DNA from: Bacteroidia bacterium
GTDB taxonomy: Bacteria; Bacteroidota; Bacteroidia; UKL13-3
DNA: 64,000 nt
Reading direction: 5' to 3'
Assembly (NCBI GenBank): GCA_044353855.1
Contig: JBILBF010000001.1
Span: 422,071 to 486,070, forward strand
The stretch's first letter is position 1; each line of letters begins with the position of its first letter. Positions 1-64,000 of this stretch are shown piece after piece. The notes under the pieces were generated by a model, which had not been told where the DNA came from, did no database searches, and saw nothing but the letters and a program-made list of their open reading frames with translations. Both the position numbers and the translations under genes were made by a program.

Positions 1-787
1 AGAAACCAAAGCAATTGAGTGTGTAAACGAAGCAGATATAATTTTTTGTTTGGACTTTAATGCTTTAAAACGCATTCATAAACTAGGCGAATATGTAGCG
101 GCATCAAAGGCAAAAAAAGTGATGATAGACCATCACCTAGAGCCAGAAAACTTTGCTGATTATAGTTTATGGACAACAAAAGCGAGTTCTACATGTGAGT
201 TAATTTTTCAGCTTATTGAATTACTTGGAGAAACAGATAAAATAACAAGTGATATTGCCTCGTGTTTGTATGCAGGTATTTATACTGATACAGGAGGATT
301 TAGGCATAGTACAACTTTTCCGAGCACCCATACAGCCGTTGCTGTTTTGTTGGGCAAAGGCGCAGAACCAAATAAAATTGTTGAAGCGATTCACGATAAT
401 TATTCAGAAAGCAGAATGCGCTTTATTGGATATTGCTTGGATGAAAAAATGCAAATTTTAAGAGAATATAATACAGCACTTATATGCGTTACTGCCGAAG
501 AGTTGAAACGATTTAATGTAATTACGGGGGATTCGGAAGGTCTTGTAAACTATGGGCTTTCTATAAAAGGGATTAAGTTTTCGGTTATTATCATTGACCG
601 AACGGTTGCAAGAAAAATGTCGTTTAGGGCAAAAGGAATTTTTCCTGCAAACGAGTTTGCTAGAAAATACTTCAATGGAGGAGGCCATTTTAGTGCTGCA
701 GGAGGCGAAAGCCAAGAAACACTTGTAGCTACAGAGCAAAAGTTTAAAGAAGCGCTTAAAGAATATAAAAGCATTTTATCAAAATAG
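1..787 (+). CDS. nrnA: DHH/DHHA1 family phosphoesterase (NrnA-like oligoribonuclease/pAp phosphatase), 5'-truncated by the window
   Basis: Frame open from base 2 (ETKAIECVNEADIIFCLDFN...); motifs IDHH, GIYTDTGGF, GGGHFSAAGG. Confidence 0.9.
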   Translation, partial: ETKAIECVNEADIIFCLDFNALKRIHKLGEYVAASKAKKVMIDHHLEPENFADYSLWTTKASSTCELIFQLIELLGETDKITSDIASCLYAGIYTDTGGFRHSTTFPSTHTAVAVLLGKGAEPNKIVEAIHDNYSESRMRFIGYCLDEKMQILREYNTALICVTAEELKRFNVITGDSEGLVNYGLSIKGIKFSVIIIDRTVARKMSFRAKGIFPANEFARKYFNGGGHFSAAGGESQETLVATEQKFKEALKEYKSILSK

Positions 788-810
788 ATCATAACAACAA
801 AACACAATAG

Positions 811-1656
811 ATGAAAAACAGAATCGCATTAGCACTAGTGGCAGGAGTTGCCCTTTTAGCATCATGTAACAAATTAGAAAAAACAGAAAATGGCGTTGAG
901 TATAAAATTATAACTCACGAAGACGGCACTCGGATGGTTGCAGCAGGAGATATTTTATTGTTAAAATTGCTAATCGTAACCGAAAAAAAAGATTCCGTTA
1001 TTATGGAAACATATAGCGACTCATCTTCTGGGCCTCGTTATATTCCTGCAGATGAACCGGTATTGAAAGAGGTTTTTGCATTATTATCAAAAGGAGATAG
1101 TGCTGAAATTTGGGTGAATGCAGATACCCTTTTTCAAAAAAGCTTTGGCACGGAAAAGCCAAAAAACATGGTTGATGGTGAAAAAATAAAATTTGTAATA
1201 ACGCTTGTTGATATTTTTAACCAACAAGAAATGCAACAAAAACAGATGCAACAAATGAGCGAATTTGTTATGAAAGACTCTATAGCTTCACAAGCGTTTT
1301 TAGCAAGCCAACAAAATGTACAAACTACAGCAAGCGGATTAAAATATATTGTGGTATCAAAAACTACGGGCAAGCAAGTAACCAAAGGAGCCAAGGTAAG
1401 CATGCTGTATCGTGGCACCTTATTAAACGGGCAAGAGTTTGATGGAAACATGGATGGTTCAAATCCGCCATTCGAATTTACAGTAGGTTTGGGTCAGGTT
1501 ATTCCAGGATGGGATGAAGGGGTATCCATGATGAAAGAAGGAGAAGAGTATAAATTTATTATTCCATATAAATTAGCTTATGGCGAAAGAGGTGCAGGTC
1601 CAATTCCTCCATTTAGCACTTTGGTGTTTGATGTAAAACTGGTTAAAATAAATTAA
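811..1656 (+). CDS. FKBP-type peptidyl-prolyl isomerase, lipoprotein
   Basis: Lipobox LLASC; C-terminal FKBP domain (YRGTLLNGQEFD, GQVIPGWDEG, IPYKLAYG, IPPFSTLVFDV). Confidence 0.9.
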   Translation: MKNRIALALVAGVALLASCNKLEKTENGVEYKIITHEDGTRMVAAGDILLLKLLIVTEKKDSVIMETYSDSSSGPRYIPADEPVLKEVFALLSKGDSAEIWVNADTLFQKSFGTEKPKNMVDGEKIKFVITLVDIFNQQEMQQKQMQQMSEFVMKDSIASQAFLASQQNVQTTASGLKYIVVSKTTGKQVTKGAKVSMLYRGTLLNGQEFDGNMDGSNPPFEFTVGLGQVIPGWDEGVSMMKEGEEYKFIIPYKLAYGERGAGPIPPFSTLVFDVKLVKIN

Positions 1657-1658
1657 AC

Positions 1659-2486
1659 ATGATCAAAAAAACAGCAACGATTTTAATCGCATTAGCAGCT
1701 ACAGTTGCAGTAAGCGCTCAAAAACCCAATACAAAACCAACCCCTAAATTAAAATTAAACGTGGAACAAACTACAGCCAGTGGGCTTAAAATCAAATTGC
1801 TTCAACAAGGAAACGGAGCTCAAGCAACAGCAGGAACCACTGTGTCGGTTCATTATACAGGTACGTTAATGGATGGCAAAAAGTTTGATAGCTCTCGCGA
1901 TAGAGGTCAGCCAATTTCGTTTAAGCTGGGTGAGGGCAGAGTGATAAAAGGATGGGACGAAGGTATTGCCCTTTTAAGAGTAGGAGACAAAGCATTATTT
2001 ACCATTCCTCCAAGTATTGCATATGGCGATAAAGAAGTTGGAGGAGGATTGATACCGGCAAACTCAACGCTACAATTTGAAGTGGAATTAATGAGTGTAG
2101 CAGAAGCGCCCAAGCCTTTTGATGTCAAAGGAAAAGACACCTTAACTACAGCAAGCGGATTAAAATATATTGTAGTTGAAAAAACCAAAGAGGCAATGGC
2201 AGCGAAAGCAGAATCGGGCAAAACCGTAAATGTACATTACACAGGGATGTTATTAGATGGAAAAGTATTTGATTCATCAAGAGAAAGAGGAACACCATTC
2301 CAGTTTGGGCTAGGACAAGGACAAGTAATAAAAGGGTGGGACGAAGGTATTGCCTTGATGCAGGTTGGAGACAAACTTCGATTAATTATTCCTGCAGAGT
2401 TAGGCTATGGACCAAATGGCGCAGGAGGGGTTATTCCTCCTAATGCTACTTTATTGTTTGACGTAGAGTTGATGGGTATTCAATAA
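1659..2486 (+). CDS. FKBP-type peptidyl-prolyl isomerase with two tandem FKBP domains and a signal peptide
   Basis: Two copies of VHYTG.L.DGK.FDSS...VIKGWDEG...IP.N.TL.F.VEL. Confidence 0.93.
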   Translation: MIKKTATILIALAATVAVSAQKPNTKPTPKLKLNVEQTTASGLKIKLLQQGNGAQATAGTTVSVHYTGTLMDGKKFDSSRDRGQPISFKLGEGRVIKGWDEGIALLRVGDKALFTIPPSIAYGDKEVGGGLIPANSTLQFEVELMSVAEAPKPFDVKGKDTLTTASGLKYIVVEKTKEAMAAKAESGKTVNVHYTGMLLDGKVFDSSRERGTPFQFGLGQGQVIKGWDEGIALMQVGDKLRLIIPAELGYGPNGAGGVIPPNATLLFDVELMGIQ

Positions 2487-2507
2487 CAAAGAACAATCAA
2501 ATTAATT

Positions 2508-2538
2508 AAAGCCGCTCCTTTTCGGGGGCGGCTTTTTT
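2508..2538 (+). terminator. Intrinsic terminator after the FKBP genes
   Basis: GC-rich stem gccgctcc/ggggcggc followed by T6. Confidence 0.85.
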
Positions 2539-2565
2539 GTTCTAAATGGTTTTGTATATTCGCAG

Positions 2566-2662
2566 CGTCTTTAGGGGTGGCAAGTGTTATATTTTTGTAA
2601 CATAAGTCTGAGATTAAACCCTTGGAACCTGATCGAGGTAATGCTCGCGAAGGGATGAGACG
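2566..2662 (+). ncRNA. TPP (thiamine pyrophosphate) riboswitch
   Basis: Consensus elements GGGGTG...CTGAGA..AACCC..GAACCTGATC..GGTAATGC..GCGAAGGGA; P1 cgtctt(2566)/gagacg(2657); -7-like TATATTCG at 2555. Confidence 0.93.
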
Positions 2663-2807
2663 AAAAGCTGTTTTGCTTTTTGTGTTGTACATTATTTGTA
2701 CAATTCATTTTTTTCCAAGTAGGTAAATAATTGATGGCAGCAACCAACCCTGGTTGCTGTATTTATTTACACGCAATGCTAAACAGGCATTGCACATTTT
2801 TTAAATT

Positions 2808-4979
2808 ATGCGGATAATTTACGTAACAACAATTGCATTGGCGTGTATCATGGAGGCTAATGCGCAAACTAATGACACGTTGCAACACAAAAAAGAGTTG
2901 CAAGAAGTAGTTATTAATGGTATTAAAGCCTCAACCAACAATCCGGTAACCTTTACCAATGTATCCAAGCAGGAAATTAATAAGCAAAACTTCGGTCAAG
3001 ATGTACCTTTTTTGCTTAACCTCTTACCGTCAACAGTGGTTAGCTCTGATGCAGGAACGGGTATTGGATATACCGGTATTCGTATTCGAGGAACCGACCC
3101 AACACGAACCAATGTAACGGTTAATGGGGTTCCTGTAAATGATGCAGAATCTCATGGCGCTTTTTGGGTAAACATGCCCGATTTTGCCTCATCAACACAA
3201 AACATACAAGTGCAACGCGGTGTAGGAACATCTAGTAATGGCGCAGCGGCTTTTGGCGCAAGTGTTAATATCGAAACGGAGGGATTAAACCCCAACGCCT
3301 ATGGAGAAATTGCCAATTCATTCGGATCGTTTAACACTTGGAAACACACCGTTAAAGCAGGAACAGGTTTATTAGACAATAAATGGACTTTTGATGCACG
3401 CTTATCTAACATTACCAGTGACGGATTTATCGACAGGGCGTCATCTGATTTGAAATCGTTTTTTGTTTCTGGTGCTCGTTATGGCGAAAAAAGCTTGTTT
3501 AAAGTGAATGTGTTTTCAGGCAAAGAAAAAACATATCAAGCCTGGAATGGTATTGACGAGGCTACTTTAAAATCAGGCAATCGTACACATAATGATTATA
3601 CGTACTTCAACCAAACAGATAACTACCAACAAGATTATTATCAAGCGTTTTATACCTATGTTTTTAACAAAAACTGGAAAGCAAGTATAGGAGGGCATTA
3701 TACTTATGGACGTGGTTATTACGAAGAGTTTAGAGAAGACGAATTGTTTTCGACCTATAAATTACCCGATACTCTTTTTGCGCAAAACGATACAATCACA
3801 AACGGAAATTTTGTAAGAAGACGCTGGTTGGACAATGACTTTTACGGAACTATTTATTCAGCAACATACACTTCTAATAAATGGAATATCACATTAGGGG
3901 GTGCAGCCAATAAATATGACGGACGTCATAGAGGAGAATTAATATGGGCTCAATACACTCAAGGAAGTAATATTAACGACACCTTTTATTTAGGAACGTC
4001 AACCAAAACTGAAGCTAGTGTTTATATAAAAACCACGTATTCTTTCTCTAAAAAACTTGAAATGTATGTTGATTTACAAGGACGTTCTATCAACTATAGA
4101 GGCAATGGTGATGACTTAAATGGAGGGAAGTATATACCGTATGATTTTAATGTACCATATAAATTTTTCAATCCTAAGGCGGGTTTAACGTATCAATTAC
4201 CCAACACGAGCAATGTGTATGCATATGTTGGTATAGCTCACCGCGAACCCGTTCGCAATGATATCATACAAGCCAGTGCATCCAGTATTCCTAAACCTGA
4301 GCAATTAATTAATTATGAATTGGGCTATCGCAAACATTGGGAGAAATCAGCCTTTACCATTAATGGATATTTTATGAACTACAAAAACCAGTTGGTAACA
4401 ACGGGCCAATTAAACGATGTAGGAGCTGCAAACCGAGTGAATGTGGCAAAGAGTTACCGAGCAGGAATTGAGCTAACAGCAGGCCTTCAAATGACCCCCT
4501 TATTGCATTGGCAAGCTACGGCAACCTACAGCCAAAACCGTATAGCCAACTATTCTGAATATTTAGATGATTGGGATAATGGAACTCAATTAAAAATAGA
4601 GTATAAAAACAAGGCTATTGGGTATTCTCCAGAATGGATTGGTTCTTCAATGATTAGCTATGCCGCATTTAAAGGGTTTGAAATAGCGCTTATTTCGAAA
4701 TATGTTGGACAACAATATTTAGACAATACCGAGAGCAATGATCGTATGTTGGATGCTTTTTTTGTAAATGACTTGAGAATAAACTATGATTTTATGGTGA
4801 GGAATTTTTTTAAATCAGTAAGGGTTGGCTTATTGGTAAATAATATTTTAAATGAAGAATACGAATCAAACGGGGCAACTTATCCAGGAGGAATAACAGG
4901 TGGTGTGCGCATCGACTATAATTATTATTTTCCACAAGCAGGAACGAATTTTTTAGGAAGTTTGACGCTGTTATTTTAA
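2808..4979 (+). CDS. TonB-dependent receptor, probably for thiamine or a precursor
   Basis: Signal peptide, plug motifs (IRIRG, NGVPVND, IQVQRG), C-terminal beta strand ending in F; lies under the TPP riboswitch. Confidence 0.88.
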   Translation: MRIIYVTTIALACIMEANAQTNDTLQHKKELQEVVINGIKASTNNPVTFTNVSKQEINKQNFGQDVPFLLNLLPSTVVSSDAGTGIGYTGIRIRGTDPTRTNVTVNGVPVNDAESHGAFWVNMPDFASSTQNIQVQRGVGTSSNGAAAFGASVNIETEGLNPNAYGEIANSFGSFNTWKHTVKAGTGLLDNKWTFDARLSNITSDGFIDRASSDLKSFFVSGARYGEKSLFKVNVFSGKEKTYQAWNGIDEATLKSGNRTHNDYTYFNQTDNYQQDYYQAFYTYVFNKNWKASIGGHYTYGRGYYEEFREDELFSTYKLPDTLFAQNDTITNGNFVRRRWLDNDFYGTIYSATYTSNKWNITLGGAANKYDGRHRGELIWAQYTQGSNINDTFYLGTSTKTEASVYIKTTYSFSKKLEMYVDLQGRSINYRGNGDDLNGGKYIPYDFNVPYKFFNPKAGLTYQLPNTSNVYAYVGIAHREPVRNDIIQASASSIPKPEQLINYELGYRKHWEKSAFTINGYFMNYKNQLVTTGQLNDVGAANRVNVAKSYRAGIELTAGLQMTPLLHWQATATYSQNRIANYSEYLDDWDNGTQLKIEYKNKAIGYSPEWIGSSMISYAAFKGFEIALISKYVGQQYLDNTESNDRMLDAFFVNDLRINYDFMVRNFFKSVRVGLLVNNILNEEYESNGATYPGGITGGVRIDYNYYFPQAGTNFLGSLTLLF

Positions 4980-4983
4980 GACT

Positions 4984-5019
4984 AAAAACAAGAGAGGTGT
5001 TTAACCGCTCTTGTTTTTT
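4984..5019. terminator. Bidirectional intrinsic terminator
   Basis: aaaaacaagag...ctcttgtttttt between convergent genes. Confidence 0.75.
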
Positions 5020-5030
5020 GAGCCGTTATT

Positions 5031-5839
5031 TTACCATAACGAAGCCAGCGCTTTTTTAGTTTCTTCGGTTGTAAGTTCATGTTTTTTAGGGATCACAAAC
5101 ACCTGATGATGTTTCAATTTTTGTATATACCGAACTATTTTTTTAGGGGGTGTTATATGGTCTTTTTCACCTACGATGAGAACCGTTTTAATTTGATGCT
5201 TATCAAGCAATGCTGCAAACGAATTAAAGTTTGTTTTCAGTTTTCGTTGTGCATACCAAGTATTAAACACTTTTTCGAGGCGCTCCTTTTTACCGATAAA
5301 TTTTGAGGAAAACAAATAGACAGAACGGTTTAATATGTTAAACTGATGAAGCCTATTTACCCAACTAAGTAATGCGTGATTGTTTTTCACAAAATAACGA
5401 AAGGTCCATAAACCCAAAGGGTTGTTAGTAGTAAAATTTAAGAACCGATTGAAGGTAAATGTAGGAGGAGACAACAAAATAAAATAATGAATACGATGCG
5501 GAAAACTCCGAACAAGAGCCCTTGCCATTCGAGCTCCCATGCTGAAAGAGCAAACAGAAAATCGAGCAGCTTCTATTTGCTCTTGACGTTGAATTCCCAC
5601 CACTATCATTTTCATGTCGTATTCAGTAAAGGCATCTTTTTCATTCCAAATCGATTGTCCATGATAAAAAAAATCAATAGCAATAACGGTGAATTGAGCA
5701 GCAAATATGTCTTCAAAAAAAGGAAGTCGGCTGAGGTTTGATTATAGCCATGAAACGCCACAAGAATTTCTTTGCCTACGCCAAAACGATGGTAGGAAAC
5801 AGGTGAGCTTTTGTATACATAAACTCTTGGGGCTAGCAT
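5031..5839 (-). pseudogene. Alpha/beta hydrolase split by a 1-nt frameshift (or a homopolymer sequencing error)
   Basis: Adding one T to the T7 run (A7 at 5715-5721 on +) fuses the two ORFs: FHGYNQTSADFLFFEDIFAAQFTVIAIDFFYHGQS...SFSMGA...GEKDHI...KHE. Confidence 0.85.
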
Positions 5840-5896
5840 GGTATAAAGGTGTTTTAAAAAGCAAGCAATCTACAGATAAAAACGAGGCTTAATAAA

Positions 5897-6634
5897 CTAT
5901 AAAGTGAGATGTAGTTTTTCGCAAGCTTTTTCTGAAGCGAGTTGTTCCGCTTTTTTCTTAGATAAGTGTTCAGCACCACCAAATTCTTCGCCATCAATCT
6001 TTACGCGCACTTTAAATATTTTTTGTTTGCGTGTAATTTCTTCATCACTCTCAAAATCAATGGTCTTGTTGTTTTTTTGAACCCACTCAATTAATTTTCC
6101 TTTAAAATTCTTTTCTGTAAACTCAAGTTTATCTACATCAATATGAGTAAGCAATTTTTCTTTCACAAAACGTGCGGCACCATAAAAACCAGTATCTAAA
6201 AAGATAGCACCAATAAAGGCTTCAAGCGCATTTCCAAAAATACTTCCTTTTATGTTTTGACCCACAGCGCGCCTATCAAAATGCACAATTTCGTTTAGGC
6301 CAAGTTTCTGGGCTAAATCATTCAGGCTTTCTCGACTCACAATTTTAGAGCGCATTTCGGTTAAAAAGCCTTCATCTTTGAAAGGGAATCGTGCAAAAAG
6401 CATTTCGGCAACAATGGTATTGAGCACAGAATCGCCAAGATATTCTAGCCTTTCGTTGCTATCCCGCATACCGCTTTGATGGATAGGGGTACTCATTGAG
6501 TGGTGTCTCAAAGCCTGTAAGAAACAGCTGAATTTTACAGGATAAAAACCGGCAATCTTTACCACCTTTCGGTAAGTCTTTTTTTGTTCAGAAAAGGTAG
6601 AGTAATAAAAACCTGAAAGGAGCGTCCTTATCAA
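5897..6634 (-). CDS. rnc: Ribonuclease III
   Basis: NERLEYLGDSVL signature, NALEAFIGAIFLD, C-terminal dsRBD; start placed at TTG 6634 just after the fabF stop (track start 6712 overlaps fabF). Confidence 0.93.
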   Translation of the reverse strand: MIRTLLSGFYYSTFSEQKKTYRKVVKIAGFYPVKFSCFLQALRHHSMSTPIHQSGMRDSNERLEYLGDSVLNTIVAEMLFARFPFKDEGFLTEMRSKIVSRESLNDLAQKLGLNEIVHFDRRAVGQNIKGSIFGNALEAFIGAIFLDTGFYGAARFVKEKLLTHIDVDKLEFTEKNFKGKLIEWVQKNNKTIDFESDEEITRKQKIFKVRVKIDGEEFGGAEHLSKKKAEQLASEKACEKLHLTL

Positions 6635-6644
6635 AACAAATGGC

Positions 6645-7892
6645 TTAAAGTTTTCGGAAAATAACAGAAGCGTTGTGTCCACCAAAACCAAACGTATTGC
6701 TAATAGCGGCATTAATAGTGCGCTTTTCTGCTGAGTTAAATGTTAGGTTTAAGCGAGGATCTATGTTCTCGTCATCGGTAAAATGATTGATAGTGGGAGG
6801 AACAGTATTGTGTTGCATTGCCAAAATGCTTGCAATAGCTTCTATGGCACCAGCACCACCCAATAAATGTCCCGTCATTGATTTGGTAGAACTAATATTA
6901 AGCGTGTATGCATGTTCGCCAAACACTTTGGCAATAGCTTTAAGTTCGGCAACATCGCCCAATGGAGTAGATGTACCATGAACATTAATATAATCAATAT
7001 CTTCGGGTTTCATGCCCGCATCTTCCAATGCCCAATTTAGTACATTAATTACACCCAATCCTTCAGGATGAGGCGCGGTCATATGATAGGCATCGGCACT
7101 CATGCCAGCACCAACTAACTCACAGTATATTTTTGCACCACGAGCTTTTGCGTGTTCGTATTCTTCTAAAATAATAGCACCACTACCTTCGCCAAGCACA
7201 AAACCATCACGGTCTTTATCAAATGGGCGAGATGCTGAAGCAGGATTATCATTGCGCTCCGAAAGCGCTTTCATATTGCTGAAACCGCCCATAGCAGGCT
7301 CATTTACGCAAGCTTCTGAACCACCTGTAACGATGATATCAGACTTGTTTAAACGAATGTAGTTGAATGCATCAATCATGGCATTATTGGATGATGCACA
7401 AGCAGAAACGGTAGTGTAATTTGGACCACCAAAACCATATTTAATGCTGATAAGGCCAGAAGCAATATCTGCGATCATTTTGGTTATAAAAAAAGGTGAA
7501 AAACGAGGCGTTCCATCGCCTCTAGCAAATTCAACAGACTCGGCAAAAAAGCTTGTAAGGCCACCAATACCAGAGCCCCAAATAACACCAACGCGTGTTT
7601 TATTAATCGAATCTAAATCAATATTAGAATCTTTAAGAGCCTCTTCAACAGTAACCATAGCAAACTGGGTAAACCTATCCATTTTGCGGGCCTCTTTGCG
7701 CTCAATAAAATTCTCTACTTGGAAGTTTTTTACTTCACAAGCAAATTTTGTTTTGAATTTGGATGTATCAAATTGGGTGATGGGAGCAGCCCCACTCACC
7801 CCATTTGATAAAGCAGTCCAATACTCCTGAACATTGTTACCAATGGGCGTAAGCGCACCAAGCCCTGTAACAACTACTCTTCGAGATGTCAT
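6645..7892 (-). CDS. fabF: Beta-ketoacyl-ACP synthase II
   Basis: RRVVVTGLG, SACAS, VHGTST, GHLLG, NTFGFGGHN. Confidence 0.97.
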   Translation of the reverse strand: MTSRRVVVTGLGALTPIGNNVQEYWTALSNGVSGAAPITQFDTSKFKTKFACEVKNFQVENFIERKEARKMDRFTQFAMVTVEEALKDSNIDLDSINKTRVGVIWGSGIGGLTSFFAESVEFARGDGTPRFSPFFITKMIADIASGLISIKYGFGGPNYTTVSACASSNNAMIDAFNYIRLNKSDIIVTGGSEACVNEPAMGGFSNMKALSERNDNPASASRPFDKDRDGFVLGEGSGAIILEEYEHAKARGAKIYCELVGAGMSADAYHMTAPHPEGLGVINVLNWALEDAGMKPEDIDYINVHGTSTPLGDVAELKAIAKVFGEHAYTLNISSTKSMTGHLLGGAGAIEAIASILAMQHNTVPPTINHFTDDENIDPRLNLTFNSAEKRTINAAISNTFGFGGHNASVIFRKL

Positions 7893-7918
7893 GCAATTTT
7901 TTTTGTTTAGTGCTTTAA

Positions 7919-8158
7919 TTAGCCTTTTACGTTTTGCTCAATATAAGCAACGGCTTGGCCTACAGTACCAATTTTTTCAGCTTGGTCATCCGGAATAGCT
8001 ATGTTAAATTCTTTTTCGAATTCCATAATTAACTCAACGGTATCCAATGAATCGGCACCTAAATCATTTGTGAAATTAGCTTCGATAGTGATTTCACTTT
8101 CTTCAACACCAAGTTTATCCATGATGATCGCTTTTACTCTTGTTGCTACGTCAGACAT
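7919..8158 (-). CDS. acpP: Acyl carrier protein
   Basis: [12 protein letters not shown] phosphopantetheine site. Confidence 0.98.
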
Positions 8159-8334
8159 TGTTATATTTAATTTAGTTTTGTACCTGCAAATAAAAGATTT
8201 TTTTAATCAAAACAGCAAATTTTAAATTTTACATATAATTATGTTTAATTACACACTAATGTGCAACTTTGCAAACTGTTATTTAGGGGCATTCAACTTT
8301 AAGGATGAACAAGGTAAAATAGGAGTATTAAACT

Positions 8335-8772
8335 ATGCCAGCCGAGCAACCGCGGATTAGAAAAGTTACTTTAGATATAGGTTTCGACTATGATTTTATA
8401 TTGTTGGGTGTCGTTTCTCTTGAAAAATTTCATAGATTGGTTTGGCAAATTAATCAACACTCAGGATATAACTTTTATCATGCCGGTGAGCTAGATCTTT
8501 ATGAGCAAGAAAAAAGAATAGGATCATTTACAAAATATGTATTTAATGATGAAATGAACCACCTTGAAATTTTATTATTAGAAAACAAAGACGAATCAAC
8601 ATACCTCATTCCCGAAATGAGAACCGTAGATTATTTTATGTTAATTAAGGGCGCGCTTGATAATGTTGACGTAAAAGCATTCATACAAAATTTAAAACCG
8701 GTTGATAACATTCAACTTATAACAGAAATTGACACTCAAAAACTCAAATCGAGACAAAATTTAATATTTTAG
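8335..8772 (+). CDS. IPExxxVDY family protein (Bacteroidota-specific)
   Basis: Motif IPEMRTVDY; immediately upstream of pyk. Confidence 0.85.
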   Translation: MPAEQPRIRKVTLDIGFDYDFILLGVVSLEKFHRLVWQINQHSGYNFYHAGELDLYEQEKRIGSFTKYVFNDEMNHLEILLLENKDESTYLIPEMRTVDYFMLIKGALDNVDVKAFIQNLKPVDNIQLITEIDTQKLKSRQNLIF

Positions 8773-8813
8773 CGCACGCTTAGTGTATAAAATACAACAA
8801 GTCAACATACAAC

Positions 8814-10247
8814 ATGAAATCAAATCCGTTTAACCGAACTAAAATTGTTGCCACCATTGGTCCTGCAACTGGAAGCTACGAAATGCTAAAAGCCATAATA
8901 GAGGAAGGAGTTGATGTTTGCCGACTTAATTTTTCACATGGGAGCTATGAGGATCACCGTAAAGTTGTAGAAAATATTCGCAAAGTAAACGAAGACACAC
9001 AATCATTTACCTCTATTTTGTTAGACCTACAAGGACCAAAGTTACGTGTTGGTGAAATGGAAAACGGGAAAATAGAATTGATAACAGGAAGCACTATTGT
9101 AGTTACAACAACGGAAATGTTGAGCACTGCTCAAAAAGTATATGTTAAGTTTCCAAGTCTAGCAAAAGATGTTTTACCTGGTGAACGTATTTTATTAGAT
9201 GATGGAAAATTAGAACTTGAGGTTATCAAATCAAATGGACTAGATGAAATAAACTGTTTTGTAAAATTTGGTGGTATATTAAGCTCTCGCAAGGGATTTA
9301 ATCTACCTGACACCAATCTTTCAATTCCTGCAATGACGGAAAAAGATAAAGCGGATTTGACTTTTGGATTGGAAATGAAAGTAGATTGGATTGGGTTATC
9401 ATTTGTTCGAAAAGCAGAAGATATTATTGACCTTAAACTTTCGATTGACTCGAACGAGTGGAAGCCTCGCGTAGTTGCAAAAATTGAAAAACCCGAAGCA
9501 ATGGACAACATTGATGAGATTATTGCTGCTGCTGATGCTATAATGGTTGCTCGTGGCGATTTAGGCGTGGAAATGCCAATGGCTCAAGTTCCTGTTATTC
9601 AAAAAAGAATTGTAAAAAAATGTATTGCAGCCGGCAAGCCAGTAATCATTGCTACTCAAATGATGGAAAGTATGATTACAAGCCCTTCACCAACCCGAGC
9701 AGAGGTAAATGATATAGCCAATGCAGTAATGGACGGAGCTGATGCAGTAATGTTAAGTGCCGAAACTTCTGTAGGAGCATATCCAATATTGGCGGTGCGC
9801 AATATGCAACAAACAATAGCTGAAGCAGAAAAAACGAATGCGCCATATTTTAAAGGATCACGCCCAACTGCAGAGTCTACAACATTTTTAAGTGATGAAA
9901 TCTGTTTTACGGCTGTTCGTATCTCGGATCACTTAAAAGCCGAAGCTATCGTCAGTATGACCTTTTCGGGTTATACTGCCTACAAAATCTCCTCTTTTAG
10001 ACCAAAGTCTCTTATTTATATTTTTACAAGCAATTTAAGACTCATAAATACATTAAGCCTTGTTTGGGGAGTACGTTCATTTTACTATAAAGGATTTGAC
10101 AGTACAGATCAAAGTTTACAACAAGTAAATGATATTTTAAAAGAAAAAGGATTGGTTAAAACTGGCGACATAGTCATTAACACAGCTAGTATGCCCATAA
10201 AAGAACGCTCTCGAACAAATGCCATTAAAATTACTGAAATTGAATAA
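8814..10247 (+). CDS. pyk: Pyruvate kinase
   Basis: RTKIVATIGP, RLNFSHG, DLQGPK, AKIEK, MVARGDLG, ATQMMESM, DAVMLS. Confidence 0.97.
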   Translation: MKSNPFNRTKIVATIGPATGSYEMLKAIIEEGVDVCRLNFSHGSYEDHRKVVENIRKVNEDTQSFTSILLDLQGPKLRVGEMENGKIELITGSTIVVTTTEMLSTAQKVYVKFPSLAKDVLPGERILLDDGKLELEVIKSNGLDEINCFVKFGGILSSRKGFNLPDTNLSIPAMTEKDKADLTFGLEMKVDWIGLSFVRKAEDIIDLKLSIDSNEWKPRVVAKIEKPEAMDNIDEIIAAADAIMVARGDLGVEMPMAQVPVIQKRIVKKCIAAGKPVIIATQMMESMITSPSPTRAEVNDIANAVMDGADAVMLSAETSVGAYPILAVRNMQQTIAEAEKTNAPYFKGSRPTAESTTFLSDEICFTAVRISDHLKAEAIVSMTFSGYTAYKISSFRPKSLIYIFTSNLRLINTLSLVWGVRSFYYKGFDSTDQSLQQVNDILKEKGLVKTGDIVINTASMPIKERSRTNAIKITEIE

Positions 10248-10248
10248 T

Positions 10249-10290
10249 AAGTAAAAAGCTTCCAACATAATTATTGGAAGCTTTTTACTT
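10249..10290. terminator. Bidirectional terminator between pyk and rpiB
   Basis: Perfect 17-bp arms aagtaaaaagcttccaa/ttggaagctttttactt. Confidence 0.85.
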
Positions 10291-10308
10291 TAACTAAACA
10301 CAGAAAAA

Positions 10309-10737
10309 TTAGCAGGAAATTTTTGCTACACGGTTTTGATGACGGCCACCTTCAAAAGGAGTGGTTATAAAAGCAGATACAATTTGTTGTGCAAGTGTAA
10401 TATCAATAAAACGAGCAGGTAAGCAGAGCACATTTGCATTGTTATGTTGGCGAGCAAGGCTACCCAACTCTTCGTTCCAGCATAGTGCAGCACGAATACC
10501 TTGGTGCTTATTTGCAGTTATTGCAACACCGTTTCCGCTTCCGCAAATTAAGATCCCTAATTCGTTTTCGCCTTTTTCAACGGACAATGCTAGCGGGTGA
10601 GCATGATCTGGATAATCAACAGAAGCATCTGTTGTTGGTCCAAAGTCGGTTACTTGGTGACCTAGTGCTGCTAATGCTTCTGTAATGGCTTGCTTGTAAG
10701 TAAAACCGGCATGATCGCCTCCAATTGCTATGTTCAT
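10309..10737 (-). CDS. rpiB: Ribose-5-phosphate isomerase B
   Basis: DHAG, ICGSGNG, ARQHNNANVL, FEGGRH. Confidence 0.96.
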   Translation of the reverse strand: MNIAIGGDHAGFTYKQAITEALAALGHQVTDFGPTTDASVDYPDHAHPLALSVEKGENELGILICGSGNGVAITANKHQGIRAALCWNEELGSLARQHNNANVLCLPARFIDITLAQQIVSAFITTPFEGGRHQNRVAKISC

Positions 10738-10743
10738 ATAAAT

Positions 10744-11595
10744 TTATTTAACGTTAGTTTTAACATGTTTAGCTTGGTTTTTTTCGACCCCTTTAGCAAC
10801 AAAAATACTGAGTTCAAATAAACTATAAAGGGGAATAAACATCATTACTTGGCTAGCTACATCAGGCGAAGGCGTTAGGACACCGGATAAAATTAAAATG
10901 ACAACCACAGCATATCTTCTGTTTTTGCGCATCCACATACTCCCAATTAAACCAATTTTAGCTAAAAAGTAAACCAGTATAGGCAATTCAAAAATAAGGC
11001 CTGTAGCAAAAGCAAGGGTTGAGATAAAAGAAATATAAGACTCTAAATTTATTTCATTGCTGACCAAATCACTTACCCTATAGGAGCCCAAAAAATTGAT
11101 GGAAAGAGGTGCTAAAAAAAAGTAGCCAAATAAAATGCCAATAAAAAACAGCATAGAGCTAAAAAAAACTAACCCCGTAGCATAGTTTTGTTCTTTGGTA
11201 TTTAGTGCGGGCTTGATAAACCGCCAAAACTCCCACAAAACATAAGGGAAAGCCAATATTACACCCGAAATAAAAGCAATAAATAGATGCTGGGTAAATT
11301 GCCCCGACATTGTAATATTGGATAACACAAAGCCCATTTCTTTTATGCAATAACTATCATTTCCTGTTACCCGAAAGGATAAATCACATAACCACTCGTA
11401 GGTCCAAAAATCAATTCGTGTAGGTCCAAAAAGGATCACATCAAAAAGTAAGTGTTTATTTACAAAGGCAACAATTGCTAAGAGTATGATTGCAATAGCG
11501 GAACGAAACAAATGACCTCTTAAGGCATCGATATGACCAAAAAAGCTCATGTCTTTACCGTCATCAAAAGTTTCATCCATATTATCTAGTGCCAT
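10744..11595 (-). CDS. tatC: Twin-arginine translocase subunit TatC
   Basis: HIDALRGHL, WRFIKPAL, FELP, LTPSPD, LFELS; multiple TM helices. Confidence 0.94.
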   Translation of the reverse strand: MALDNMDETFDDGKDMSFFGHIDALRGHLFRSAIAIILLAIVAFVNKHLLFDVILFGPTRIDFWTYEWLCDLSFRVTGNDSYCIKEMGFVLSNITMSGQFTQHLFIAFISGVILAFPYVLWEFWRFIKPALNTKEQNYATGLVFFSSMLFFIGILFGYFFLAPLSINFLGSYRVSDLVSNEINLESYISFISTLAFATGLIFELPILVYFLAKIGLIGSMWMRKNRRYAVVVILILSGVLTPSPDVASQVMMFIPLYSLFELSIFVAKGVEKNQAKHVKTNVK

Positions 11596-11735
11596 AATGG
11601 GTGCGAAAATAATATTTATACAGGCTAATGAAAGATAAATTATTGAAACGATTTCGTATTCAAATAAAGGTTCTTTTAAATCTTTTTGGTTTTACCGTAA
11701 TTGCTTTTTTATTACTCAACAATAAATTAACCAAA

Positions 11736-12344
11736 ATGAAAAAATTGATGTTAACATTTGCGTTTTTAAGTATTGTCTTAACAAGCATTACTGCAAAAGA
11801 AAAAAAGCCAACACTAGAAAAAGGGATGTATGCGGAAATACAGACCAACAAAGGAAATATGTTGCTTCGCCTTGAATTTGAAAAAACACCGCTTACTGTT
11901 GCAAACTTTGTAGGGTTAGCAGAAGGGAAAATAAAAAACACTGCCAAAGCAGATGGAGTGCCTTATTACGATGGACTAAAATTTCACCGCGTCATTCCAA
12001 ACTTTATGATCCAAGGAGGCGATCCTCAAGGTAATGGACAAGGCGGACCCGGTTATGCTTTTAAAGATGAGTTTGTACCCGAATTTCAGTTTACCGGACC
12101 AGGTATTTTAGCAATGGCCAATGCAGGACCAACAACCAATGGAAGCCAGTTTTTTATTACCCACAAAGAAACGCCATGGTTAAATAACCGACACACCATT
12201 TTTGGCCATATAATAACTGGGCAAGATGTGGTAAATACGATTGAACAAGGCGACACAATTGTGCATATTAAAATCATTCGCAAAGGAAAGCCTGCGAAGA
12301 AGTTTAAAGCAGATAAGGTTTTTGAAGAGCTACGTTCAAAATAA
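11736..12344 (+). CDS. Cyclophilin-type peptidyl-prolyl isomerase, exported
   Basis: FHRVIPNFMIQGGDP, LAMANAGPTTNGSQFFIT; start moved to ATG 11736 (MKKLML..., signal peptide). Confidence 0.92.
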   Translation: MKKLMLTFAFLSIVLTSITAKEKKPTLEKGMYAEIQTNKGNMLLRLEFEKTPLTVANFVGLAEGKIKNTAKADGVPYYDGLKFHRVIPNFMIQGGDPQGNGQGGPGYAFKDEFVPEFQFTGPGILAMANAGPTTNGSQFFITHKETPWLNNRHTIFGHIITGQDVVNTIEQGDTIVHIKIIRKGKPAKKFKADKVFEELRSK

Positions 12345-12352
12345 CTACAAAC

Positions 12353-12387
12353 AAAAAATCCCGATTTATTTTTAATCGGGATTTTTT
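12353..12387. terminator. Bidirectional terminator
   Basis: aaaaaatcccgatt/aatcgggatttttt between convergent genes. Confidence 0.8.
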
Positions 12388-12409
12388 ATACACCTGAAGT
12401 TTGTCTAAA

Positions 12410-12919
12410 TTAATTTTCAACCATTGAGAACGAAGCCTTTTTTTCTATTGTACCAGTAGCTTGTTTAAACAAAGCATCTGTTACTCGGTATCTTTTTTTG
12501 CCGCCAACAATATCTACATTTAATTTTCCAGTTTGAACGACAAAGGATTGAGGATTTCCTCCATTCATTTGCGAAAACACAATATTAGACTGTTGATTGG
12601 TATTGCGACCAAGTGTATACATCCCATCTGCTGGAGCCACAGAAGTACTATCAAAATAAAGGCTGACATTTCCTAATAATACCGAAGTGGCTTGTTGAAA
12701 TAAAAAGGATCCCTCAACGTAATAATCTTCAAAAACGGGTTGTGCAACAACGTTTGTAATTGGAAGTTGCAAGCTATCCAAAAGAATAGAATTGTTTGGT
12801 GCATAATTAGCTCCTGTTGAAGTAGAAGCAGGTGTTGAAGGCGTTTCCTCATCTTTTTTACATTGCAGTAAAAACAAACTTGCCGTTAAGGCTAGAATGG
12901 TTAAATACGTTTTTTTCAT
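12410..12919 (-). CDS. Hypothetical lipoprotein
   Basis: MKK + hydrophobic stretch + LLQC followed by KKDEE (typical Bacteroidota surface-lipoprotein N-terminus); function unknown. Confidence 0.7.
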   Translation of the reverse strand: MKKTYLTILALTASLFLLQCKKDEETPSTPASTSTGANYAPNNSILLDSLQLPITNVVAQPVFEDYYVEGSFLFQQATSVLLGNVSLYFDSTSVAPADGMYTLGRNTNQQSNIVFSQMNGGNPQSFVVQTGKLNVDIVGGKKRYRVTDALFKQATGTIEKKASFSMVEN

Positions 12920-12943
12920 TTGATACATTAATTTATTTGAGTT

Positions 12944-14626
12944 TTAATATCCGGGCTTTGTTTCTTTATCTTTCAATCTTTCTTTAATATCCAATCTGTG
13001 TTTTCGGGCAGTATCAATAGCAATATCATATCCTGCATCTGCATGTCGAATCACTCCCATAGCAGGATCATTGTGTAAAACACGTTTTAACCTGCGAGCG
13101 GCATCCTCTGTTCCATCAGCCAAAATTACCATTCCTGCATGAATAGAATAGCCCATTCCAACACCACCACCATGGTGAACGGAAACCCAACTAGCACCAC
13201 CAGCTGTATTGATTAAGGCATTTAAAATTGGCCAATCAGCAACAGCATCACTTCCATCTTTCATGGCTTCCGTTTCGCGGTTTGGCGAAGCAACAGAACC
13301 AGTATCTAAATGGTCGCGGCCAATTACAATTGGACCTTTTACTTGACCTGTTCTAACCAATTCATTAAAAGCCAAAGCCGCTTTTTCTCTATCTCCTTGT
13401 CCTATCCAACAAATACGAGCTGGCAATCCTTGAAATGCAATGCGTTCTTGTGCCATGTCTATCCAGCGATGAAGGGATGTGTTTTCTGGAAACAATTCTT
13501 TCATTACTCGGTCGGTTACATAAATATCATTAGGGTCACCGCTTAAGGCTACCCAACGAAATGGGCCTTTTCCTTCGCAAAATAAAGGTCTAATATAAGC
13601 AGGTACAAATCCAGGAAACGAAAAAGCATTTTCTACATGACGCTGGTCTTTTGCCTGTCCGCGTAAATTGTTACCATAGTCAAAAACAATAGCTCCTTTA
13701 CTTTGTAGTTCAATCATTAATTTTACATGATGTGCCATGGTGTCCAATGATTTTTCAACGTATTTTACGGGCTCGGTTTTGCGCATATGGTCTGCTACTT
13801 CTTCTGCTATTCCTTCGGGATAATAACCATTCAACGGGTCATGTGCGGAAGTTTGATCAGTTAACAAATCGGGAATAATATTACGTTCAATTAGGCGCTC
13901 TAATAAATCGATTACATTGCACAATACGCCAATGGACAAACGTTGTCCAGCGGCCTTTGCTTTTAGCGCCATGTCAATAGCTTGATCAATATCCCTGCTC
14001 ATCACATCTAAATATCGTGTTTCAATTCGTTTTTTAATGCGCCACTCTACCATTTCGGCAGCCAAGCATACGCCATCACACATTGTTACCGATAAGGGCT
14101 GTGCTCCTCCCATACCACCCAAACCAGCAGTTACAGTTAAAGTGCCTTTTAGTGTTCCATTAAAATGTTGGCGAGCTGCTTCAGCAAAAGTTTCGTATGT
14201 GCCCTGTACAATTCCTTGTGAGCCAATATAAATCCAACTACCAGCAGTCATTTGGCCATACATCATCAATCCTTTTTTATCTAATTCGTGGAAGGTTTCC
14301 CAATTAGCCCACTTAGGAACCAACATAGAATTGGAGATGATAACGCGAGGAGCGTCTTTGTGTGTAGGCAAAATACCAACAGGCTTACCACTTTGTATCA
14401 ACAATGTTTCGTCTTCCTCTAAATCTTGCAAAGCCTTTACAATAAGCTCAAAGCTTTCCCAATTACGAGCAGCTTTTCCAATGCCACCGTATACGACTAA
14501 ATCCTCAGGTTTTTCAGCAACTTCGGGGTCTAAATTATTAAACAACATGCGCAATGCAGCTTCTTGTACCCATCCTTTGCAGCTTAATGTGTTGCCTGTT
14601 GCCGCGTGTAATTCTTTTCTTGCCAT
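12944..14626 (-). CDS. hutU: Urocanate hydratase
   Basis: [40 protein letters not shown]. Confidence 0.97.
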
Positions 14627-14675
14627 TTTATTTTATGATAAAGGTTTCGAAGGTAATGTTTTCTGATAAACTTGA

Positions 14676-15485
14676 TTAATCGCAAATATCGTTTGGTGAG
14701 CAAACAGCCCCTTCTGTTTCCCCCGTTTTTTCCAATTCGTTCCATGCTTGATTTAATGCACCCAAAAAGGTTTCAGAAGGTTGTGCCCCAGAAACCGCAT
14801 ACTTATTATTTAATACAAAAAAAGGAACACCTGTTACGCCAATTTTGTGTGATTCATCAATATCTTGGCGAACATTAGAGGCATAATTATCCGAAGCAAG
14901 AACTTGTTTGACTTCAGCTTCATTTAAACCGATTTCAACGGCTAAACGAGTTAAGGCTGCATGGTCTGCTGTGTTTTTACCATCTACAAAATAGGCTTTA
15001 AACAATTGCTCTTCCATTGCATCGCTTTTGTTTTTTGTTTTAGAAAATTGTATCAGGCGGTGAGCATCAAATGAATTTGCAACAACCGTTTTATCAAAAT
15101 TATAATGCAAACCAACTTCTTTTGCCATCGCAATTACATTTTCAGTAACCTCTTTTGTATAACCAATTGTCCATCCTTTGCTTTCTGCTAAATGCACTAA
15201 TGTGTTTTTAGTAGGGTCCGTTTTCAAGTCGGGCTGCAATTGGTAACTTTTCCAAACGACTTCGACTTCCTTTTGGTCCTCAAATTTTTCAAGTGCTGCT
15301 TCAAATTTACGTTTGCCGATATAACAAAACGGACACATTACATCACTCCAAATTTCTACTTTCATCTTTTTAGTTGTATTAGGCTTTTTTATATGTTTTT
15401 GTGCATTAGCCATTGTTCCAAAGCACAAAAGTAGCATACATATAACTATGCTAAAGCTGTTTGTTTTAATGATTTTGGTTAGCAC
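14676..15485 (-). CDS. DsbA/FrnE family thiol-disulfide oxidoreductase
   Basis: WSDVMCPFCYIG, GVPFF, SGAQ, C-terminal CSPNDIC tail; apparent N-terminal signal peptide. Confidence 0.9.
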   Translation of the reverse strand: MLTKIIKTNSFSIVICMLLLCFGTMANAQKHIKKPNTTKKMKVEIWSDVMCPFCYIGKRKFEAALEKFEDQKEVEVVWKSYQLQPDLKTDPTKNTLVHLAESKGWTIGYTKEVTENVIAMAKEVGLHYNFDKTVVANSFDAHRLIQFSKTKNKSDAMEEQLFKAYFVDGKNTADHAALTRLAVEIGLNEAEVKQVLASDNYASNVRQDIDESHKIGVTGVPFFVLNNKYAVSGAQPSETFLGALNQAWNELEKTGETEGAVCSPNDICD

Positions 15486-15561
15486 GAATAATTAAGTATA
15501 AGCGGGGAACAAAAAGAAGCAATAAAATGTTTAAAAAAAAGTAAGATATTCGTTCGCGATT

Positions 15562-15954
15562 TTGAAGTTCATATTTCAACATATCTCGTTGGTGTTGCTT
15601 GCCATTTTTACGGCAACTTTTGTGCCGTTTAATGTGTTACATCACCATGCCGAAGAAGATCATTTTGCTTATGTTCATGCTCATAAGGCCATTAAAAATC
15701 ATCATTGCGAATTGGATAGCCATTTTTGCCAAAAGGATTTAGAGCCGAATTGCGGTCATTCAGAACATATTAAAAACACCTTAGAAAACTGTTTTACTTG
15801 CGAGTTTCATTTCATCAAACATTTTGATCAAATACAATCAAAATCATTATTGTTAACAGAATCAGGGCTTAATGTATACAATAGCCTTATTGTTAAAAAG
15901 GAGCACCAAACAATACTTTTTATAAGCAATAAAGGACCGCCACGTTCAGTCTAG
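15562..15954 (+). CDS. His/Cys-rich leader protein (DUF2946/CruR-like architecture) upstream of a TonB receptor
   Basis: N-terminal hydrophobic segment, His-rich region, CFTC, C-terminal KGPP three codons before the stop; TTG start. Confidence 0.65.
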   Translation: MKFIFQHISLVLLAIFTATFVPFNVLHHHAEEDHFAYVHAHKAIKNHHCELDSHFCQKDLEPNCGHSEHIKNTLENCFTCEFHFIKHFDQIQSKSLLLTESGLNVYNSLIVKKEHQTILFISNKGPPRSV

Positions 15955-16009
15955 CCGTCATTGATGTTAACGCATTATTTCCAAAATTTTTATTAAAAAA
16001 AATATACCC

Positions 16010-18352
16010 ATGCGCATATTCTGTATGTTAGCGGTGTGTTTGTTTGTTAATAGTGTTTTAGCACAAAACACAAAACTGTTGTATTCTCTTAAAATCACAG
16101 TAAAGGATAGTATTACTGGATTGTTTTTGGAAGAAGCAACGGTTAAACTTACTAAACATGCACACGCACATGTAACCAATACAAGAGGTGACGTTGTTTT
16201 TGACACGCTAAGTGCGGGTCATTATCATTTAACGTGCACTTATATAGGCTATTATTCTTACGAAACAAGTATCGATTTGCCTAATCAATCTTGGGTTACC
16301 GTCTTGCTTTGTCCATCGAGTTACCATTTACATGAAATGATTATTGAAGGAAATGCAACCCAAAACAGGCAATCATTTTCAACACAATCGAGTACTGCTT
16401 TAAATCAAACACAAATTGAAAAAATGCGGGGGCAAAACCTAGGCGAGCTACTCAAAAATGTAAATGGCATGACGACTTTAAACACCGGTCCCGGGATTTC
16501 AAAACCAGTATTGCGAGGGTTGCATAGCAATCGGGTGGTTATGCTCAATAATGGAGTAAGGCAAGAAGAACAACAATGGGGTAGTGAACATGCACCTGCA
16601 ATAGATCCTTTTGCGGTAAACAAAGTTGAAGTGATAAAAGGCGCTGCCTCTGTTGAATATGGACCGGAAGCCATTGGTGGTGTAGTAAGACTTTCACCTA
16701 GGCCATACTCAACCATGAATGGCCTAAATGGAGAAATATCGTTACAAGGGTTTTCGAACAACAAACAAGGTTCGGCAACAGCAATGCTTCAAGGGACACA
16801 TTTAAGTAAACAGCAATTAAGTTGGCGCGCACAAGGAACATTACGAAAAGCGGGCGATTCGCGCGCTCCCGATTATGTGATTTCCAATACAGGTTTTGAT
16901 GAGCAAAACGGAAATGTTTCGGCAGCGTACTTAAATAAAAAATTGTATGTAGAGGTTTTTGCAAGCGTGTTTAATTCAACAATTGGTATTATGAGGGCCG
17001 CTCATATTGGAAGTTCCACAGATTTGGTAAAAGCGATAAATAGTGATAAGCCGTTCATTGTAAAACCATTTACTTATGCCATTGGCAAGCCTTACCAACA
17101 AGTATGGCACGAATTACAAAGTTTTAAACTGTCATACGCTTTTACAGTATTGGGTAAACTTGAATTTCAAGCGGCACGGCAACTAAACTCAAGGAAAGAA
17201 TACGATTTAGGGCTATCATGGAATCCGCAATCGCAGACAAAACCCGCTTACCATTTAACTTTAACAACGTATACTTATGACGGTGTATTTGAACATAAAA
17301 AATGGAAAAACATTGTTGGAAAAGTAGGTGGGAGCCTAATGGCTCAATCTAATTATACGGAAGGAATGCAGAAGCCCTTGATTCCAAATTTCATTGCCAA
17401 TACGTATGGTTTTTTCGTTTTTGAAAAATGGAAAAAAGGCAGATGGACAGCCGAGTTAGGATCAAGGTTCGACAAGCGAAATCAGACTATTTACCAACGG
17501 AATAATAAGAATGAAATTATTACCCAAAGGAGAGGTTACCAGCGAGCAACTGCAATTGTTGGAGGGTCTTATATGCTCTCGGAAAAGCTAAAATTGAGTT
17601 CTACTTTTTCATCAGCATGGCGACCGCCATCGGTAAATGAATTGTATAGCAATGGCCTGCACAATGGAACAGCAACGTATGAAATTGGCGACTCGAATTT
17701 GATACCTGAACGCAGTTATAACGTGGATGTAAACCTAAAATACCAGCACACAAAATGGGTTTTAGAGACCAGTATTTTTAGGAATACCATTTATAACTTT
17801 ATTTACCAACTACCAAAACAAACTCCAACCATAACTCTCCGCGGCACGTTTCCTTCATTTGTATTTACCCAAACGGATGCGGTTATGCAAGGTGCGGAAA
17901 TGAATGTTTCATATTTTATTAGCAACCATTTAAGCACAACCGGAGCAATTAGTTATCTGCTTGCAGATGATGCTGCCAATAATCAACCGCTCATTTATAT
18001 GCCTGCAAATAGAGTAAAACTTGGGGTACAATATCAAACCAATACCCTTTGGAAAGCAGAGCATTTTTTTGCTGAATTGAATTGGCAATATATAGCAGAA
18101 CAAAAACGCTTTCCGCAAAATTTGGATTACAAAAGTCCGCCACCTGCTTATAATTTACTTGATATAAATATGGGTTTTGAATTTCCAGTAAAACAACAAC
18201 ACATAAGGGTTTCTGCCAGTGTAAATAATGTATTTAACGAAACCTACCGCGACTACCTAAGCCGATTTAGGTATTTTACCGATGAGCCCGGACGCAATTT
18301 TATTGTAAGGCTTACTATTCCTTTTCAACTATTTAAAACAAATAATAAATAA
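16010..18352 (+). CDS. TonB-dependent receptor, probably for a transition metal
   Basis: Signal peptide, N-terminal extension with HAHAH, plug motif KPVLRGLHSNRV...QQWGSEHAPAID, C-terminal GRNFIVRLTIPF. Confidence 0.88.
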   Translation: MRIFCMLAVCLFVNSVLAQNTKLLYSLKITVKDSITGLFLEEATVKLTKHAHAHVTNTRGDVVFDTLSAGHYHLTCTYIGYYSYETSIDLPNQSWVTVLLCPSSYHLHEMIIEGNATQNRQSFSTQSSTALNQTQIEKMRGQNLGELLKNVNGMTTLNTGPGISKPVLRGLHSNRVVMLNNGVRQEEQQWGSEHAPAIDPFAVNKVEVIKGAASVEYGPEAIGGVVRLSPRPYSTMNGLNGEISLQGFSNNKQGSATAMLQGTHLSKQQLSWRAQGTLRKAGDSRAPDYVISNTGFDEQNGNVSAAYLNKKLYVEVFASVFNSTIGIMRAAHIGSSTDLVKAINSDKPFIVKPFTYAIGKPYQQVWHELQSFKLSYAFTVLGKLEFQAARQLNSRKEYDLGLSWNPQSQTKPAYHLTLTTYTYDGVFEHKKWKNIVGKVGGSLMAQSNYTEGMQKPLIPNFIANTYGFFVFEKWKKGRWTAELGSRFDKRNQTIYQRNNKNEIITQRRGYQRATAIVGGSYMLSEKLKLSSTFSSAWRPPSVNELYSNGLHNGTATYEIGDSNLIPERSYNVDVNLKYQHTKWVLETSIFRNTIYNFIYQLPKQTPTITLRGTFPSFVFTQTDAVMQGAEMNVSYFISNHLSTTGAISYLLADDAANNQPLIYMPANRVKLGVQYQTNTLWKAEHFFAELNWQYIAEQKRFPQNLDYKSPPPAYNLLDINMGFEFPVKQQHIRVSASVNNVFNETYRDYLSRFRYFTDEPGRNFIVRLTIPFQLFKTNNK

Positions 18353-18356
18353 CAAC

Positions 18357-18965
18357 ATGAATTACCTAAAAAACACAGTATCATTTCTGGCAATAACAGC
18401 CCTTATTTTTATTACATCGTGTAAAAAAGAAGACGATAAAAAAGACGTTACCATACCGCCAATTATAAATCCTGAGGAACAGATTACAACGGTAATATTA
18501 AAAGGTTACGATGAAAACAATCCCAACGATATTAGTCGTCAGTTTGCAATAAAGTGGGAAGACATGGATGGAACAGGAGGCAATGCTCCAATAATTGATT
18601 CATTAGTCTTGGACACCGGCACTCAGTATCGAGTTCAGGTTTTACTACTTGATAAAACAAAGACTCCTTGGGATACGATCTCGAACGAAGTAGAAAAAGA
18701 GAAAAATGTGCATCAGTTTTTTTACACCCCAAGTGTTTCTGTGAATGGTAAAATGGAAGTAGAAGTGCTAGATTTTGATGACAACATTCCAAAATTGCCC
18801 GTGGGTTTGGCGTTTCTCATGAATATTGCTGCCGAACCAACTTTTGCAATCCCATTGGTTGGAAAATTGGGTGTTGTGTTAAGCCATTATGATGGCATAC
18901 CTAAAACGATAACGCCCTCGCCTGAAAGCGATATTGATATTGTTTTTCCGGTAAAATTGAAATAA
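18357..18965 (+). CDS. Surface lipoprotein associated with the TonB receptor
   Basis: Lipobox ITSC + KKEDD; motifs EEQITTV, HQFFY, LSH; 4 nt after the receptor stop. Confidence 0.75.
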   Translation: MNYLKNTVSFLAITALIFITSCKKEDDKKDVTIPPIINPEEQITTVILKGYDENNPNDISRQFAIKWEDMDGTGGNAPIIDSLVLDTGTQYRVQVLLLDKTKTPWDTISNEVEKEKNVHQFFYTPSVSVNGKMEVEVLDFDDNIPKLPVGLAFLMNIAAEPTFAIPLVGKLGVVLSHYDGIPKTITPSPESDIDIVFPVKLK

Positions 18966-19038
18966 AAACCAGCCTGAACATATATACGCTCATTGCGCTT
19001 TTTTTGAGGCGGGGGTGTATATATGTCTTTATAGATTG

Positions 19039-19728
19039 TTATTCTTTTTTTGTTTTCTTTTTGCCATCAATTACCAGCACTATTTCTCCTTTTACAGGCT
19101 TTGATTCAAAATACATAATTAACTCATCTAATGTTCCGTTTTTTGTTTCTTCAAACATTTTGGTAAGCTCTCGAGAGACAGATGCAAGCCTTTCACCACC
19201 AAAAAACTCTTTTAATTGATGTAAACATTTTACCAATCGGTGAGGAGACTCATATAAAATAATCGTCCGTTCTTCTTCAGCTAATTTTTTGAGCATCGTT
19301 TGCCGGCCTTTTTTATCTGGCAAAAACCCTTCAAAACAAAAACTATCGCTTGGCAAACCACTTTTTACCAAAGCAGGAACAAAAGCTGTTGGGCCAGGCA
19401 AACACTCAATTGCAATTTGATTGCGCAAACATTCGCGAACCAATAAAAAACCGGGATCACTAATAGCTGGAGTACCTGCATCACTTACCAATGCTAAGTT
19501 TTTACCGTTTTCTAACATCGTTATAAACCGTTGCAGTTCTCGGTGTTCATTGTGCATGTGGTAAGGAATGAGCGGCTTTTCAATCTCATAATGTTTAATC
19601 AGTTTAATAGATTGCCTTGTGTCTTCGGCCAAAATCGCATCCACTTCTTTTAATATTCTTAAAGCACGAAGGGTAATATCCTCCATATTACCGATGGGTG
19701 TGGGTATTAAATATAATTTACCTGCCAT
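19039..19728 (-). CDS. rsmI: 16S rRNA C1402 2'-O-methyltransferase
   Basis: PTPIGNMEDIT, AEDTR, VSDAGTPAISDPG, YESPHR, RELTKMFEE. Confidence 0.96.
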   Translation of the reverse strand: MAGKLYLIPTPIGNMEDITLRALRILKEVDAILAEDTRQSIKLIKHYEIEKPLIPYHMHNEHRELQRFITMLENGKNLALVSDAGTPAISDPGFLLVRECLRNQIAIECLPGPTAFVPALVKSGLPSDSFCFEGFLPDKKGRQTMLKKLAEEERTIILYESPHRLVKCLHQLKEFFGGERLASVSRELTKMFEETKNGTLDELIMYFESKPVKGEIVLVIDGKKKTKKE

Positions 19729-19889
19729 GGCAACGAATGTAAGGAAAGTTCACGGTTGATAGATTAAGGTAATCGTTTTTTAAGTTTAAGCAACTCCAAT
19801 AATTGCCAAGCAAACTTATTCAACCCAATTAACTGCTTTTTTTTTCGAGTTAAAAAATTAATTTAGCGCCCACTTAAAACAAACAAAGT

Positions 19890-20270
19890 ATGAATTTTCC
19901 TGAAACATTAGTTTACACCAAAGATCACGAATGGGTTCGCATAGAAGGCGATACTGCTTATGTAGGTATTACAGATTTTGCACAACATGAATTGGGTGAT
20001 ATTGTTTATGTAGACATTAACACTGTTGGTAAAACAGTTGCACAACACGAGGTATTTGGAACAGTGGAAGCGGTAAAAACAGTTTCTGATTTGTTTATGC
20101 CTTTGAGTGGTGAAGTACTTGAAATGAACAGCAAACTAGACAACGCTCCTGAAATGGTAAACAGCGATGCTTATGGCGATGGATGGATGGTAAAAATTAA
20201 AATTACAAATGCTGCAGAAGTTGCAGGGCTTATGAGTGTTGCCGATTACAAAACGTTGGTAAACGCTTAA
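19890..20270 (+). CDS. gcvH: Glycine cleavage system H protein
   Basis: [25 protein letters not shown] lipoyl-lysine motif. Confidence 0.97.
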
Positions 20271-20290
20271 TTAGATATTTTTAACAACAG

Positions 20291-20329
20291 AAAAGAGGAA
20301 CTTCACTTACTGCGGAGTTCCTCTTTTTT
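20291..20329 (+). terminator. Intrinsic terminator after gcvH
   Basis: aaaagaggaact/agttcctctttttt. Confidence 0.8.
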
Positions 20330-20349
20330 ATATAAACCCATATTTAAAC

Positions 20350-20877
20350 ATGAAAAAATTATTAAGTATTGCTTGTGTATGCATAAGTTTTTTTGTGCAA
20401 GCACAACAGCTATTTCCAATTTTACATTGCGAAACATTATCCGACAAAACGGTAGTAATTCCTACTGATATTTTGGGAAAACGAAGTGTGATATGTATGG
20501 CCATGTCTCCCAAGGCCGAAAAAGAACTGCGAGCATGGAACAACCCGTTATACAAAGCATTAGTTGCCGATGGCATGGGCGGGTTAATGGGAAGAATGTA
20601 TGATGCAAACCTTTGTTTTGTAGGTATGCTAAAAGGGATAGCCAAGTTGGGATTAACTGAAGCCAAAAAACAGTCGAAAAAAGAGGTAGAAAAAAAACTA
20701 CATGACAATTTTATGGTGAGTGATGATGATGTGAAAATGTTAATGAAAACACTTGGAATTACAGATGTAAAAGAGCCCCATTTTTTTGTGTTAGATGCTG
20801 AGGGTAAAATAATATACCATACTCAGGGCGAATATTCCGATCAAAAACTAAACGAAATAACAGAACGATTGCTTTAA
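20350..20877 (+). CDS. Exported hypothetical protein, thioredoxin-like fold without CxxC
   Basis: Signal peptide; C-terminal PHFFVLDAEGKI pattern typical of thioredoxin/TlpA-like folds. Confidence 0.55.
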   Translation: MKKLLSIACVCISFFVQAQQLFPILHCETLSDKTVVIPTDILGKRSVICMAMSPKAEKELRAWNNPLYKALVADGMGGLMGRMYDANLCFVGMLKGIAKLGLTEAKKQSKKEVEKKLHDNFMVSDDDVKMLMKTLGITDVKEPHFFVLDAEGKIIYHTQGEYSDQKLNEITERLL

Positions 20878-20879
20878 CT

Positions 20880-20913
20880 AAAAAAGGCCTAACTTATTCT
20901 TTAGGCCTTTTTT
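20880..20913. terminator. Bidirectional terminator
   Basis: aaaaaaggcctaa/ttaggcctttttt between convergent genes. Confidence 0.8.
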
Positions 20914-20923
20914 AATATTATTA

Positions 20924-21274
20924 TTACGCTTCTTGGTCGGGTTCTCCTTCTTCTCCTTCTTCTGGTACTATACCTTCCATCAAATTGCGTACTTCTTGTA
21001 ATTCTTCGCGGTTGTACTTGTTGTTATAATCCGCAAACAAATCCAACAGGTAATCCAAGTTGGCTTTACCATCATCATCTTGCAAATACAAAAACGTGTA
21101 ATCACCAGCATTTTCTTCGATATTCTCGTATGCCATTCGAATCATTCGAACATATCCCGGTTCGTTTAGATTTGTTTTTACGTATTCACGTAACTCTTTT
21201 AATTGTGCTACAACATTTGCACCTACACCTTCAGAAGCTAAAGTCTTCTTAATTTTATCAATATTTGCTTTCAT
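20924..21274 (-). CDS. Hypothetical acidic cytoplasmic protein
   Basis: 116-aa ORF with an upstream -7-like motif and a downstream terminator; no recognised motif. Confidence 0.65.
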   Translation of the reverse strand: MKANIDKIKKTLASEGVGANVVAQLKELREYVKTNLNEPGYVRMIRMAYENIEENAGDYTFLYLQDDDGKANLDYLLDLFADYNNKYNREELQEVRNLMEGIVPEEGEEGEPDQEA

Positions 21275-21554
21275 CTATTTTAAACTATTCGGGTGCGAAA
21301 CTACTGTTTTTGTCCATTAATGAAAATACATTTGTTTGAAAATTCTACAAACCATAATAGCCAGAGGATTCTATCCTTTTTTTATACCCGTGTAGTTGTT
21401 GTTATTGCCCAATACAAAAACCGTTGAACCGGACTAAACAGCTATTATTTAGACACAACTCAATAGTATTTATTTTTATACAGGTAGAAACCGTGGGTGC
21501 GTTTGTTGTGTATTTTTTTAAGAAGTGGTAAAATTAAATAGCTTTGTATAACAA

Positions 21555-21857
21555 ATGGACAAACCTGTAAAACCGATATTCAACAAACGCATTTTTTGGG
21601 ATGTAAATTTCGAAGGAATAGATTATGAAGCAAAAGCTAATTTTGTAATTGAGCGAGTATTTGAGCGAGGCGATGTGGAAGATATTAGAAATTGCAGGCG
21701 GTTTTATGGAGATGAAAAAGTTAGAGTAGCGTTATTAAACGCCAAATTTTTACCGCTTCACACCATTTATCTTGCTAGTGCCGTTTTAGATGAACCTTTA
21801 GAAGCATTCAGATGTTACAAACTCAGACAGTTGAACCCAACACTTTTTCCTTACTAA
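21555..21857 (+). CDS. Putative antitoxin (DUF6922-like) of the AbiEii pair
   Basis: IFWDV...FVIERVFERGD pattern; overlaps the downstream nucleotidyltransferase by 46 nt. Confidence 0.75.
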   Translation: MDKPVKPIFNKRIFWDVNFEGIDYEAKANFVIERVFERGDVEDIRNCRRFYGDEKVRVALLNAKFLPLHTIYLASAVLDEPLEAFRCYKLRQLNPTLFPY

Positions 21858-22438
21858 AGGAATTAATGGAAGTGCCTTCCTTAAAGCCATCGTTTTTGGT
21901 TGGAGGCACTGCTCTTTCATTAAAATATGGCCATCGAATTTCGATTGATTTGGATTTGTTTTATACGGAAGATTTAAACAAGGTTTCTATTATAGAAGAA
22001 CTTAGCAAAACGTTTAACGATAAGTTTGACTATAGGGGTAATCCCAACTCATTTGGAATTTTTTGCTCTATCAATGATGTAAAGGTAGACATCATAAAAT
22101 ATCCTCACACTTTAATTCACGATACACAAACAATTGATGGAATTCGAATGTATCATACCGATGATATTGTGGCGATGAAAATTAATGCAATACTTGGCCG
22201 AGGAAAGAAAAAAGACTTTTGGGATATAGCTGAATTGTTAAATCATTATTCGGTGAAAAAAATGATAGAATTACACAAGCAAAAATATCCTAGTCAAATG
22301 TTGCTTATTTCCACACCACAAGCATTAACTTATTTTGATGATGCCAACGAAAGTGAAGACCCCATTAGTTTAAAGGGACAAACTTGGGAGGAAGTAAAAA
22401 GAATAATTAGTAAGGCAGTAAGAGAGTATTTGACATAA
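21812..22438 (+). CDS. AbiEii/AbiGii-family nucleotidyltransferase toxin (type IV TA)
   Basis: LVGGTALSL..GHRISIDLDLF, AMK..AILGR, KDFWD motifs. Confidence 0.88.
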   Translation: MLQTQTVEPNTFSLLKELMEVPSLKPSFLVGGTALSLKYGHRISIDLDLFYTEDLNKVSIIEELSKTFNDKFDYRGNPNSFGIFCSINDVKVDIIKYPHTLIHDTQTIDGIRMYHTDDIVAMKINAILGRGKKKDFWDIAELLNHYSVKKMIELHKQKYPSQMLLISTPQALTYFDDANESEDPISLKGQTWEEVKRIISKAVREYLT

Positions 22439-22477
22439 CTACTTCTCCCATCTCTTCGTCATTCTTAAAGTGTATTG
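22435..22477 (-). repeat. Orphan diverged copy of the 3' end of the FMN-reductase gene (direct repeat of 25509-25551)
   Basis: 38/43 nt identical; reads QYTLRMTKRWEK* on the minus strand versus QYTLRMTKRWGK* in the intact gene. Confidence 0.9.
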
Positions 22478-22498
22478 GCAGCTAGTTTACTTTCTTAT

Positions 22499-22906
22499 TT
22501 AATTCTGTTTTCCCCGGGTTTGTTTACATATCGTATTTTCAGAATAGCGAACAAGTTTAGAATTCTTTAATAATTCTCTTATGTCTAAAATAAATTTAGC
22601 CTGCTCATCTGAATTTAATTGAGTCAGCTTTAAACAATAATCTGTCTCTCCTTCACGTCCCCATTTAGTTGTTTCTATAGGAATTTGAATGTTTCTTTTT
22701 GTTTCAAAGTCTTTAATAAAGTCTAAAAATTGCCGTCTTGCTATTCCATCTGTCCCTGAACCTATACTGATAAATGAAACATTAAACCGGTAAATGGTTT
22801 CTGATGTATGCTCATTGTTTTGATTATTCTCAGTTTGTTTAGTGGTCTTTGTTCCTTTGCATGAAAAAAAAACACCTAATAAAATCGCTATAAATAATTT
22901 ATTCAT
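22499..22906 (-). CDS. Hypothetical lipoprotein
   Basis: Start at ATG 22906 (MNKLF...FFSC lipobox); motifs FISIGSGTD, WGREGETDYC. Confidence 0.7.
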   Translation of the reverse strand: MNKLFIAILLGVFFSCKGTKTTKQTENNQNNEHTSETIYRFNVSFISIGSGTDGIARRQFLDFIKDFETKRNIQIPIETTKWGREGETDYCLKLTQLNSDEQAKFILDIRELLKNSKLVRYSENTICKQTRGKQN

Positions 22907-22918
22907 GATTTTAATTTT

Positions 22919-22951
22919 AAAAAAGAAGTAGGGCACAGCCCTGCTTCTTTT
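22919..22951 (-). terminator. Terminator hairpin after the M43 gene
   Basis: aaaaagaagtagggc/gccctgcttcttttt. Confidence 0.7.
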
Positions 22952-22956
22952 TGTTA

Positions 22957-24237
22957 TTATTTAGTAATAAATACCTTTTTGATTGTTGATGTTGTTGGAG
23001 TATTTACTCTTAAATAGTAAGCGCCAGTTGAAACATCGTTTATATCAAAAGTTGTAGTCTCTTTTGTAATTATACCAAAATCTTTAACAGTTGCTCCAAC
23101 CATGTTAATTAGTGATGCATTAACTATATTGATAGAATTAAGGTTGATTGACAAAGTAAACTGTCCATTATTAGGATTTGGATAAACATTAATTGAATTT
23201 AAAGATGTTACTTCGTTTAAAGCTGTTGGTAAGTTACACCCAATTGAAGTAAGCAAGCCATTACGAGGACCATTCAGAGCAGCCTGCATTCTGTCTGCTT
23301 GTCCACCTGTAAACATATGCATACAGTTATCGTCAACATAGTCCATGTAATTCATATACATTTCACCATCAGCACCTGAACCGCACTGATTATTTGGTCT
23401 ATGAGGAAATGAAGGGCAACCATAATTTGCGTCCTCAGCTGGCTCGGTATCTTCTACGAAATCATCACCACAGGCCGTGTCAGCCCAAATATGTCTTAGG
23501 TTAAGCCAATGACCTACTTCATGAGTACCCGTTCTGCCCCCATCATTTAAAGAAAAATCTCCAGTTCCAGCGGTTCCTTCTGTTCCAAATGCTTCATATC
23601 GAATTACAACTCCGTCTAAATCAGGATCGGTGCTAAGCTCTTCAGGGAAGGTGGCAAAGCCTAAAGTTGACCCTTCAAGATTTACTACATATATATTTAA
23701 ATACTTTGTTGGATCTCAATTGTCCCGTCCTCCATTTAAAGTTGATTTAATATTATCAGAATTATTATCATCCCAATTAACTACACTTGTTTCTGTTCTT
23801 GTAATTCCAGTTGTAGGATTTCCGTTAGGGTCTTGTTGTGCGATACAAAATTCAATCTCTGCATCAATCGTAAATGGCCAAAATGGATGTTGGTCGTCTA
23901 AACTATCCTCATTCATTAATCTAAAGTCTTCATTTAACACGTCAATTTGTGATAGTATTTGTTCGTCACTTATGTTTTCAATTGGGTCATTCCAAATTAC
24001 GTGCACAACCGTGGGTATCACAATTACCCCCTCGCTTGCTTTTTTGCTGCGAGAATTATTTGAAATCCAGTTTCGAGTTGCTTTTTCGCTTTCAACCATT
24101 CTTTGTTTTAAAGTAGGGTTTTTAGCGAGACTTTTTTGGAGATGTTGCATTGTTAAACACTTATTAGATTGTGCATTAACATTAAAGGAAAAAAGTACAA
24201 CAATAACCATTATTCCGTTTTGTAATTTTGGTCTCAT
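22957..24237 (-). pseudogene. M43 (pappalysin/ulilysin-type) zinc metalloprotease with T9SS C-terminal domain, interrupted by one in-frame TGA
   Basis: One frame: signal peptide, IPTVVHV, GRDN*DPTKYLNIYVV (TGA at 23716-23718), THEVGHWLNLRHIW zinc motif, MYMNYMDY Met-turn, VYPNP...KKVFITK sorting domain. Confidence 0.9.
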
Positions 24238-24521
24238 AGCTTTAATTTTTTTAAGGGGTTCTTAATTTTATGTTTTTTTTCGATAGTCCTGATTAAACTA
24301 TAGCAATTAACAATATATCAAATTTAATACTTTTCGGTTTGCAGTAATGTTTTATAAAATATCGTTTTTCTTGCCTTTTTTGTTGCTTGTTATACAATAA
24401 TGAAAAAATCTTAGCCCTAATAAATTAATGATTATAATAAGTTATTCGTTTGTAGGTTTTAATATCGCAATTGATAGGAAAGATTTAATTTGTTTGAAAA
24501 AGCAGAGGTGTATTTGAAATT

Positions 24522-24551
24522 AAAAAAAGCACCAAAAGAGGTGCTTTTTTT
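24522..24551 (-). terminator. Intrinsic terminator after the lipoprotein gene
   Basis: aaaaaaagcacc/ggtgcttttttt. Confidence 0.75.
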
Positions 24552-24573
24552 AATGTTGTTAATCCTTAGTAAA

Positions 24574-25032
24574 TTATTGTATCAATTCCAACGCTAAACA
24601 AGTATTTGCAGTAAACGTTACATTACCAGAATAAATAACATCGTTATCTTGATCTATAACTTTAAATGTTGAAGCTTTAGTTTTGGTTTTCCCTAAATCT
24701 TTTTTTACAGTAACAGCAGCTGAATTTCCACAATCTGGACTACCCCCTTTAAAAAAAATACTTGCTGCAGAAGACCCAACAATTGCTCCATCTATATAAT
24801 AAGTTAGAGCTGTTGAGCCACCATCAATTAGTGCTTGTGCATTCGCTTCACTTTGCCAAAAGACTATGCTTCCCTCATAAGCACACGAAGCATCATCTTC
24901 CTCTGCTGCTGCATTATAATTTTTACTGTCTTTGTCCATACAGCCTTTTACTTTTTCTTTTTTGCAGCTTGAAATGGTGAATAGCATTGTTACTGCACTT
25001 AGCAATAAAATAGTTTGTTTTAGGTTTTTCAT
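24574..25032 (-). CDS. Hypothetical lipoprotein with a GCxD...NY...DD.SC motif
   Basis: Lipobox ISSC + KKEK; GCMDKDSKNYNAAAEEDDASC. Confidence 0.75.
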   Translation of the reverse strand: MKNLKQTILLLSAVTMLFTISSCKKEKVKGCMDKDSKNYNAAAEEDDASCAYEGSIVFWQSEANAQALIDGGSTALTYYIDGAIVGSSAASIFFKGGSPDCGNSAAVTVKKDLGKTKTKASTFKVIDQDNDVIYSGNVTFTANTCLALELIQ

Positions 25033-25155
25033 TATTGGTTATAGTTTGTCTTGCAATTGTAAAACAAATTGTTTGATTATCAAATTAATAATTATGCTAT
25101 TAAAACTATTATCTTAATTAGCTGAATGTAAGTATATTATTTACAACCTTGCGCC

Positions 25156-25512
25156 ATGCATTTAGGCTTACGTATAAAAATTGCTCGCATTAGTAAGGGA
25201 ATTACTCAAGAGCAACTTGCTGAACAGATTAACAAAACAAGACCATTGATTAGCAGCATTGAGCAAACAGGTAAAGCCAACTATTATACCCTAAAAAGAA
25301 TATGTGAAGTTTTAACTTTAGATATTGAAGAAATAAATAATGAGCAAAACGAATCTGATTTCGGTTTAAGCAAAAACAGAAAACAGACCGAACAATTAAA
25401 ACAGTTTGAAAAAGAGATTCATCAATTGCAAATGCTTACTAAATCTCAGGCAGATTTAATTTTAGCACTTAAAGAAAAAATCGAATTATTGGAAAAGGGT
25501 AAAAAGAAATAA
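25156..25512 (+). CDS. XRE-family helix-turn-helix regulator with a C-terminal coiled coil
   Basis: IKIARISKGITQEQLAEQINKTRPLISSIEQ. Confidence 0.85.
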   Translation: MHLGLRIKIARISKGITQEQLAEQINKTRPLISSIEQTGKANYYTLKRICEVLTLDIEEINNEQNESDFGLSKNRKQTEQLKQFEKEIHQLQMLTKSQADLILALKEKIELLEKGKKK

Positions 25513-26088
25513 CTACTTACCCCAACGCTTCGTCATTCTTAAAGTATATTGAATAAAATCATCCAACCCTGCATCGTAAGCATTGTTTCCAAGCGAGTTT
25601 CCATTTTCATCTAATACATCTTTCGTGTAATGCGATTCAAATATTTTTGCCGAAACAAACGAATCTAAATCGGTAAAACTGATAATTTTATTGAGGATAG
25701 AATGCAAATGAAGTGCCGGTGCTTTACCTCCTTTTCCGGTAGAAACACCAACGGTTGCAAATACTTTTTCATTAAATAAATGCATAAACCTTTTTTCGCC
25801 CATTCGGTGTAAAAAATTCAATATTTCGGGGGTAGTGCTCCAATTATATTCGGGTGTGATAAGTATAATTGCGTTGGCTGTTAGCATAGCATTAGCCAAC
25901 TCTTTTTGGAAGGATGTGAACGAAGATTCTTCTATGTTACCTTGGTTAATTAGGGGGATATCATATTGTTGAAAATCAACCAAAGAAACTTGATGTGCTA
26001 AGTTTTGCAAACGCAATGTAAGCGCTTTACCAACGCGTATAGTATTATTATTTGCCCTTGCCGAGCCTGAAAGGATTGCGATATTCAT
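25513..26088 (-). CDS. NADPH-dependent FMN reductase family protein
   Basis: ILSGSAR, ITPEYNWS, VSTGKGG. Confidence 0.88.
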   Translation of the reverse strand: MNIAILSGSARANNNTIRVGKALTLRLQNLAHQVSLVDFQQYDIPLINQGNIEESSFTSFQKELANAMLTANAIILITPEYNWSTTPEILNFLHRMGEKRFMHLFNEKVFATVGVSTGKGGKAPALHLHSILNKIISFTDLDSFVSAKIFESHYTKDVLDENGNSLGNNAYDAGLDDFIQYTLRMTKRWGK

Positions 26089-26165
26089 GGTTTATGGTTT
26101 TATAGTTTGCCGTTGGTATTATTGCTAACGATTAAACCTTAATGGCAAACCGCAAACATTTAACC

Positions 26166-27062
26166 TCAATTATATTTAGCAACAAACCGATACAAATTAA
26201 AGTTTTGCTCTTGTTTGGCTTTTGTAATTTCTTCAACTAATGTATCAAAGTTGATATCTTTTGTTCGTTTGGTTTTAATTAGAGTCAATGCTTTTTCGGC
26301 AAGCAATATATTTTTGGTTGGCGATGTATAATTGCTGTGATGGTGTTTTTCAATTGCAGCCATTAAATCATCCAATCCGCTATTTTTGGAGGCAATGGTT
26401 TTAACTACGGGTGCTTCCCATTGAGTTGTTGCATGAGCATGTGACAATGCTGAAAGATTTTTATAAAACGTTGCAGCCCCATCCCTATCTGCTTTGTTTA
26501 AAACATAAATATCTGCAATTTCCATTATTCCACTTTTAATGGTTTGTATTTCATCACCCGCTTCGGGAACCAACACCAAAACGGTTGTATCGGCTAGTGC
26601 AGCAATTTCCACTTCGCTTTGCCCAACACCCACTGTTTCTATAATAATATAATCAAACCAAGCGGCACGTAACATATCCGTTACTTCTATAATTTTTGGC
26701 GAAAGCCCACCCAAACTCCCCCTGCTTGCCATGCTTCTGATAAATACATTGGGATGCAAAAAATGTTCGCTCATGCGAACCCTATCGCCCATTAACGCCC
26801 CTTTGTTAAATGGCGAACTTGGATCGATAGCAACAATGGCAACACTTTTATTTGCCTCAACAATATATTGGGTAAGAGCACTAATTAAGGTGCTTTTACC
26901 AGCACCCGGAGGGCCGGTAATACCAATAACCTGAACCGGATGTATAATCAACTCTTGTAATAAGTGTTCATAGCCTTCGGCCTCGTTTTCTACCATCGTT
27001 ATAGCCCTAGCCAACGCTCGTTTGTCTTTTTGGGGTAGCTTATTAATGATTGATTGGCTCAA
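26166..27062 (-). CDS. meaB: MeaB/ArgK methylmalonyl-CoA mutase-associated GTPase
   Basis: GITGPPGAGKST, DPSSP..GALMGDRVRM, ETVGVGQSE, NKAD. Confidence 0.93.
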   Translation of the reverse strand: MSQSIINKLPQKDKRALARAITMVENEAEGYEHLLQELIIHPVQVIGITGPPGAGKSTLISALTQYIVEANKSVAIVAIDPSSPFNKGALMGDRVRMSEHFLHPNVFIRSMASRGSLGGLSPKIIEVTDMLRAAWFDYIIIETVGVGQSEVEIAALADTTVLVLVPEAGDEIQTIKSGIMEIADIYVLNKADRDGAATFYKNLSALSHAHATTQWEAPVVKTIASKNSGLDDLMAAIEKHHHSNYTSPTKNILLAEKALTLIKTKRTKDINFDTLVEEITKAKQEQNFNLYRFVAKYN

Positions 27063-27258
27063 GGTAATGCTCGTATTATAGGTGCAAGTTTACACTATTT
27101 TTAAAAATGTGTGGGTACGTAATACTATTTTGATTTACAAAATAGGCCAATACGTTTGACCTAAATCATAAAGGGCATATGTTGCCACAACATAAATTGG
27201 ACTAACAGTTTTATGTAAGCAGTACTATTTACTATAAACAACCGCTAAAAAACCCAAA

Positions 27259-28365
27259 CTAGTATTTCCTTTTTTTCCATTGTATTGAAATAGGTAATAC
27301 ATAAAATAGTTGTGTAGAAAGAGCAATACAATTTGCATACACATCATACAACAACGCTAGAAACACGTTTTGCCTAATGCCCAGTTTATGTTGAAGGTAA
27401 AGCACAAACAAGGTTTGAACAACCATTTTGATACTGTATAATTTTAATGCTAAAATAGGATTGTAAAACGCCAATACAATTATGGCAGGTAACAGCAACC
27501 CTAATACAGCAAACAGTCCCCACCAATACAAAGGCAACTCTCTGGCGCCCATTAGCCAACGTTTGCGCTGATGCATTAATTGTAAAAAACCAGTTACCGG
27601 CTGAGAAATATTTAAGCTGTTTTGTGTTAATATGTTTATCGTGTTCCAGCCTTTTCTGCGAACCTCTTTGTATAATTTATAATCTTCGGTAATGGAAAAA
27701 TCAAGCTCTTCATAACCACCCACGCTTTGATAAGCTTCTTTTTTGATAGCCATATTGTTTCCTACAGCCGTGCAATGCAATCCTACTTTATCAAACCCTT
27801 TAAGTATGCCCATAAAATAAAGCCAATCAATTCCTTGGAGCCTTGCCCAAAAAGCAGACCCGTGTACCAATGTAGTGCCAGAAACAATGCCCATTTTGGG
27901 TTCGGTAAAATGTGCAATTAATTCTTTTGCCCATTGGCTATTCACTATTATATCAGCATCGGTTGTCAAAAAATAATCGCCTTTGGCTTTGATTGCAAGG
28001 TGTGCTAAAACATTTGCCTTTCCTTTTGCCTTACCTAAATTTTCAGTAATATCAACCACTTTGATATTGCTTTTGTGTTTGGCAAAAGCAGCAACTACTT
28101 CTTTTGTGCTGTCTTCTGATGCATCGTTTCCTACCCATATTTCTATATTACTTGCTGGATAGTCTAATTCGCATAACGACTGTAAACAATGAACGATATT
28201 TTGTTCTTCGTTTCGTGCTGCTACCAAAATGGAAATAAAGGGTAAGTTGATATCTTCTGTTTCAACGCAATGATTATCCTTGCCCGCAGCTACACAAAAA
28301 AACACCCCAGCCAAAATGGTTATAAAGGCAAAAACAATACTGATACAAATGATGGGTATTAACAT
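27259..28365 (-). CDS. GT2 family glycosyltransferase, membrane-bound
   Basis: AARNEE, DASED, TDAD, TED, QRKRW motifs; TM segments at both ends. Confidence 0.9.
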   Translation of the reverse strand: MLIPIICISIVFAFITILAGVFFCVAAGKDNHCVETEDINLPFISILVAARNEEQNIVHCLQSLCELDYPASNIEIWVGNDASEDSTKEVVAAFAKHKSNIKVVDITENLGKAKGKANVLAHLAIKAKGDYFLTTDADIIVNSQWAKELIAHFTEPKMGIVSGTTLVHGSAFWARLQGIDWLYFMGILKGFDKVGLHCTAVGNNMAIKKEAYQSVGGYEELDFSITEDYKLYKEVRRKGWNTINILTQNSLNISQPVTGFLQLMHQRKRWLMGARELPLYWWGLFAVLGLLLPAIIVLAFYNPILALKLYSIKMVVQTLFVLYLQHKLGIRQNVFLALLYDVYANCIALSTQLFYVLPISIQWKKRKY

Positions 28366-28980
28366 TTAACTAAGTGCTTTAAATTGAAAACCTTTTTGTG
28401 ATAACCGGTGCAAAACTTCAGGTAATATTTTTTTGAGTTGCGCCTCTGCCTTGGCACTATCATGAAATACAATTATAGAACCTGCTTTGGTTGCCTGTAT
28501 AGTTGCAGCAATTGCTTTTGCTACATCCACATTTTTATCATAATCGCAGGTTAAAATATTCCACATTACTATGTTGTATCCTTTTGCTTTCAATTTAGGT
28601 ATTTGCCATGGTACAATTCGGCCATAAGGAGGGCGAAACAAATTACTTTTTACCACTTTAGCACAAGCATCAATATTGTTAAAATAATCCTTTTGTGAAT
28701 GACGCCAACCGCTTAAATGATTGTATGTGTGATTGCCAACGGTATGCCCCAATGCTAAAACTTGTTGGTATGTATCTGGGTGTTTTTCTATATTGTGTCC
28801 AATACAAAAAAAGGTAGCTTTGGCATTATATTTTCTTAATTCTTGCAGTACCCAAGGTGTAATTTCAGGATGAGGGCCATCATCAAAGGTTAAAAACACA
28901 TCATTCTCTGTTGTTTTTACCTTCCACGTAAGAGAGTGAAGGATTAATGGAAGAATTGATGGTATTGTGTGTTTAAACAT
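28366..28980 (-). CDS. Polysaccharide deacetylase (CE4/NodB)
   Basis: LTFDDGP, NHTYNH, FRPPYG, IVFHD. Confidence 0.93.
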   Translation of the reverse strand: MFKHTIPSILPLILHSLTWKVKTTENDVFLTFDDGPHPEITPWVLQELRKYNAKATFFCIGHNIEKHPDTYQQVLALGHTVGNHTYNHLSGWRHSQKDYFNNIDACAKVVKSNLFRPPYGRIVPWQIPKLKAKGYNIVMWNILTCDYDKNVDVAKAIAATIQATKAGSIIVFHDSAKAEAQLKKILPEVLHRLSQKGFQFKALS

Positions 28981-29013
28981 TATTTTTGAAGCGCTACTAA
29001 GACATATAGATGC

Positions 29014-30456
29014 ATGAAATTGTCGTTAACCAACACCAACCTTAAGCTCTCTTTTTTGTTATTATTGATTTCAACAACTCAAATAGTTGTTGCGCAAAAG
29101 TATTACACTTTGGAAGAATGTGTGAATCTTGCCTTCAAAAATAATATTACAGTTAAACAAAAGGAATTAAACAAACAAACAGCAGAAGCAGATAGATTAC
29201 AAAGTAAATTAAATATGCTGCCAAACCTCAATGGTCAATTAACCCATAACTATAATGTTGGTTTTGCTATTAACCCTGTAACCAATACAGCTCAACGAGA
29301 CGTAACTTTTCGGAATAACAATTTTGGTGTAAATAGTTCTTTAACATTGTTTAATGGATTTCAAAAGGTAAATACAATTCGACAACAAGAGTCAACGCTC
29401 AAGGCCAATACGTTTGATGTAGAATCAACTAAAAACAATATTGCCCTTTCGGTATCAAACGCTTACATGCAAGTTTTAATGAATGGAGAAATTGCAGAAA
29501 GCAGAAGGCTTCAAATGGAGTCCACAACTGAGCAATTGAAACGACAAGAAAAGTTATTTGAATTAGGCGGAACCAGCAAAGTAAAATTATTGCAGCTCAA
29601 GGCACAGTATGCTAATGAAGAATCGCAATGGATTACTGCTCAAACACAGTTGGAGCAATCTTATTTAACGCTATGGCAATTGTTAAATATGGCTCCCGAT
29701 ATGAACAATCAAATTGAGAAGCCAGATAGCAGTTCAACTTATTTATTAAAGGATGATGCACCCAATGCCGATAAAATTTACACGGATTTTATTTCTAAAA
29801 GCCCAGATATATTGGCCGCAAAACAACGGGCTAAAACGGCCGAGATTTCACACAGCGTAGTTGCTGGAGGCAGAAGCCCAAGTATTACATTGAGTGCAGG
29901 AGTTAATTCTTTTTATACTACCCAAAACCAACAAGGAGTTGGAGCCCCTATATTAACGCCAATTCAAATTGGAACAGATATTTCAGGCAGCCCCGTTTTT
30001 TCTACAGTTCCTCGGTATTCAAGCACAGAAGTTGTTCCCTTTAGTAATCAATTCGATAAAAATTTAGGTAAAAATTTGGGTTTTACGGTTAGTGTACCCA
30101 TATTAAATGGTTGGCAAGTAAATACCAATATCCAAAAAGCGCGAATTAACCAAACCAGCAGTGAACTTAACCAAAAACAAGTTCAATTAGATGTGTATAA
30201 AAATGTTAACCAGGCCTACCTCGACTATAAATCGGCATTGAAAAAATTTGCAGCCAATCAAAATAATTATGAGGCAAACAAAGAGGCGTTTTTATTGGCC
30301 GAAACACAATTTAATATTGGTGCTTTAAGTACCTCCGATTTTATTTTAACCAAAACACAATTTTTACAAGCCGAAACCAATTTGGTTCAATCAAAGTATG
30401 AACTATTATTTAGACGTAAGGTACTTGATTTTTATTTAGGAAGACCAATTTATTAA
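29014..30456 (+). CDS. TolC-family outer membrane efflux protein
   Basis: Signal peptide, two OEP repeats (YTLEECVNLA, SLTLFNGF, SVPILNG). Confidence 0.88.
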   Translation: MKLSLTNTNLKLSFLLLLISTTQIVVAQKYYTLEECVNLAFKNNITVKQKELNKQTAEADRLQSKLNMLPNLNGQLTHNYNVGFAINPVTNTAQRDVTFRNNNFGVNSSLTLFNGFQKVNTIRQQESTLKANTFDVESTKNNIALSVSNAYMQVLMNGEIAESRRLQMESTTEQLKRQEKLFELGGTSKVKLLQLKAQYANEESQWITAQTQLEQSYLTLWQLLNMAPDMNNQIEKPDSSSTYLLKDDAPNADKIYTDFISKSPDILAAKQRAKTAEISHSVVAGGRSPSITLSAGVNSFYTTQNQQGVGAPILTPIQIGTDISGSPVFSTVPRYSSTEVVPFSNQFDKNLGKNLGFTVSVPILNGWQVNTNIQKARINQTSSELNQKQVQLDVYKNVNQAYLDYKSALKKFAANQNNYEANKEAFLLAETQFNIGALSTSDFILTKTQFLQAETNLVQSKYELLFRRKVLDFYLGRPIY

Positions 30457-30473
30457 TAATACAGTTGAACACA

Positions 30474-31838
30474 ATGACACAGAAAAAAAATAAACTTATT
30501 TGGTACCTTGGAGGATCCGTAGTTCTTCTAATCATCGTTTCAATTATAGGAAAACAAGCAGGTTGGATAGGTAAAGAAGAAGGCATCAAAGTAAGCGTCA
30601 CGAAAGCCGATCGTAAAACCATTATTGAAACGGTATCCGCTAATGGCAAAATTCAACCAGAAGTTGAAGTTAAAATTAGTTCTGATGTATCTGGAGAAAT
30701 AACAGAGTTATATATTAAAGAAGGAGACAGCGTGCAAGCAGGAACCTTGTTAGCGCGTATTGACCCTGAATTATACCAATCTTCATTAGATCGTGCCGAA
30801 GCAAATTTAAATAACTCAAAAGCAAGTTTGGCAAATGCAAAAGCAAGGTTGCTGCAAAGTGAAGCTAAGTTTAATGAAGTTGACCAACAGTTTTTGCGCA
30901 ATCAAAAAATGCACGACCAAAAACTTATTTCAGATGGAGAGTTTCAAACGTCACAATCAACCTATTTAAGTGCTAAAGCGGATATTGAAGCATCGAAACA
31001 AACAGTCATAGGGTCTCAGTTTTCGGTAAAAACGCAAGAAGCAGGATTAAAAGAAGCAAAAAAAAACCTAACACGAACAGAAATTTTTGCCCCTGTAAAT
31101 GGAATCGTTTCGAAACTTAATGTGGAAAAAGGCGAGCGTGTTGTTGGAACCTCTCAAATGGCAGGAACAGAGATGATGCGTATTGCTAACTTAAATGACA
31201 TGGAAGTAAGTGTAGATGTTAATGAAAACGATATTGTAAAAGTTAGTATTGGCGACACATGCGAAGTAGAAGTAGATGCTTATAACAACCGGAAATTTAA
31301 AGGCATGGTTACAGAAATTGCAAATTCGGCTACTACAAGTTCTGCATCCACATCTGACCAAGTGACTAACTTTATCGTCAAAATTAGAATTTTGCGAACC
31401 TCATATGCTGATTTGGAAAGAGCATTTGGAAAATCACGATCGGTATTCCGCCCGGGGATGAGTGCCTCTGTTGAAGTACAAACCGAGTATGCACAAAACG
31501 TTTTGGTATTGCCCATTGAAGCTGTTACAACCCGCAACAAGAATGATATTGATACAATACAAAAAGATAAGCCTAAGTTTAAATTGAAACAGGAAAAAAG
31601 TAAAGAGGACGTAGAAGTTGTTTTTATATATAATACCGAAAACAAACTAGTTATTAGAGCGGTAAAAACGGGTATTCAGGATGATAAATATATACATATC
31701 GTTTCAGGAATTACTGAAAACGAAGAGATTGTTTCAGGGCCATACAGTGCAGTTTCACGAACGTTAAAAAATGGCGATAACGTTAAAAAAGTAACGAAAG
31801 AAGAATTGTTTGAAGTGAAATCAGAAGACCCTAAATAA
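30474..31838 (+). CDS. Periplasmic adaptor (membrane fusion protein, MacA-like)
   Basis: N-terminal TM anchor, ISSDVSGEI, IFAPVNGIV, VNENDI, RPGMSA. Confidence 0.9.
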   Translation: MTQKKNKLIWYLGGSVVLLIIVSIIGKQAGWIGKEEGIKVSVTKADRKTIIETVSANGKIQPEVEVKISSDVSGEITELYIKEGDSVQAGTLLARIDPELYQSSLDRAEANLNNSKASLANAKARLLQSEAKFNEVDQQFLRNQKMHDQKLISDGEFQTSQSTYLSAKADIEASKQTVIGSQFSVKTQEAGLKEAKKNLTRTEIFAPVNGIVSKLNVEKGERVVGTSQMAGTEMMRIANLNDMEVSVDVNENDIVKVSIGDTCEVEVDAYNNRKFKGMVTEIANSATTSSASTSDQVTNFIVKIRILRTSYADLERAFGKSRSVFRPGMSASVEVQTEYAQNVLVLPIEAVTTRNKNDIDTIQKDKPKFKLKQEKSKEDVEVVFIYNTENKLVIRAVKTGIQDDKYIHIVSGITENEEIVSGPYSAVSRTLKNGDNVKKVTKEELFEVKSEDPK

Positions 31839-31944
31839 AGAAAACATACTTGTTTTTAAAGGGTTAAACGAAATATACCAGGTATTGATTGGATTAATAA
31901 GCCAAATTTAGTTATTTGAAATCTTAACCTATAAACGAACACCT

Positions 31945-32487
31945 ATGAAAAAAATCCTTTTGAGTTTTTTAGCAATTATTTTGTTAGCTTCTTGTGGCCA
32001 ACAAAAATTTGCATTTCGCAAAACAGTTCCTGTTGATATTGTAAAAGAAGAAGTTGTCAAAAACGGCACCCCCAAAACGGGTTTAATTGTACCCAAGTCC
32101 AATGCATTAACCCAACAAAAATCGATAACAGAACGAGAGTTGCTTCCATTGGAAATGCAAGTTGCCGAGGCTTCAGCTGAAAAAGCAACCCCACAAACAG
32201 TTGCTCCCGAGTGGAAACAAAAAACTCCACAGCCAACAACAAAATCGAGTCCTCAATCACCACTCAAAAAAATGGAAGGTGGAAATGGCATGGCAATAGC
32301 GGGTTTTATTTTGGCTATTTTAGGATGGTTTATTGCAGGAATTATCCTTTGTACATTAGGTGTTATTTTTAGCGCAATTGGATTAAAATCAGACCGAAAA
32401 GGACTAGCAATTGCAGGATTAATAATTGGTATACTTGGGGTTGTGTTTTCAATAATTGCCATATCTGCTGCTATTAATGCGGCTTAA
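31945..32487 (+). CDS. Hypothetical protein with a lipoprotein-like N-terminus and two C-terminal TM helices (DUF4190-like)
   Basis: LLASC; low-complexity linker; MAIAGFILAI...GLAIAGLIIG. Confidence 0.65.
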   Translation: MKKILLSFLAIILLASCGQQKFAFRKTVPVDIVKEEVVKNGTPKTGLIVPKSNALTQQKSITERELLPLEMQVAEASAEKATPQTVAPEWKQKTPQPTTKSSPQSPLKKMEGGNGMAIAGFILAILGWFIAGIILCTLGVIFSAIGLKSDRKGLAIAGLIIGILGVVFSIIAISAAINAA

Positions 32488-32505
32488 ACGTTTTTTTAAG
32501 GGGAC

Positions 32506-32544
32506 AAAAAAGCCTATTATCATTTTTGATAATAGGCTTTTTTT
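32506..32544 (+). terminator. Intrinsic terminator
   Basis: aaaaaagcctattatca/tgataataggctttttt. Confidence 0.82.
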
Positions 32545-32577
32545 GTGAAGCCTGTATAAATGTTATATTTTTACCAC

Positions 32578-33603
32578 ATGGATATATTACCAAAACATAT
32601 TGCTGTTCTAGGAGGAGGAAGTTGGGGAACAGCAATTACCAAAATGTTAAGTGAGCATAAAGCGAGTGCACATTCAAAAATTTCCACCTTACAATGGTGG
32701 ATTCGAAATGAAGAAACCGCAGCATACATTCGAACAAACAAACACAACCCAAAGTATATTAGTTCAGTTGAAATTCACCCCAATATTGTTTCCGTTTCAA
32801 GCGATATTAAACACATTATTGCAACCTCCGAAATCTTGGTTTTAGCTGTACCTTCAGCCTTTTTGAAAGACTCATTAAAAGATATAACAGCTCAGGATTT
32901 AAAAGGAAAATTTATTGTTTCAGCTATCAAAGGATTGTTGCCACACAGCAAGCAAATTGTTGCCGATTTTTTAATGAACGAATTTGGAGTGCCACACGAA
33001 AACATGATGGTTATTTCGGGTCCTTGCCATGCTGAAGAAGTTGCTTCAGAGAAACTTTCATACCTCACTATTGCTGGTTTAAATGATACAATGTCTAAAC
33101 ATTTTGCATCATTGCTTGCTTGCTGTTATATCAAAACCATTATATCAAAAGATATTACTGGAACAGAATATGGTGCGGTACTTAAAAATATTTATGCAGT
33201 AGCAAGCGGAATTTGCCATGGCATTGGGTACGGTGATAATTTTCAGGCTGTTTTGATAAGCAATGCTATCCGTGAAATGGAAGCCTTTTTATACAAAATA
33301 CATGCTCATCCCCGCGAAATTAACCACTCTGCATACCTTGGAGATTTGTTGGTGACAGCCTATTCGCTCCATTCGCGTAATCGCAGGTTTGGCACCATGT
33401 TGGGCAAAGGATACAGTGCTGCATCAGCTCAATTGGAAATGAACATGATAGCCGAAGGGTATTATGCTACTAAAAGTATGCATGAGTTAAACAAGGAAGA
33501 GCTGCATGTGGATATGCCCATTGCCGAAGCTGTTTATAGCATTATTTATGAACATGTTTCAGCTAAAGTAGCGATTGAAAAACTGAGCGATAAGCTTATT
33601 TAA
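32578..33603 (+). CDS. gpsA: NAD(P)H-dependent glycerol-3-phosphate dehydrogenase
   Basis: GGGSWGTA, SGPCHAEEV, LKNIYA, GDLLVTAYS, SRNRRFG. Confidence 0.95.
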   Translation: MDILPKHIAVLGGGSWGTAITKMLSEHKASAHSKISTLQWWIRNEETAAYIRTNKHNPKYISSVEIHPNIVSVSSDIKHIIATSEILVLAVPSAFLKDSLKDITAQDLKGKFIVSAIKGLLPHSKQIVADFLMNEFGVPHENMMVISGPCHAEEVASEKLSYLTIAGLNDTMSKHFASLLACCYIKTIISKDITGTEYGAVLKNIYAVASGICHGIGYGDNFQAVLISNAIREMEAFLYKIHAHPREINHSAYLGDLLVTAYSLHSRNRRFGTMLGKGYSAASAQLEMNMIAEGYYATKSMHELNKEELHVDMPIAEAVYSIIYEHVSAKVAIEKLSDKLI

Positions 33604-33649
33604 TATTGATTTTATTACAAAAACACTTTCAGCTATATTTTTAAAAGCC

Positions 33650-34006
33650 ATGACAGATCAAGTAGAAGAATTTAACGCATACCGCAGCAAGATGAACGAT
33701 AAGATGATGGCTGCTGATAATAAAGTGTTGAAGCGCCTATTTAACTTGGATACAAACACCTATGAAGATGGCGCACTCTCTTCTCAAACAAAAGAACTAT
33801 TGGGATTAGTGGCTAGTATGGTTTTACGTTGCGATGATTGCATTAAATACCACTTAGGAAAATGTTATGAATTGGGCGTTACTACTTCACAATTGTTCGA
33901 ACTCTTTTCAGTAGCCAATATTGTTGGGGGAACGATTGTTATTCCTCATACCCGCAGAGCTGTTGAGTATTGGGAAGCGTTGCAAGAAGAACAGAAAAAC
34001 CAATAG
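33650..34006 (+). CDS. Carboxymuconolactone decarboxylase/AhpD-like protein
   Basis: KELLGLVASMVLRCDDCIKYH. Confidence 0.88.
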   Translation: MTDQVEEFNAYRSKMNDKMMAADNKVLKRLFNLDTNTYEDGALSSQTKELLGLVASMVLRCDDCIKYHLGKCYELGVTTSQLFELFSVANIVGGTIVIPHTRRAVEYWEALQEEQKNQ

Positions 34007-34067
34007 CAAAAAATAAAGACAGCATAGGCAGTCGTTTTTTATGCATATCAAATATCTTTGACAGGTT

Positions 34068-36932
34068 ATGACACAACGTAAAAAACTTTTCCTTCTGGAT
34101 GGAATGGCCTTGGTATACCGTGCTTATTTTGCCTTTAGCCAGAACCCCCGTATCACTTCCTATGGTTTTAATACATCTGCAATATTTGGGTATGCCAATA
34201 CTGTTTTAGATATTATCAAAAAAGAAAAACCAACACATATTGGGGTTTCGTTTGATACATCAGAACCTACAGCAAGGCATGTTGAATATGAAGCATACAA
34301 AGCGCACCGTGAAGAAATGCCGGAAGACATTTCGAAAGCATTGCCTTTTATTATGCGCCTTACCGAAGCCTTAAAAATCCCATTACTTATTCGTCCGGGT
34401 TTTGAAGCAGATGATATTATTGGAACACTCGCTAAAAAAGCAGAGTTGCAAAATTTTGATGTGTACATGATGACTCCTGATAAAGATTTTGGGCAATTGG
34501 TAAGCGAACATATTTTTATATACAAACCCGCACGTATGGGCAACGATTATGAAATTATGGGCGTTCCTGAAGTGCTCAAACGTTGGGAGATATCGGATGT
34601 AAACCAAGTAATTGATATTTTGGGAATGTGGGGAGATGCTGTAGATGGAATACCGGGAATACCGGGTATTGGCGAAAAAACAGCAAAGCTGTTGGTGCAA
34701 AAATATGGCAGTATGGAAGGGTTGTATGAACATACGCATGAGCTCAAGGGCAAACAAAAAGAAAAAGTTGAAGCCAATAAAGAGCAAGCATTTTTGAGCA
34801 AACGCCTAGCCACCATCGACCTAAATGTCCCGATTGAATTGGAAGAAGAAAAGCTTGTTTTTGAACAAGCGGATAAAGAAGCATGCGAAGCGTTGTTTGC
34901 AGAGTTGGAGTTTAAAACAATGGCCAAGCGTGTATTTGGAACAACGGAGGAAAGTTCGTCCGCAGTCCGCAGACCGCAGTCCGTAGTTATGGGTCAACAG
35001 CCAACGACCAATAGCAATGCGTTTGATTTATTCAATCAGGGCACAAATGAAACAAGTGCAATTGACAAAAGAGAGGCGGAGCTATCCGCAGATGAAATTC
35101 CTGCCACACCCAAAAACTCAGCTGATACGGTTCCGCACACCTATCATTTAATTGATAGCGCAGAAAAACGTGCGGCTTTAATTTCCGATTTATTACAGCA
35201 ACCCGAAATGTGTTTTGATAGCGAAACAACCAGTTTGGATGAATTGGTTGCCGAAGTTGTTGGTCTTTCGTTTTCATACAAAGTGGGGGAGGCATATTAT
35301 GTTCCGTTCCCCGAAAATAGAGACGAAGCACAAGCAATGATGTATGAGTTTAAACCCGTTTTTGAAAATGAAAACAGTGTAAAAATTGGTCAAAATATTA
35401 AATACGATTTAAGTGTTTTGAAAAATTATGGTATTTCATTAAAAGGAAAATGGTTTGATACCATGCTTGCGCATTATTTAATTGATGCTGACCTAAGACA
35501 TGGAATGGATTTTTTAGCCAATAATTATTTGAATTATGCACCCATTTCCATTGAAACATTAATTGGCAAAAAAGGCAAAGGGCAATTAAGTATGCGCACG
35601 GTTGAACTCGAAAAAATAAAAGAGTATGCTGCTGAAGACGCGGATGTTACTTTGCAATTAAAAGAGTTGTTTGCGCCACAATTACCAGAGCGAAACGCAC
35701 AAAAATTATTTGACGAAGTAGAAGTTCCACTGATTGATGTACTCAATAATATGGAACGCGAAGGCATTAGGATAAATGCGCAATTTTTAAATGAATACTC
35801 TGTAGAATTGGCCAAAGAAATTGGCGTATTGGAAAAACGTATTCACGAATTAGCAGGGGTACATTTTAATATTGCTTCACCCAAACAACTAGGGGAAGTG
35901 TTGTTTGATCATTTAAAACTTGACCCTAAAGCCAAGAAAACAAAAACGGGTCAGTACCAAACGGGGGAAGAAATTTTACAAGGACTGAGTGAACACGAAA
36001 TTGCAACATGTATTTTAGATGTACGCCAATTACAAAAGTTAAAATCGACTTATGTGGATGCGTTGCCATTATTGGTAAAAGAGAAAACGGGTAGGGTTCA
36101 CACTTCTTTTAACCAAGCTGTTGCGGCTACGGGAAGACTTTCTTCTACGGATCCCAATGTGCAAAATATTCCAATCCGTACCGACAAAGGAAGGGAAATT
36201 CGCAAAGCATTTATTCCGCGCAATGAAGAGTTTGTATTGATGAGTGCAGATTATTCGCAAATAGAATTACGTGTAATTGCCAGTATGGCAAAAGAAGAAA
36301 ACATGATTGAAGCGTTTAAAAATGGAGTAGATATTCATACTGCAACAGCTTCCAAAGTGTATAATATTGAATTGGCAGAAGTAACAGGTGAGCAGCGAAG
36401 AAACGCAAAGGCAGTAAACTTTGGAATTATTTATGGCCAATCAGCTTTTGGTCTTTCCCAAAATTTGGGTATTCCACGCAAAGAAGCAGCGGCTATAATT
36501 GAAGCTTATTTTGTACAATATCCACGTATCAAAAATTACATGAGTGATACCATTCATTTTGCACAAGAAAATGGATTTGTAGAAACCATACTAGGCAGAA
36601 GAAGGTATCTTAGAGACATTAATTCTAAAAACTTTACCGTACGAGGATTTGCCGAACGAAACGCGATTAATGCGCCCATACAAGGAAGTGCAGCCGATAT
36701 GATTAAAGTGGCGATGATTAAAATTAAAGCTGCTATGGAAAATCAGAAATCAGAAATTAAACAGTCAAAAATGATTTTGCAGGTACATGATGAGTTGTTA
36801 TTTGATGTACATAAAACAGAAGTTGAAGCAATGAAAAAACTGGTAAAATATGAAATGGAAAATGCCATGCAGTTAGAAGTACCTTTACAAGTAGAAGTGG
36901 GCGTTGGTGATAATTGGCTAGAAGCACATTAA
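34068..36932 (+). CDS. polA: DNA polymerase I
   Basis: 5'-3' exonuclease (EADD, DKD), 3'-5' exonuclease (DSET), motifs A/B/C (DYSQIELR, KAVNFGIIYG, QVHDE). Confidence 0.98.
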   Translation: MTQRKKLFLLDGMALVYRAYFAFSQNPRITSYGFNTSAIFGYANTVLDIIKKEKPTHIGVSFDTSEPTARHVEYEAYKAHREEMPEDISKALPFIMRLTEALKIPLLIRPGFEADDIIGTLAKKAELQNFDVYMMTPDKDFGQLVSEHIFIYKPARMGNDYEIMGVPEVLKRWEISDVNQVIDILGMWGDAVDGIPGIPGIGEKTAKLLVQKYGSMEGLYEHTHELKGKQKEKVEANKEQAFLSKRLATIDLNVPIELEEEKLVFEQADKEACEALFAELEFKTMAKRVFGTTEESSSAVRRPQSVVMGQQPTTNSNAFDLFNQGTNETSAIDKREAELSADEIPATPKNSADTVPHTYHLIDSAEKRAALISDLLQQPEMCFDSETTSLDELVAEVVGLSFSYKVGEAYYVPFPENRDEAQAMMYEFKPVFENENSVKIGQNIKYDLSVLKNYGISLKGKWFDTMLAHYLIDADLRHGMDFLANNYLNYAPISIETLIGKKGKGQLSMRTVELEKIKEYAAEDADVTLQLKELFAPQLPERNAQKLFDEVEVPLIDVLNNMEREGIRINAQFLNEYSVELAKEIGVLEKRIHELAGVHFNIASPKQLGEVLFDHLKLDPKAKKTKTGQYQTGEEILQGLSEHEIATCILDVRQLQKLKSTYVDALPLLVKEKTGRVHTSFNQAVAATGRLSSTDPNVQNIPIRTDKGREIRKAFIPRNEEFVLMSADYSQIELRVIASMAKEENMIEAFKNGVDIHTATASKVYNIELAEVTGEQRRNAKAVNFGIIYGQSAFGLSQNLGIPRKEAAAIIEAYFVQYPRIKNYMSDTIHFAQENGFVETILGRRRYLRDINSKNFTVRGFAERNAINAPIQGSAADMIKVAMIKIKAAMENQKSEIKQSKMILQVHDELLFDVHKTEVEAMKKLVKYEMENAMQLEVPLQVEVGVGDNWLEAH
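34958..34985 (+). repeat. Four tandem heptamers in the polA inter-domain linker
   Basis: gtccgca gtccgca gaccgca gtccgta. Confidence 0.7.
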
Positions 36933-37014
36933 TTAGCTTTGTTCATGTAAGTCTGATATGCATCAGCAAGACACTGTCGATAAAAGCGAAAAAGTTAAAT
37001 TGTAGGAATTATTT

Positions 37015-38103
37015 ATGCAAGAAATTGAATTATTAAAACAAGAATATTTAGGCAACTCGGTGCTCGATTTTTGTATTTGTATTGCTATTTTATTGTTTGG
37101 TTTTTTACTCAAACGATTTGGCGCAACTTTTTTGAGCAAGCAGTCTTTTCGATTGTTTAAAGGCCTATCGGCCAACCAGCAATCAGAGCAGTTGGTTTTG
37201 CATATCCGCAAGCCAGTAGAGCAACTGCTTACCTTAATTATAATTTATGTAGCATTTGAACGAATCACTTTTCCGGTATCATGGGATATAGATTCGATTG
37301 ATAAATTTGGGCTAAGATGGTTTTTACTTACCATTTGGATGATAGCTTTGTTTGTAACGATTGGCAAAGTTTTATTGAGGGCAACGGATTACTTTGGACA
37401 TTTACTTTCTCACAGAGAAGAGTCGCCAATTTCTCCTCAACTAGCTCATTTTATTAAAGAGCTAATTAAAGTATTTGTTTTCATTCTGATTGTTTTTGCA
37501 GGCTTGCGTTTTGTGTTTCATGTAAATATCACCGCGTTGGTAGCATCATTAGGTATTGGGGGATTGGCGGTTGCTCTTGCTGCTCAAGATACACTAGCCA
37601 ATTTGTTGGGCTCGTTTATTATTTATTTAGATAAGCCATTTAAAGCAGGAGATTTAATTGAGTCGAATGATATTAAAGGAACGGTTGAACATGTTGGTTT
37701 TCGCACCACACGAATTCGCACTTTGGATAAAAGTTTACTTACGGTTCCTAATAAAAAAATTATTGATAACGCGCTCAATAATATCACGCTGAGCGAAGCA
37801 AGAAGAGTTCGATTTACGATTGGGCTTACATATAATAGCAAGTCGACACAACTTTTAAGCATTATTGAAGATATTAAAAAGGCAATTGAACAACACCCCA
37901 AAATAAGTAAAGATTATACAGTACGATTTGATGAGTTTGATAAAAGTTCGTTAAACATTTTAGTTATTTATTTTGTAATGAGCAATGAGTATGAAACAAT
38001 GATTGAGGTGAAAGAAGCTATCAATTTAAACGTAATGCATATTGTTGAGCAACATGGGTGTAGTTTCGCTTTTCCAACTCAAACTGTTTATGTAAAACAA
38101 TGA
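37015..38103 (+). CDS. MscS family mechanosensitive channel
   Basis: LGIGGLAVALAAQDTLANL, PFKAGD, GFRTTRIRT, FAFPT. Confidence 0.92.
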   Translation: MQEIELLKQEYLGNSVLDFCICIAILLFGFLLKRFGATFLSKQSFRLFKGLSANQQSEQLVLHIRKPVEQLLTLIIIYVAFERITFPVSWDIDSIDKFGLRWFLLTIWMIALFVTIGKVLLRATDYFGHLLSHREESPISPQLAHFIKELIKVFVFILIVFAGLRFVFHVNITALVASLGIGGLAVALAAQDTLANLLGSFIIYLDKPFKAGDLIESNDIKGTVEHVGFRTTRIRTLDKSLLTVPNKKIIDNALNNITLSEARRVRFTIGLTYNSKSTQLLSIIEDIKKAIEQHPKISKDYTVRFDEFDKSSLNILVIYFVMSNEYETMIEVKEAINLNVMHIVEQHGCSFAFPTQTVYVKQ

Positions 38104-38867
38104 TTTTAACAGATACACACGCACATTTATATGCTATTGAATTTGATGCCGATCGCAAAGCAATGATGGATCGGGCTTTTCAAAAACATGTTTCAAGAAT
38201 GTTTTTACCCAATATTGATGTAAGCTCTATTCAGCCTATGCTCAATTTGGTATGGGAGTATCCCGAAAACTGTTTTCCGATGATGGGGTTACATCCTTGT
38301 TCCGTTGACCAACATGTGGAAGCACATTTATTTCAAATTCAAAAATGGTTTAAAAAGCGAACCTTTTATGCTGTAGGAGAAATTGGGTTGGATTTTTATT
38401 GGTCGATGGAATTTAAAGAACAACAACTTGTTGCGTTTAAAAAACAAATTCAATGGGCTATACAATATAATCTACCTATAAATATACACTCGCGCAATGC
38501 TACACCCGATTGTATCGCTGTTTTACAAGAAATGAAACACCCAAAGTTACGAGGCATTTTTCATTGCTTTAGCGGTACAGCAGATGAAGCACAACAAATA
38601 GTTGGTTTAGGATTTTATTTAGGAATAGGAGGCGTGCTTACCTTCAAAAATGGAGGGCTTGATAAAGCCATCGAAAATATACCTCTCGAAAAACTAGTAT
38701 TGGAAACGGATGCACCTTATTTAGCGCCTGTACCTTATCGTGGCAAACGAAATGAAAGTACTTACCTATTGGAAATTGCACAAAAATTAGCCGAGCTAAA
38801 ACAAACTACAGTTGAAAAAGTAGCATTGGTTACAACTGAAAACTCTAAAATAATTTTTGGCATTTAA
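38100..38867 (+). CDS. tatD: TatD family DNase
   Basis: DTHAH, GLHP, GEIGLD, IHSR, FHCF, LETDAPYLAP. Confidence 0.94.
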   Translation: MILTDTHAHLYAIEFDADRKAMMDRAFQKHVSRMFLPNIDVSSIQPMLNLVWEYPENCFPMMGLHPCSVDQHVEAHLFQIQKWFKKRTFYAVGEIGLDFYWSMEFKEQQLVAFKKQIQWAIQYNLPINIHSRNATPDCIAVLQEMKHPKLRGIFHCFSGTADEAQQIVGLGFYLGIGGVLTFKNGGLDKAIENIPLEKLVLETDAPYLAPVPYRGKRNESTYLLEIAQKLAELKQTTVEKVALVTTENSKIIFGI

Positions 38868-38929
38868 TAGTGGTTAGGGTTAAATATAGAATGAGGAAAA
38901 TAAAAACAAAATGAGGAACAATTTTTTTA

Positions 38930-40327
38930 TTAATAAATAGAGTATAAAAGCCCATAAGAATATTCAACATCAAAGGCTGATTTTTTATTTTTATTGATGA
39001 TTTCATTCAGTTTTATCTGTGCATTAATATAGCTCATCTCTCTACTGTTTATCATAAACAAGGAGCTTTCTCCGGCATCAAACAATTGCTTTTCTGATTT
39101 CCATAGCTGCTCATAATTGAGTACGTTTTTACTAAAAACTGTAATTTGAATTTTGTAATTATTAAATTCATTGATTACTGTTTTTGTTTTGTTTAACAAC
39201 TCGTTTCGTTTGTTTTTGGTTTCAAATGAAACATAATCAATTTTTATTTTGGTTAGTTGTAAATCCCCTCTTTCTTTTCTTAAAAGAACTGGAAATCCTA
39301 CTGTTAACCCCCATTTGTAATTGTTAACATAACCCGAGTTTAAATTTGAAGCATCAAATAAAGGATTAAAGTTTACGTTTAAGCTTGGCTTTAGTTTATC
39401 CTGTTTAAAGGATTTTTCTACTTGCAATTGTTTCAATTTAAAGTCATACACTTTTAAACTTGGATGTATATTTATTAAGCTATCTATATTCTCAACATAT
39501 GAAAGCAGAAGGTCATCGGTTTCTTTATATGATTCAGGAATAGTTTTATCCGTCAGCTCTATTGGAATATCGTTTTCAAGCCATAAAAAATTAGATAACA
39601 GCAATGATTTTGTTTTGTACTCAACTGATGCTACTTGTAAACTAATAATTCTATCTTGTAATTGTATGAGGGCTTCTACCGTATCAATCGGAGGTCTATC
39701 GCCAAAGGCCGTCATTTTTTTCACAGCTTCAACTCTCTCTTGGCCAATGGTTACTGCATTTTGATAAACCTTTAAATTTACATACGACAGATACCAATCC
39801 CAATATGCTTTTCCTGCTTTGTTCAGCAGTTCATTTAACAACAGGATTTTATCAAATTCGGATAATTCTTCAAATAGTTTTGCTTGTTTTAACGTTGCTC
39901 TTCTTTCATCAATAATTAAGCCTTGTAATAAAGGAACAGAAACCTGTGAATATAACAATCCATCAGTTGGAACATTGTTTTCTGGGTTTATAAATGAGCC
40001 TTGATTTTGTTCATATCCGGCTTTAATATCAATGCCAAACCAAGTAGGAACTTTAAATCCACCATTACCAAGTTCATAATAATTTTTAGCATCAAAATAT
40101 TTATTATTAAACTCATAAAACAGTTTGGGGTCAAAACTTCCTCTCGCTAATAAGGTATTTGCATCTGCTGTTTTGCTAATTAAACTTGCTTGTTTTGCTA
40201 AGGGGTGGTTTAGTTTTACTACTTGTAAAAAGTTTGCTAAACTCAACTCCACTGTTGAGTCTGACTGACCTAAACAAGCTGTTGCAATTAACAAGAAAAT
40301 CAGCGTACGACTAATTTTTGCTTTCAT
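38930..40327 (-). CDS. TolC-family outer membrane protein
   Basis: Signal peptide; NHP, GSFDP, VPLLQG, GESSLF; overlaps the HlyD gene. Confidence 0.85.
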   Translation of the reverse strand: MKAKISRTLIFLLIATACLGQSDSTVELSLANFLQVVKLNHPLAKQASLISKTADANTLLARGSFDPKLFYEFNNKYFDAKNYYELGNGGFKVPTWFGIDIKAGYEQNQGSFINPENNVPTDGLLYSQVSVPLLQGLIIDERRATLKQAKLFEELSEFDKILLLNELLNKAGKAYWDWYLSYVNLKVYQNAVTIGQERVEAVKKMTAFGDRPPIDTVEALIQLQDRIISLQVASVEYKTKSLLLSNFLWLENDIPIELTDKTIPESYKETDDLLLSYVENIDSLINIHPSLKVYDFKLKQLQVEKSFKQDKLKPSLNVNFNPLFDASNLNSGYVNNYKWGLTVGFPVLLRKERGDLQLTKIKIDYVSFETKNKRNELLNKTKTVINEFNNYKIQITVFSKNVLNYEQLWKSEKQLFDAGESSLFMINSREMSYINAQIKLNEIINKNKKSAFDVEYSYGLLYSIY

Positions 40328-41678
40328 CTGTTTTCTTCTCTTTTACTGAGGGCGTATTTGACGAATAATAATCAGGTGGAAATCCATTTATTTGACGCCA
40401 CAGTTCATACCAAACAAATACTTCGTTTAACAGGGTCATTGTGTTTGCCCCTGCCCCTAATCTAATTTCTTTTGGCCATTTCGGATAATTTTTATCATGA
40501 GCTACTAACACTCTATATTTACCATTTAAACTAATAAAATTATCAATAGCAACAATTTCACCTCCGAAAGTTCCATAGGAAATGCCTGGCCAGCCTGAAA
40601 AAACGACTGATGGCCAACCATCAAATTGAATTTGAACATGCTGGTGTTTTTTTAACAATGGAATATCCATTGGGTTAACATACATTTCAACAGCTAGTTC
40701 ATATTCTGATGGCATAATACTAATGATTTCTTCACCTTCTTTAATTGTTTCACCAATTCCAGATTGAATAGCTTGTGTAATATAGCCATCTTGAGGTGCA
40801 AGAACATAATACATACCTGAACGCAAGCTGTAATTAACTACTTGATTTTGCAATTTAGACACTATTGCCTCTGCATCATACATATTTGATAGTGTTGCAA
40901 ATTTTTCAGATTCAGCTTTAGCAATTTTATCTTTATAATCTGCATTGATACTAAATAACTCAATTTGTGCATTGATAACTTCGTTTTTGCTGCTGATAAA
41001 ATGATTCTCTTGTGCTATCGCTTTTACTTGGGTTTCTTGTAATTTTAATTTGCGTGTTTCCAATTCAGTCAACGATTTTAGTCCTCCCTTATACAATTCC
41101 TCCATTCGAATCAATTGCTCTTTAGCAATTTTATTGTTTAACAAAGCACCAGCCAATTCAACACTATCACTTTGTACCTTTAACCTAGCTTGGATGAGTT
41201 TATTTTGTGCCTGTTCAAATTTTAGCTTTCGAGAACGTATCATTGCATCAATTTGAACATCATTTGCCTGCACTTTTTCCATATACGACTTAACAGAAAA
41301 CTCTTTTGATTTAAGTTGTTGTTCGGTGTTTTGAACAAGGTTTGGATCTAAATAAGCTTCTTTTGTTTCACTTATATATAAAATAGTATCTCCTCTTTTT
41401 ACAAATTGTCCCTCTTGTACATACCATTTTTCAATTCTACCAGCAATAATAGAATGTATGGATTGTGGACGTTGGTTTGGCTTTAAGGCATTTACTTTTG
41501 CCATTGAACGGATGTTCTGTGTCCAGGGTAAAAAAAGAATAACTAAAAATATTCCTCCCACAGCATAGAGCATTTTAATAAGCTTCTTATTAATTGTTCG
41601 AGTAGAAATAAGCTTGAAAGAATTTAACTGTTCACTTCTTGATTTTTCTACTACTTTATTTTGTGTAATGTTTAGCAT
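40311..41678 (-). CDS. HlyD-family secretion/efflux adaptor
   Basis: N-terminal TM, IAGRIEKWYVQEGQFVKRGD, long coiled coil, APQDG. Confidence 0.9.
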   Translation of the reverse strand: MLNITQNKVVEKSRSEQLNSFKLISTRTINKKLIKMLYAVGGIFLVILFLPWTQNIRSMAKVNALKPNQRPQSIHSIIAGRIEKWYVQEGQFVKRGDTILYISETKEAYLDPNLVQNTEQQLKSKEFSVKSYMEKVQANDVQIDAMIRSRKLKFEQAQNKLIQARLKVQSDSVELAGALLNNKIAKEQLIRMEELYKGGLKSLTELETRKLKLQETQVKAIAQENHFISSKNEVINAQIELFSINADYKDKIAKAESEKFATLSNMYDAEAIVSKLQNQVVNYSLRSGMYYVLAPQDGYITQAIQSGIGETIKEGEEIISIMPSEYELAVEMYVNPMDIPLLKKHQHVQIQFDGWPSVVFSGWPGISYGTFGGEIVAIDNFISLNGKYRVLVAHDKNYPKWPKEIRLGAGANTMTLLNEVFVWYELWRQINGFPPDYYSSNTPSVKEKKTDESKN

Positions 41679-41692
41679 TTTTCTAACTGAAT

Positions 41693-43348
41693 TTAATTCA
41701 AAATGATTCCATCATTCATGCAAAGTATAACATCCGAATGTTGTTGTAAATAACTATTATTAGAGATACAGATTAATGTCCAGCCATTTGTTTTATTTGT
41801 TATTGTATCGATGATTTTGTTACGAGTTTGTTCTTCAATAAAATCTAGGTGGTTTTCCAATAGCAGTAATTTAGGTTTATTGACAATGCTTCTTGCTAAG
41901 ATTATCCGCTGTGTAATGCTTTTAGATAATTTTTGTCCTGATAAATCAATTAACGTATCCAAACCTTTTGGCGATGATTTTATATAGTCTACTAAAAACA
42001 TTTGTTCTATAGCCCATTGAACATCTTCTAAAGAAATAGATTCTCGACCCAGTGTAATGTTTTCAATTATTGTACCTTCAAAAATACTTTCTTCGGCCAA
42101 TCCGTTTCCTATAACTTTATATAGTTCAGGAATATTATAATTACCTATTGGAAAACCATTGATGCAAACGTTGCCTGATTGAGGTTGGTATAATCCACTT
42201 ATTAAATGAATCAAGGTTGATTTACCTGAGCCATTTTCACCAGTAATACAATAATTATGGTTAGCTTTAAAAAGGTAACTTGCACCATTAATAATAGGCT
42301 TTGACCTTCCAGGATAGGTAAAACGAAGGTCTTTAATATCTACTTCAATAGGATGTATAATCGCATGATTTAAGGTAGATGTTTCCGATATATCTTCTAG
42401 TTCTAAGTCTGTTACCTGTCCTAGTTTTTCAAGCGAAGTAAGTATATCAAAAACGTTGTCTAGGTTTATAATTATTTTTTCGGAAGAATCAATAACCAAT
42501 AAAATGATGATTTCGGCAGCAACAAATTGTCCAATATTCATTTGTTGATCAATCACCAAAAAACCACCAACCGTTAACAATCCTAATGAAACGATTACTT
42601 TAAAAATTAGCAGTAGCGAATATTGTGTTTTAAGAATTTGAAAGTGATTTTCGCGAGACCTTAAATAACCCGTAACCCGCTCATCTGTTTTTGACTCAGG
42701 TAAATATGTAATACCTGCAAGTTTAAAGGATTCTTTAGATTTTGCTAATTCCTCTAGCCATGATACTACTTTGTACTTATATTTTGATTCGTCTAAACTT
42801 GTTTGTAACCCTCTTTTCGTTGTAAACCGAATAATACTATATACTAATATGATTAAAATAACACTTAATAAAATAAAGAAAGGGTGATAAATAGATAAAA
42901 GGATCAAACCAAAAATGATTTGAAGCAAAGCCGTTGGAAACTCGATTATAATTTTTGCAAGACTTTTTTGAAGCGTTAATACATCAAAAAATCGATTCAT
43001 TAATTCAGGGGCATGATGTTTATATATTTCTTCAAACTTTATTTTAGGAATTCGATACGTAAAATCAAAAGCTGCTCTAGCAAAAATTCTTTGTTGAACA
43101 ATTTCTGTTATGCGCATTTGCATAAGTTGCATATATCCCCCCATGGCAATACCAAGTATCACAATAAATACAAGAACTATCCAAGAAGCAGAAACACTTC
43201 CTCCTTGAATTAAATTAATAATGGATTGAATGCCTAGTGGCATCGATAATGCGATTAAGCCTTTAAATAATGCATACGTGTATATTTGGTATATTTCTTT
43301 ATTATCGGGCTTAAGCATTAACCAAAAACGCTGGTACGGTGTTTTCAT
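41693..43348 (-). CDS. ABC exporter (TMD+NBD, T1SS HlyB-like, no C39 domain) with a degenerate NBD
   Basis: Multi-TM N-half, IGQFVAAE; Walker A GENGSGKST; signature LSKSI, Walker B LLLLEN, switch ISNN. Confidence 0.88.
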   Translation of the reverse strand: MKTPYQRFWLMLKPDNKEIYQIYTYALFKGLIALSMPLGIQSIINLIQGGSVSASWIVLVFIVILGIAMGGYMQLMQMRITEIVQQRIFARAAFDFTYRIPKIKFEEIYKHHAPELMNRFFDVLTLQKSLAKIIIEFPTALLQIIFGLILLSIYHPFFILLSVILIILVYSIIRFTTKRGLQTSLDESKYKYKVVSWLEELAKSKESFKLAGITYLPESKTDERVTGYLRSRENHFQILKTQYSLLLIFKVIVSLGLLTVGGFLVIDQQMNIGQFVAAEIIILLVIDSSEKIIINLDNVFDILTSLEKLGQVTDLELEDISETSTLNHAIIHPIEVDIKDLRFTYPGRSKPIINGASYLFKANHNYCITGENGSGKSTLIHLISGLYQPQSGNVCINGFPIGNYNIPELYKVIGNGLAEESIFEGTIIENITLGRESISLEDVQWAIEQMFLVDYIKSSPKGLDTLIDLSGQKLSKSITQRIILARSIVNKPKLLLLENHLDFIEEQTRNKIIDTITNKTNGWTLICISNNSYLQQHSDVILCMNDGIILN

Positions 43349-44028
43349 GTGCTACTTTTTATAGATTGTAAACCAAGGTTAGTGTAAAATTTTGTAATAT
43401 AATTAGCCGATTTTTGTTTGTTAGTTAAACTAGGTAAATGCTCGGCAAAATAAACCTGCAGATGCGCCCCTTCAATGATAGTTGTTAAAAGCATATTGGG
43501 AAAAGGATAATTGGGGTTTATTTCCTTTATTATTTCAGAGATACGCGCCACAAATTGTTTGTAATTTAAATAAGCCCCTTCTTTATTTGCTTTATCTACC
43601 TCTTTAGTTAAATAATATTTAGCGGATTCAGAAATTACAATGTGGTGTAGTTTTTTTAGGCTTATACCATCAACATTTAATGTTTCGTTAATATCGGTAG
43701 CAATTAAACTAATTGATTTTTCAAATCGAAGATCAGCAGATACAATATTGGTTGTTTCAAAAACCAAACGGTATTCCATTAGCCCCCAGTACCATGAAAT
43801 TAAATAGGACAACAATTGATTTTTACTTTTAAAATAACGATAGATAGACGCCTCAGGCGAATCGATAACGATACCCAATTTTTTAAATGTAAATTTTTCA
43901 AATCCCATCTCACCAATCATTTCTACAGCATTTAAAATGATTTTTTTTCCAAGCTTACTAGAAGAGGGCTCAATTAAATACAAGTTTTTGTTAACACTTA
44001 TAATTAATGTAGATAAAAGGTTTTTCAT
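43345..44028 (-). CDS. TetR/AcrR family regulator
   Basis: GFEKFTFKKLG...EASIYRYFKSK helix-turn-helix; overlaps the ABC start by 4 nt. Confidence 0.88.
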   Translation of the reverse strand: MKNLLSTLIISVNKNLYLIEPSSSKLGKKIILNAVEMIGEMGFEKFTFKKLGIVIDSPEASIYRYFKSKNQLLSYLISWYWGLMEYRLVFETTNIVSADLRFEKSISLIATDINETLNVDGISLKKLHHIVISESAKYYLTKEVDKANKEGAYLNYKQFVARISEIIKEINPNYPFPNMLLTTIIEGAHLQVYFAEHLPSLTNKQKSANYITKFYTNLGLQSIKSST

Positions 44029-44041
44029 TCATGTTTTATTG

Positions 44042-44078
44042 CTTGCAAATATAATAGCAATACTATTATATTTGCAAG
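44042..44078. promoter_or_regulatory. Perfect inverted repeat: candidate TetR operator containing back-to-back -7 promoter elements
   Basis: cttgcaaatataatag-caata-ctattatatttgcaag (16-5-16); TATATTTG occurs on each strand pointing at tetR and at sbtA. Confidence 0.75.
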
Positions 44079-44131
44079 TGTTATATTCATTTTTTCATAA
44101 TCTTGTTTTAAGCGTATAAATAATAAGCCCA

Positions 44132-45094
44132 ATGAATTTTAGTTTACTTGTAGAAAACCTAACCAATCCTGCATTACTCTTTTTTGTTCTAGGCATTATC
44201 GCAGTTTACTTAAAAAGCGATTTAGAAATACCACCCAATTCCTCAAAGTTTATATCTTTATATTTGCTTTTCTCTATCGGTTTTAAAGGGGGTCAGGAAT
44301 TATCTCATGAATTTTTTACTGCTGAAATAATTTGGTCGATGTTGTTTGGAGCTGCTATTGCTGCGCTCATTCCGTTGTATTCCTTTTTTATACTTAAAAC
44401 AAAACTAAATGTATACGATTCTGGAGCAATAGCTGCTGCTTATGGATCGGTAAGTGCGGTGACATTTGTAACAGCCGTATCTTATCTCGAGTCTCAGCAA
44501 ATGGGATTGCATGGACACATGGTGGCTATTATGGCTTTAATGGAATCGCCCGCAATTATTATTGGGTTGGTTCTTATTTCTATTTATAACAAAAACGAAT
44601 CTGGTACGATTAAAATCCCATCTGTTATTAAACATTCACTGACCAACGGAAGTGTTTTGTTGATTCTTGGAAGCTTGGTAATTGGCTTATTAGCTAGTAC
44701 CAAACAAGCAGAAGGAATTAGGCCTTTTACAAATGATTTATTCAAAGGGTTCTTAGCAATTTTTTTACTCGATATGGGAATTACAAGTGGTCGAAAGCTA
44801 AAGTCGTTTTTTGATTTTGGTCTATTCCCTTTTTTCTTTTCTTTGTTTATGCCATTAATAAATGGAAGTATTGTAGCGGTTTTAAGCACTTTGGTTACGG
44901 ATGATATTACAAACAGATTTATGTTTGCAGTATTGGCTGCAAGTGCATCCTATATTGCAGTGCCTGCTGCAATGAAAATTTCAGCTCCTAAAGCTGATCC
45001 GGGTTTGTTTTTACCAATGGCACTTGCAGTAACGTTTCCTATAAATATTACTGTTGGGTTTCCGTTATACTTTTTAATTGTTCAATCTTTTTAA
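44132..45094 (+). CDS. sbtA: SbtA-family sodium-dependent bicarbonate transporter
   Basis: KSDLEIP, IGFKGG, YGSVSAVTF, MESPAII, LLDMG, SASYIAVPAA, TFPINI. Confidence 0.9.
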   Translation: MNFSLLVENLTNPALLFFVLGIIAVYLKSDLEIPPNSSKFISLYLLFSIGFKGGQELSHEFFTAEIIWSMLFGAAIAALIPLYSFFILKTKLNVYDSGAIAAAYGSVSAVTFVTAVSYLESQQMGLHGHMVAIMALMESPAIIIGLVLISIYNKNESGTIKIPSVIKHSLTNGSVLLILGSLVIGLLASTKQAEGIRPFTNDLFKGFLAIFLLDMGITSGRKLKSFFDFGLFPFFFSLFMPLINGSIVAVLSTLVTDDITNRFMFAVLAASASYIAVPAAMKISAPKADPGLFLPMALAVTFPINITVGFPLYFLIVQSF

Positions 45095-45141
45095 AGATAA
45101 CCGTTAACAATATGCTGATTATAAATAGTCCTTTATATTGT

Positions 45142-47841
45142 TTAATTATCATAAGCCAAATAAGGGCTTAACCATTTTTCTACATACTCCACCGAAACTT
45201 TTTTACGTTTTGCATATTCTTCAATTTGGTCTTTGTCAATTTTTCCAACTGCAAAATATTTACTATCGGGGTTGGCAAAATAAAACCCGCTTACGGCTGC
45301 TGTTGGATACATAGCATAACTTTCGGTTAAGGTAATTCCTGTATTTGCTTCTGCATTTAATACATCAAATAGCTTACGTTTTTCGGTATGGTCGGGGCAA
45401 GCTGGGTAGCCGGGTGCCGGGCGAATACTGTTGTATTTTTCGCGGATAATTTCTTCATCCGTTAGCTGTTCATCTTTAGCAAAACCCCAATATTCTTTGC
45501 GAACCAATTCATGCATTTTTTCGGCAAAAGCTTCTGCCAACCTATCGGCAATGGCTTTTATCATAATGCTGTTATAGTCATCATGGTCTTTTTCATAAGC
45601 CTCAATTAAAGTCTCAATGCCAATGCCCGTTGTTACAGCAAATAACCCTACATAATCTTGCTTGCCACTTTCTTTTGGTGCCACAAAATCAGCTAAACAA
45701 ATATAAGGTTGATCGGCTGCTTTTTCGTTTTGTTGGCGGAGGAAATGGAATGTAGTTATGGGCGACTGATTGGAGTCGAAGTCACCGGTCATGAGTTCCA
45801 CATCATCTCCAATTGCATTGGCTTTATAAAACCCTATTACACCACGCGCTTTAAGCAGCTTTTTACTAATCACTTCATCCAGCATTTTGTTGGCATCGTC
45901 AAATAATTTTTTTGATTCAACACCAATAATTTCATCATCAAAAATGCGTGGGTACTTGCCCACCAATTCCCATGTTAAAAAGAAAGGAGTCCAATCAATA
46001 CGATTGCGCAATTCGTCTAATGGAAAATCGTCAAACACTTTTGTGCCCATAAAACTTGGCTCTATAATGTTATCAAATGTTACGTTAAATTTATGCTTAC
46101 GGGCTTTGGCTAATGACACAAAGTTTTTATCCTTTTTTCTGTTTTTGTACTCAATGCGAAACTGCTCGTAATCGGCTTTAATTGTTGTTAATGTTTTTTC
46201 GCGGTGGTCGGGACTGATTAAACTTTGTGCTACCGGTACACTTTTACTAGCATCCAATACATGCACTACTGGCCCCGAATACATAGGGTCAATTTTTACA
46301 GCAGTATGAGCTCTTGATGTGGTAGCACCGCCAATAAGCAATGGTATTTTTAATCCAAGACGCTCCATCTCTTTAGCTACATGTACCATTTCATCTAAGC
46401 TTGGAGTAATCAATCCACTTAATCCAATTACATCTACATTTTCTCTGATGGCTGTTTCCAATATTTTTTCGGCAGGCACCATTACGCCAATATCAATAAT
46501 TTCAAAATTGTTACAAGCCAAAACCACACCTACAATATTTTTACCAATATCGTGCACATCGCCTTTTACGGTTGCCATTAATATTCGGCCTTGGTTGGTG
46601 CTCATATCGCCATGTTTGCGCTTCTCTTCTTCCATATAGGGCATTAAATAAGCAACTGCTTTTTTCATAACCCTAGCACTTTTTACTACCTGCGGCAAAA
46701 ACATTTTTCCTTGTCCAAACAAGTCGCCAACAATGCTCATACCAGCCATCAGCGGGCCTTCAATTACTTGTAAGGGTTTCGGTAATTTTTGTCTTGCTTC
46801 TTCGGTATCCACCTCTATAAACTCTACAATACCTTTTATCAAAGCATGGCTCAATCTATCCTCAACACTGCCTTTGCGCCACTGTTCATCTATAATATTA
46901 ATTTTGCCTTTGCCTTTTACGGTTTCGGCAAGTTCCAATAAACGTTCGGTTGCATCCTCTCTTCTGTCCAATAATACATCTTCTACGTGTTCCAACAACT
47001 CTTTGTCTATTTGATCATAAACCTCCAACTGACTTGGATTTACAATGCCCATATCCATTCCATGTTGAATGGCGTGGTATAAAAATGCAGAGTGCATGGC
47101 TTCACGTACTTTGTCATTTCCCCTAAACGAAAACGATACATTGGAGACCCCGCCACTAATTTTAGCGCCTGGCAAATTTTCTTTAATCCATTTTGTTCCC
47201 CTAAAAAAGTCAATAGCATTTTTACGGTGTTCTTCCATGCCTGTAGCCACTGGAAAAATATTGGGATCAAAAATTATATCACCTGCAGGGAAATGAACTT
47301 TTTCGGTTAGGATACGGTAAGCACGTTCGGCAATCTCTATTCTACGTTCATAATTATCGGCTTGCCCTGTTTCATCAAATAACATTACAATTACAGCAGC
47401 TCCAAATCGCTTTACTGTAGTTGCTTGTTTTATAAATTCGGCTTCGCCACCTTTAAGCGAAATAGAATTAACAATTGATTTGCCTTGAACACATTTTAAA
47501 CCCGCTTCAATAATTTCCCATTTTGATGAATCAATCATAATTGGAATACGAGAAATATCAGGCTCGGAGGCTATTAAATGTAAAAACCTAACCATGGATT
47601 CTACGCCATCAATCATACCCTCATCCATGTTGATGTCAATAATTTGTGCACCGCCTTGTACTTGCTCGCGGGCAACATCCAAGGCTTCTTCAAAGTTTCC
47701 TTCTCTAATTAACCGCAGAAATTTTTTGGAACCTGTTACATTGGTACGCTCACCAATATTGGTAAAGTTTGCTCCTTCAAAAATCACTAAAGGCTCCAGG
47801 CCTGATAGTCGCAAAGTATAATCTTTAGCTGTTTGAGTCAT
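45142..47841 (-). CDS. metH: Cobalamin-dependent methionine synthase, pterin-binding/B12-binding/reactivation part (no Hcy-binding domain)
   Basis: [31 protein letters not shown]; begins at the pterin-binding domain. Confidence 0.95.
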
Positions 47842-47923
47842 ATTGTTTTGTTAAAAATAAAGGGATCGCAATTTAGGTAAGTTTAACACAATTTAGAGGT
47901 ATTGGTTTTAAAGGCTATTTAGT

Positions 47924-48961
47924 TTAAAGAAATTTTGGCATTTCCCAGGATGCATGTGGGTTGTAGTATAAATAACCTGATTGAACAAACAATGGAGCAT
48001 TAATATTATTGGTATATAAATACCCCGTTCCCAAACCTTGAGGCAATTTTACAGCTTTTGTTGAACACCATTGCGCAATAGCATTTAATCCAATATTACT
48101 TTCCAATGCTGAAGTTGCCCACCAGCCAATGCTGAGTTTGTGTGCATGATCTATCCATGAATTTGCATTGGAGAATCCTCCAATTAAAGTGGGTTTTATA
48201 ATAATGTATTGAGGGTTGATAAATGTCAATAAGGCCTCTCCATCATTTGTTGGATCAACACCAATTAGCTCTTCATCGAGAGCAATAGGAATAGGCGTTT
48301 GGTAACATAATTCTTGCATCCATTCTTGCTGTTTTGCTTTTATAGGTTGCTCAATAGAATGAATATCAAAGCGAGCAAGCTCTTTTAGTTTTTCTAAAGC
48401 ATCATCTGTTGAAAAAGCACCATTAGCATCTAAACGCAATTCTATTTTAAAGGCAGAATATCTTTTTCTAAAAGACTCTAACAAGCGACACTCTTCATCA
48501 AAATCCAATGCGCCAACTTTAAATTTAATGCAATCATAACCCTGCTCGGCTTTAATTAATGCCTCTTCCAGCATTTCGTCTTTGGAGCTCATCCAAACCA
48601 AGCCATTAATTTTTATGGGTTTACCTTTTATAAAATCAGTCTCAAAAAGTTTACACGCAATATCAAATTGTAATCCAAGTTTTGCTGTTTCAAAAGCAAA
48701 TTGTAGAGCAGGGAATTCTTTTAGTTGTAATGCATCAATGGGTAAACCATCATTAATATAGGTACAACATTCTTTTATTTTTTGCTCAAAGTCGGACCTG
48801 TCATCAATACTTAATCCTTTTAATGGTGCGGCTTCTCCGTATCCAATTCGGTTTTCGTGTTGAAGGATAATGTAGTATACTTCATGTGAATACATTTCTC
48901 CTCGAGAGGTGCGTATTGGGTTTTTAAAGATGAGAGAATGTTTGGTATACTGAGCAATCAT
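47924..48961 (-). CDS. menC: o-Succinylbenzoate synthase (enolase superfamily)
   Basis: KFKVG, RLDANG, IEQP, ALDEEL, IKPTL, SALES, GLGTG. Confidence 0.85.
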   Translation of the reverse strand: MIAQYTKHSLIFKNPIRTSRGEMYSHEVYYIILQHENRIGYGEAAPLKGLSIDDRSDFEQKIKECCTYINDGLPIDALQLKEFPALQFAFETAKLGLQFDIACKLFETDFIKGKPIKINGLVWMSSKDEMLEEALIKAEQGYDCIKFKVGALDFDEECRLLESFRKRYSAFKIELRLDANGAFSTDDALEKLKELARFDIHSIEQPIKAKQQEWMQELCYQTPIPIALDEELIGVDPTNDGEALLTFINPQYIIIKPTLIGGFSNANSWIDHAHKLSIGWWATSALESNIGLNAIAQWCSTKAVKLPQGLGTGYLYTNNINAPLFVQSGYLYYNPHASWEMPKFL

Positions 48962-49184
48962 TTGAATCAAAGGTAAGTCTTGTAAAGAGATTTTAGGACT
49001 ATACCTGTATTTATTAGGTTTGGCTAATGTATAATATATTATTGTTACTTAATGAGTATTGTAATTAAGTATTTAATAGGCATTTCAATTGTCCCAAAAC
49101 GCTTCAATAAAAAAAGAAAATAATCGTATTCAATTAGAAAAAAAGACTTTTCGGTATCCTAAATCAATTAAACCAACAGTGTAT

Positions 49185-50156
49185 CTATTGTATTAATCTT
49201 GACATTGCATTAAAGGCCTCAACACCCATTATAATATGCGCAACGAACGATGTTGTAATAAACACCGACACCAACAATAATATTCCAAGTGATAGCTGTT
49301 TTAAAAACACATTGTAAGCTGGTGAAGGGTTCGTTTTTAATATCCCTAACCAAGTTTTCACAATCAAAAACATAGCAGGGAAAACCAATAACTGTATCCA
49401 ATGATAATAAACAAAATAGAGGCTAACACAAAACAAAAGCAAAGCCAATAGGATTAGAATCGAATGATATGTTCTTGCTTTGTGTAAACCAATTTTTACC
49501 GGGATAGTAAACTTACCAGAGGCGAAATCATTTTCGATATCACGAATATTATTGGTGTTTAACACAGCAGTGCTTAACAACCCTATGCTTAAAGAGGGAA
49601 AAAAAATATACCAGTTGCTGTTCCAATCAAATGCAAAATTCGAGCACAATAAAAAGGCGCCAATAACAGAAACGGGGCCAAAAAAAATGAATACAGCAAT
49701 ATCTCCTAAACCACTATAGCCATAAGCGTTTTTGCCAACGGTATATTTTAATGCAGCAACAATAGCGGCAATACCTAACAGCAAAAACAGTAAAAAACTT
49801 GTGTTAATGTTCCCTGCGGTTGCAGTATACAAAAGTGTAATGCCACTAACTAACGAAAGCACAACCAACACCATCATTGCTATGCGCATTTGCCCAACAG
49901 TAATATCACCACTTTGCAACGCACGCATATTTCCTAAGCGTTTTTCATTATCCGTACCTTTGGTAAAATCGCCATAGTCATTAGCAAAATTGGAAAGTAT
50001 TTGCAAGCAAATGGCCGTTGTTAAACATAATAATGCAACAAAACCGTTAACCCTATACAACAAACTAGCCATAGCTATTCCCAGTAAAATTGCTGAAACA
50101 GCTAATGGTAATGTTCTAAGGCGCATAGCGCTAATCCATGTTTTTAAGGTGCTCAT
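49185..50156 (-). CDS. menA: 1,4-dihydroxy-2-naphthoate prenyltransferase
   Basis: RLRTLPL, NFANDYGDF..GTD, NNIRDIEND. Confidence 0.93.
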   Translation of the reverse strand: MSTLKTWISAMRLRTLPLAVSAILLGIAMASLLYRVNGFVALLCLTTAICLQILSNFANDYGDFTKGTDNEKRLGNMRALQSGDITVGQMRIAMMVLVVLSLVSGITLLYTATAGNINTSFLLFLLLGIAAIVAALKYTVGKNAYGYSGLGDIAVFIFFGPVSVIGAFLLCSNFAFDWNSNWYIFFPSLSIGLLSTAVLNTNNIRDIENDFASGKFTIPVKIGLHKARTYHSILILLALLLFCVSLYFVYYHWIQLLVFPAMFLIVKTWLGILKTNPSPAYNVFLKQLSLGILLLVSVFITTSFVAHIIMGVEAFNAMSRLIQ

Positions 50157-50270
50157 TTTTTTTGCTATACTAGCATGGAGTTTTCAGGTTTTTGCAATAC
50201 TGTTTAAAAAGAGCGTGTATTCAATATCAAATATGAATATTATACGTGCACAATTTACAGTCAGATTTAA

Positions 50271-51566
50271 CTAGTTTTTCAACCAAAGCTCGGGATCCAA
50301 TTTTTTATCCATAAGCCAAATTTGAAATTGCACTTCTGTAATGCCTTCTTCGTTTGTATCAACTACTCCAATAATTTGTTTACTATCAATTAATTGGCCT
50401 TCTTTTACTGTTGTACTTGCTAGTCTTGCATAGGCTGTAAAATATTTTCCATGGCTAATAAGTACAATTTTACCCATACCGGGTACATTAAATATCTTCG
50501 TTACTTTTCCTTTAAAAACGGCTCTTACGTTAGCATTGGGCTGGGTACTTATATCCACGCCATTGCTATTTACTTGTACCCCTTTTAAGGTTGGATGAGC
50601 ATGAGTTCCAAACTCCTCAGTGATATATCCACGCTCAACAGGCCAAGGTAAATTGTTTTTATTCTGTTCAAAATCCGCACTCATTTTTAGTACTTCTGGA
50701 GTTAAAAACAAATCGGGTTCAACTTTGCCAATTGGCTTTACAGGCTCATTTATTGGGCTAATTGTTCCTGATGCGGCAGCTTTACGGGCAGCTTCTTCTC
50801 TTCTTCTTGCTTCTTCTTTTCTACGTGCTTCTTCAATTTCTTTGGCAATCATATCCTCTATGGCCCTATTTAATTTTTTTGCAGCAGCTTGACTTTCGGC
50901 CAATTGTTTGCGAATCTCTTTTTCTTTTTGTTGCAATGAAGTTAGCACCTTGCCTTCTTCTTTTTTGTCTTGTTCTAATTCTATACGTTCAGTTTCTCTC
51001 ATTCCAATCAGCCCTAATTTTTCTTGTTTTTTGGAGAGCAACTGATTTAGGGCATAAATAATTTCTTTTTGTGTACCAAGGATTCGTTCAGCTTGTCGTT
51101 GTCTATAATCGCTATATTGATTAAGGTATTCAATCCTCTTTAGTGCTTGATTAAAACTTTGTGCCGAAAAAATAAACATCATTTTATCATAAACATTCCG
51201 TCCCTTGTAAGCAGCTAAAATACTTTTGGCATAATCCTGTTTTAGCTTTTCGAGTTGTTGTTTTAATAGAACGAGTGAATCTCTTGACTCAGATATTTGA
51301 TTGCCTAACACAGATATTTGAGATTGCACATTGGTAATAATACGTTCTCGGGTTTTTATTTGGCTACTTATTGCTTTAAGTTGGGAAAGTGATGAGCTTT
51401 GTTTTTTGCGCGTATCTTCTAATACTTTTTTTGCCTGCTTAATTTTTTCAAGTAGCTCTATGCGCTTAGTTTCTAACTCTTTTCGCTGATTTTGCGTGGT
51501 TTGTCCGACAGCATTTATACTTAACAGCAAACAAAGAACAAGAATTTTACAGGCGAACTCTTTCAT
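50271..51566 (-). CDS. envC: EnvC-like murein hydrolase activator (coiled coil + degenerate M23 domain)
   Basis: Long coiled coil, LPWPV, GVDI, M23-like C-terminus; start moved to ATG 51566. Confidence 0.85.
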   Translation of the reverse strand: MKEFACKILVLCLLLSINAVGQTTQNQRKELETKRIELLEKIKQAKKVLEDTRKKQSSSLSQLKAISSQIKTRERIITNVQSQISVLGNQISESRDSLVLLKQQLEKLKQDYAKSILAAYKGRNVYDKMMFIFSAQSFNQALKRIEYLNQYSDYRQRQAERILGTQKEIIYALNQLLSKKQEKLGLIGMRETERIELEQDKKEEGKVLTSLQQKEKEIRKQLAESQAAAKKLNRAIEDMIAKEIEEARRKEEARRREEAARKAAASGTISPINEPVKPIGKVEPDLFLTPEVLKMSADFEQNKNNLPWPVERGYITEEFGTHAHPTLKGVQVNSNGVDISTQPNANVRAVFKGKVTKIFNVPGMGKIVLISHGKYFTAYARLASTTVKEGQLIDSKQIIGVVDTNEEGITEVQFQIWLMDKKLDPELWLKN

Positions 51567-52338
51567 ACGATTTAGGAATACTAAATTGAAGGTCTTTCTT
51601 TTTTTCAAACACAAAATTTTTGATGTCGAAACTTACATACATTTTTTTTGAAGTATTGATAGTTATATTAAAATTAGACGGAATTAGGTTGTTACCTTCT
51701 GCATGAACTTGCTCATAACTAACAATCATTTCTTGACTTTTAGAAGACTCATTTATGATAGATTGTGAAATCTTAAGATTGGGAGTGTAAATTGTTTTTT
51801 GAACAATAGTGCTTGTTAATTGTTGAAGTACTTGTATTGAATTTGGTGTAGAATCAACAGAACAGGCAGATTCAATATTAGGAAACAAGGTATTGCCAAT
51901 TAATAAATGTTGAAGATTACTCAATTGTAAATTGGCCCCAGTAATTTTTTGTATAAAATTATAGTCGGCAATTATAGCTTTTCTATGCAATAGATCTAAA
52001 ATAACCAACGAGTCGGGTGTTGCTAATACACGTGCAACAGCAATACCCATTATAGCCGTTACATTCAATGAAATGTATTTATCCTTTTCCATAACAATAG
52101 TTACACCTAATTCTTGTTTTTGGTTTTCGTCTTTAAAATTCAAATCGCCTGTTGCTGAGTAAAAATCCAAGGTGTTTTTTTGCAGCTCAATGGTTTTTAA
52201 TAACATTATTTTTCCAGTAGGCAATTCAATCTCTTTCGCTTTTTGAGAAGTTGAAGTAAGAATCCCCTTTTTACTTTTACAAGAATGTAAAGTGATTATT
52301 AAACTAGTTAAAACGATAAACAAAGTGGTTTTATTCAT
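51547..52338 (-). CDS. DUF4292-like lipoprotein
   Basis: Lipobox LHSC; FSIPKSY C-terminus; typical position between TPR and envC genes. Confidence 0.75.
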   Translation of the reverse strand: MNKTTLFIVLTSLIITLHSCKSKKGILTSTSQKAKEIELPTGKIMLLKTIELQKNTLDFYSATGDLNFKDENQKQELGVTIVMEKDKYISLNVTAIMGIAVARVLATPDSLVILDLLHRKAIIADYNFIQKITGANLQLSNLQHLLIGNTLFPNIESACSVDSTPNSIQVLQQLTSTIVQKTIYTPNLKISQSIINESSKSQEMIVSYEQVHAEGNNLIPSNFNITINTSKKMYVSFDIKNFVFEKKKDLQFSIPKSYERVRL

Positions 52339-54070
52339 ACATTTTGCCTTCCTTAATTTTTTTATCTAAAACGGCACTTGTATTTCCAAGCTCTTTAGCT
52401 TTTTTCCAATTTAACAGGGCTCCTTCTTTGTTGTTTAATTTATAAAGGATATCTCCAAGATGGTCCAAAACCTCCGCATTGTTTGGTGATACGGACAATG
52501 ACTTTTCAACATACTCTTTTGCTAATATATATTCTCCTTGTACATATAAAATCCATCCGTATGTATCCATATATGATGGGTTTCCGCTATCTATCAGTAG
52601 GCTTTTTTTGGATAAGGTTGCTGCTTTTTCTAATTGTGTTTTACGTAAACTTAAGAAATAGGCATAATTATTAAGAGCGTATGCATTATTCGAATCTTTT
52701 TGTATGAGAGATTCATAAACAGAATCGCTTGCGGCATAATTTTTAACATAATGATAGGCATCTCCTAATGATGAGGAAAGTTGAGCAACAATATCTTCTT
52801 CTTCTGAAGTAGCTATTGCTATGCCTCTTTTAGCCAAATCAATTGACTTGTCATACTGTTTAAGTTGAGCAGCTGCAATTGCACCATAAGCATAAAAGGC
52901 GGCTTCATTTGGAAAATATATCAATGCGTCTTCACAATCAAGCAACAAAAAAGTATTGTTGATTAACTGCGAGCTACAATAGATTGTTTGTTGCCAAGCC
53001 AAATATGTTCCAGGTTCAATTGCCAATGCTTTTCGGTATTCTATTCTTGCAGAGTCAAATTTTCGTTGTTGTCCATAAAGATCTCCCAATACCATATATG
53101 GCAAAGGCTCATTTGAATTACCCTGAACAAAAACACGAGCTAAACTCAACATCTTATCGGACTGGTCTTCAAACTCTTTCCCGCCCATAAACATCGAAAG
53201 AACGGATACTTTTGTTTTCGCATCTATGTCAGAAGACGCCATTCCTCTTTTTAAATAGTCAAACCAAGTTGAATACTCTTTGATTGATTTATGATAATCA
53301 GCCAATGCAAATAATGCAAAACCATTAGTTGGATTTTCAAGGAGTATAGATTTATAAATGACAATTGCTTCTGTTGTTTTACCATTTGCCCAATATAAAT
53401 CCGCCAACATTCCCTTATATTTTAAATTAGCAGGATAAGCACCATTCAGTTTTTTAACTTCCTTTATCGCTTTGTCTAATTTATTTTGTGCTAAATAAAT
53501 TTGTTCTTTACGAATGACAATATCTTCATTGATACCAATGTTTTTTTCTACTTCTTCTAAAACCTTAATGGCATTTCCGTAGTCTTTAATAAGGGTATAC
53601 AAATAGGCTGACTTTAATAAATAATCAACCTCTTTTTTTTCTCGGCCCACTATTGTTAGCAGGTTTGCTGCTTCTTTATTTTTTTTTAATCCTATGTATA
53701 TATCTACTAATAACTCTTTGTACCAAACATTTGTTGGTTCTAACCTAATGGCAACAAGTGTATATTTTTCGGCACTTTCATATTGTTTTTTCTGAAAATA
53801 AGTGTCGCCTAACACAAAATTTAAAGCGGCATTTTGAGGATTTAATCCATAACAGAAGGCAAACTGTTTTATGGCATCATCATAGTTGACTAGTATTTTT
53901 TCTTTGTTGCCATTTACAAATGCAATATCAAATTTTAATTGCTGTTCCTCTGAAAGTGGCCTGTTTTTTTGAGCATTCACACTTGCTGCAAACACACAAA
54001 AACAAAGCAAAAAAATATATTTTAAGGGTTGTTTCAAAACGCATTTATAAGTTAGTCGTATAATCTCCAA
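52331..54070 (-). CDS. TPR-repeat exported protein
   Basis: Multiple TPRs, ALNNYAYFL, YMDTYGWILY, DHLGD; true start probably slightly downstream. Confidence 0.85.
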   Translation of the reverse strand: MEIIRLTYKCVLKQPLKYIFLLCFCVFAASVNAQKNRPLSEEQQLKFDIAFVNGNKEKILVNYDDAIKQFAFCYGLNPQNAALNFVLGDTYFQKKQYESAEKYTLVAIRLEPTNVWYKELLVDIYIGLKKNKEAANLLTIVGREKKEVDYLLKSAYLYTLIKDYGNAIKVLEEVEKNIGINEDIVIRKEQIYLAQNKLDKAIKEVKKLNGAYPANLKYKGMLADLYWANGKTTEAIVIYKSILLENPTNGFALFALADYHKSIKEYSTWFDYLKRGMASSDIDAKTKVSVLSMFMGGKEFEDQSDKMLSLARVFVQGNSNEPLPYMVLGDLYGQQRKFDSARIEYRKALAIEPGTYLAWQQTIYCSSQLINNTFLLLDCEDALIYFPNEAAFYAYGAIAAAQLKQYDKSIDLAKRGIAIATSEEEDIVAQLSSSLGDAYHYVKNYAASDSVYESLIQKDSNNAYALNNYAYFLSLRKTQLEKAATLSKKSLLIDSGNPSYMDTYGWILYVQGEYILAKEYVEKSLSVSPNNAEVLDHLGDILYKLNNKEGALLNWKKAKELGNTSAVLDKKIKEGKMYE

Positions 54071-55055
54071 TGCTTAAGTCTTTAGCTTCACCTGTATACT
54101 CTACAAAATTGCCTAACATAGCATTGGTTATAATGGCATTTTTTATTTTACCGTTTGTTTGAATAATACAATTACTAATGACCGACTGTTCTATTGTTGT
54201 TTCGTCTCCTATGCTTGCATTTGGACCTACAATAGCGTTTTTGATAACCACATTTTTACCTATAAAAGAGGGTTGGATAATGATGGCATTTTCTGTTTTT
54301 ACGGAAGCATCAACCATCGTTTCACCTTTTGTATGCATATGAAAAAGGATACGAGAATTGGTATAAACAGTTGAATTTTTATTGCCACAATCCAACCATT
54401 CTTCAACTTTACCAGCTTCAAATTGCAGGCCTTTACTTTTCATATTATCCAGCGCATTTGTCAATTGATATTCGCCTTTTTCCATTATTTTATTATCAAG
54501 TAAATATTGTAACTCATTGCGCAAATTTGCACCATCTTTAAAGTAATATATTCCGATAATAGCTAAATCGCTTATAAACTCTTGAGGCTTTTCAATAAAA
54601 TCAGTAATTACGCCATCGGCATTGAGTTTTACAACCCCAAATTGCCTTGGGTCTTCTATTTGTTGTACCCAAATAATTCCATCCTTGTTTCTGTCTAATT
54701 TAAAACCAGCTTTAAACAAAGTATCAGCAAAAACAACCAATACGTTTCCATCTAAAGATTCTTTGGCACACATAATGGCATGTGCAGTTCCTAGTGCTTC
54801 ATTTTGATAATAGATACTTCCTTTAGCGCCAATTTTTTCGGCCACAGCTATCAATCTTTTTTCCACAGCCTTACCAAAGCTTGGATGTATAATGTAGGCT
54901 ACCTCTTCTATCCCTTCGCCACAAACGTCTTCCAAATCCTCTATAATTTTTTGAACGATTGGTTTGCCACCAACAGGGATTAAAGGTTTTGGCACTGTTA
55001 ATGTATGTGGCCTCATGCGTTTACCCATACCGGCCATAGGTACAATTATCTTCAT
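54045..55055 (-). CDS. Sugar-phosphate nucleotidyltransferase with hexapeptide repeats
   Basis: MAGMGKRMRPHT...PKPL, FIEKP, WLDCG, left-handed beta-helix tail. Confidence 0.88.
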   Translation of the reverse strand: MKIIVPMAGMGKRMRPHTLTVPKPLIPVGGKPIVQKIIEDLEDVCGEGIEEVAYIIHPSFGKAVEKRLIAVAEKIGAKGSIYYQNEALGTAHAIMCAKESLDGNVLVVFADTLFKAGFKLDRNKDGIIWVQQIEDPRQFGVVKLNADGVITDFIEKPQEFISDLAIIGIYYFKDGANLRNELQYLLDNKIMEKGEYQLTNALDNMKSKGLQFEAGKVEEWLDCGNKNSTVYTNSRILFHMHTKGETMVDASVKTENAIIIQPSFIGKNVVIKNAIVGPNASIGDETTIEQSVISNCIIQTNGKIKNAIITNAMLGNFVEYTGEAKDLSIGDYTTNL

Positions 55056-55140
55056 GTTATATTATTTCGTTCGATTGTGATTAATTAAAAAAAGAGTTAA
55101 CAGCAAGGTTATTGCAACTCGTTAAAATGTTTGCTTAGCA

Positions 55141-55572
55141 TTATTTTCCTGTGCTTCCGTATCCTCCCGCACCTCTATTTGTTTCGTCCAAGGATTCAAC
55201 AATTTCCCATTGAGCAACTTCGTGTTTGGCGATTACCATTTGAGCAATTCGTTCTCCTTCTTTTATATCAAAAGATTCAGTTCCAAAGTTGATTAATAAT
55301 ACTTTAATCTCGCCCCTGTAATCTGCATCAATAGTGCCAGGTGAATTAAGAACGGTGATACCATGTTTAAATGCTAAACCGCTTCTTGGCCTAATTTGCG
55401 CTTCGTACCCAATAGGTAATGCCATAAATAAGCCTGTAGGAACCAGCACACGTTGCAAAGGAGCAATAGTTAATGTTTCAGTCAGGTTTGCACGCAAATC
55501 CATTCCTGCAGCATGTGCAGTTTCGTATGCAGGCAAAGGATGGTTTGATGTATTGATTATATTAATTTTCAT
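55141..55572 (-). CDS. dut: dUTP diphosphatase
   Basis: [36 protein letters not shown]. Confidence 0.97.
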
Positions 55573-55577
55573 ACTCC

Positions 55578-57056
55578 TTAATTGGGCAAATTTACACTAT
55601 TATTTCTTCTTTCAAATACGAAAGCAATACCTGTAAAACCGAGTAATAGTAAGCCATTTACACCATATTGCATAAAATGGCTATTTTGATATAATGGTTG
55701 TATCCATAACGATACACCATAAATAGTTAACGCTATTGTTAAATATATCATAAATCGACCAACTTGATAAGGTATGGGATAATATTTGGCACCCAACAGA
55801 TAACAAATGACAACCATGCTAACATAACAAATAAGGGTAGCCCAAGCAGAACCAGTATACCCAAAATGGGGAACTAGCAATAAATTGGCAACAATAGTAA
55901 TAGCTGCTCCTGTTATCGAAATGATTGCTCCTTTATTGGTGTTGTCACTTAATTTATACCATATAGAGAGGTTAAAATACACCCCTAAAAATAAATTGGC
56001 AATAAGCAAAATAGGTACTACATGCAATCCTTCCCAATAACGCTCATTTATAAAATGTTTAAACACATCAATAAATAACATTACAAGCAGAAATAGTCCT
56101 AAACAAATAAGCACAAAATAGTTCATAACTGTTGCGTAAATGGTGCGCTTATCACTCGTTTGAGCATGGTTAAAAAAGAATGGCTCGGCAGCATATCTAA
56201 ACGCTTGAATAAATAAACTCATTAAAATAGCCAATTTATAATTAGCCCCATAAATACCTGTTGCCTCAAGCCCCTTTTGAACATCGCTGTATGAATACGA
56301 AATAATGATTCTATCCAAGGTTTCATTAATCATTCCGGCAAAACCAACAACCATTAATGGCAATCCATATACAATCATTTCGCGCCAAAGTGATTTATTA
56401 AATGAACCATTTCTTATGGCTACTAGTTCTTTGGCTAAAAGAGGGAGTGTAATTAAACTGGCTATTAAGTTTGCAATAAAAATATAACCAATATGCATTT
56501 GTCCATCGTAAAAAGGCAACAACACATTATTATTATTTTGCACCCAAGGGCATAGCAATAAAAAATATAAGTTAAGCAAAATATTGGTAAAAATATTTAT
56601 GTTTTTAATTAGGGCAAACTTGAGTGCTTTATTGTGTTGACGCAGATATGCAAAGGGAACAGCACTCATGGCATCTAAAGCTATAATAAAGCTAAAATAG
56701 AGTATATATTCTGGATGTTGAGGGATATGAATTGCATTTGCCAAGGGCTTAGCAAAAACAATAAACAACAAAATAAAAAACACAGACGAGCTTATAATTG
56801 AAGTTAAAGCTGTACTGTATACTTGTTGTGGGTTATCCTTTTTTTGTGAAAACCGAAAAAAGGCAGTTTCCATTCCATAAGTAAGCAGCACATTAAAAAA
56901 GGTAACATATGAATACATTAAGGTATTAACGCCATAATCGCCTGTTGCAAATAGTGCTGTGTGCAGCGGAACAAGGAGGTAATTGACAAAACGACCTACA
57001 ATTTGGCTTAGCCCATATACAGCAGTTTGAGATGCAAGTTTTTTAAGTGGATTCAA
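55578..57056 (-). CDS. Polysaccharide flippase (Wzx/MOP family)
   Basis: Many TM helices; [25 protein letters not shown]. Confidence 0.85.
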
Positions 57057-57154
57057 AAGCGGATTATTTACAATGATTCAAATAACATAAAATTATTTCA
57101 GAGAAATGACCTTGTTTACGCACAGCTTTGGTTTGTTTGTCTATTTTCGCAACT

Positions 57155-58963
57155 ATGCGTTCACAATTATTATTATTTTTATCTTTAATTGCTGGCTTGG
57201 CTTCATTTGCCCAAAGTACAGATGAACAATTGGCTGCACAATATTTTAGCAATAACGAATTTGATAAAGCGGCAGATATGTATGATAAACTATTGAATAA
57301 GAATGCTAGCTCTGGGTATTATTATGAAAATCTCCTTTCATGCTATTTAAGCGTTAACAAATTTGATGAAGCTGAAAAATTAACCAAAAAGCAACAACGA
57401 AAATTTAGTACCAATATGGGCTTTAAGGTAGACCAAGGATTTGTTTATAAAAAACAAAACTTAATCGAAGTGGCTCAAAAAAATTGGACTAAATTGGTAG
57501 ATGACATAACGGGGCAAGAGATACAAGCAAATGAGTTGGCATCTGCTTTTCAAAAAAGAGGGGAGCTAGATTTTGCCATTGCAACGTTTGAAACAGCCCG
57601 TAAAAAAAGCAATAGTCCTCAGCTGTTTAGTTTTGAACTAGCTCGGCTTTATGCCGATAAACATGAAACCCAAAAAATGGTAAATGAATACTTGGCAATT
57701 TTGTCTGATAATCCAGCAATGTATCAAGAGGACATTGAAGGATATTTGCAAGCATATTTGGAAAAAACAGAAGATTTTGAAATTGTAAAATTGGCGGTTC
57801 TCAAAAAACAAAAAGAATATTCTAATAATCCTGCATACAGTGATTTGCTGGTTTGGTTATACGTTCAACGGAAAGATTTTAGCAGTGCATTTATACAAAC
57901 CCGTGCTATTGATAAGCGCAATAAAGAAGAAGGACAGCAGGTTTTACAACTCGCTAATTTGGCTTTGCAAAACGAATATTATGACGATGCTACAAACATG
58001 TTTAACTACATTATAAGCTTAGGAAAAGATAAGGTAAATTACATGAATGCACGTATTGGAACGCTGAATGCTCGAAACAACAAAGTAATTCATACAACAC
58101 AATATACCATAGCTGATTTGCAACTATTGGAAACCGACTACAATGCGTTTTTAACTGAATTTGGCAAATATTATTTTACAGCATCCGTAATGCGCGATCT
58201 TGCAAGGTTGCAAGCTTATTATATCCATAATTATGCAACCTCCATTAGTTTGTTTCAAGAACTAGTTGATATGCAACGTATAGACAATCAATTTAAAGCA
58301 AATTGTAAATTAGAACTAGGCGATATTTATATTCTAAAAGGCGAAGAGTGGGAAGCAATGCTGCTTTACGGCCAAGTAGATAAAGACTATAAAGAAGATC
58401 CGTTAGGGCAAGAAGCAAAATTTAGAAATGCAAGACTGAGTTATTATATGGGCGAGTTTGAATGGGCAAGAGCACAATTGGATGTTTTAAAAACTGCTAC
58501 TACCCAACTTATTGCCAACAATGCATTAGAGCTTTCGTTGCTTATTCAAGATAACACTTTGGATAGTATAGAAGAACCATTGCAACTATTTGCCAAAGCT
58601 GATTTGTATTATTACCAAAACAAAACGGTAGAAGCAATTCAATTATTAGATAGCATTGAAATATTATTTCCGCGCCACTCCCTTGCCGATGATATATTGT
58701 ATAAGCGTGCCGAAATAAGCTATAAAAACCGCAACTATACCCAAAGTGTAACATATTTAAACCAGCTATTAAAAGAACACGGGACGGATATTTTGGGCGA
58801 TAACGCACTATTTATGTTAGCGGATATAACTGAAAAAAAGTTGAATGATACGCTTGCTGCTCAAAAATTATATGAAGATTTTTTGGAAAAATATCCGGGC
58901 AGTTTTTTTACTGCAGAAGTTAGAAAACGATATAGAAAACTGCGTGGCGATTTAGTGAATTAA
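57155..58963 (+). CDS. TPR-repeat exported protein
   Basis: Signal peptide from ATG 57155; TPRs; ends RKRYRKLRGD. Confidence 0.82.
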   Translation: MRSQLLLFLSLIAGLASFAQSTDEQLAAQYFSNNEFDKAADMYDKLLNKNASSGYYYENLLSCYLSVNKFDEAEKLTKKQQRKFSTNMGFKVDQGFVYKKQNLIEVAQKNWTKLVDDITGQEIQANELASAFQKRGELDFAIATFETARKKSNSPQLFSFELARLYADKHETQKMVNEYLAILSDNPAMYQEDIEGYLQAYLEKTEDFEIVKLAVLKKQKEYSNNPAYSDLLVWLYVQRKDFSSAFIQTRAIDKRNKEEGQQVLQLANLALQNEYYDDATNMFNYIISLGKDKVNYMNARIGTLNARNNKVIHTTQYTIADLQLLETDYNAFLTEFGKYYFTASVMRDLARLQAYYIHNYATSISLFQELVDMQRIDNQFKANCKLELGDIYILKGEEWEAMLLYGQVDKDYKEDPLGQEAKFRNARLSYYMGEFEWARAQLDVLKTATTQLIANNALELSLLIQDNTLDSIEEPLQLFAKADLYYYQNKTVEAIQLLDSIEILFPRHSLADDILYKRAEISYKNRNYTQSVTYLNQLLKEHGTDILGDNALFMLADITEKKLNDTLAAQKLYEDFLEKYPGSFFTAEVRKRYRKLRGDLVN

Positions 58964-58975
58964 CTCTGACCTATT

Positions 58976-59281
58976 ATGATAATATACAACGTAACCATAA
59001 ACATAGAAGACAATGCCCACGATGTGTGGTTGGCTTGGATGAAAGACACTCATATTCCTCAAGTAATGGATACGGGATTGTTTGTTGATTATAGTTTTTC
59101 GAAATTACTGGATAGGCAAGAAGACGAAACGGGCACAACCTATGTAATACAATACATGGCAAATACCATGGCCGATTACGAAACATACCAAGCTGAATGT
59201 GCACCTGCATTGCAAGCTGAAACCCGCAAATACTTTGAAGGAAAATTTGTGGCATTTAGAACGTTGATGGAAAGCGTTTAA
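58976..59281 (+). CDS. DUF4286 family protein
   Basis: MIIYNVT...WLAWM...HIP...FRTLM. Confidence 0.8.
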   Translation: MIIYNVTINIEDNAHDVWLAWMKDTHIPQVMDTGLFVDYSFSKLLDRQEDETGTTYVIQYMANTMADYETYQAECAPALQAETRKYFEGKFVAFRTLMESV

Positions 59282-59367
59282 AATAGGCTCAGGTAACTTT
59301 TAAGTTAAATCAATTTCCAGTTGCAAGTCAATTCCAAGTTTATTACTTTCGAAAAAAATTATAGCAG

Positions 59368-60228
59368 ATGAAAAAAATTACTTTACTATGTAGTTTATGG
59401 GTTTCAATTGGTTGTGCTTTTGCACAAAATAATACAGCCCAAGTTGCCGAAGCAAACCAAGCCATAAGCTCCGAAGACAATCGGATTGTTGAAGTAACAC
59501 ATAAGTTTTACGCTGCACTCGAAACGTTTTCTCGAAACAAAGAAATAATACTTGAACCGATTACTAATTTTTTGGATAAGGACTATTTATCAACGCGCTA
59601 TATCATTAACGTTAACGGCAAACAAACCCGTTCTGAGACTAAGTTAGCTGATTATAGAAACCAATTAGTAGCATTTAAATCCATTCAAGGACTTGTCGCT
59701 TCGTATCGTGTAGAAAAAATAAATTTTGTTCGATCATATGATGCATTCGCAACCGTAAATTATATTGTATTGGTAACAGCTTCAATTAACGATGAAGTTG
59801 TATTAAAGTTCAGAAGTTTAGTAACAAACTATTTACGCAAAGATGAAAATGGGGAGTGGAAAATTATTGAATCAAATGGATTGAACGTATACAAAGAACA
59901 AGAAATAGGTATATGCCCAATAGCTATATCGCAAAAGGCAAATAATGTCAATATGTATAATACAACCGTGCTATCACCTGCAGGAAATAGTTTTAAAACG
60001 GATAGTTTAACGTTTGCCTTTAAAGTTGCCAATACAAAAACAATTATTACCAGTGGCCAAAATGGTTATTTGCTAGAAAACAACGAAGTTATCTGTGTTA
60101 AAGATGAAGGAAAAGTTGTAAGCCTAAAACTAGGTAAAGGAACATCCAAAACAGAAGCCATCAATACTATATTATCTCAACATTTGTATGCAAATAAATG
60201 TATGGGATTTAAAACATTAACTAAATAA
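59368..60228 (+). CDS. Exported hypothetical protein, possible NTF2/SnoaL-like domain
   Basis: Signal peptide; LRKDENGEWKII pattern. Confidence 0.55.
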   Translation: MKKITLLCSLWVSIGCAFAQNNTAQVAEANQAISSEDNRIVEVTHKFYAALETFSRNKEIILEPITNFLDKDYLSTRYIINVNGKQTRSETKLADYRNQLVAFKSIQGLVASYRVEKINFVRSYDAFATVNYIVLVTASINDEVVLKFRSLVTNYLRKDENGEWKIIESNGLNVYKEQEIGICPIAISQKANNVNMYNTTVLSPAGNSFKTDSLTFAFKVANTKTIITSGQNGYLLENNEVICVKDEGKVVSLKLGKGTSKTEAINTILSQHLYANKCMGFKTLTK

Positions 60229-61323
60229 CTGCGAGTGCAATAAACTTCCTAAGGTTTCCATTTTTGTTACGGTTTCTTCCCATTCAGCTGTAGGATTTGA
60301 GTCTTCTGTAATGCCTGCTCCTGCGTACAAAAGCGCATTTTTATCGCCTACTTCCATGCAACGTAAATTTACATATAAATGTGTTTCATTGGGCTTTACT
60401 AATCCTATAAAACCACTATAAAATCTGCGTTCAAGATGTTCTTTTTGTGAAATTAAGATGGAGGCTTCAAATTGAGGCAATCCACATACTGCTGGAGTTG
60501 GGTTGAGTACACCTAATAATTTACTAAATTTTTGTTTCAATACTTCAGGTTTGGGTTTCCAGCTAATTGAAGAACATAAATGTTTGACAGCTCCAGCCTC
60601 AATTGTCTCAACAGCTGATTTACGAATACTATTAAGCTTTAAACTAGTGAAAGCATCTTCAATAAAAAACTCAGTCATGTTTTGCTCATCGTGTTCTTTA
60701 TCTGTCCATTCCTGATTTGATGCTATTGGCAAAGTGCCGGCTAATGCCACAGTTTTTACTATTCCTTTTTCCACAGTGAGCAATTTTTCTGGAGAAGCAC
60801 CGCACCAACTTCCCAAGTCATGAATGTAAAAAAAGTACACGCAGGCAGTTAAATATTGTTGAGTGAGTTGCTGATAAAAAAGGGCGATATCGAAACGCTC
60901 ATTCAGATCAAAAGGCTCACATCTGGCAGCCACAACTTTGTCTAATTTATTCTTTTTTATAGCATCAATACCCTCTTGAATATAATTTTGGAAATCATTT
61001 TGCTGTGCAAAAAAGTTTGACAAGTTTTTTTTAAACGCAAATGGATGAAGTGTGGCTTCAGAAGGAATTGCTGGCCCAAACACTAACGTCTCATTGGTAT
61101 AATAGGTTTCAGCCTGGAGTATATAACCTAAATTACCAGCACTGTAAGGTGAGCAAACAAACTGTGTGGCCCCTTCGTTAATTAAATCAACTTTAAGCAG
61201 TTTAGGTTGTTCGCGGCTATATAAAAAGTGTATATCAGTGCTATTCGGTAATCTTACAGCGGCAAAATTGAGCTTATGAGCTGCTGCTTCATTAAACCTT
61301 TGGCGGATTAAAGTTTCGTTCAT
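60217..61323 (-). CDS. menF: Isochorismate synthase (chorismate-binding enzyme)
   Basis: KVVAAR, GASPE, ALAGT, PTPAVCG, YVNLRC, YAGAGI. Confidence 0.85.
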   Translation of the reverse strand: MNETLIRQRFNEAAAHKLNFAAVRLPNSTDIHFLYSREQPKLLKVDLINEGATQFVCSPYSAGNLGYILQAETYYTNETLVFGPAIPSEATLHPFAFKKNLSNFFAQQNDFQNYIQEGIDAIKKNKLDKVVAARCEPFDLNERFDIALFYQQLTQQYLTACVYFFYIHDLGSWCGASPEKLLTVEKGIVKTVALAGTLPIASNQEWTDKEHDEQNMTEFFIEDAFTSLKLNSIRKSAVETIEAGAVKHLCSSISWKPKPEVLKQKFSKLLGVLNPTPAVCGLPQFEASILISQKEHLERRFYSGFIGLVKPNETHLYVNLRCMEVGDKNALLYAGAGITEDSNPTAEWEETVTKMETLGSLLHSQLFS

Positions 61324-61762
61324 CTTTTTTTAATTCAATTACGGCCATCGTTAACCTACTAATGCAACATAGTTTATCATGCTCATCAGTTATTTTAATT
61401 TCCCATATCTGTGTTGTTCGCCCTAAATGAATGGGCTTGGCAACTCCATATACATAGGTGCCACCAACTCCTTCATGTGCCGAACGAATATGGTTTGCAT
61501 TAATATCTAGCCCTACAGCAACATACAAATCACGGTTTAGACACATATTTGCAGCAGTACTTCCTAAACTCTCGGCCAACACACAATAGGCACCGCCATT
61601 CACAATCCGAAGAGGCTGGACCGAACGGTGATCAACAGGCATTCGGGCTTTAAGATAGTCTTCGCCATGTTCTGTCACTTCAATACCTATCCATTCACAC
61701 AAGGTGTTTTTGTTTCGGGTGTTAATTTTTTCGAGATTAATGTCTCCAATAAAAATGCTCAT
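61292..61762 (-). CDS. Hotdog-fold thioesterase, probable DHNA-CoA hydrolase (MenI-like)
   Basis: MPVD, QP...NGG...LAESLGS, INANH; overlaps menF. Confidence 0.8.
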   Translation of the reverse strand: MSIFIGDINLEKINTRNKNTLCEWIGIEVTEHGEDYLKARMPVDHRSVQPLRIVNGGAYCVLAESLGSTAANMCLNRDLYVAVGLDINANHIRSAHEGVGGTYVYGVAKPIHLGRTTQIWEIKITDEHDKLCCISRLTMAVIELKKDERNFNPPKV

Positions 61763-61858
61763 CGTAACGCAAACCTATGGTATCAAGTTTATATTAACAA
61801 TTCCGATTTAGGTATGCGGTAAATTGTGTAATTATGCAATATTAAAATTGTTGATTAC

Positions 61859-62479
61859 ATGCAGGCAAAACAGCTTTACATCATTCGCCACGGAGAAACA
61901 GAATACAACAGGCTCAATATAGTTCAGGGAAGTGGAGTAGATTTGGAGCTCAACAAAACGGGGCTGCAACAGTCAGCACAATTCTATAACGCTTATCAAA
62001 ACCAGTCGTTTGATGTAGTCTATACTTCTTCGCTAAAACGGTCACAACAAAGTGTTGCGGGTTTTTTAGCACAAGGCATAAAACATTACATTATGCCCGA
62101 ATTAAATGAGATTTCATGGGGGGATTTTGAAGGGAAACAGCAAACAGCTGAACAACAAGCTTCATATTGGCAAATGATTCAGCAATGGAGTGAGGGGAAC
62201 TTGGATGCTAAAATTATAAATGGTGAAAGTCCAATAGAAATGCAACTCCGACAAAAAAGAGCATTGGATTTTATACTGGCACAAACACATGAACACAAGG
62301 TGCTTATTTGTATGCATGGTCGTGCTATGAAGAGTTTATTGTGTTTGTTGATGAACGAGCCTCTTACAAGCATGGAAACATTTACGCATAGCAACTTATG
62401 CCTATACCAACTTTCCTATCATAATGGGCTGTTTAAATTGATCGAGGCTCATAATACAAAACACCTTAGCCAAGATTAA
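61859..62479 (+). CDS. Histidine phosphatase (phosphoglycerate mutase family)
   Basis: RHGET, LNEISWG, GES, HG. Confidence 0.9.
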   Translation: MQAKQLYIIRHGETEYNRLNIVQGSGVDLELNKTGLQQSAQFYNAYQNQSFDVVYTSSLKRSQQSVAGFLAQGIKHYIMPELNEISWGDFEGKQQTAEQQASYWQMIQQWSEGNLDAKIINGESPIEMQLRQKRALDFILAQTHEHKVLICMHGRAMKSLLCLLMNEPLTSMETFTHSNLCLYQLSYHNGLFKLIEAHNTKHLSQD

Positions 62480-62544
62480 AACACCCATTGGCAGATTTTT
62501 TTTTGGTTAATTTGTTTAACTTTGGTCTTTTAAAAACCTAAGAT

Positions 62545-64000
62545 ATGAAAACAATTAAACTCTTTCTACTACTCTTATCATTATTCAGTTTATCACTCTC
62601 ATCAGAAGCTCGTAAAATCAGATTTCGTGTTGATATGACAGGAGTGCCGGTGAGTACAAATGGGATATCAATTGCCGGAAACTTTAGAAATGTAAACTAC
62701 GACTCGTTGGATGAAAATCCTAGTTTGATCAATTGGCAACCAGGAACCTATTTTTTGACCAACGGTGGTTCTGGAAATATCTATTCGGTGATACTCGATT
62801 TAGCCCCAAACTTAGCTTATGAATATAAGTTTGTCAATGATAATAATTGGGCAGGAGTAGAAGGTGTTCCTTCGGTTTGCTGGGTTAGTGGCTACAATAA
62901 TAATCGTTGGACGTATGCCCCTTCAGGGAGTGATACGCTTAATTTGCCGGCTATACAATTTGGCCAAGCAGCTCCCATAGGTAAGGTTTATGTAGGTTTA
63001 TCGGTAGACGCTAAAGGAATCACTGTTCATCCTTCGGGAATGATGGTGTCCGGAACCTTCAATTTATGGGCACAATCGCCAATACACAATTATGTTGGTG
63101 ACGGTTTATTTTCGGGGTCGATATATCGAACGCAATTATTGCTAGACTCAGGAATGGAAGAGAAATATAAATTCTTGAATGGACCAAGTGGTTATGAACA
63201 AGTTTCCCTTAACTGCACAAGCGGTTTTTTTGGTGATCGCGTGTTAAATGTTGATGCCAATAAAAATATTCCAACGGTATGTTTCGAGAAGTGCGTTTCG
63301 TGCACTTATCCTATTGTTGATGTAACTACAGTTCAGTTTACCAGCAATTCAAAACTAACGTCTAATCCAATTATCGACTCCCCTGATTATGTGAGTCCAA
63401 CGTTTGTAAATACGCAATTTAGAGATACTGTCATCGTTGAAGGGATCGTTGCCTTTAACCCACGTCACTATGCATTATCCGCATCCTCAAGAAAAGCATC
63501 AATCATTCAAAAGCTTGGTGGTGGACCATGGAGTGGAGTCATACTGAATGCAGACCCAACCGGATATGGAGTTAACCTAAGTGCATTTTTAACAGAAACA
63601 CAGTTATATGCCAAAACCGCCAACCGCGGTCGACATATTAGGGCTGTTGGTCTTGTAAGAGCTTTCACCAATGAATCCCAAATAAACCTCATTCGCAATG
63701 GGATTGATTCTGCCATAACCTATTATGATAACCAAGTGGAGGCTGCTTTAACCTATAGCAAAATTCCGATTTCTCAACTTAATATTGGTTCGGTGAATGC
63801 AACATCTATGCAAAAAGCAAGTGGAGAACAATGGGAAGGGGTATTAGTACAATTGGATAGCGTAACAGTTGACTCGGTATGGGCAAGTGGTGCTTCACGT
63901 TTTGGTTGGAGGGTGAGGGATGTAAATAATAATATAATTGAAATATCAGACTATTCCGGTTTTTATAGAAATGATAACAATGAAGATTCTGCCATCGCCA
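62545..64000 (+). CDS. Large secreted multidomain protein, 3'-truncated by the window and absent from the ORF track
   Basis: Frame open from ATG 62545 to the end (about 485 codons): signal peptide, two related Ig/CBM20-like repeats (F.VD...G..G.F...W...YKF.N), then an OB-fold-like region (GPWSGV, GEQWEGVLVQLDSVTV). Confidence 0.85.
   Translation, partial: MKTIKLFLLLLSLFSLSLSSEARKIRFRVDMTGVPVSTNGISIAGNFRNVNYDSLDENPSLINWQPGTYFLTNGGSGNIYSVILDLAPNLAYEYKFVNDNNWAGVEGVPSVCWVSGYNNNRWTYAPSGSDTLNLPAIQFGQAAPIGKVYVGLSVDAKGITVHPSGMMVSGTFNLWAQSPIHNYVGDGLFSGSIYRTQLLLDSGMEEKYKFLNGPSGYEQVSLNCTSGFFGDRVLNVDANKNIPTVCFEKCVSCTYPIVDVTTVQFTSNSKLTSNPIIDSPDYVSPTFVNTQFRDTVIVEGIVAFNPRHYALSASSRKASIIQKLGGGPWSGVILNADPTGYGVNLSAFLTETQLYAKTANRGRHIRAVGLVRAFTNESQINLIRNGIDSAITYYDNQVEAALTYSKIPISQLNIGSVNATSMQKASGEQWEGVLVQLDSVTVDSVWASGASRFGWRVRDVNNNIIEISDYSGFYRNDNNEDSAIA

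Follow-up and report, generated by a model that had tools for sequence, protein, structure and literature searches.

The window analysed here, a stretch of 64,000 nucleotides, carries on its forward strand a small open reading frame followed by a gene for a TonB-dependent receptor and a gene for a lipoprotein (Table 1). The host of the small reading frame, called the leader below, is a freshwater Bacteroidota bacterium, whose genome (2.48 Mb, 8 contigs) contains a single copy of it. An in-frame ATG is absent from the leader, so that translation must start at a TTG or GTG codon. An earlier note on this DNA had described a frame of 130 amino acids with a hydrophobic segment, the groups HHH, HAH, HHC, HFC and CGH, a CFTC motif and a KGPP motif. 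Every one of these elements was found in the sequence, the five groups at residues 27-29, 39-41, 47-49, 54-56 and 64-66, respectively. Translation placed KGPP (15931-15942) three codons before the stop, as had been claimed, with R-S-V and TAG following; the spacer, given as about 40 residues, comprises exactly 43 intervening residues, and the distance of 55 nt to the receptor gene holds as well (gap 15955-16009, next ATG at 16010).

Table 1. Features of the leader and its neighbourhood in the window (positions are those of the window).
Feature	Position	Strand	Remarks
DsbA-like gene, divergent, upstream of the leader	14676-15485		Pfam
Leader open reading frame, 130 amino acids and stop	15562..15954	+	TTG start; single genome copy; family relatives
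N-terminal hydrophobic helix, residues 8-26, predicted export signal or membrane anchor	15583..15639	+	Sequence, AlphaFold
His/Cys-rich putative metal-binding segment, residues 27-86	15640..15819	+	Near-invariant or invariant columns in A1 and A2
CFTC (CxxC motif), residues 77-80	15790..15801	+	C77 invariant, C80 in at least 90 % of 61 sequences
43-residue spacer, residues 81-123	15802..15930	+	Length fixed; sequence unconserved between FHFIKH and S-N
KGPP, residues 124-127 (AAA GGA CCG CCA), putative arrest motif	15931..15942	+	P126 and P127 invariant; G125 in at least 90 %
Tail R-S-V and TAG stop	15943..15954	+	Family tail 1-8 residues, mode 3
Intergenic spacer, 55 nt, AT-rich	15955..16009	+	GC 0.25, C 10, G 4; no detectable structure
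TonB-dependent receptor, 780 amino acids, presumed regulated gene	16010..18352	+	CarboxypepD_reg, Plug and barrel domains
Lipoprotein, 202 amino acids, third operon gene	18357..18965	+	Unnamed Bacteroidota family; no Pfam/NCBIfam family

The putative sensor cluster of the leader holds five cysteines and at least eight histidines, and H27, H29, C49, C56, C64, H66, H69, C77, C80 and H83 are invariant or nearly so in the family alignments A1 and A2, the latter made from 61 sequences. AlphaFold models a helix at residues 2-26 with a pLDDT of about 95, whereas pLDDT values lie between 50 and 62 across residues 41-90, the His/Cys part; helices are also placed on the spacer (pLDDT 78-87). For the whole leader AlphaFold gives a pTM of 0.29 and Atlas a pLDDT of 0.50. 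Neither model suggests a stable globular protein.

A phmmer search of 1.84 billion representative sequences returned 60 relatives at E<=1e-3, 39 of them at E<=1e-10, and word-indexed searches added four more, one of which is 93 % identical (P0002). In A2, C77, P126 and P127 are invariant, and H27, H29, C64, H66, H69, C80 and G125 are present in at least 90 % of the sequences. The motif was tallied in 67 proteins, namely the window leader and 66 database proteins. In 64 of these, [KR]xPP lies 1-8 residues from the C terminus, most often three. KGPP is the commonest form (42 proteins), followed by RGPP (16) and KSPP (3), with KDPP, RDPP and RAPP found once each; the three proteins lacking the motif are an 89-aa fragment (P0008), P0048 and P0060, a repetitive protein of 183 aa that is probably unrelated to the family. 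An Asn directly precedes the Lys or Arg in 50 of the 64 motif-bearing proteins.

The distance between CxxC and the Lys or Arg is 43 residues in 60 of 63 proteins, 44 in one and 45 in two. Over positions 87-122 this spacer has a mean column entropy of 3.59 bits, which is almost random sequence, and contains no gaps; for comparison, NKGPP has a mean entropy of 0.56 bits and the His/Cys segment one of 2.2 bits. On the N-terminal side, from the first HxH to CxxC, the length varies from 24 to 67 residues. A spacer that keeps its exact length while its sequence drifts is what would be expected of a segment spanning the exit tunnel. The codons for Lys or Arg, for Gly and for both Pro residues differ synonymously among 17 loci, which argues for selection on the peptide. 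Between 15450 and 16450 the contigs of four sequencing runs are identical to the window and offer no population variation from which selection could be read.

Because 60 relatives conserve the His/Cys positions, CxxC and [KR]xPP, the leader is not a chance frame. The idea of a chance frame or a mis-called gene, with the receptor governed by an ordinary transcription factor only, could draw on the non-ATG start and on the searches of Pfam and NCBIfam, which gave no family for the leader at E<=1. It is contradicted by this conservation at the peptide level, by the synonymous variation of the codons and by the synteny reported next, and we regard it as hardly credible.

A scan of contigs with A1 gave at least 599 matching stretches, and 14 of those listed passed tblastn. 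Nine real Bacteroidota loci (L002-L010) were obtained among the matches listed; five Streptomyces loci were dropped since the match was limited to 22 His-rich residues. Of 401 Bacteroidota genomes, 12 contained a match to the A2 profile, one of them being the genome of the window; this added 11 places (L017-L027), with L028-L031 being second pieces of four of them and left uncounted. In 17 of the resulting 20 related loci, nine of the 20 coming from among the matches listed, the next gene on the same strand encodes a Plug domain. Conservation of CxxC and [RK]GPP at fixed spacing upstream of related receptors, for which the earlier note had proposed a check, has thus been borne out. The gap between leader and receptor gene ranges from 39 to 116 nt in the window and 16 loci other than L010. 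The next gene in the other three loci (L024, L025 and L026) has no Pfam match; in L024 and L026 it aligns with the lipoprotein encoded by the third gene of the window (26 % and 18 % identity, respectively). A lipoprotein gene directly follows the receptor gene in eight of the nine loci L002-L010 found among the matches listed, and the lipoproteins of L008-L010 carry a His/Asp-rich stretch behind the lipobox. Upstream neighbours, among them genes for urocanase, DsbA and YidC, are not conserved.

Such an arrangement could also be produced by a stable small metal-binding protein, membrane-anchored or periplasmic, that acts in trans together with the receptor and the lipoprotein. Co-occurrence with these two genes suits an accessory protein, and the conserved His/Cys positions and the predicted N-terminal hydrophobic helix would be in keeping with it. 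The helices modelled on the spacer could likewise suit a small helical protein, and we count them against an arrest leader, as we do the report that none of the tested arrest peptides tolerates a replacement of its Arg (PMC12992588). A folded domain, on the other hand, should keep its sequence, and the spacer keeps its length without gaps and not its sequence; the pTM value likewise speaks against a stable fold. In addition, the motif always sits close to the stop codon in the family and the gene is always the first of its operon in the loci listed. KGPP is strongly avoided in Bacteroidota proteomes (PMC12992588), the layout copies that of CruR, which is a regulator (PMC9426467), and the comparable leader CutF is reported to be undetectable as a protein in cells (PMC9973294, bioRxiv 10.1101/2025.02.05.636593). 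On balance we consider unlikely a protein acting in trans, for instance a metallochaperone or an acceptor of imported metal, in which NKGPP would serve as a structural or interaction motif instead of signalling a stall.

The closest parallel in layout is CruR (Bp2923, a DUF2946 protein) of Bordetella pertussis, the leader of the cruR-bfrG-bp2921 operon. According to the report on this system, the 45-residue spacer between CxxC and RAPP is conserved within one or two residues and its extension by five residues abolishes copper control; copper binding relieves the arrest, and Rho then terminates transcription before the receptor gene (PMC9426467). Arrest at both Pro codons was later shown in vitro (PMC12992588). 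CruR and the window leader both stand at the head of an operon, directly before the gene for a TonB-dependent receptor, and both have an N-terminal export signal or transmembrane segment (predicted for the window leader) and a CxxC motif. In both the spacer length is fixed, at 45 residues in CruR and 43 in the window family, three residues follow the motif, and no Fur-type site is evident. The motifs, RAPP in CruR and NKGPP in the window, agree in position and in the two prolines but not in the Arg. As the earlier note had remarked, the His-rich part is large: the cluster of the window leader is much bigger than that of CruR. Further differences are found in the third gene, which encodes a PepSY_TM protein in the CruR operon and a lipoprotein in the window, and in the receptor, which in the window stands nearer to ZnuD than to copper receptors. 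The phylum also differs, as DUF2946 was reported mostly from Proteobacteria (PMC9426467).

CutF, a DUF2946 protein and leader of cutFOG in Rhodobacter capsulatus, resembles the window leader as a small exported protein with a Cys motif and a C-terminal proline motif, export being predicted in the case of the window and the Cys motif being CxxxC in CutF instead of CxxC. It is described as acting only in cis and as sensing metal through the nascent chain: copper induces stalling, a stem-loop over the ribosome-binding site melts, and the multicopper oxidase is made, whereas the proline motif by itself is not a strong staller (PMC9973294, bioRxiv 10.1101/2025.02.05.636593).

The comparison with DUF2946 by profile searches, also proposed in the earlier note, gave a divided answer. 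No member of A2 (0/61) was matched by the Pfam model for DUF2946 (PF11162, gathering score 23.7 bits) at E<=0.1, the 61 members shared no other Pfam or NCBIfam family at this threshold, and a six-frame search of the window's genome with PF11162 yielded no match. A peripheral relative with the motif RRGPP (G233), which is matched by both profiles, scored 19.1 bits with PF11162, below the cut-off. Across the 401 Bacteroidota genomes PF11162 gave 30 weak matches at E<=0.01, four of them over the cut-off. The Bacteroidota reading frames found in this way are small and combine a transmembrane segment and His residues with a CxxC motif that is separated from R[AG]PP by 41-47 residues; they precede genes for receptors, lipoproteins or, in L035, a CobW/COG0523 GTPase. 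An hhalign comparison of A2 with 13 of these frames resulted in 96.7 % (E 4.3e-10, 108 columns). In the controls the E value was 0.053 for the reversed alignment and 0.18 for the best of 20 column shuffles, and removal of the transmembrane segment left 84 % (E 7.6e-6). Against the eight RAPP-type frames alone the result was 20.8 % (E 1.1e-3, 13 columns). The Atlas places DUF2946 clusters at a cosine of 0.95, which we treat as a lead only. The 'HYC_CC_PP family', which we take to be an NCBIfam name for small Bacteroidota proteins, had been considered as well, and matched none of the 61 + 13 proteins scanned.

On this evidence the family appears firmly tied to the RGPP-type leaders of Bacteroidota and, through these, loosely to DUF2946 proper. 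The likeness in architecture therefore stands, and membership in DUF2946 as defined by the Pfam model does not. The leader would be CruR-like in design; common descent with CruR is plausible but not established, because the Pfam model found none of the members and the RAPP-type frames alone aligned so poorly.

Genes for secretion and for copper are regulated by arrest peptides of the RAPP class, whose motif is considered to depend on its Arg. The first motif position of RAPP-like arrest peptides is held by Lys124 in the window leader, and the replacement of the usual Arg by Lys, which the earlier note had pointed out, extends to 46 of the 67 family proteins. In ApcA, ApdA and ApdP arrest is lost with each of the 19 replacements of the Arg, and the same had been reported earlier for SecM; the tests of whether Arg can be replaced were done in B. 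subtilis and E. coli (PMC12992588). Since the Arg is irreplaceable in all four, the Lys motif is without experimental precedent, and this argues against stalling at KGPP, at least on the ribosomes of E. coli and B. subtilis. At the second motif position Gly permits full or even stronger arrest, and Ser or Asp permit it in part (PMC12992588). The variants found there in the window family, G, S, D and A, are exactly the permissive set of that study. ApdA, ApdP, ApcA and SecM, and the RAPP and RGPP uORFs before TonB-related genes, have in common with the window leader a C-terminal x-[GA]-P-P and a small exported protein encoded upstream; RGPP itself, with the Gly of the strongest form, occurs in the window family, although the four peptides need Arg where the window has Lys (PMC12992588).

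Within the family, L010 has TRGPP together with the same 43-residue spacer and a sensor much like that of the window. Clades with both Lys and Arg forms reached SH-aLRT values of 88-92. In the family tree, whose resolution is too low for a count of switches, only 4 of 58 inner branches are well supported; a quick tree requires 11 changes between Lys and Arg, and the supported branches force only one. Lys and Arg forms interchange within one family.

Strong under-representation in proteomes, a property of arrest motifs, was found for KGPP. The source data behind Fig EV3 of PMC12992588 list it with the 50 tetrapeptides that are most strongly under-represented, and its mean bias in Bacteroidota, 0.068 (median 0), is lower than that of RAGP (0.134), RAPP (0.137) and RGPP (0.173). 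In the available part of that paper KGPP is present solely as a row of these source data and has no mention in the main text; the survey of uORFs extracted only RAPP and RGPP proteins, so that KGPP leaders fell outside its net (PMC12992588). In the genome of the window, [KR][GA]PP was observed twice in 2007 crude reading frames against 7.8 expected (Poisson P roughly 0.02, with small numbers). Strings specific to the family, such as FHFIK, do not occur in the searched part of the supplements of PMC12992588, the remainder of which may hold RGPP members. The string HHHAE had 16 matches in one of these supplements, and the rows displayed were unrelated RAPP proteins. A literature search by title and abstract did not tie KGPP to bacterial arrest peptides and found no description of a Bacteroidota arrest-peptide leader of this kind before a TonB-dependent receptor.

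How a stalled ribosome might act on the receptor gene is the weakest part of the CruR-like reading. Because the gap is AT-rich, unstructured and far shorter than the 162 nt between cruR and bfrG, where Rho-dependent termination takes place, the coupling step has no visible substrate in the window. RNA folding gave z -0.05 for 15900-16050 and z +1.23 for the stop-to-start gap, which is no significant structure; Rfam had no match at E<=1 over 14500-19500, and the 55-nt gap contains no terminator-like site on the + strand. A CutF-like stem-loop or an attenuator in the window was dropped on these grounds, and the stem-loop between cutF and cutO has no counterpart in the gap. Among the 17 loci, 12 fold better than mononucleotide shuffles (mean z -1.65), but the closest group of the window does not. 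By raw count, with no baseline, the gap contains more C than G in 14 of 17 loci. Rho is encoded in the genome of the window. The only + strand match to TAnnTTTG, the Bacteroidota-type -7 element, between 15308 and 19811 lies at 15308-15315; this string is not enriched in the window (71 observed, 109 expected).

The closest solved relative of the receptor is ZnuD (4rdr, E 1.8e-27), well ahead of OprC, a copper porin (about 1e-11). Models for heme, ZnuD and copper are ranked for it by NCBIfam, all below their cut-offs, and the match to ZnuD is partial. ZnuD as nearest solved relative fits the guess of the earlier note that a metal other than copper is sensed. Because of this match, the mixed Cys/His cluster, the His/Asp-rich lipoproteins and the COG0523 GTPase encoded behind a related leader, the metal of the leader is more likely zinc than copper.

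An arrest leader could also respond to a different signal. Metal might induce the stall, with polarity as in CutF, or the nascent chain might report on its export, on its insertion into the membrane or on whether its five cysteines are thiols or disulfides. CutF and CruR, members of one family, have opposite copper responses and are not equally dependent on the signal peptide, as far as the available reports show. The predicted N-terminal hydrophobic helix would also suit a sensor of insertion or export. In the window and in L002 the leader has a divergent DsbA-like gene upstream, in L008 and L009 its immediate upstream neighbour is yidC, and RAPP-type leaders have been reported before genes for DsbA and thioredoxin. 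Against this, each of the two neighbours is found in only 2 of 10 places, counting the window and nine loci, and the downstream gene encodes an uptake receptor, not a Sec, YidC or Dsb component, in most of the loci listed (17/20). Moreover, His is conserved as strongly as Cys, which argues for metal coordination rather than disulfides alone. We judge a signal of this other kind to be quite unlikely.

The view that we favour, and consider rather probable, is that the leader senses a metal, possibly zinc, through its nascent chain in the manner of CruR and carries an arrest motif of the Lys type. The interpretation had been put forward in the earlier note in CruR-like form, and is supported in so far as it passed every computational test that was run on the sequences. 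The sequences themselves show the build of the leader, the conservation of its motifs across the family, a spacer fixed in length and free in sequence, the exchange of Lys and Arg in the motif and the synteny with the receptor gene; that the ribosome stalls, that metal ends the stall, which way the regulation runs, which metal is concerned and how the stall is coupled to the receptor gene we infer from the comparison. The leader would be translated and act in cis at the head of an operon of three genes, for the leader, the ZnuD-like TonB-dependent receptor and the lipoprotein. Translation of N-K-G-P-P would be expected to stall the ribosome at the step that joins Pro127 of the A site to Pro126 of the P site by a peptide bond, a position taken from the toeprint of CruR. 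During the stall the 43 spacer residues would fill the exit tunnel, and CxxC and the His/Cys cluster would be located at or just outside its exit, or in the translocon if the helix targets the chain to the membrane. Metal bound by the cluster would then make the nascent chain fold, or exert a pull on it, and free the stalled ribosome. The dwell time of the ribosome at the end of the leader would then set how much receptor mRNA is made or used. By analogy to CruR, scarcity of the metal would cause stalling and switch the receptor on, and sufficiency would cause release and switch it off. For the coupling step, Rho-dependent polarity is our leading guess and mRNA stability an alternative. In its full form, that the Lys-type NKGPP arrests the ribosomes of Bacteroidota and that the 43-residue ruler and the His/Cys cluster sense zinc and set the level of the ZnuD-like receptor, the proposal is a tentative one, with somewhat less than an even chance of being right.

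The principle of CruR and CutF is already known, as is the wide occurrence of RAPP and RGPP leaders before TonB-related genes. New is a Bacteroidota family that no Pfam or NCBIfam model recognises and in which a Lys-type motif dominates; an enlarged putative His/Cys sensor and the apparent operon of a ZnuD-like receptor and a lipoprotein are also new. The predominance of Lys (KGPP, KSPP and KDPP), its interchange with Arg and the CruR-like ruler suggest either that ribosomes follow phylum-specific rules or that Lys is rescued by a Gly in second place. The family offers a concrete explanation for the KGPP entry in the published list of most avoided tetrapeptides, which goes unremarked in the available part of that paper (PMC12992588). 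If true, arrest at a Lys-type motif would explain the about 15-fold avoidance of KGPP in Bacteroidota proteomes, and it would contradict the rule of an irreplaceable Arg derived from E. coli and B. subtilis. Bacteroidota are generally independent of Shine-Dalgarno pairing, and initiation of this type alters the coupling mechanisms that are possible in them. To our knowledge, little is known about post-transcriptional control in this phylum. With this leader an arrest peptide that senses metal would be described for the first time in Bacteroidota, and nascent-chain metal sensing would be extended to this phylum and probably to a metal other than copper.

The TonB-dependent receptor gene is followed by a third gene, which encodes a lipoprotein, and in eight of the nine related loci receptor and lipoprotein genes likewise adjoin immediately in this order. 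No Pfam or NCBIfam family was found for the lipoprotein, and its Atlas matches are confined to unnamed Bacteroidota clusters; the Atlas model of its structure is confident (pTM 0.76). Comparison of the copies from the related loci showed that E41, E111, H119 and H177 are near-invariant, and the copies of loci L008-L010 carry a His/Asp-rich stretch behind the lipobox. A role as the receptor's partner in metal binding is possible for the lipoprotein. The receptor itself contains an N-terminal His stretch, which reads KHKHVH in the related locus L002 and GHRHLH in L008 and L009.

Features discussed in this section, with their coordinates
Feature	Position	Strand	Location or remark
Lipoprotein, 202 aa	18357-18965	+	window
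K-H-x-H-x-H stretch (TKHAHAHVT)	receptor residues about 48-56, within 16010-18352	+	N-terminal CarboxypepD_reg-like domain
DsbA-like oxidoreductase	14676-15485	-	divergent, upstream of leader
yidC	L008:2070-3920; L009:2099-3916	+	directly upstream of leader, same strand, two related loci
Uncharacterised protein, 262 aa, locus L053	G000:C8:13185-13973	-	contains APKGPPPY at residue 36

The frame of the putative arrest leader (15562-15954, plus strand) does not contain a single in-frame ATG, so that TTG has to serve as start codon. TTG or GTG is the earliest possible start in 16 of the 17 loci examined, which come from the window and from L002-L009 and L017-L027, a count that overestimates non-ATG starts since the ORF finder picks the first of ATG, GTG and TTG. 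Weak initiation at such a codon may belong to the way in which the leader is built.

Folding of the gaps between leader stop and receptor start was compared with that of shuffled sequences. The gaps of seven loci (L005, L017, L018, L020, L022, L023 and L027) fold far more stably than the shuffles, at z values of -2.2 to -6.8, and contain a hairpin shortly past the leader stop; no such structure was found against shuffles in the window, L002, L003 and L006. The coupling mechanism may not be uniform among the leader subgroups.

Upstream of the leader, a DsbA fragment is present at the equivalent place in L002, and dsbA is absent there from the other eight related loci. Arrest peptides have known links to YidC; the position of yidC next to the leader in L008 and L009 is probably coincidence.

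Besides the leader, the L053 protein is the only carrier of a [KR][GA]PP motif in the crude ORF set of the window's own genome. It has a signal-like N terminus and a single internal hydrophobic segment, and no Pfam family was found for it.

DUF2946-like leaders of the R[AG]PP type are also present in Bacteroidota (L032, L035 on G220:C87, L036-L038, L044 and L045). The gene downstream of such a leader encodes a CobW/COG0523 GTPase in L035; other genes in this position encode lipoproteins with H-x-E-A-x-G behind the lipobox. Metal sensing by nascent chains may extend beyond the receptor case in Bacteroidota.
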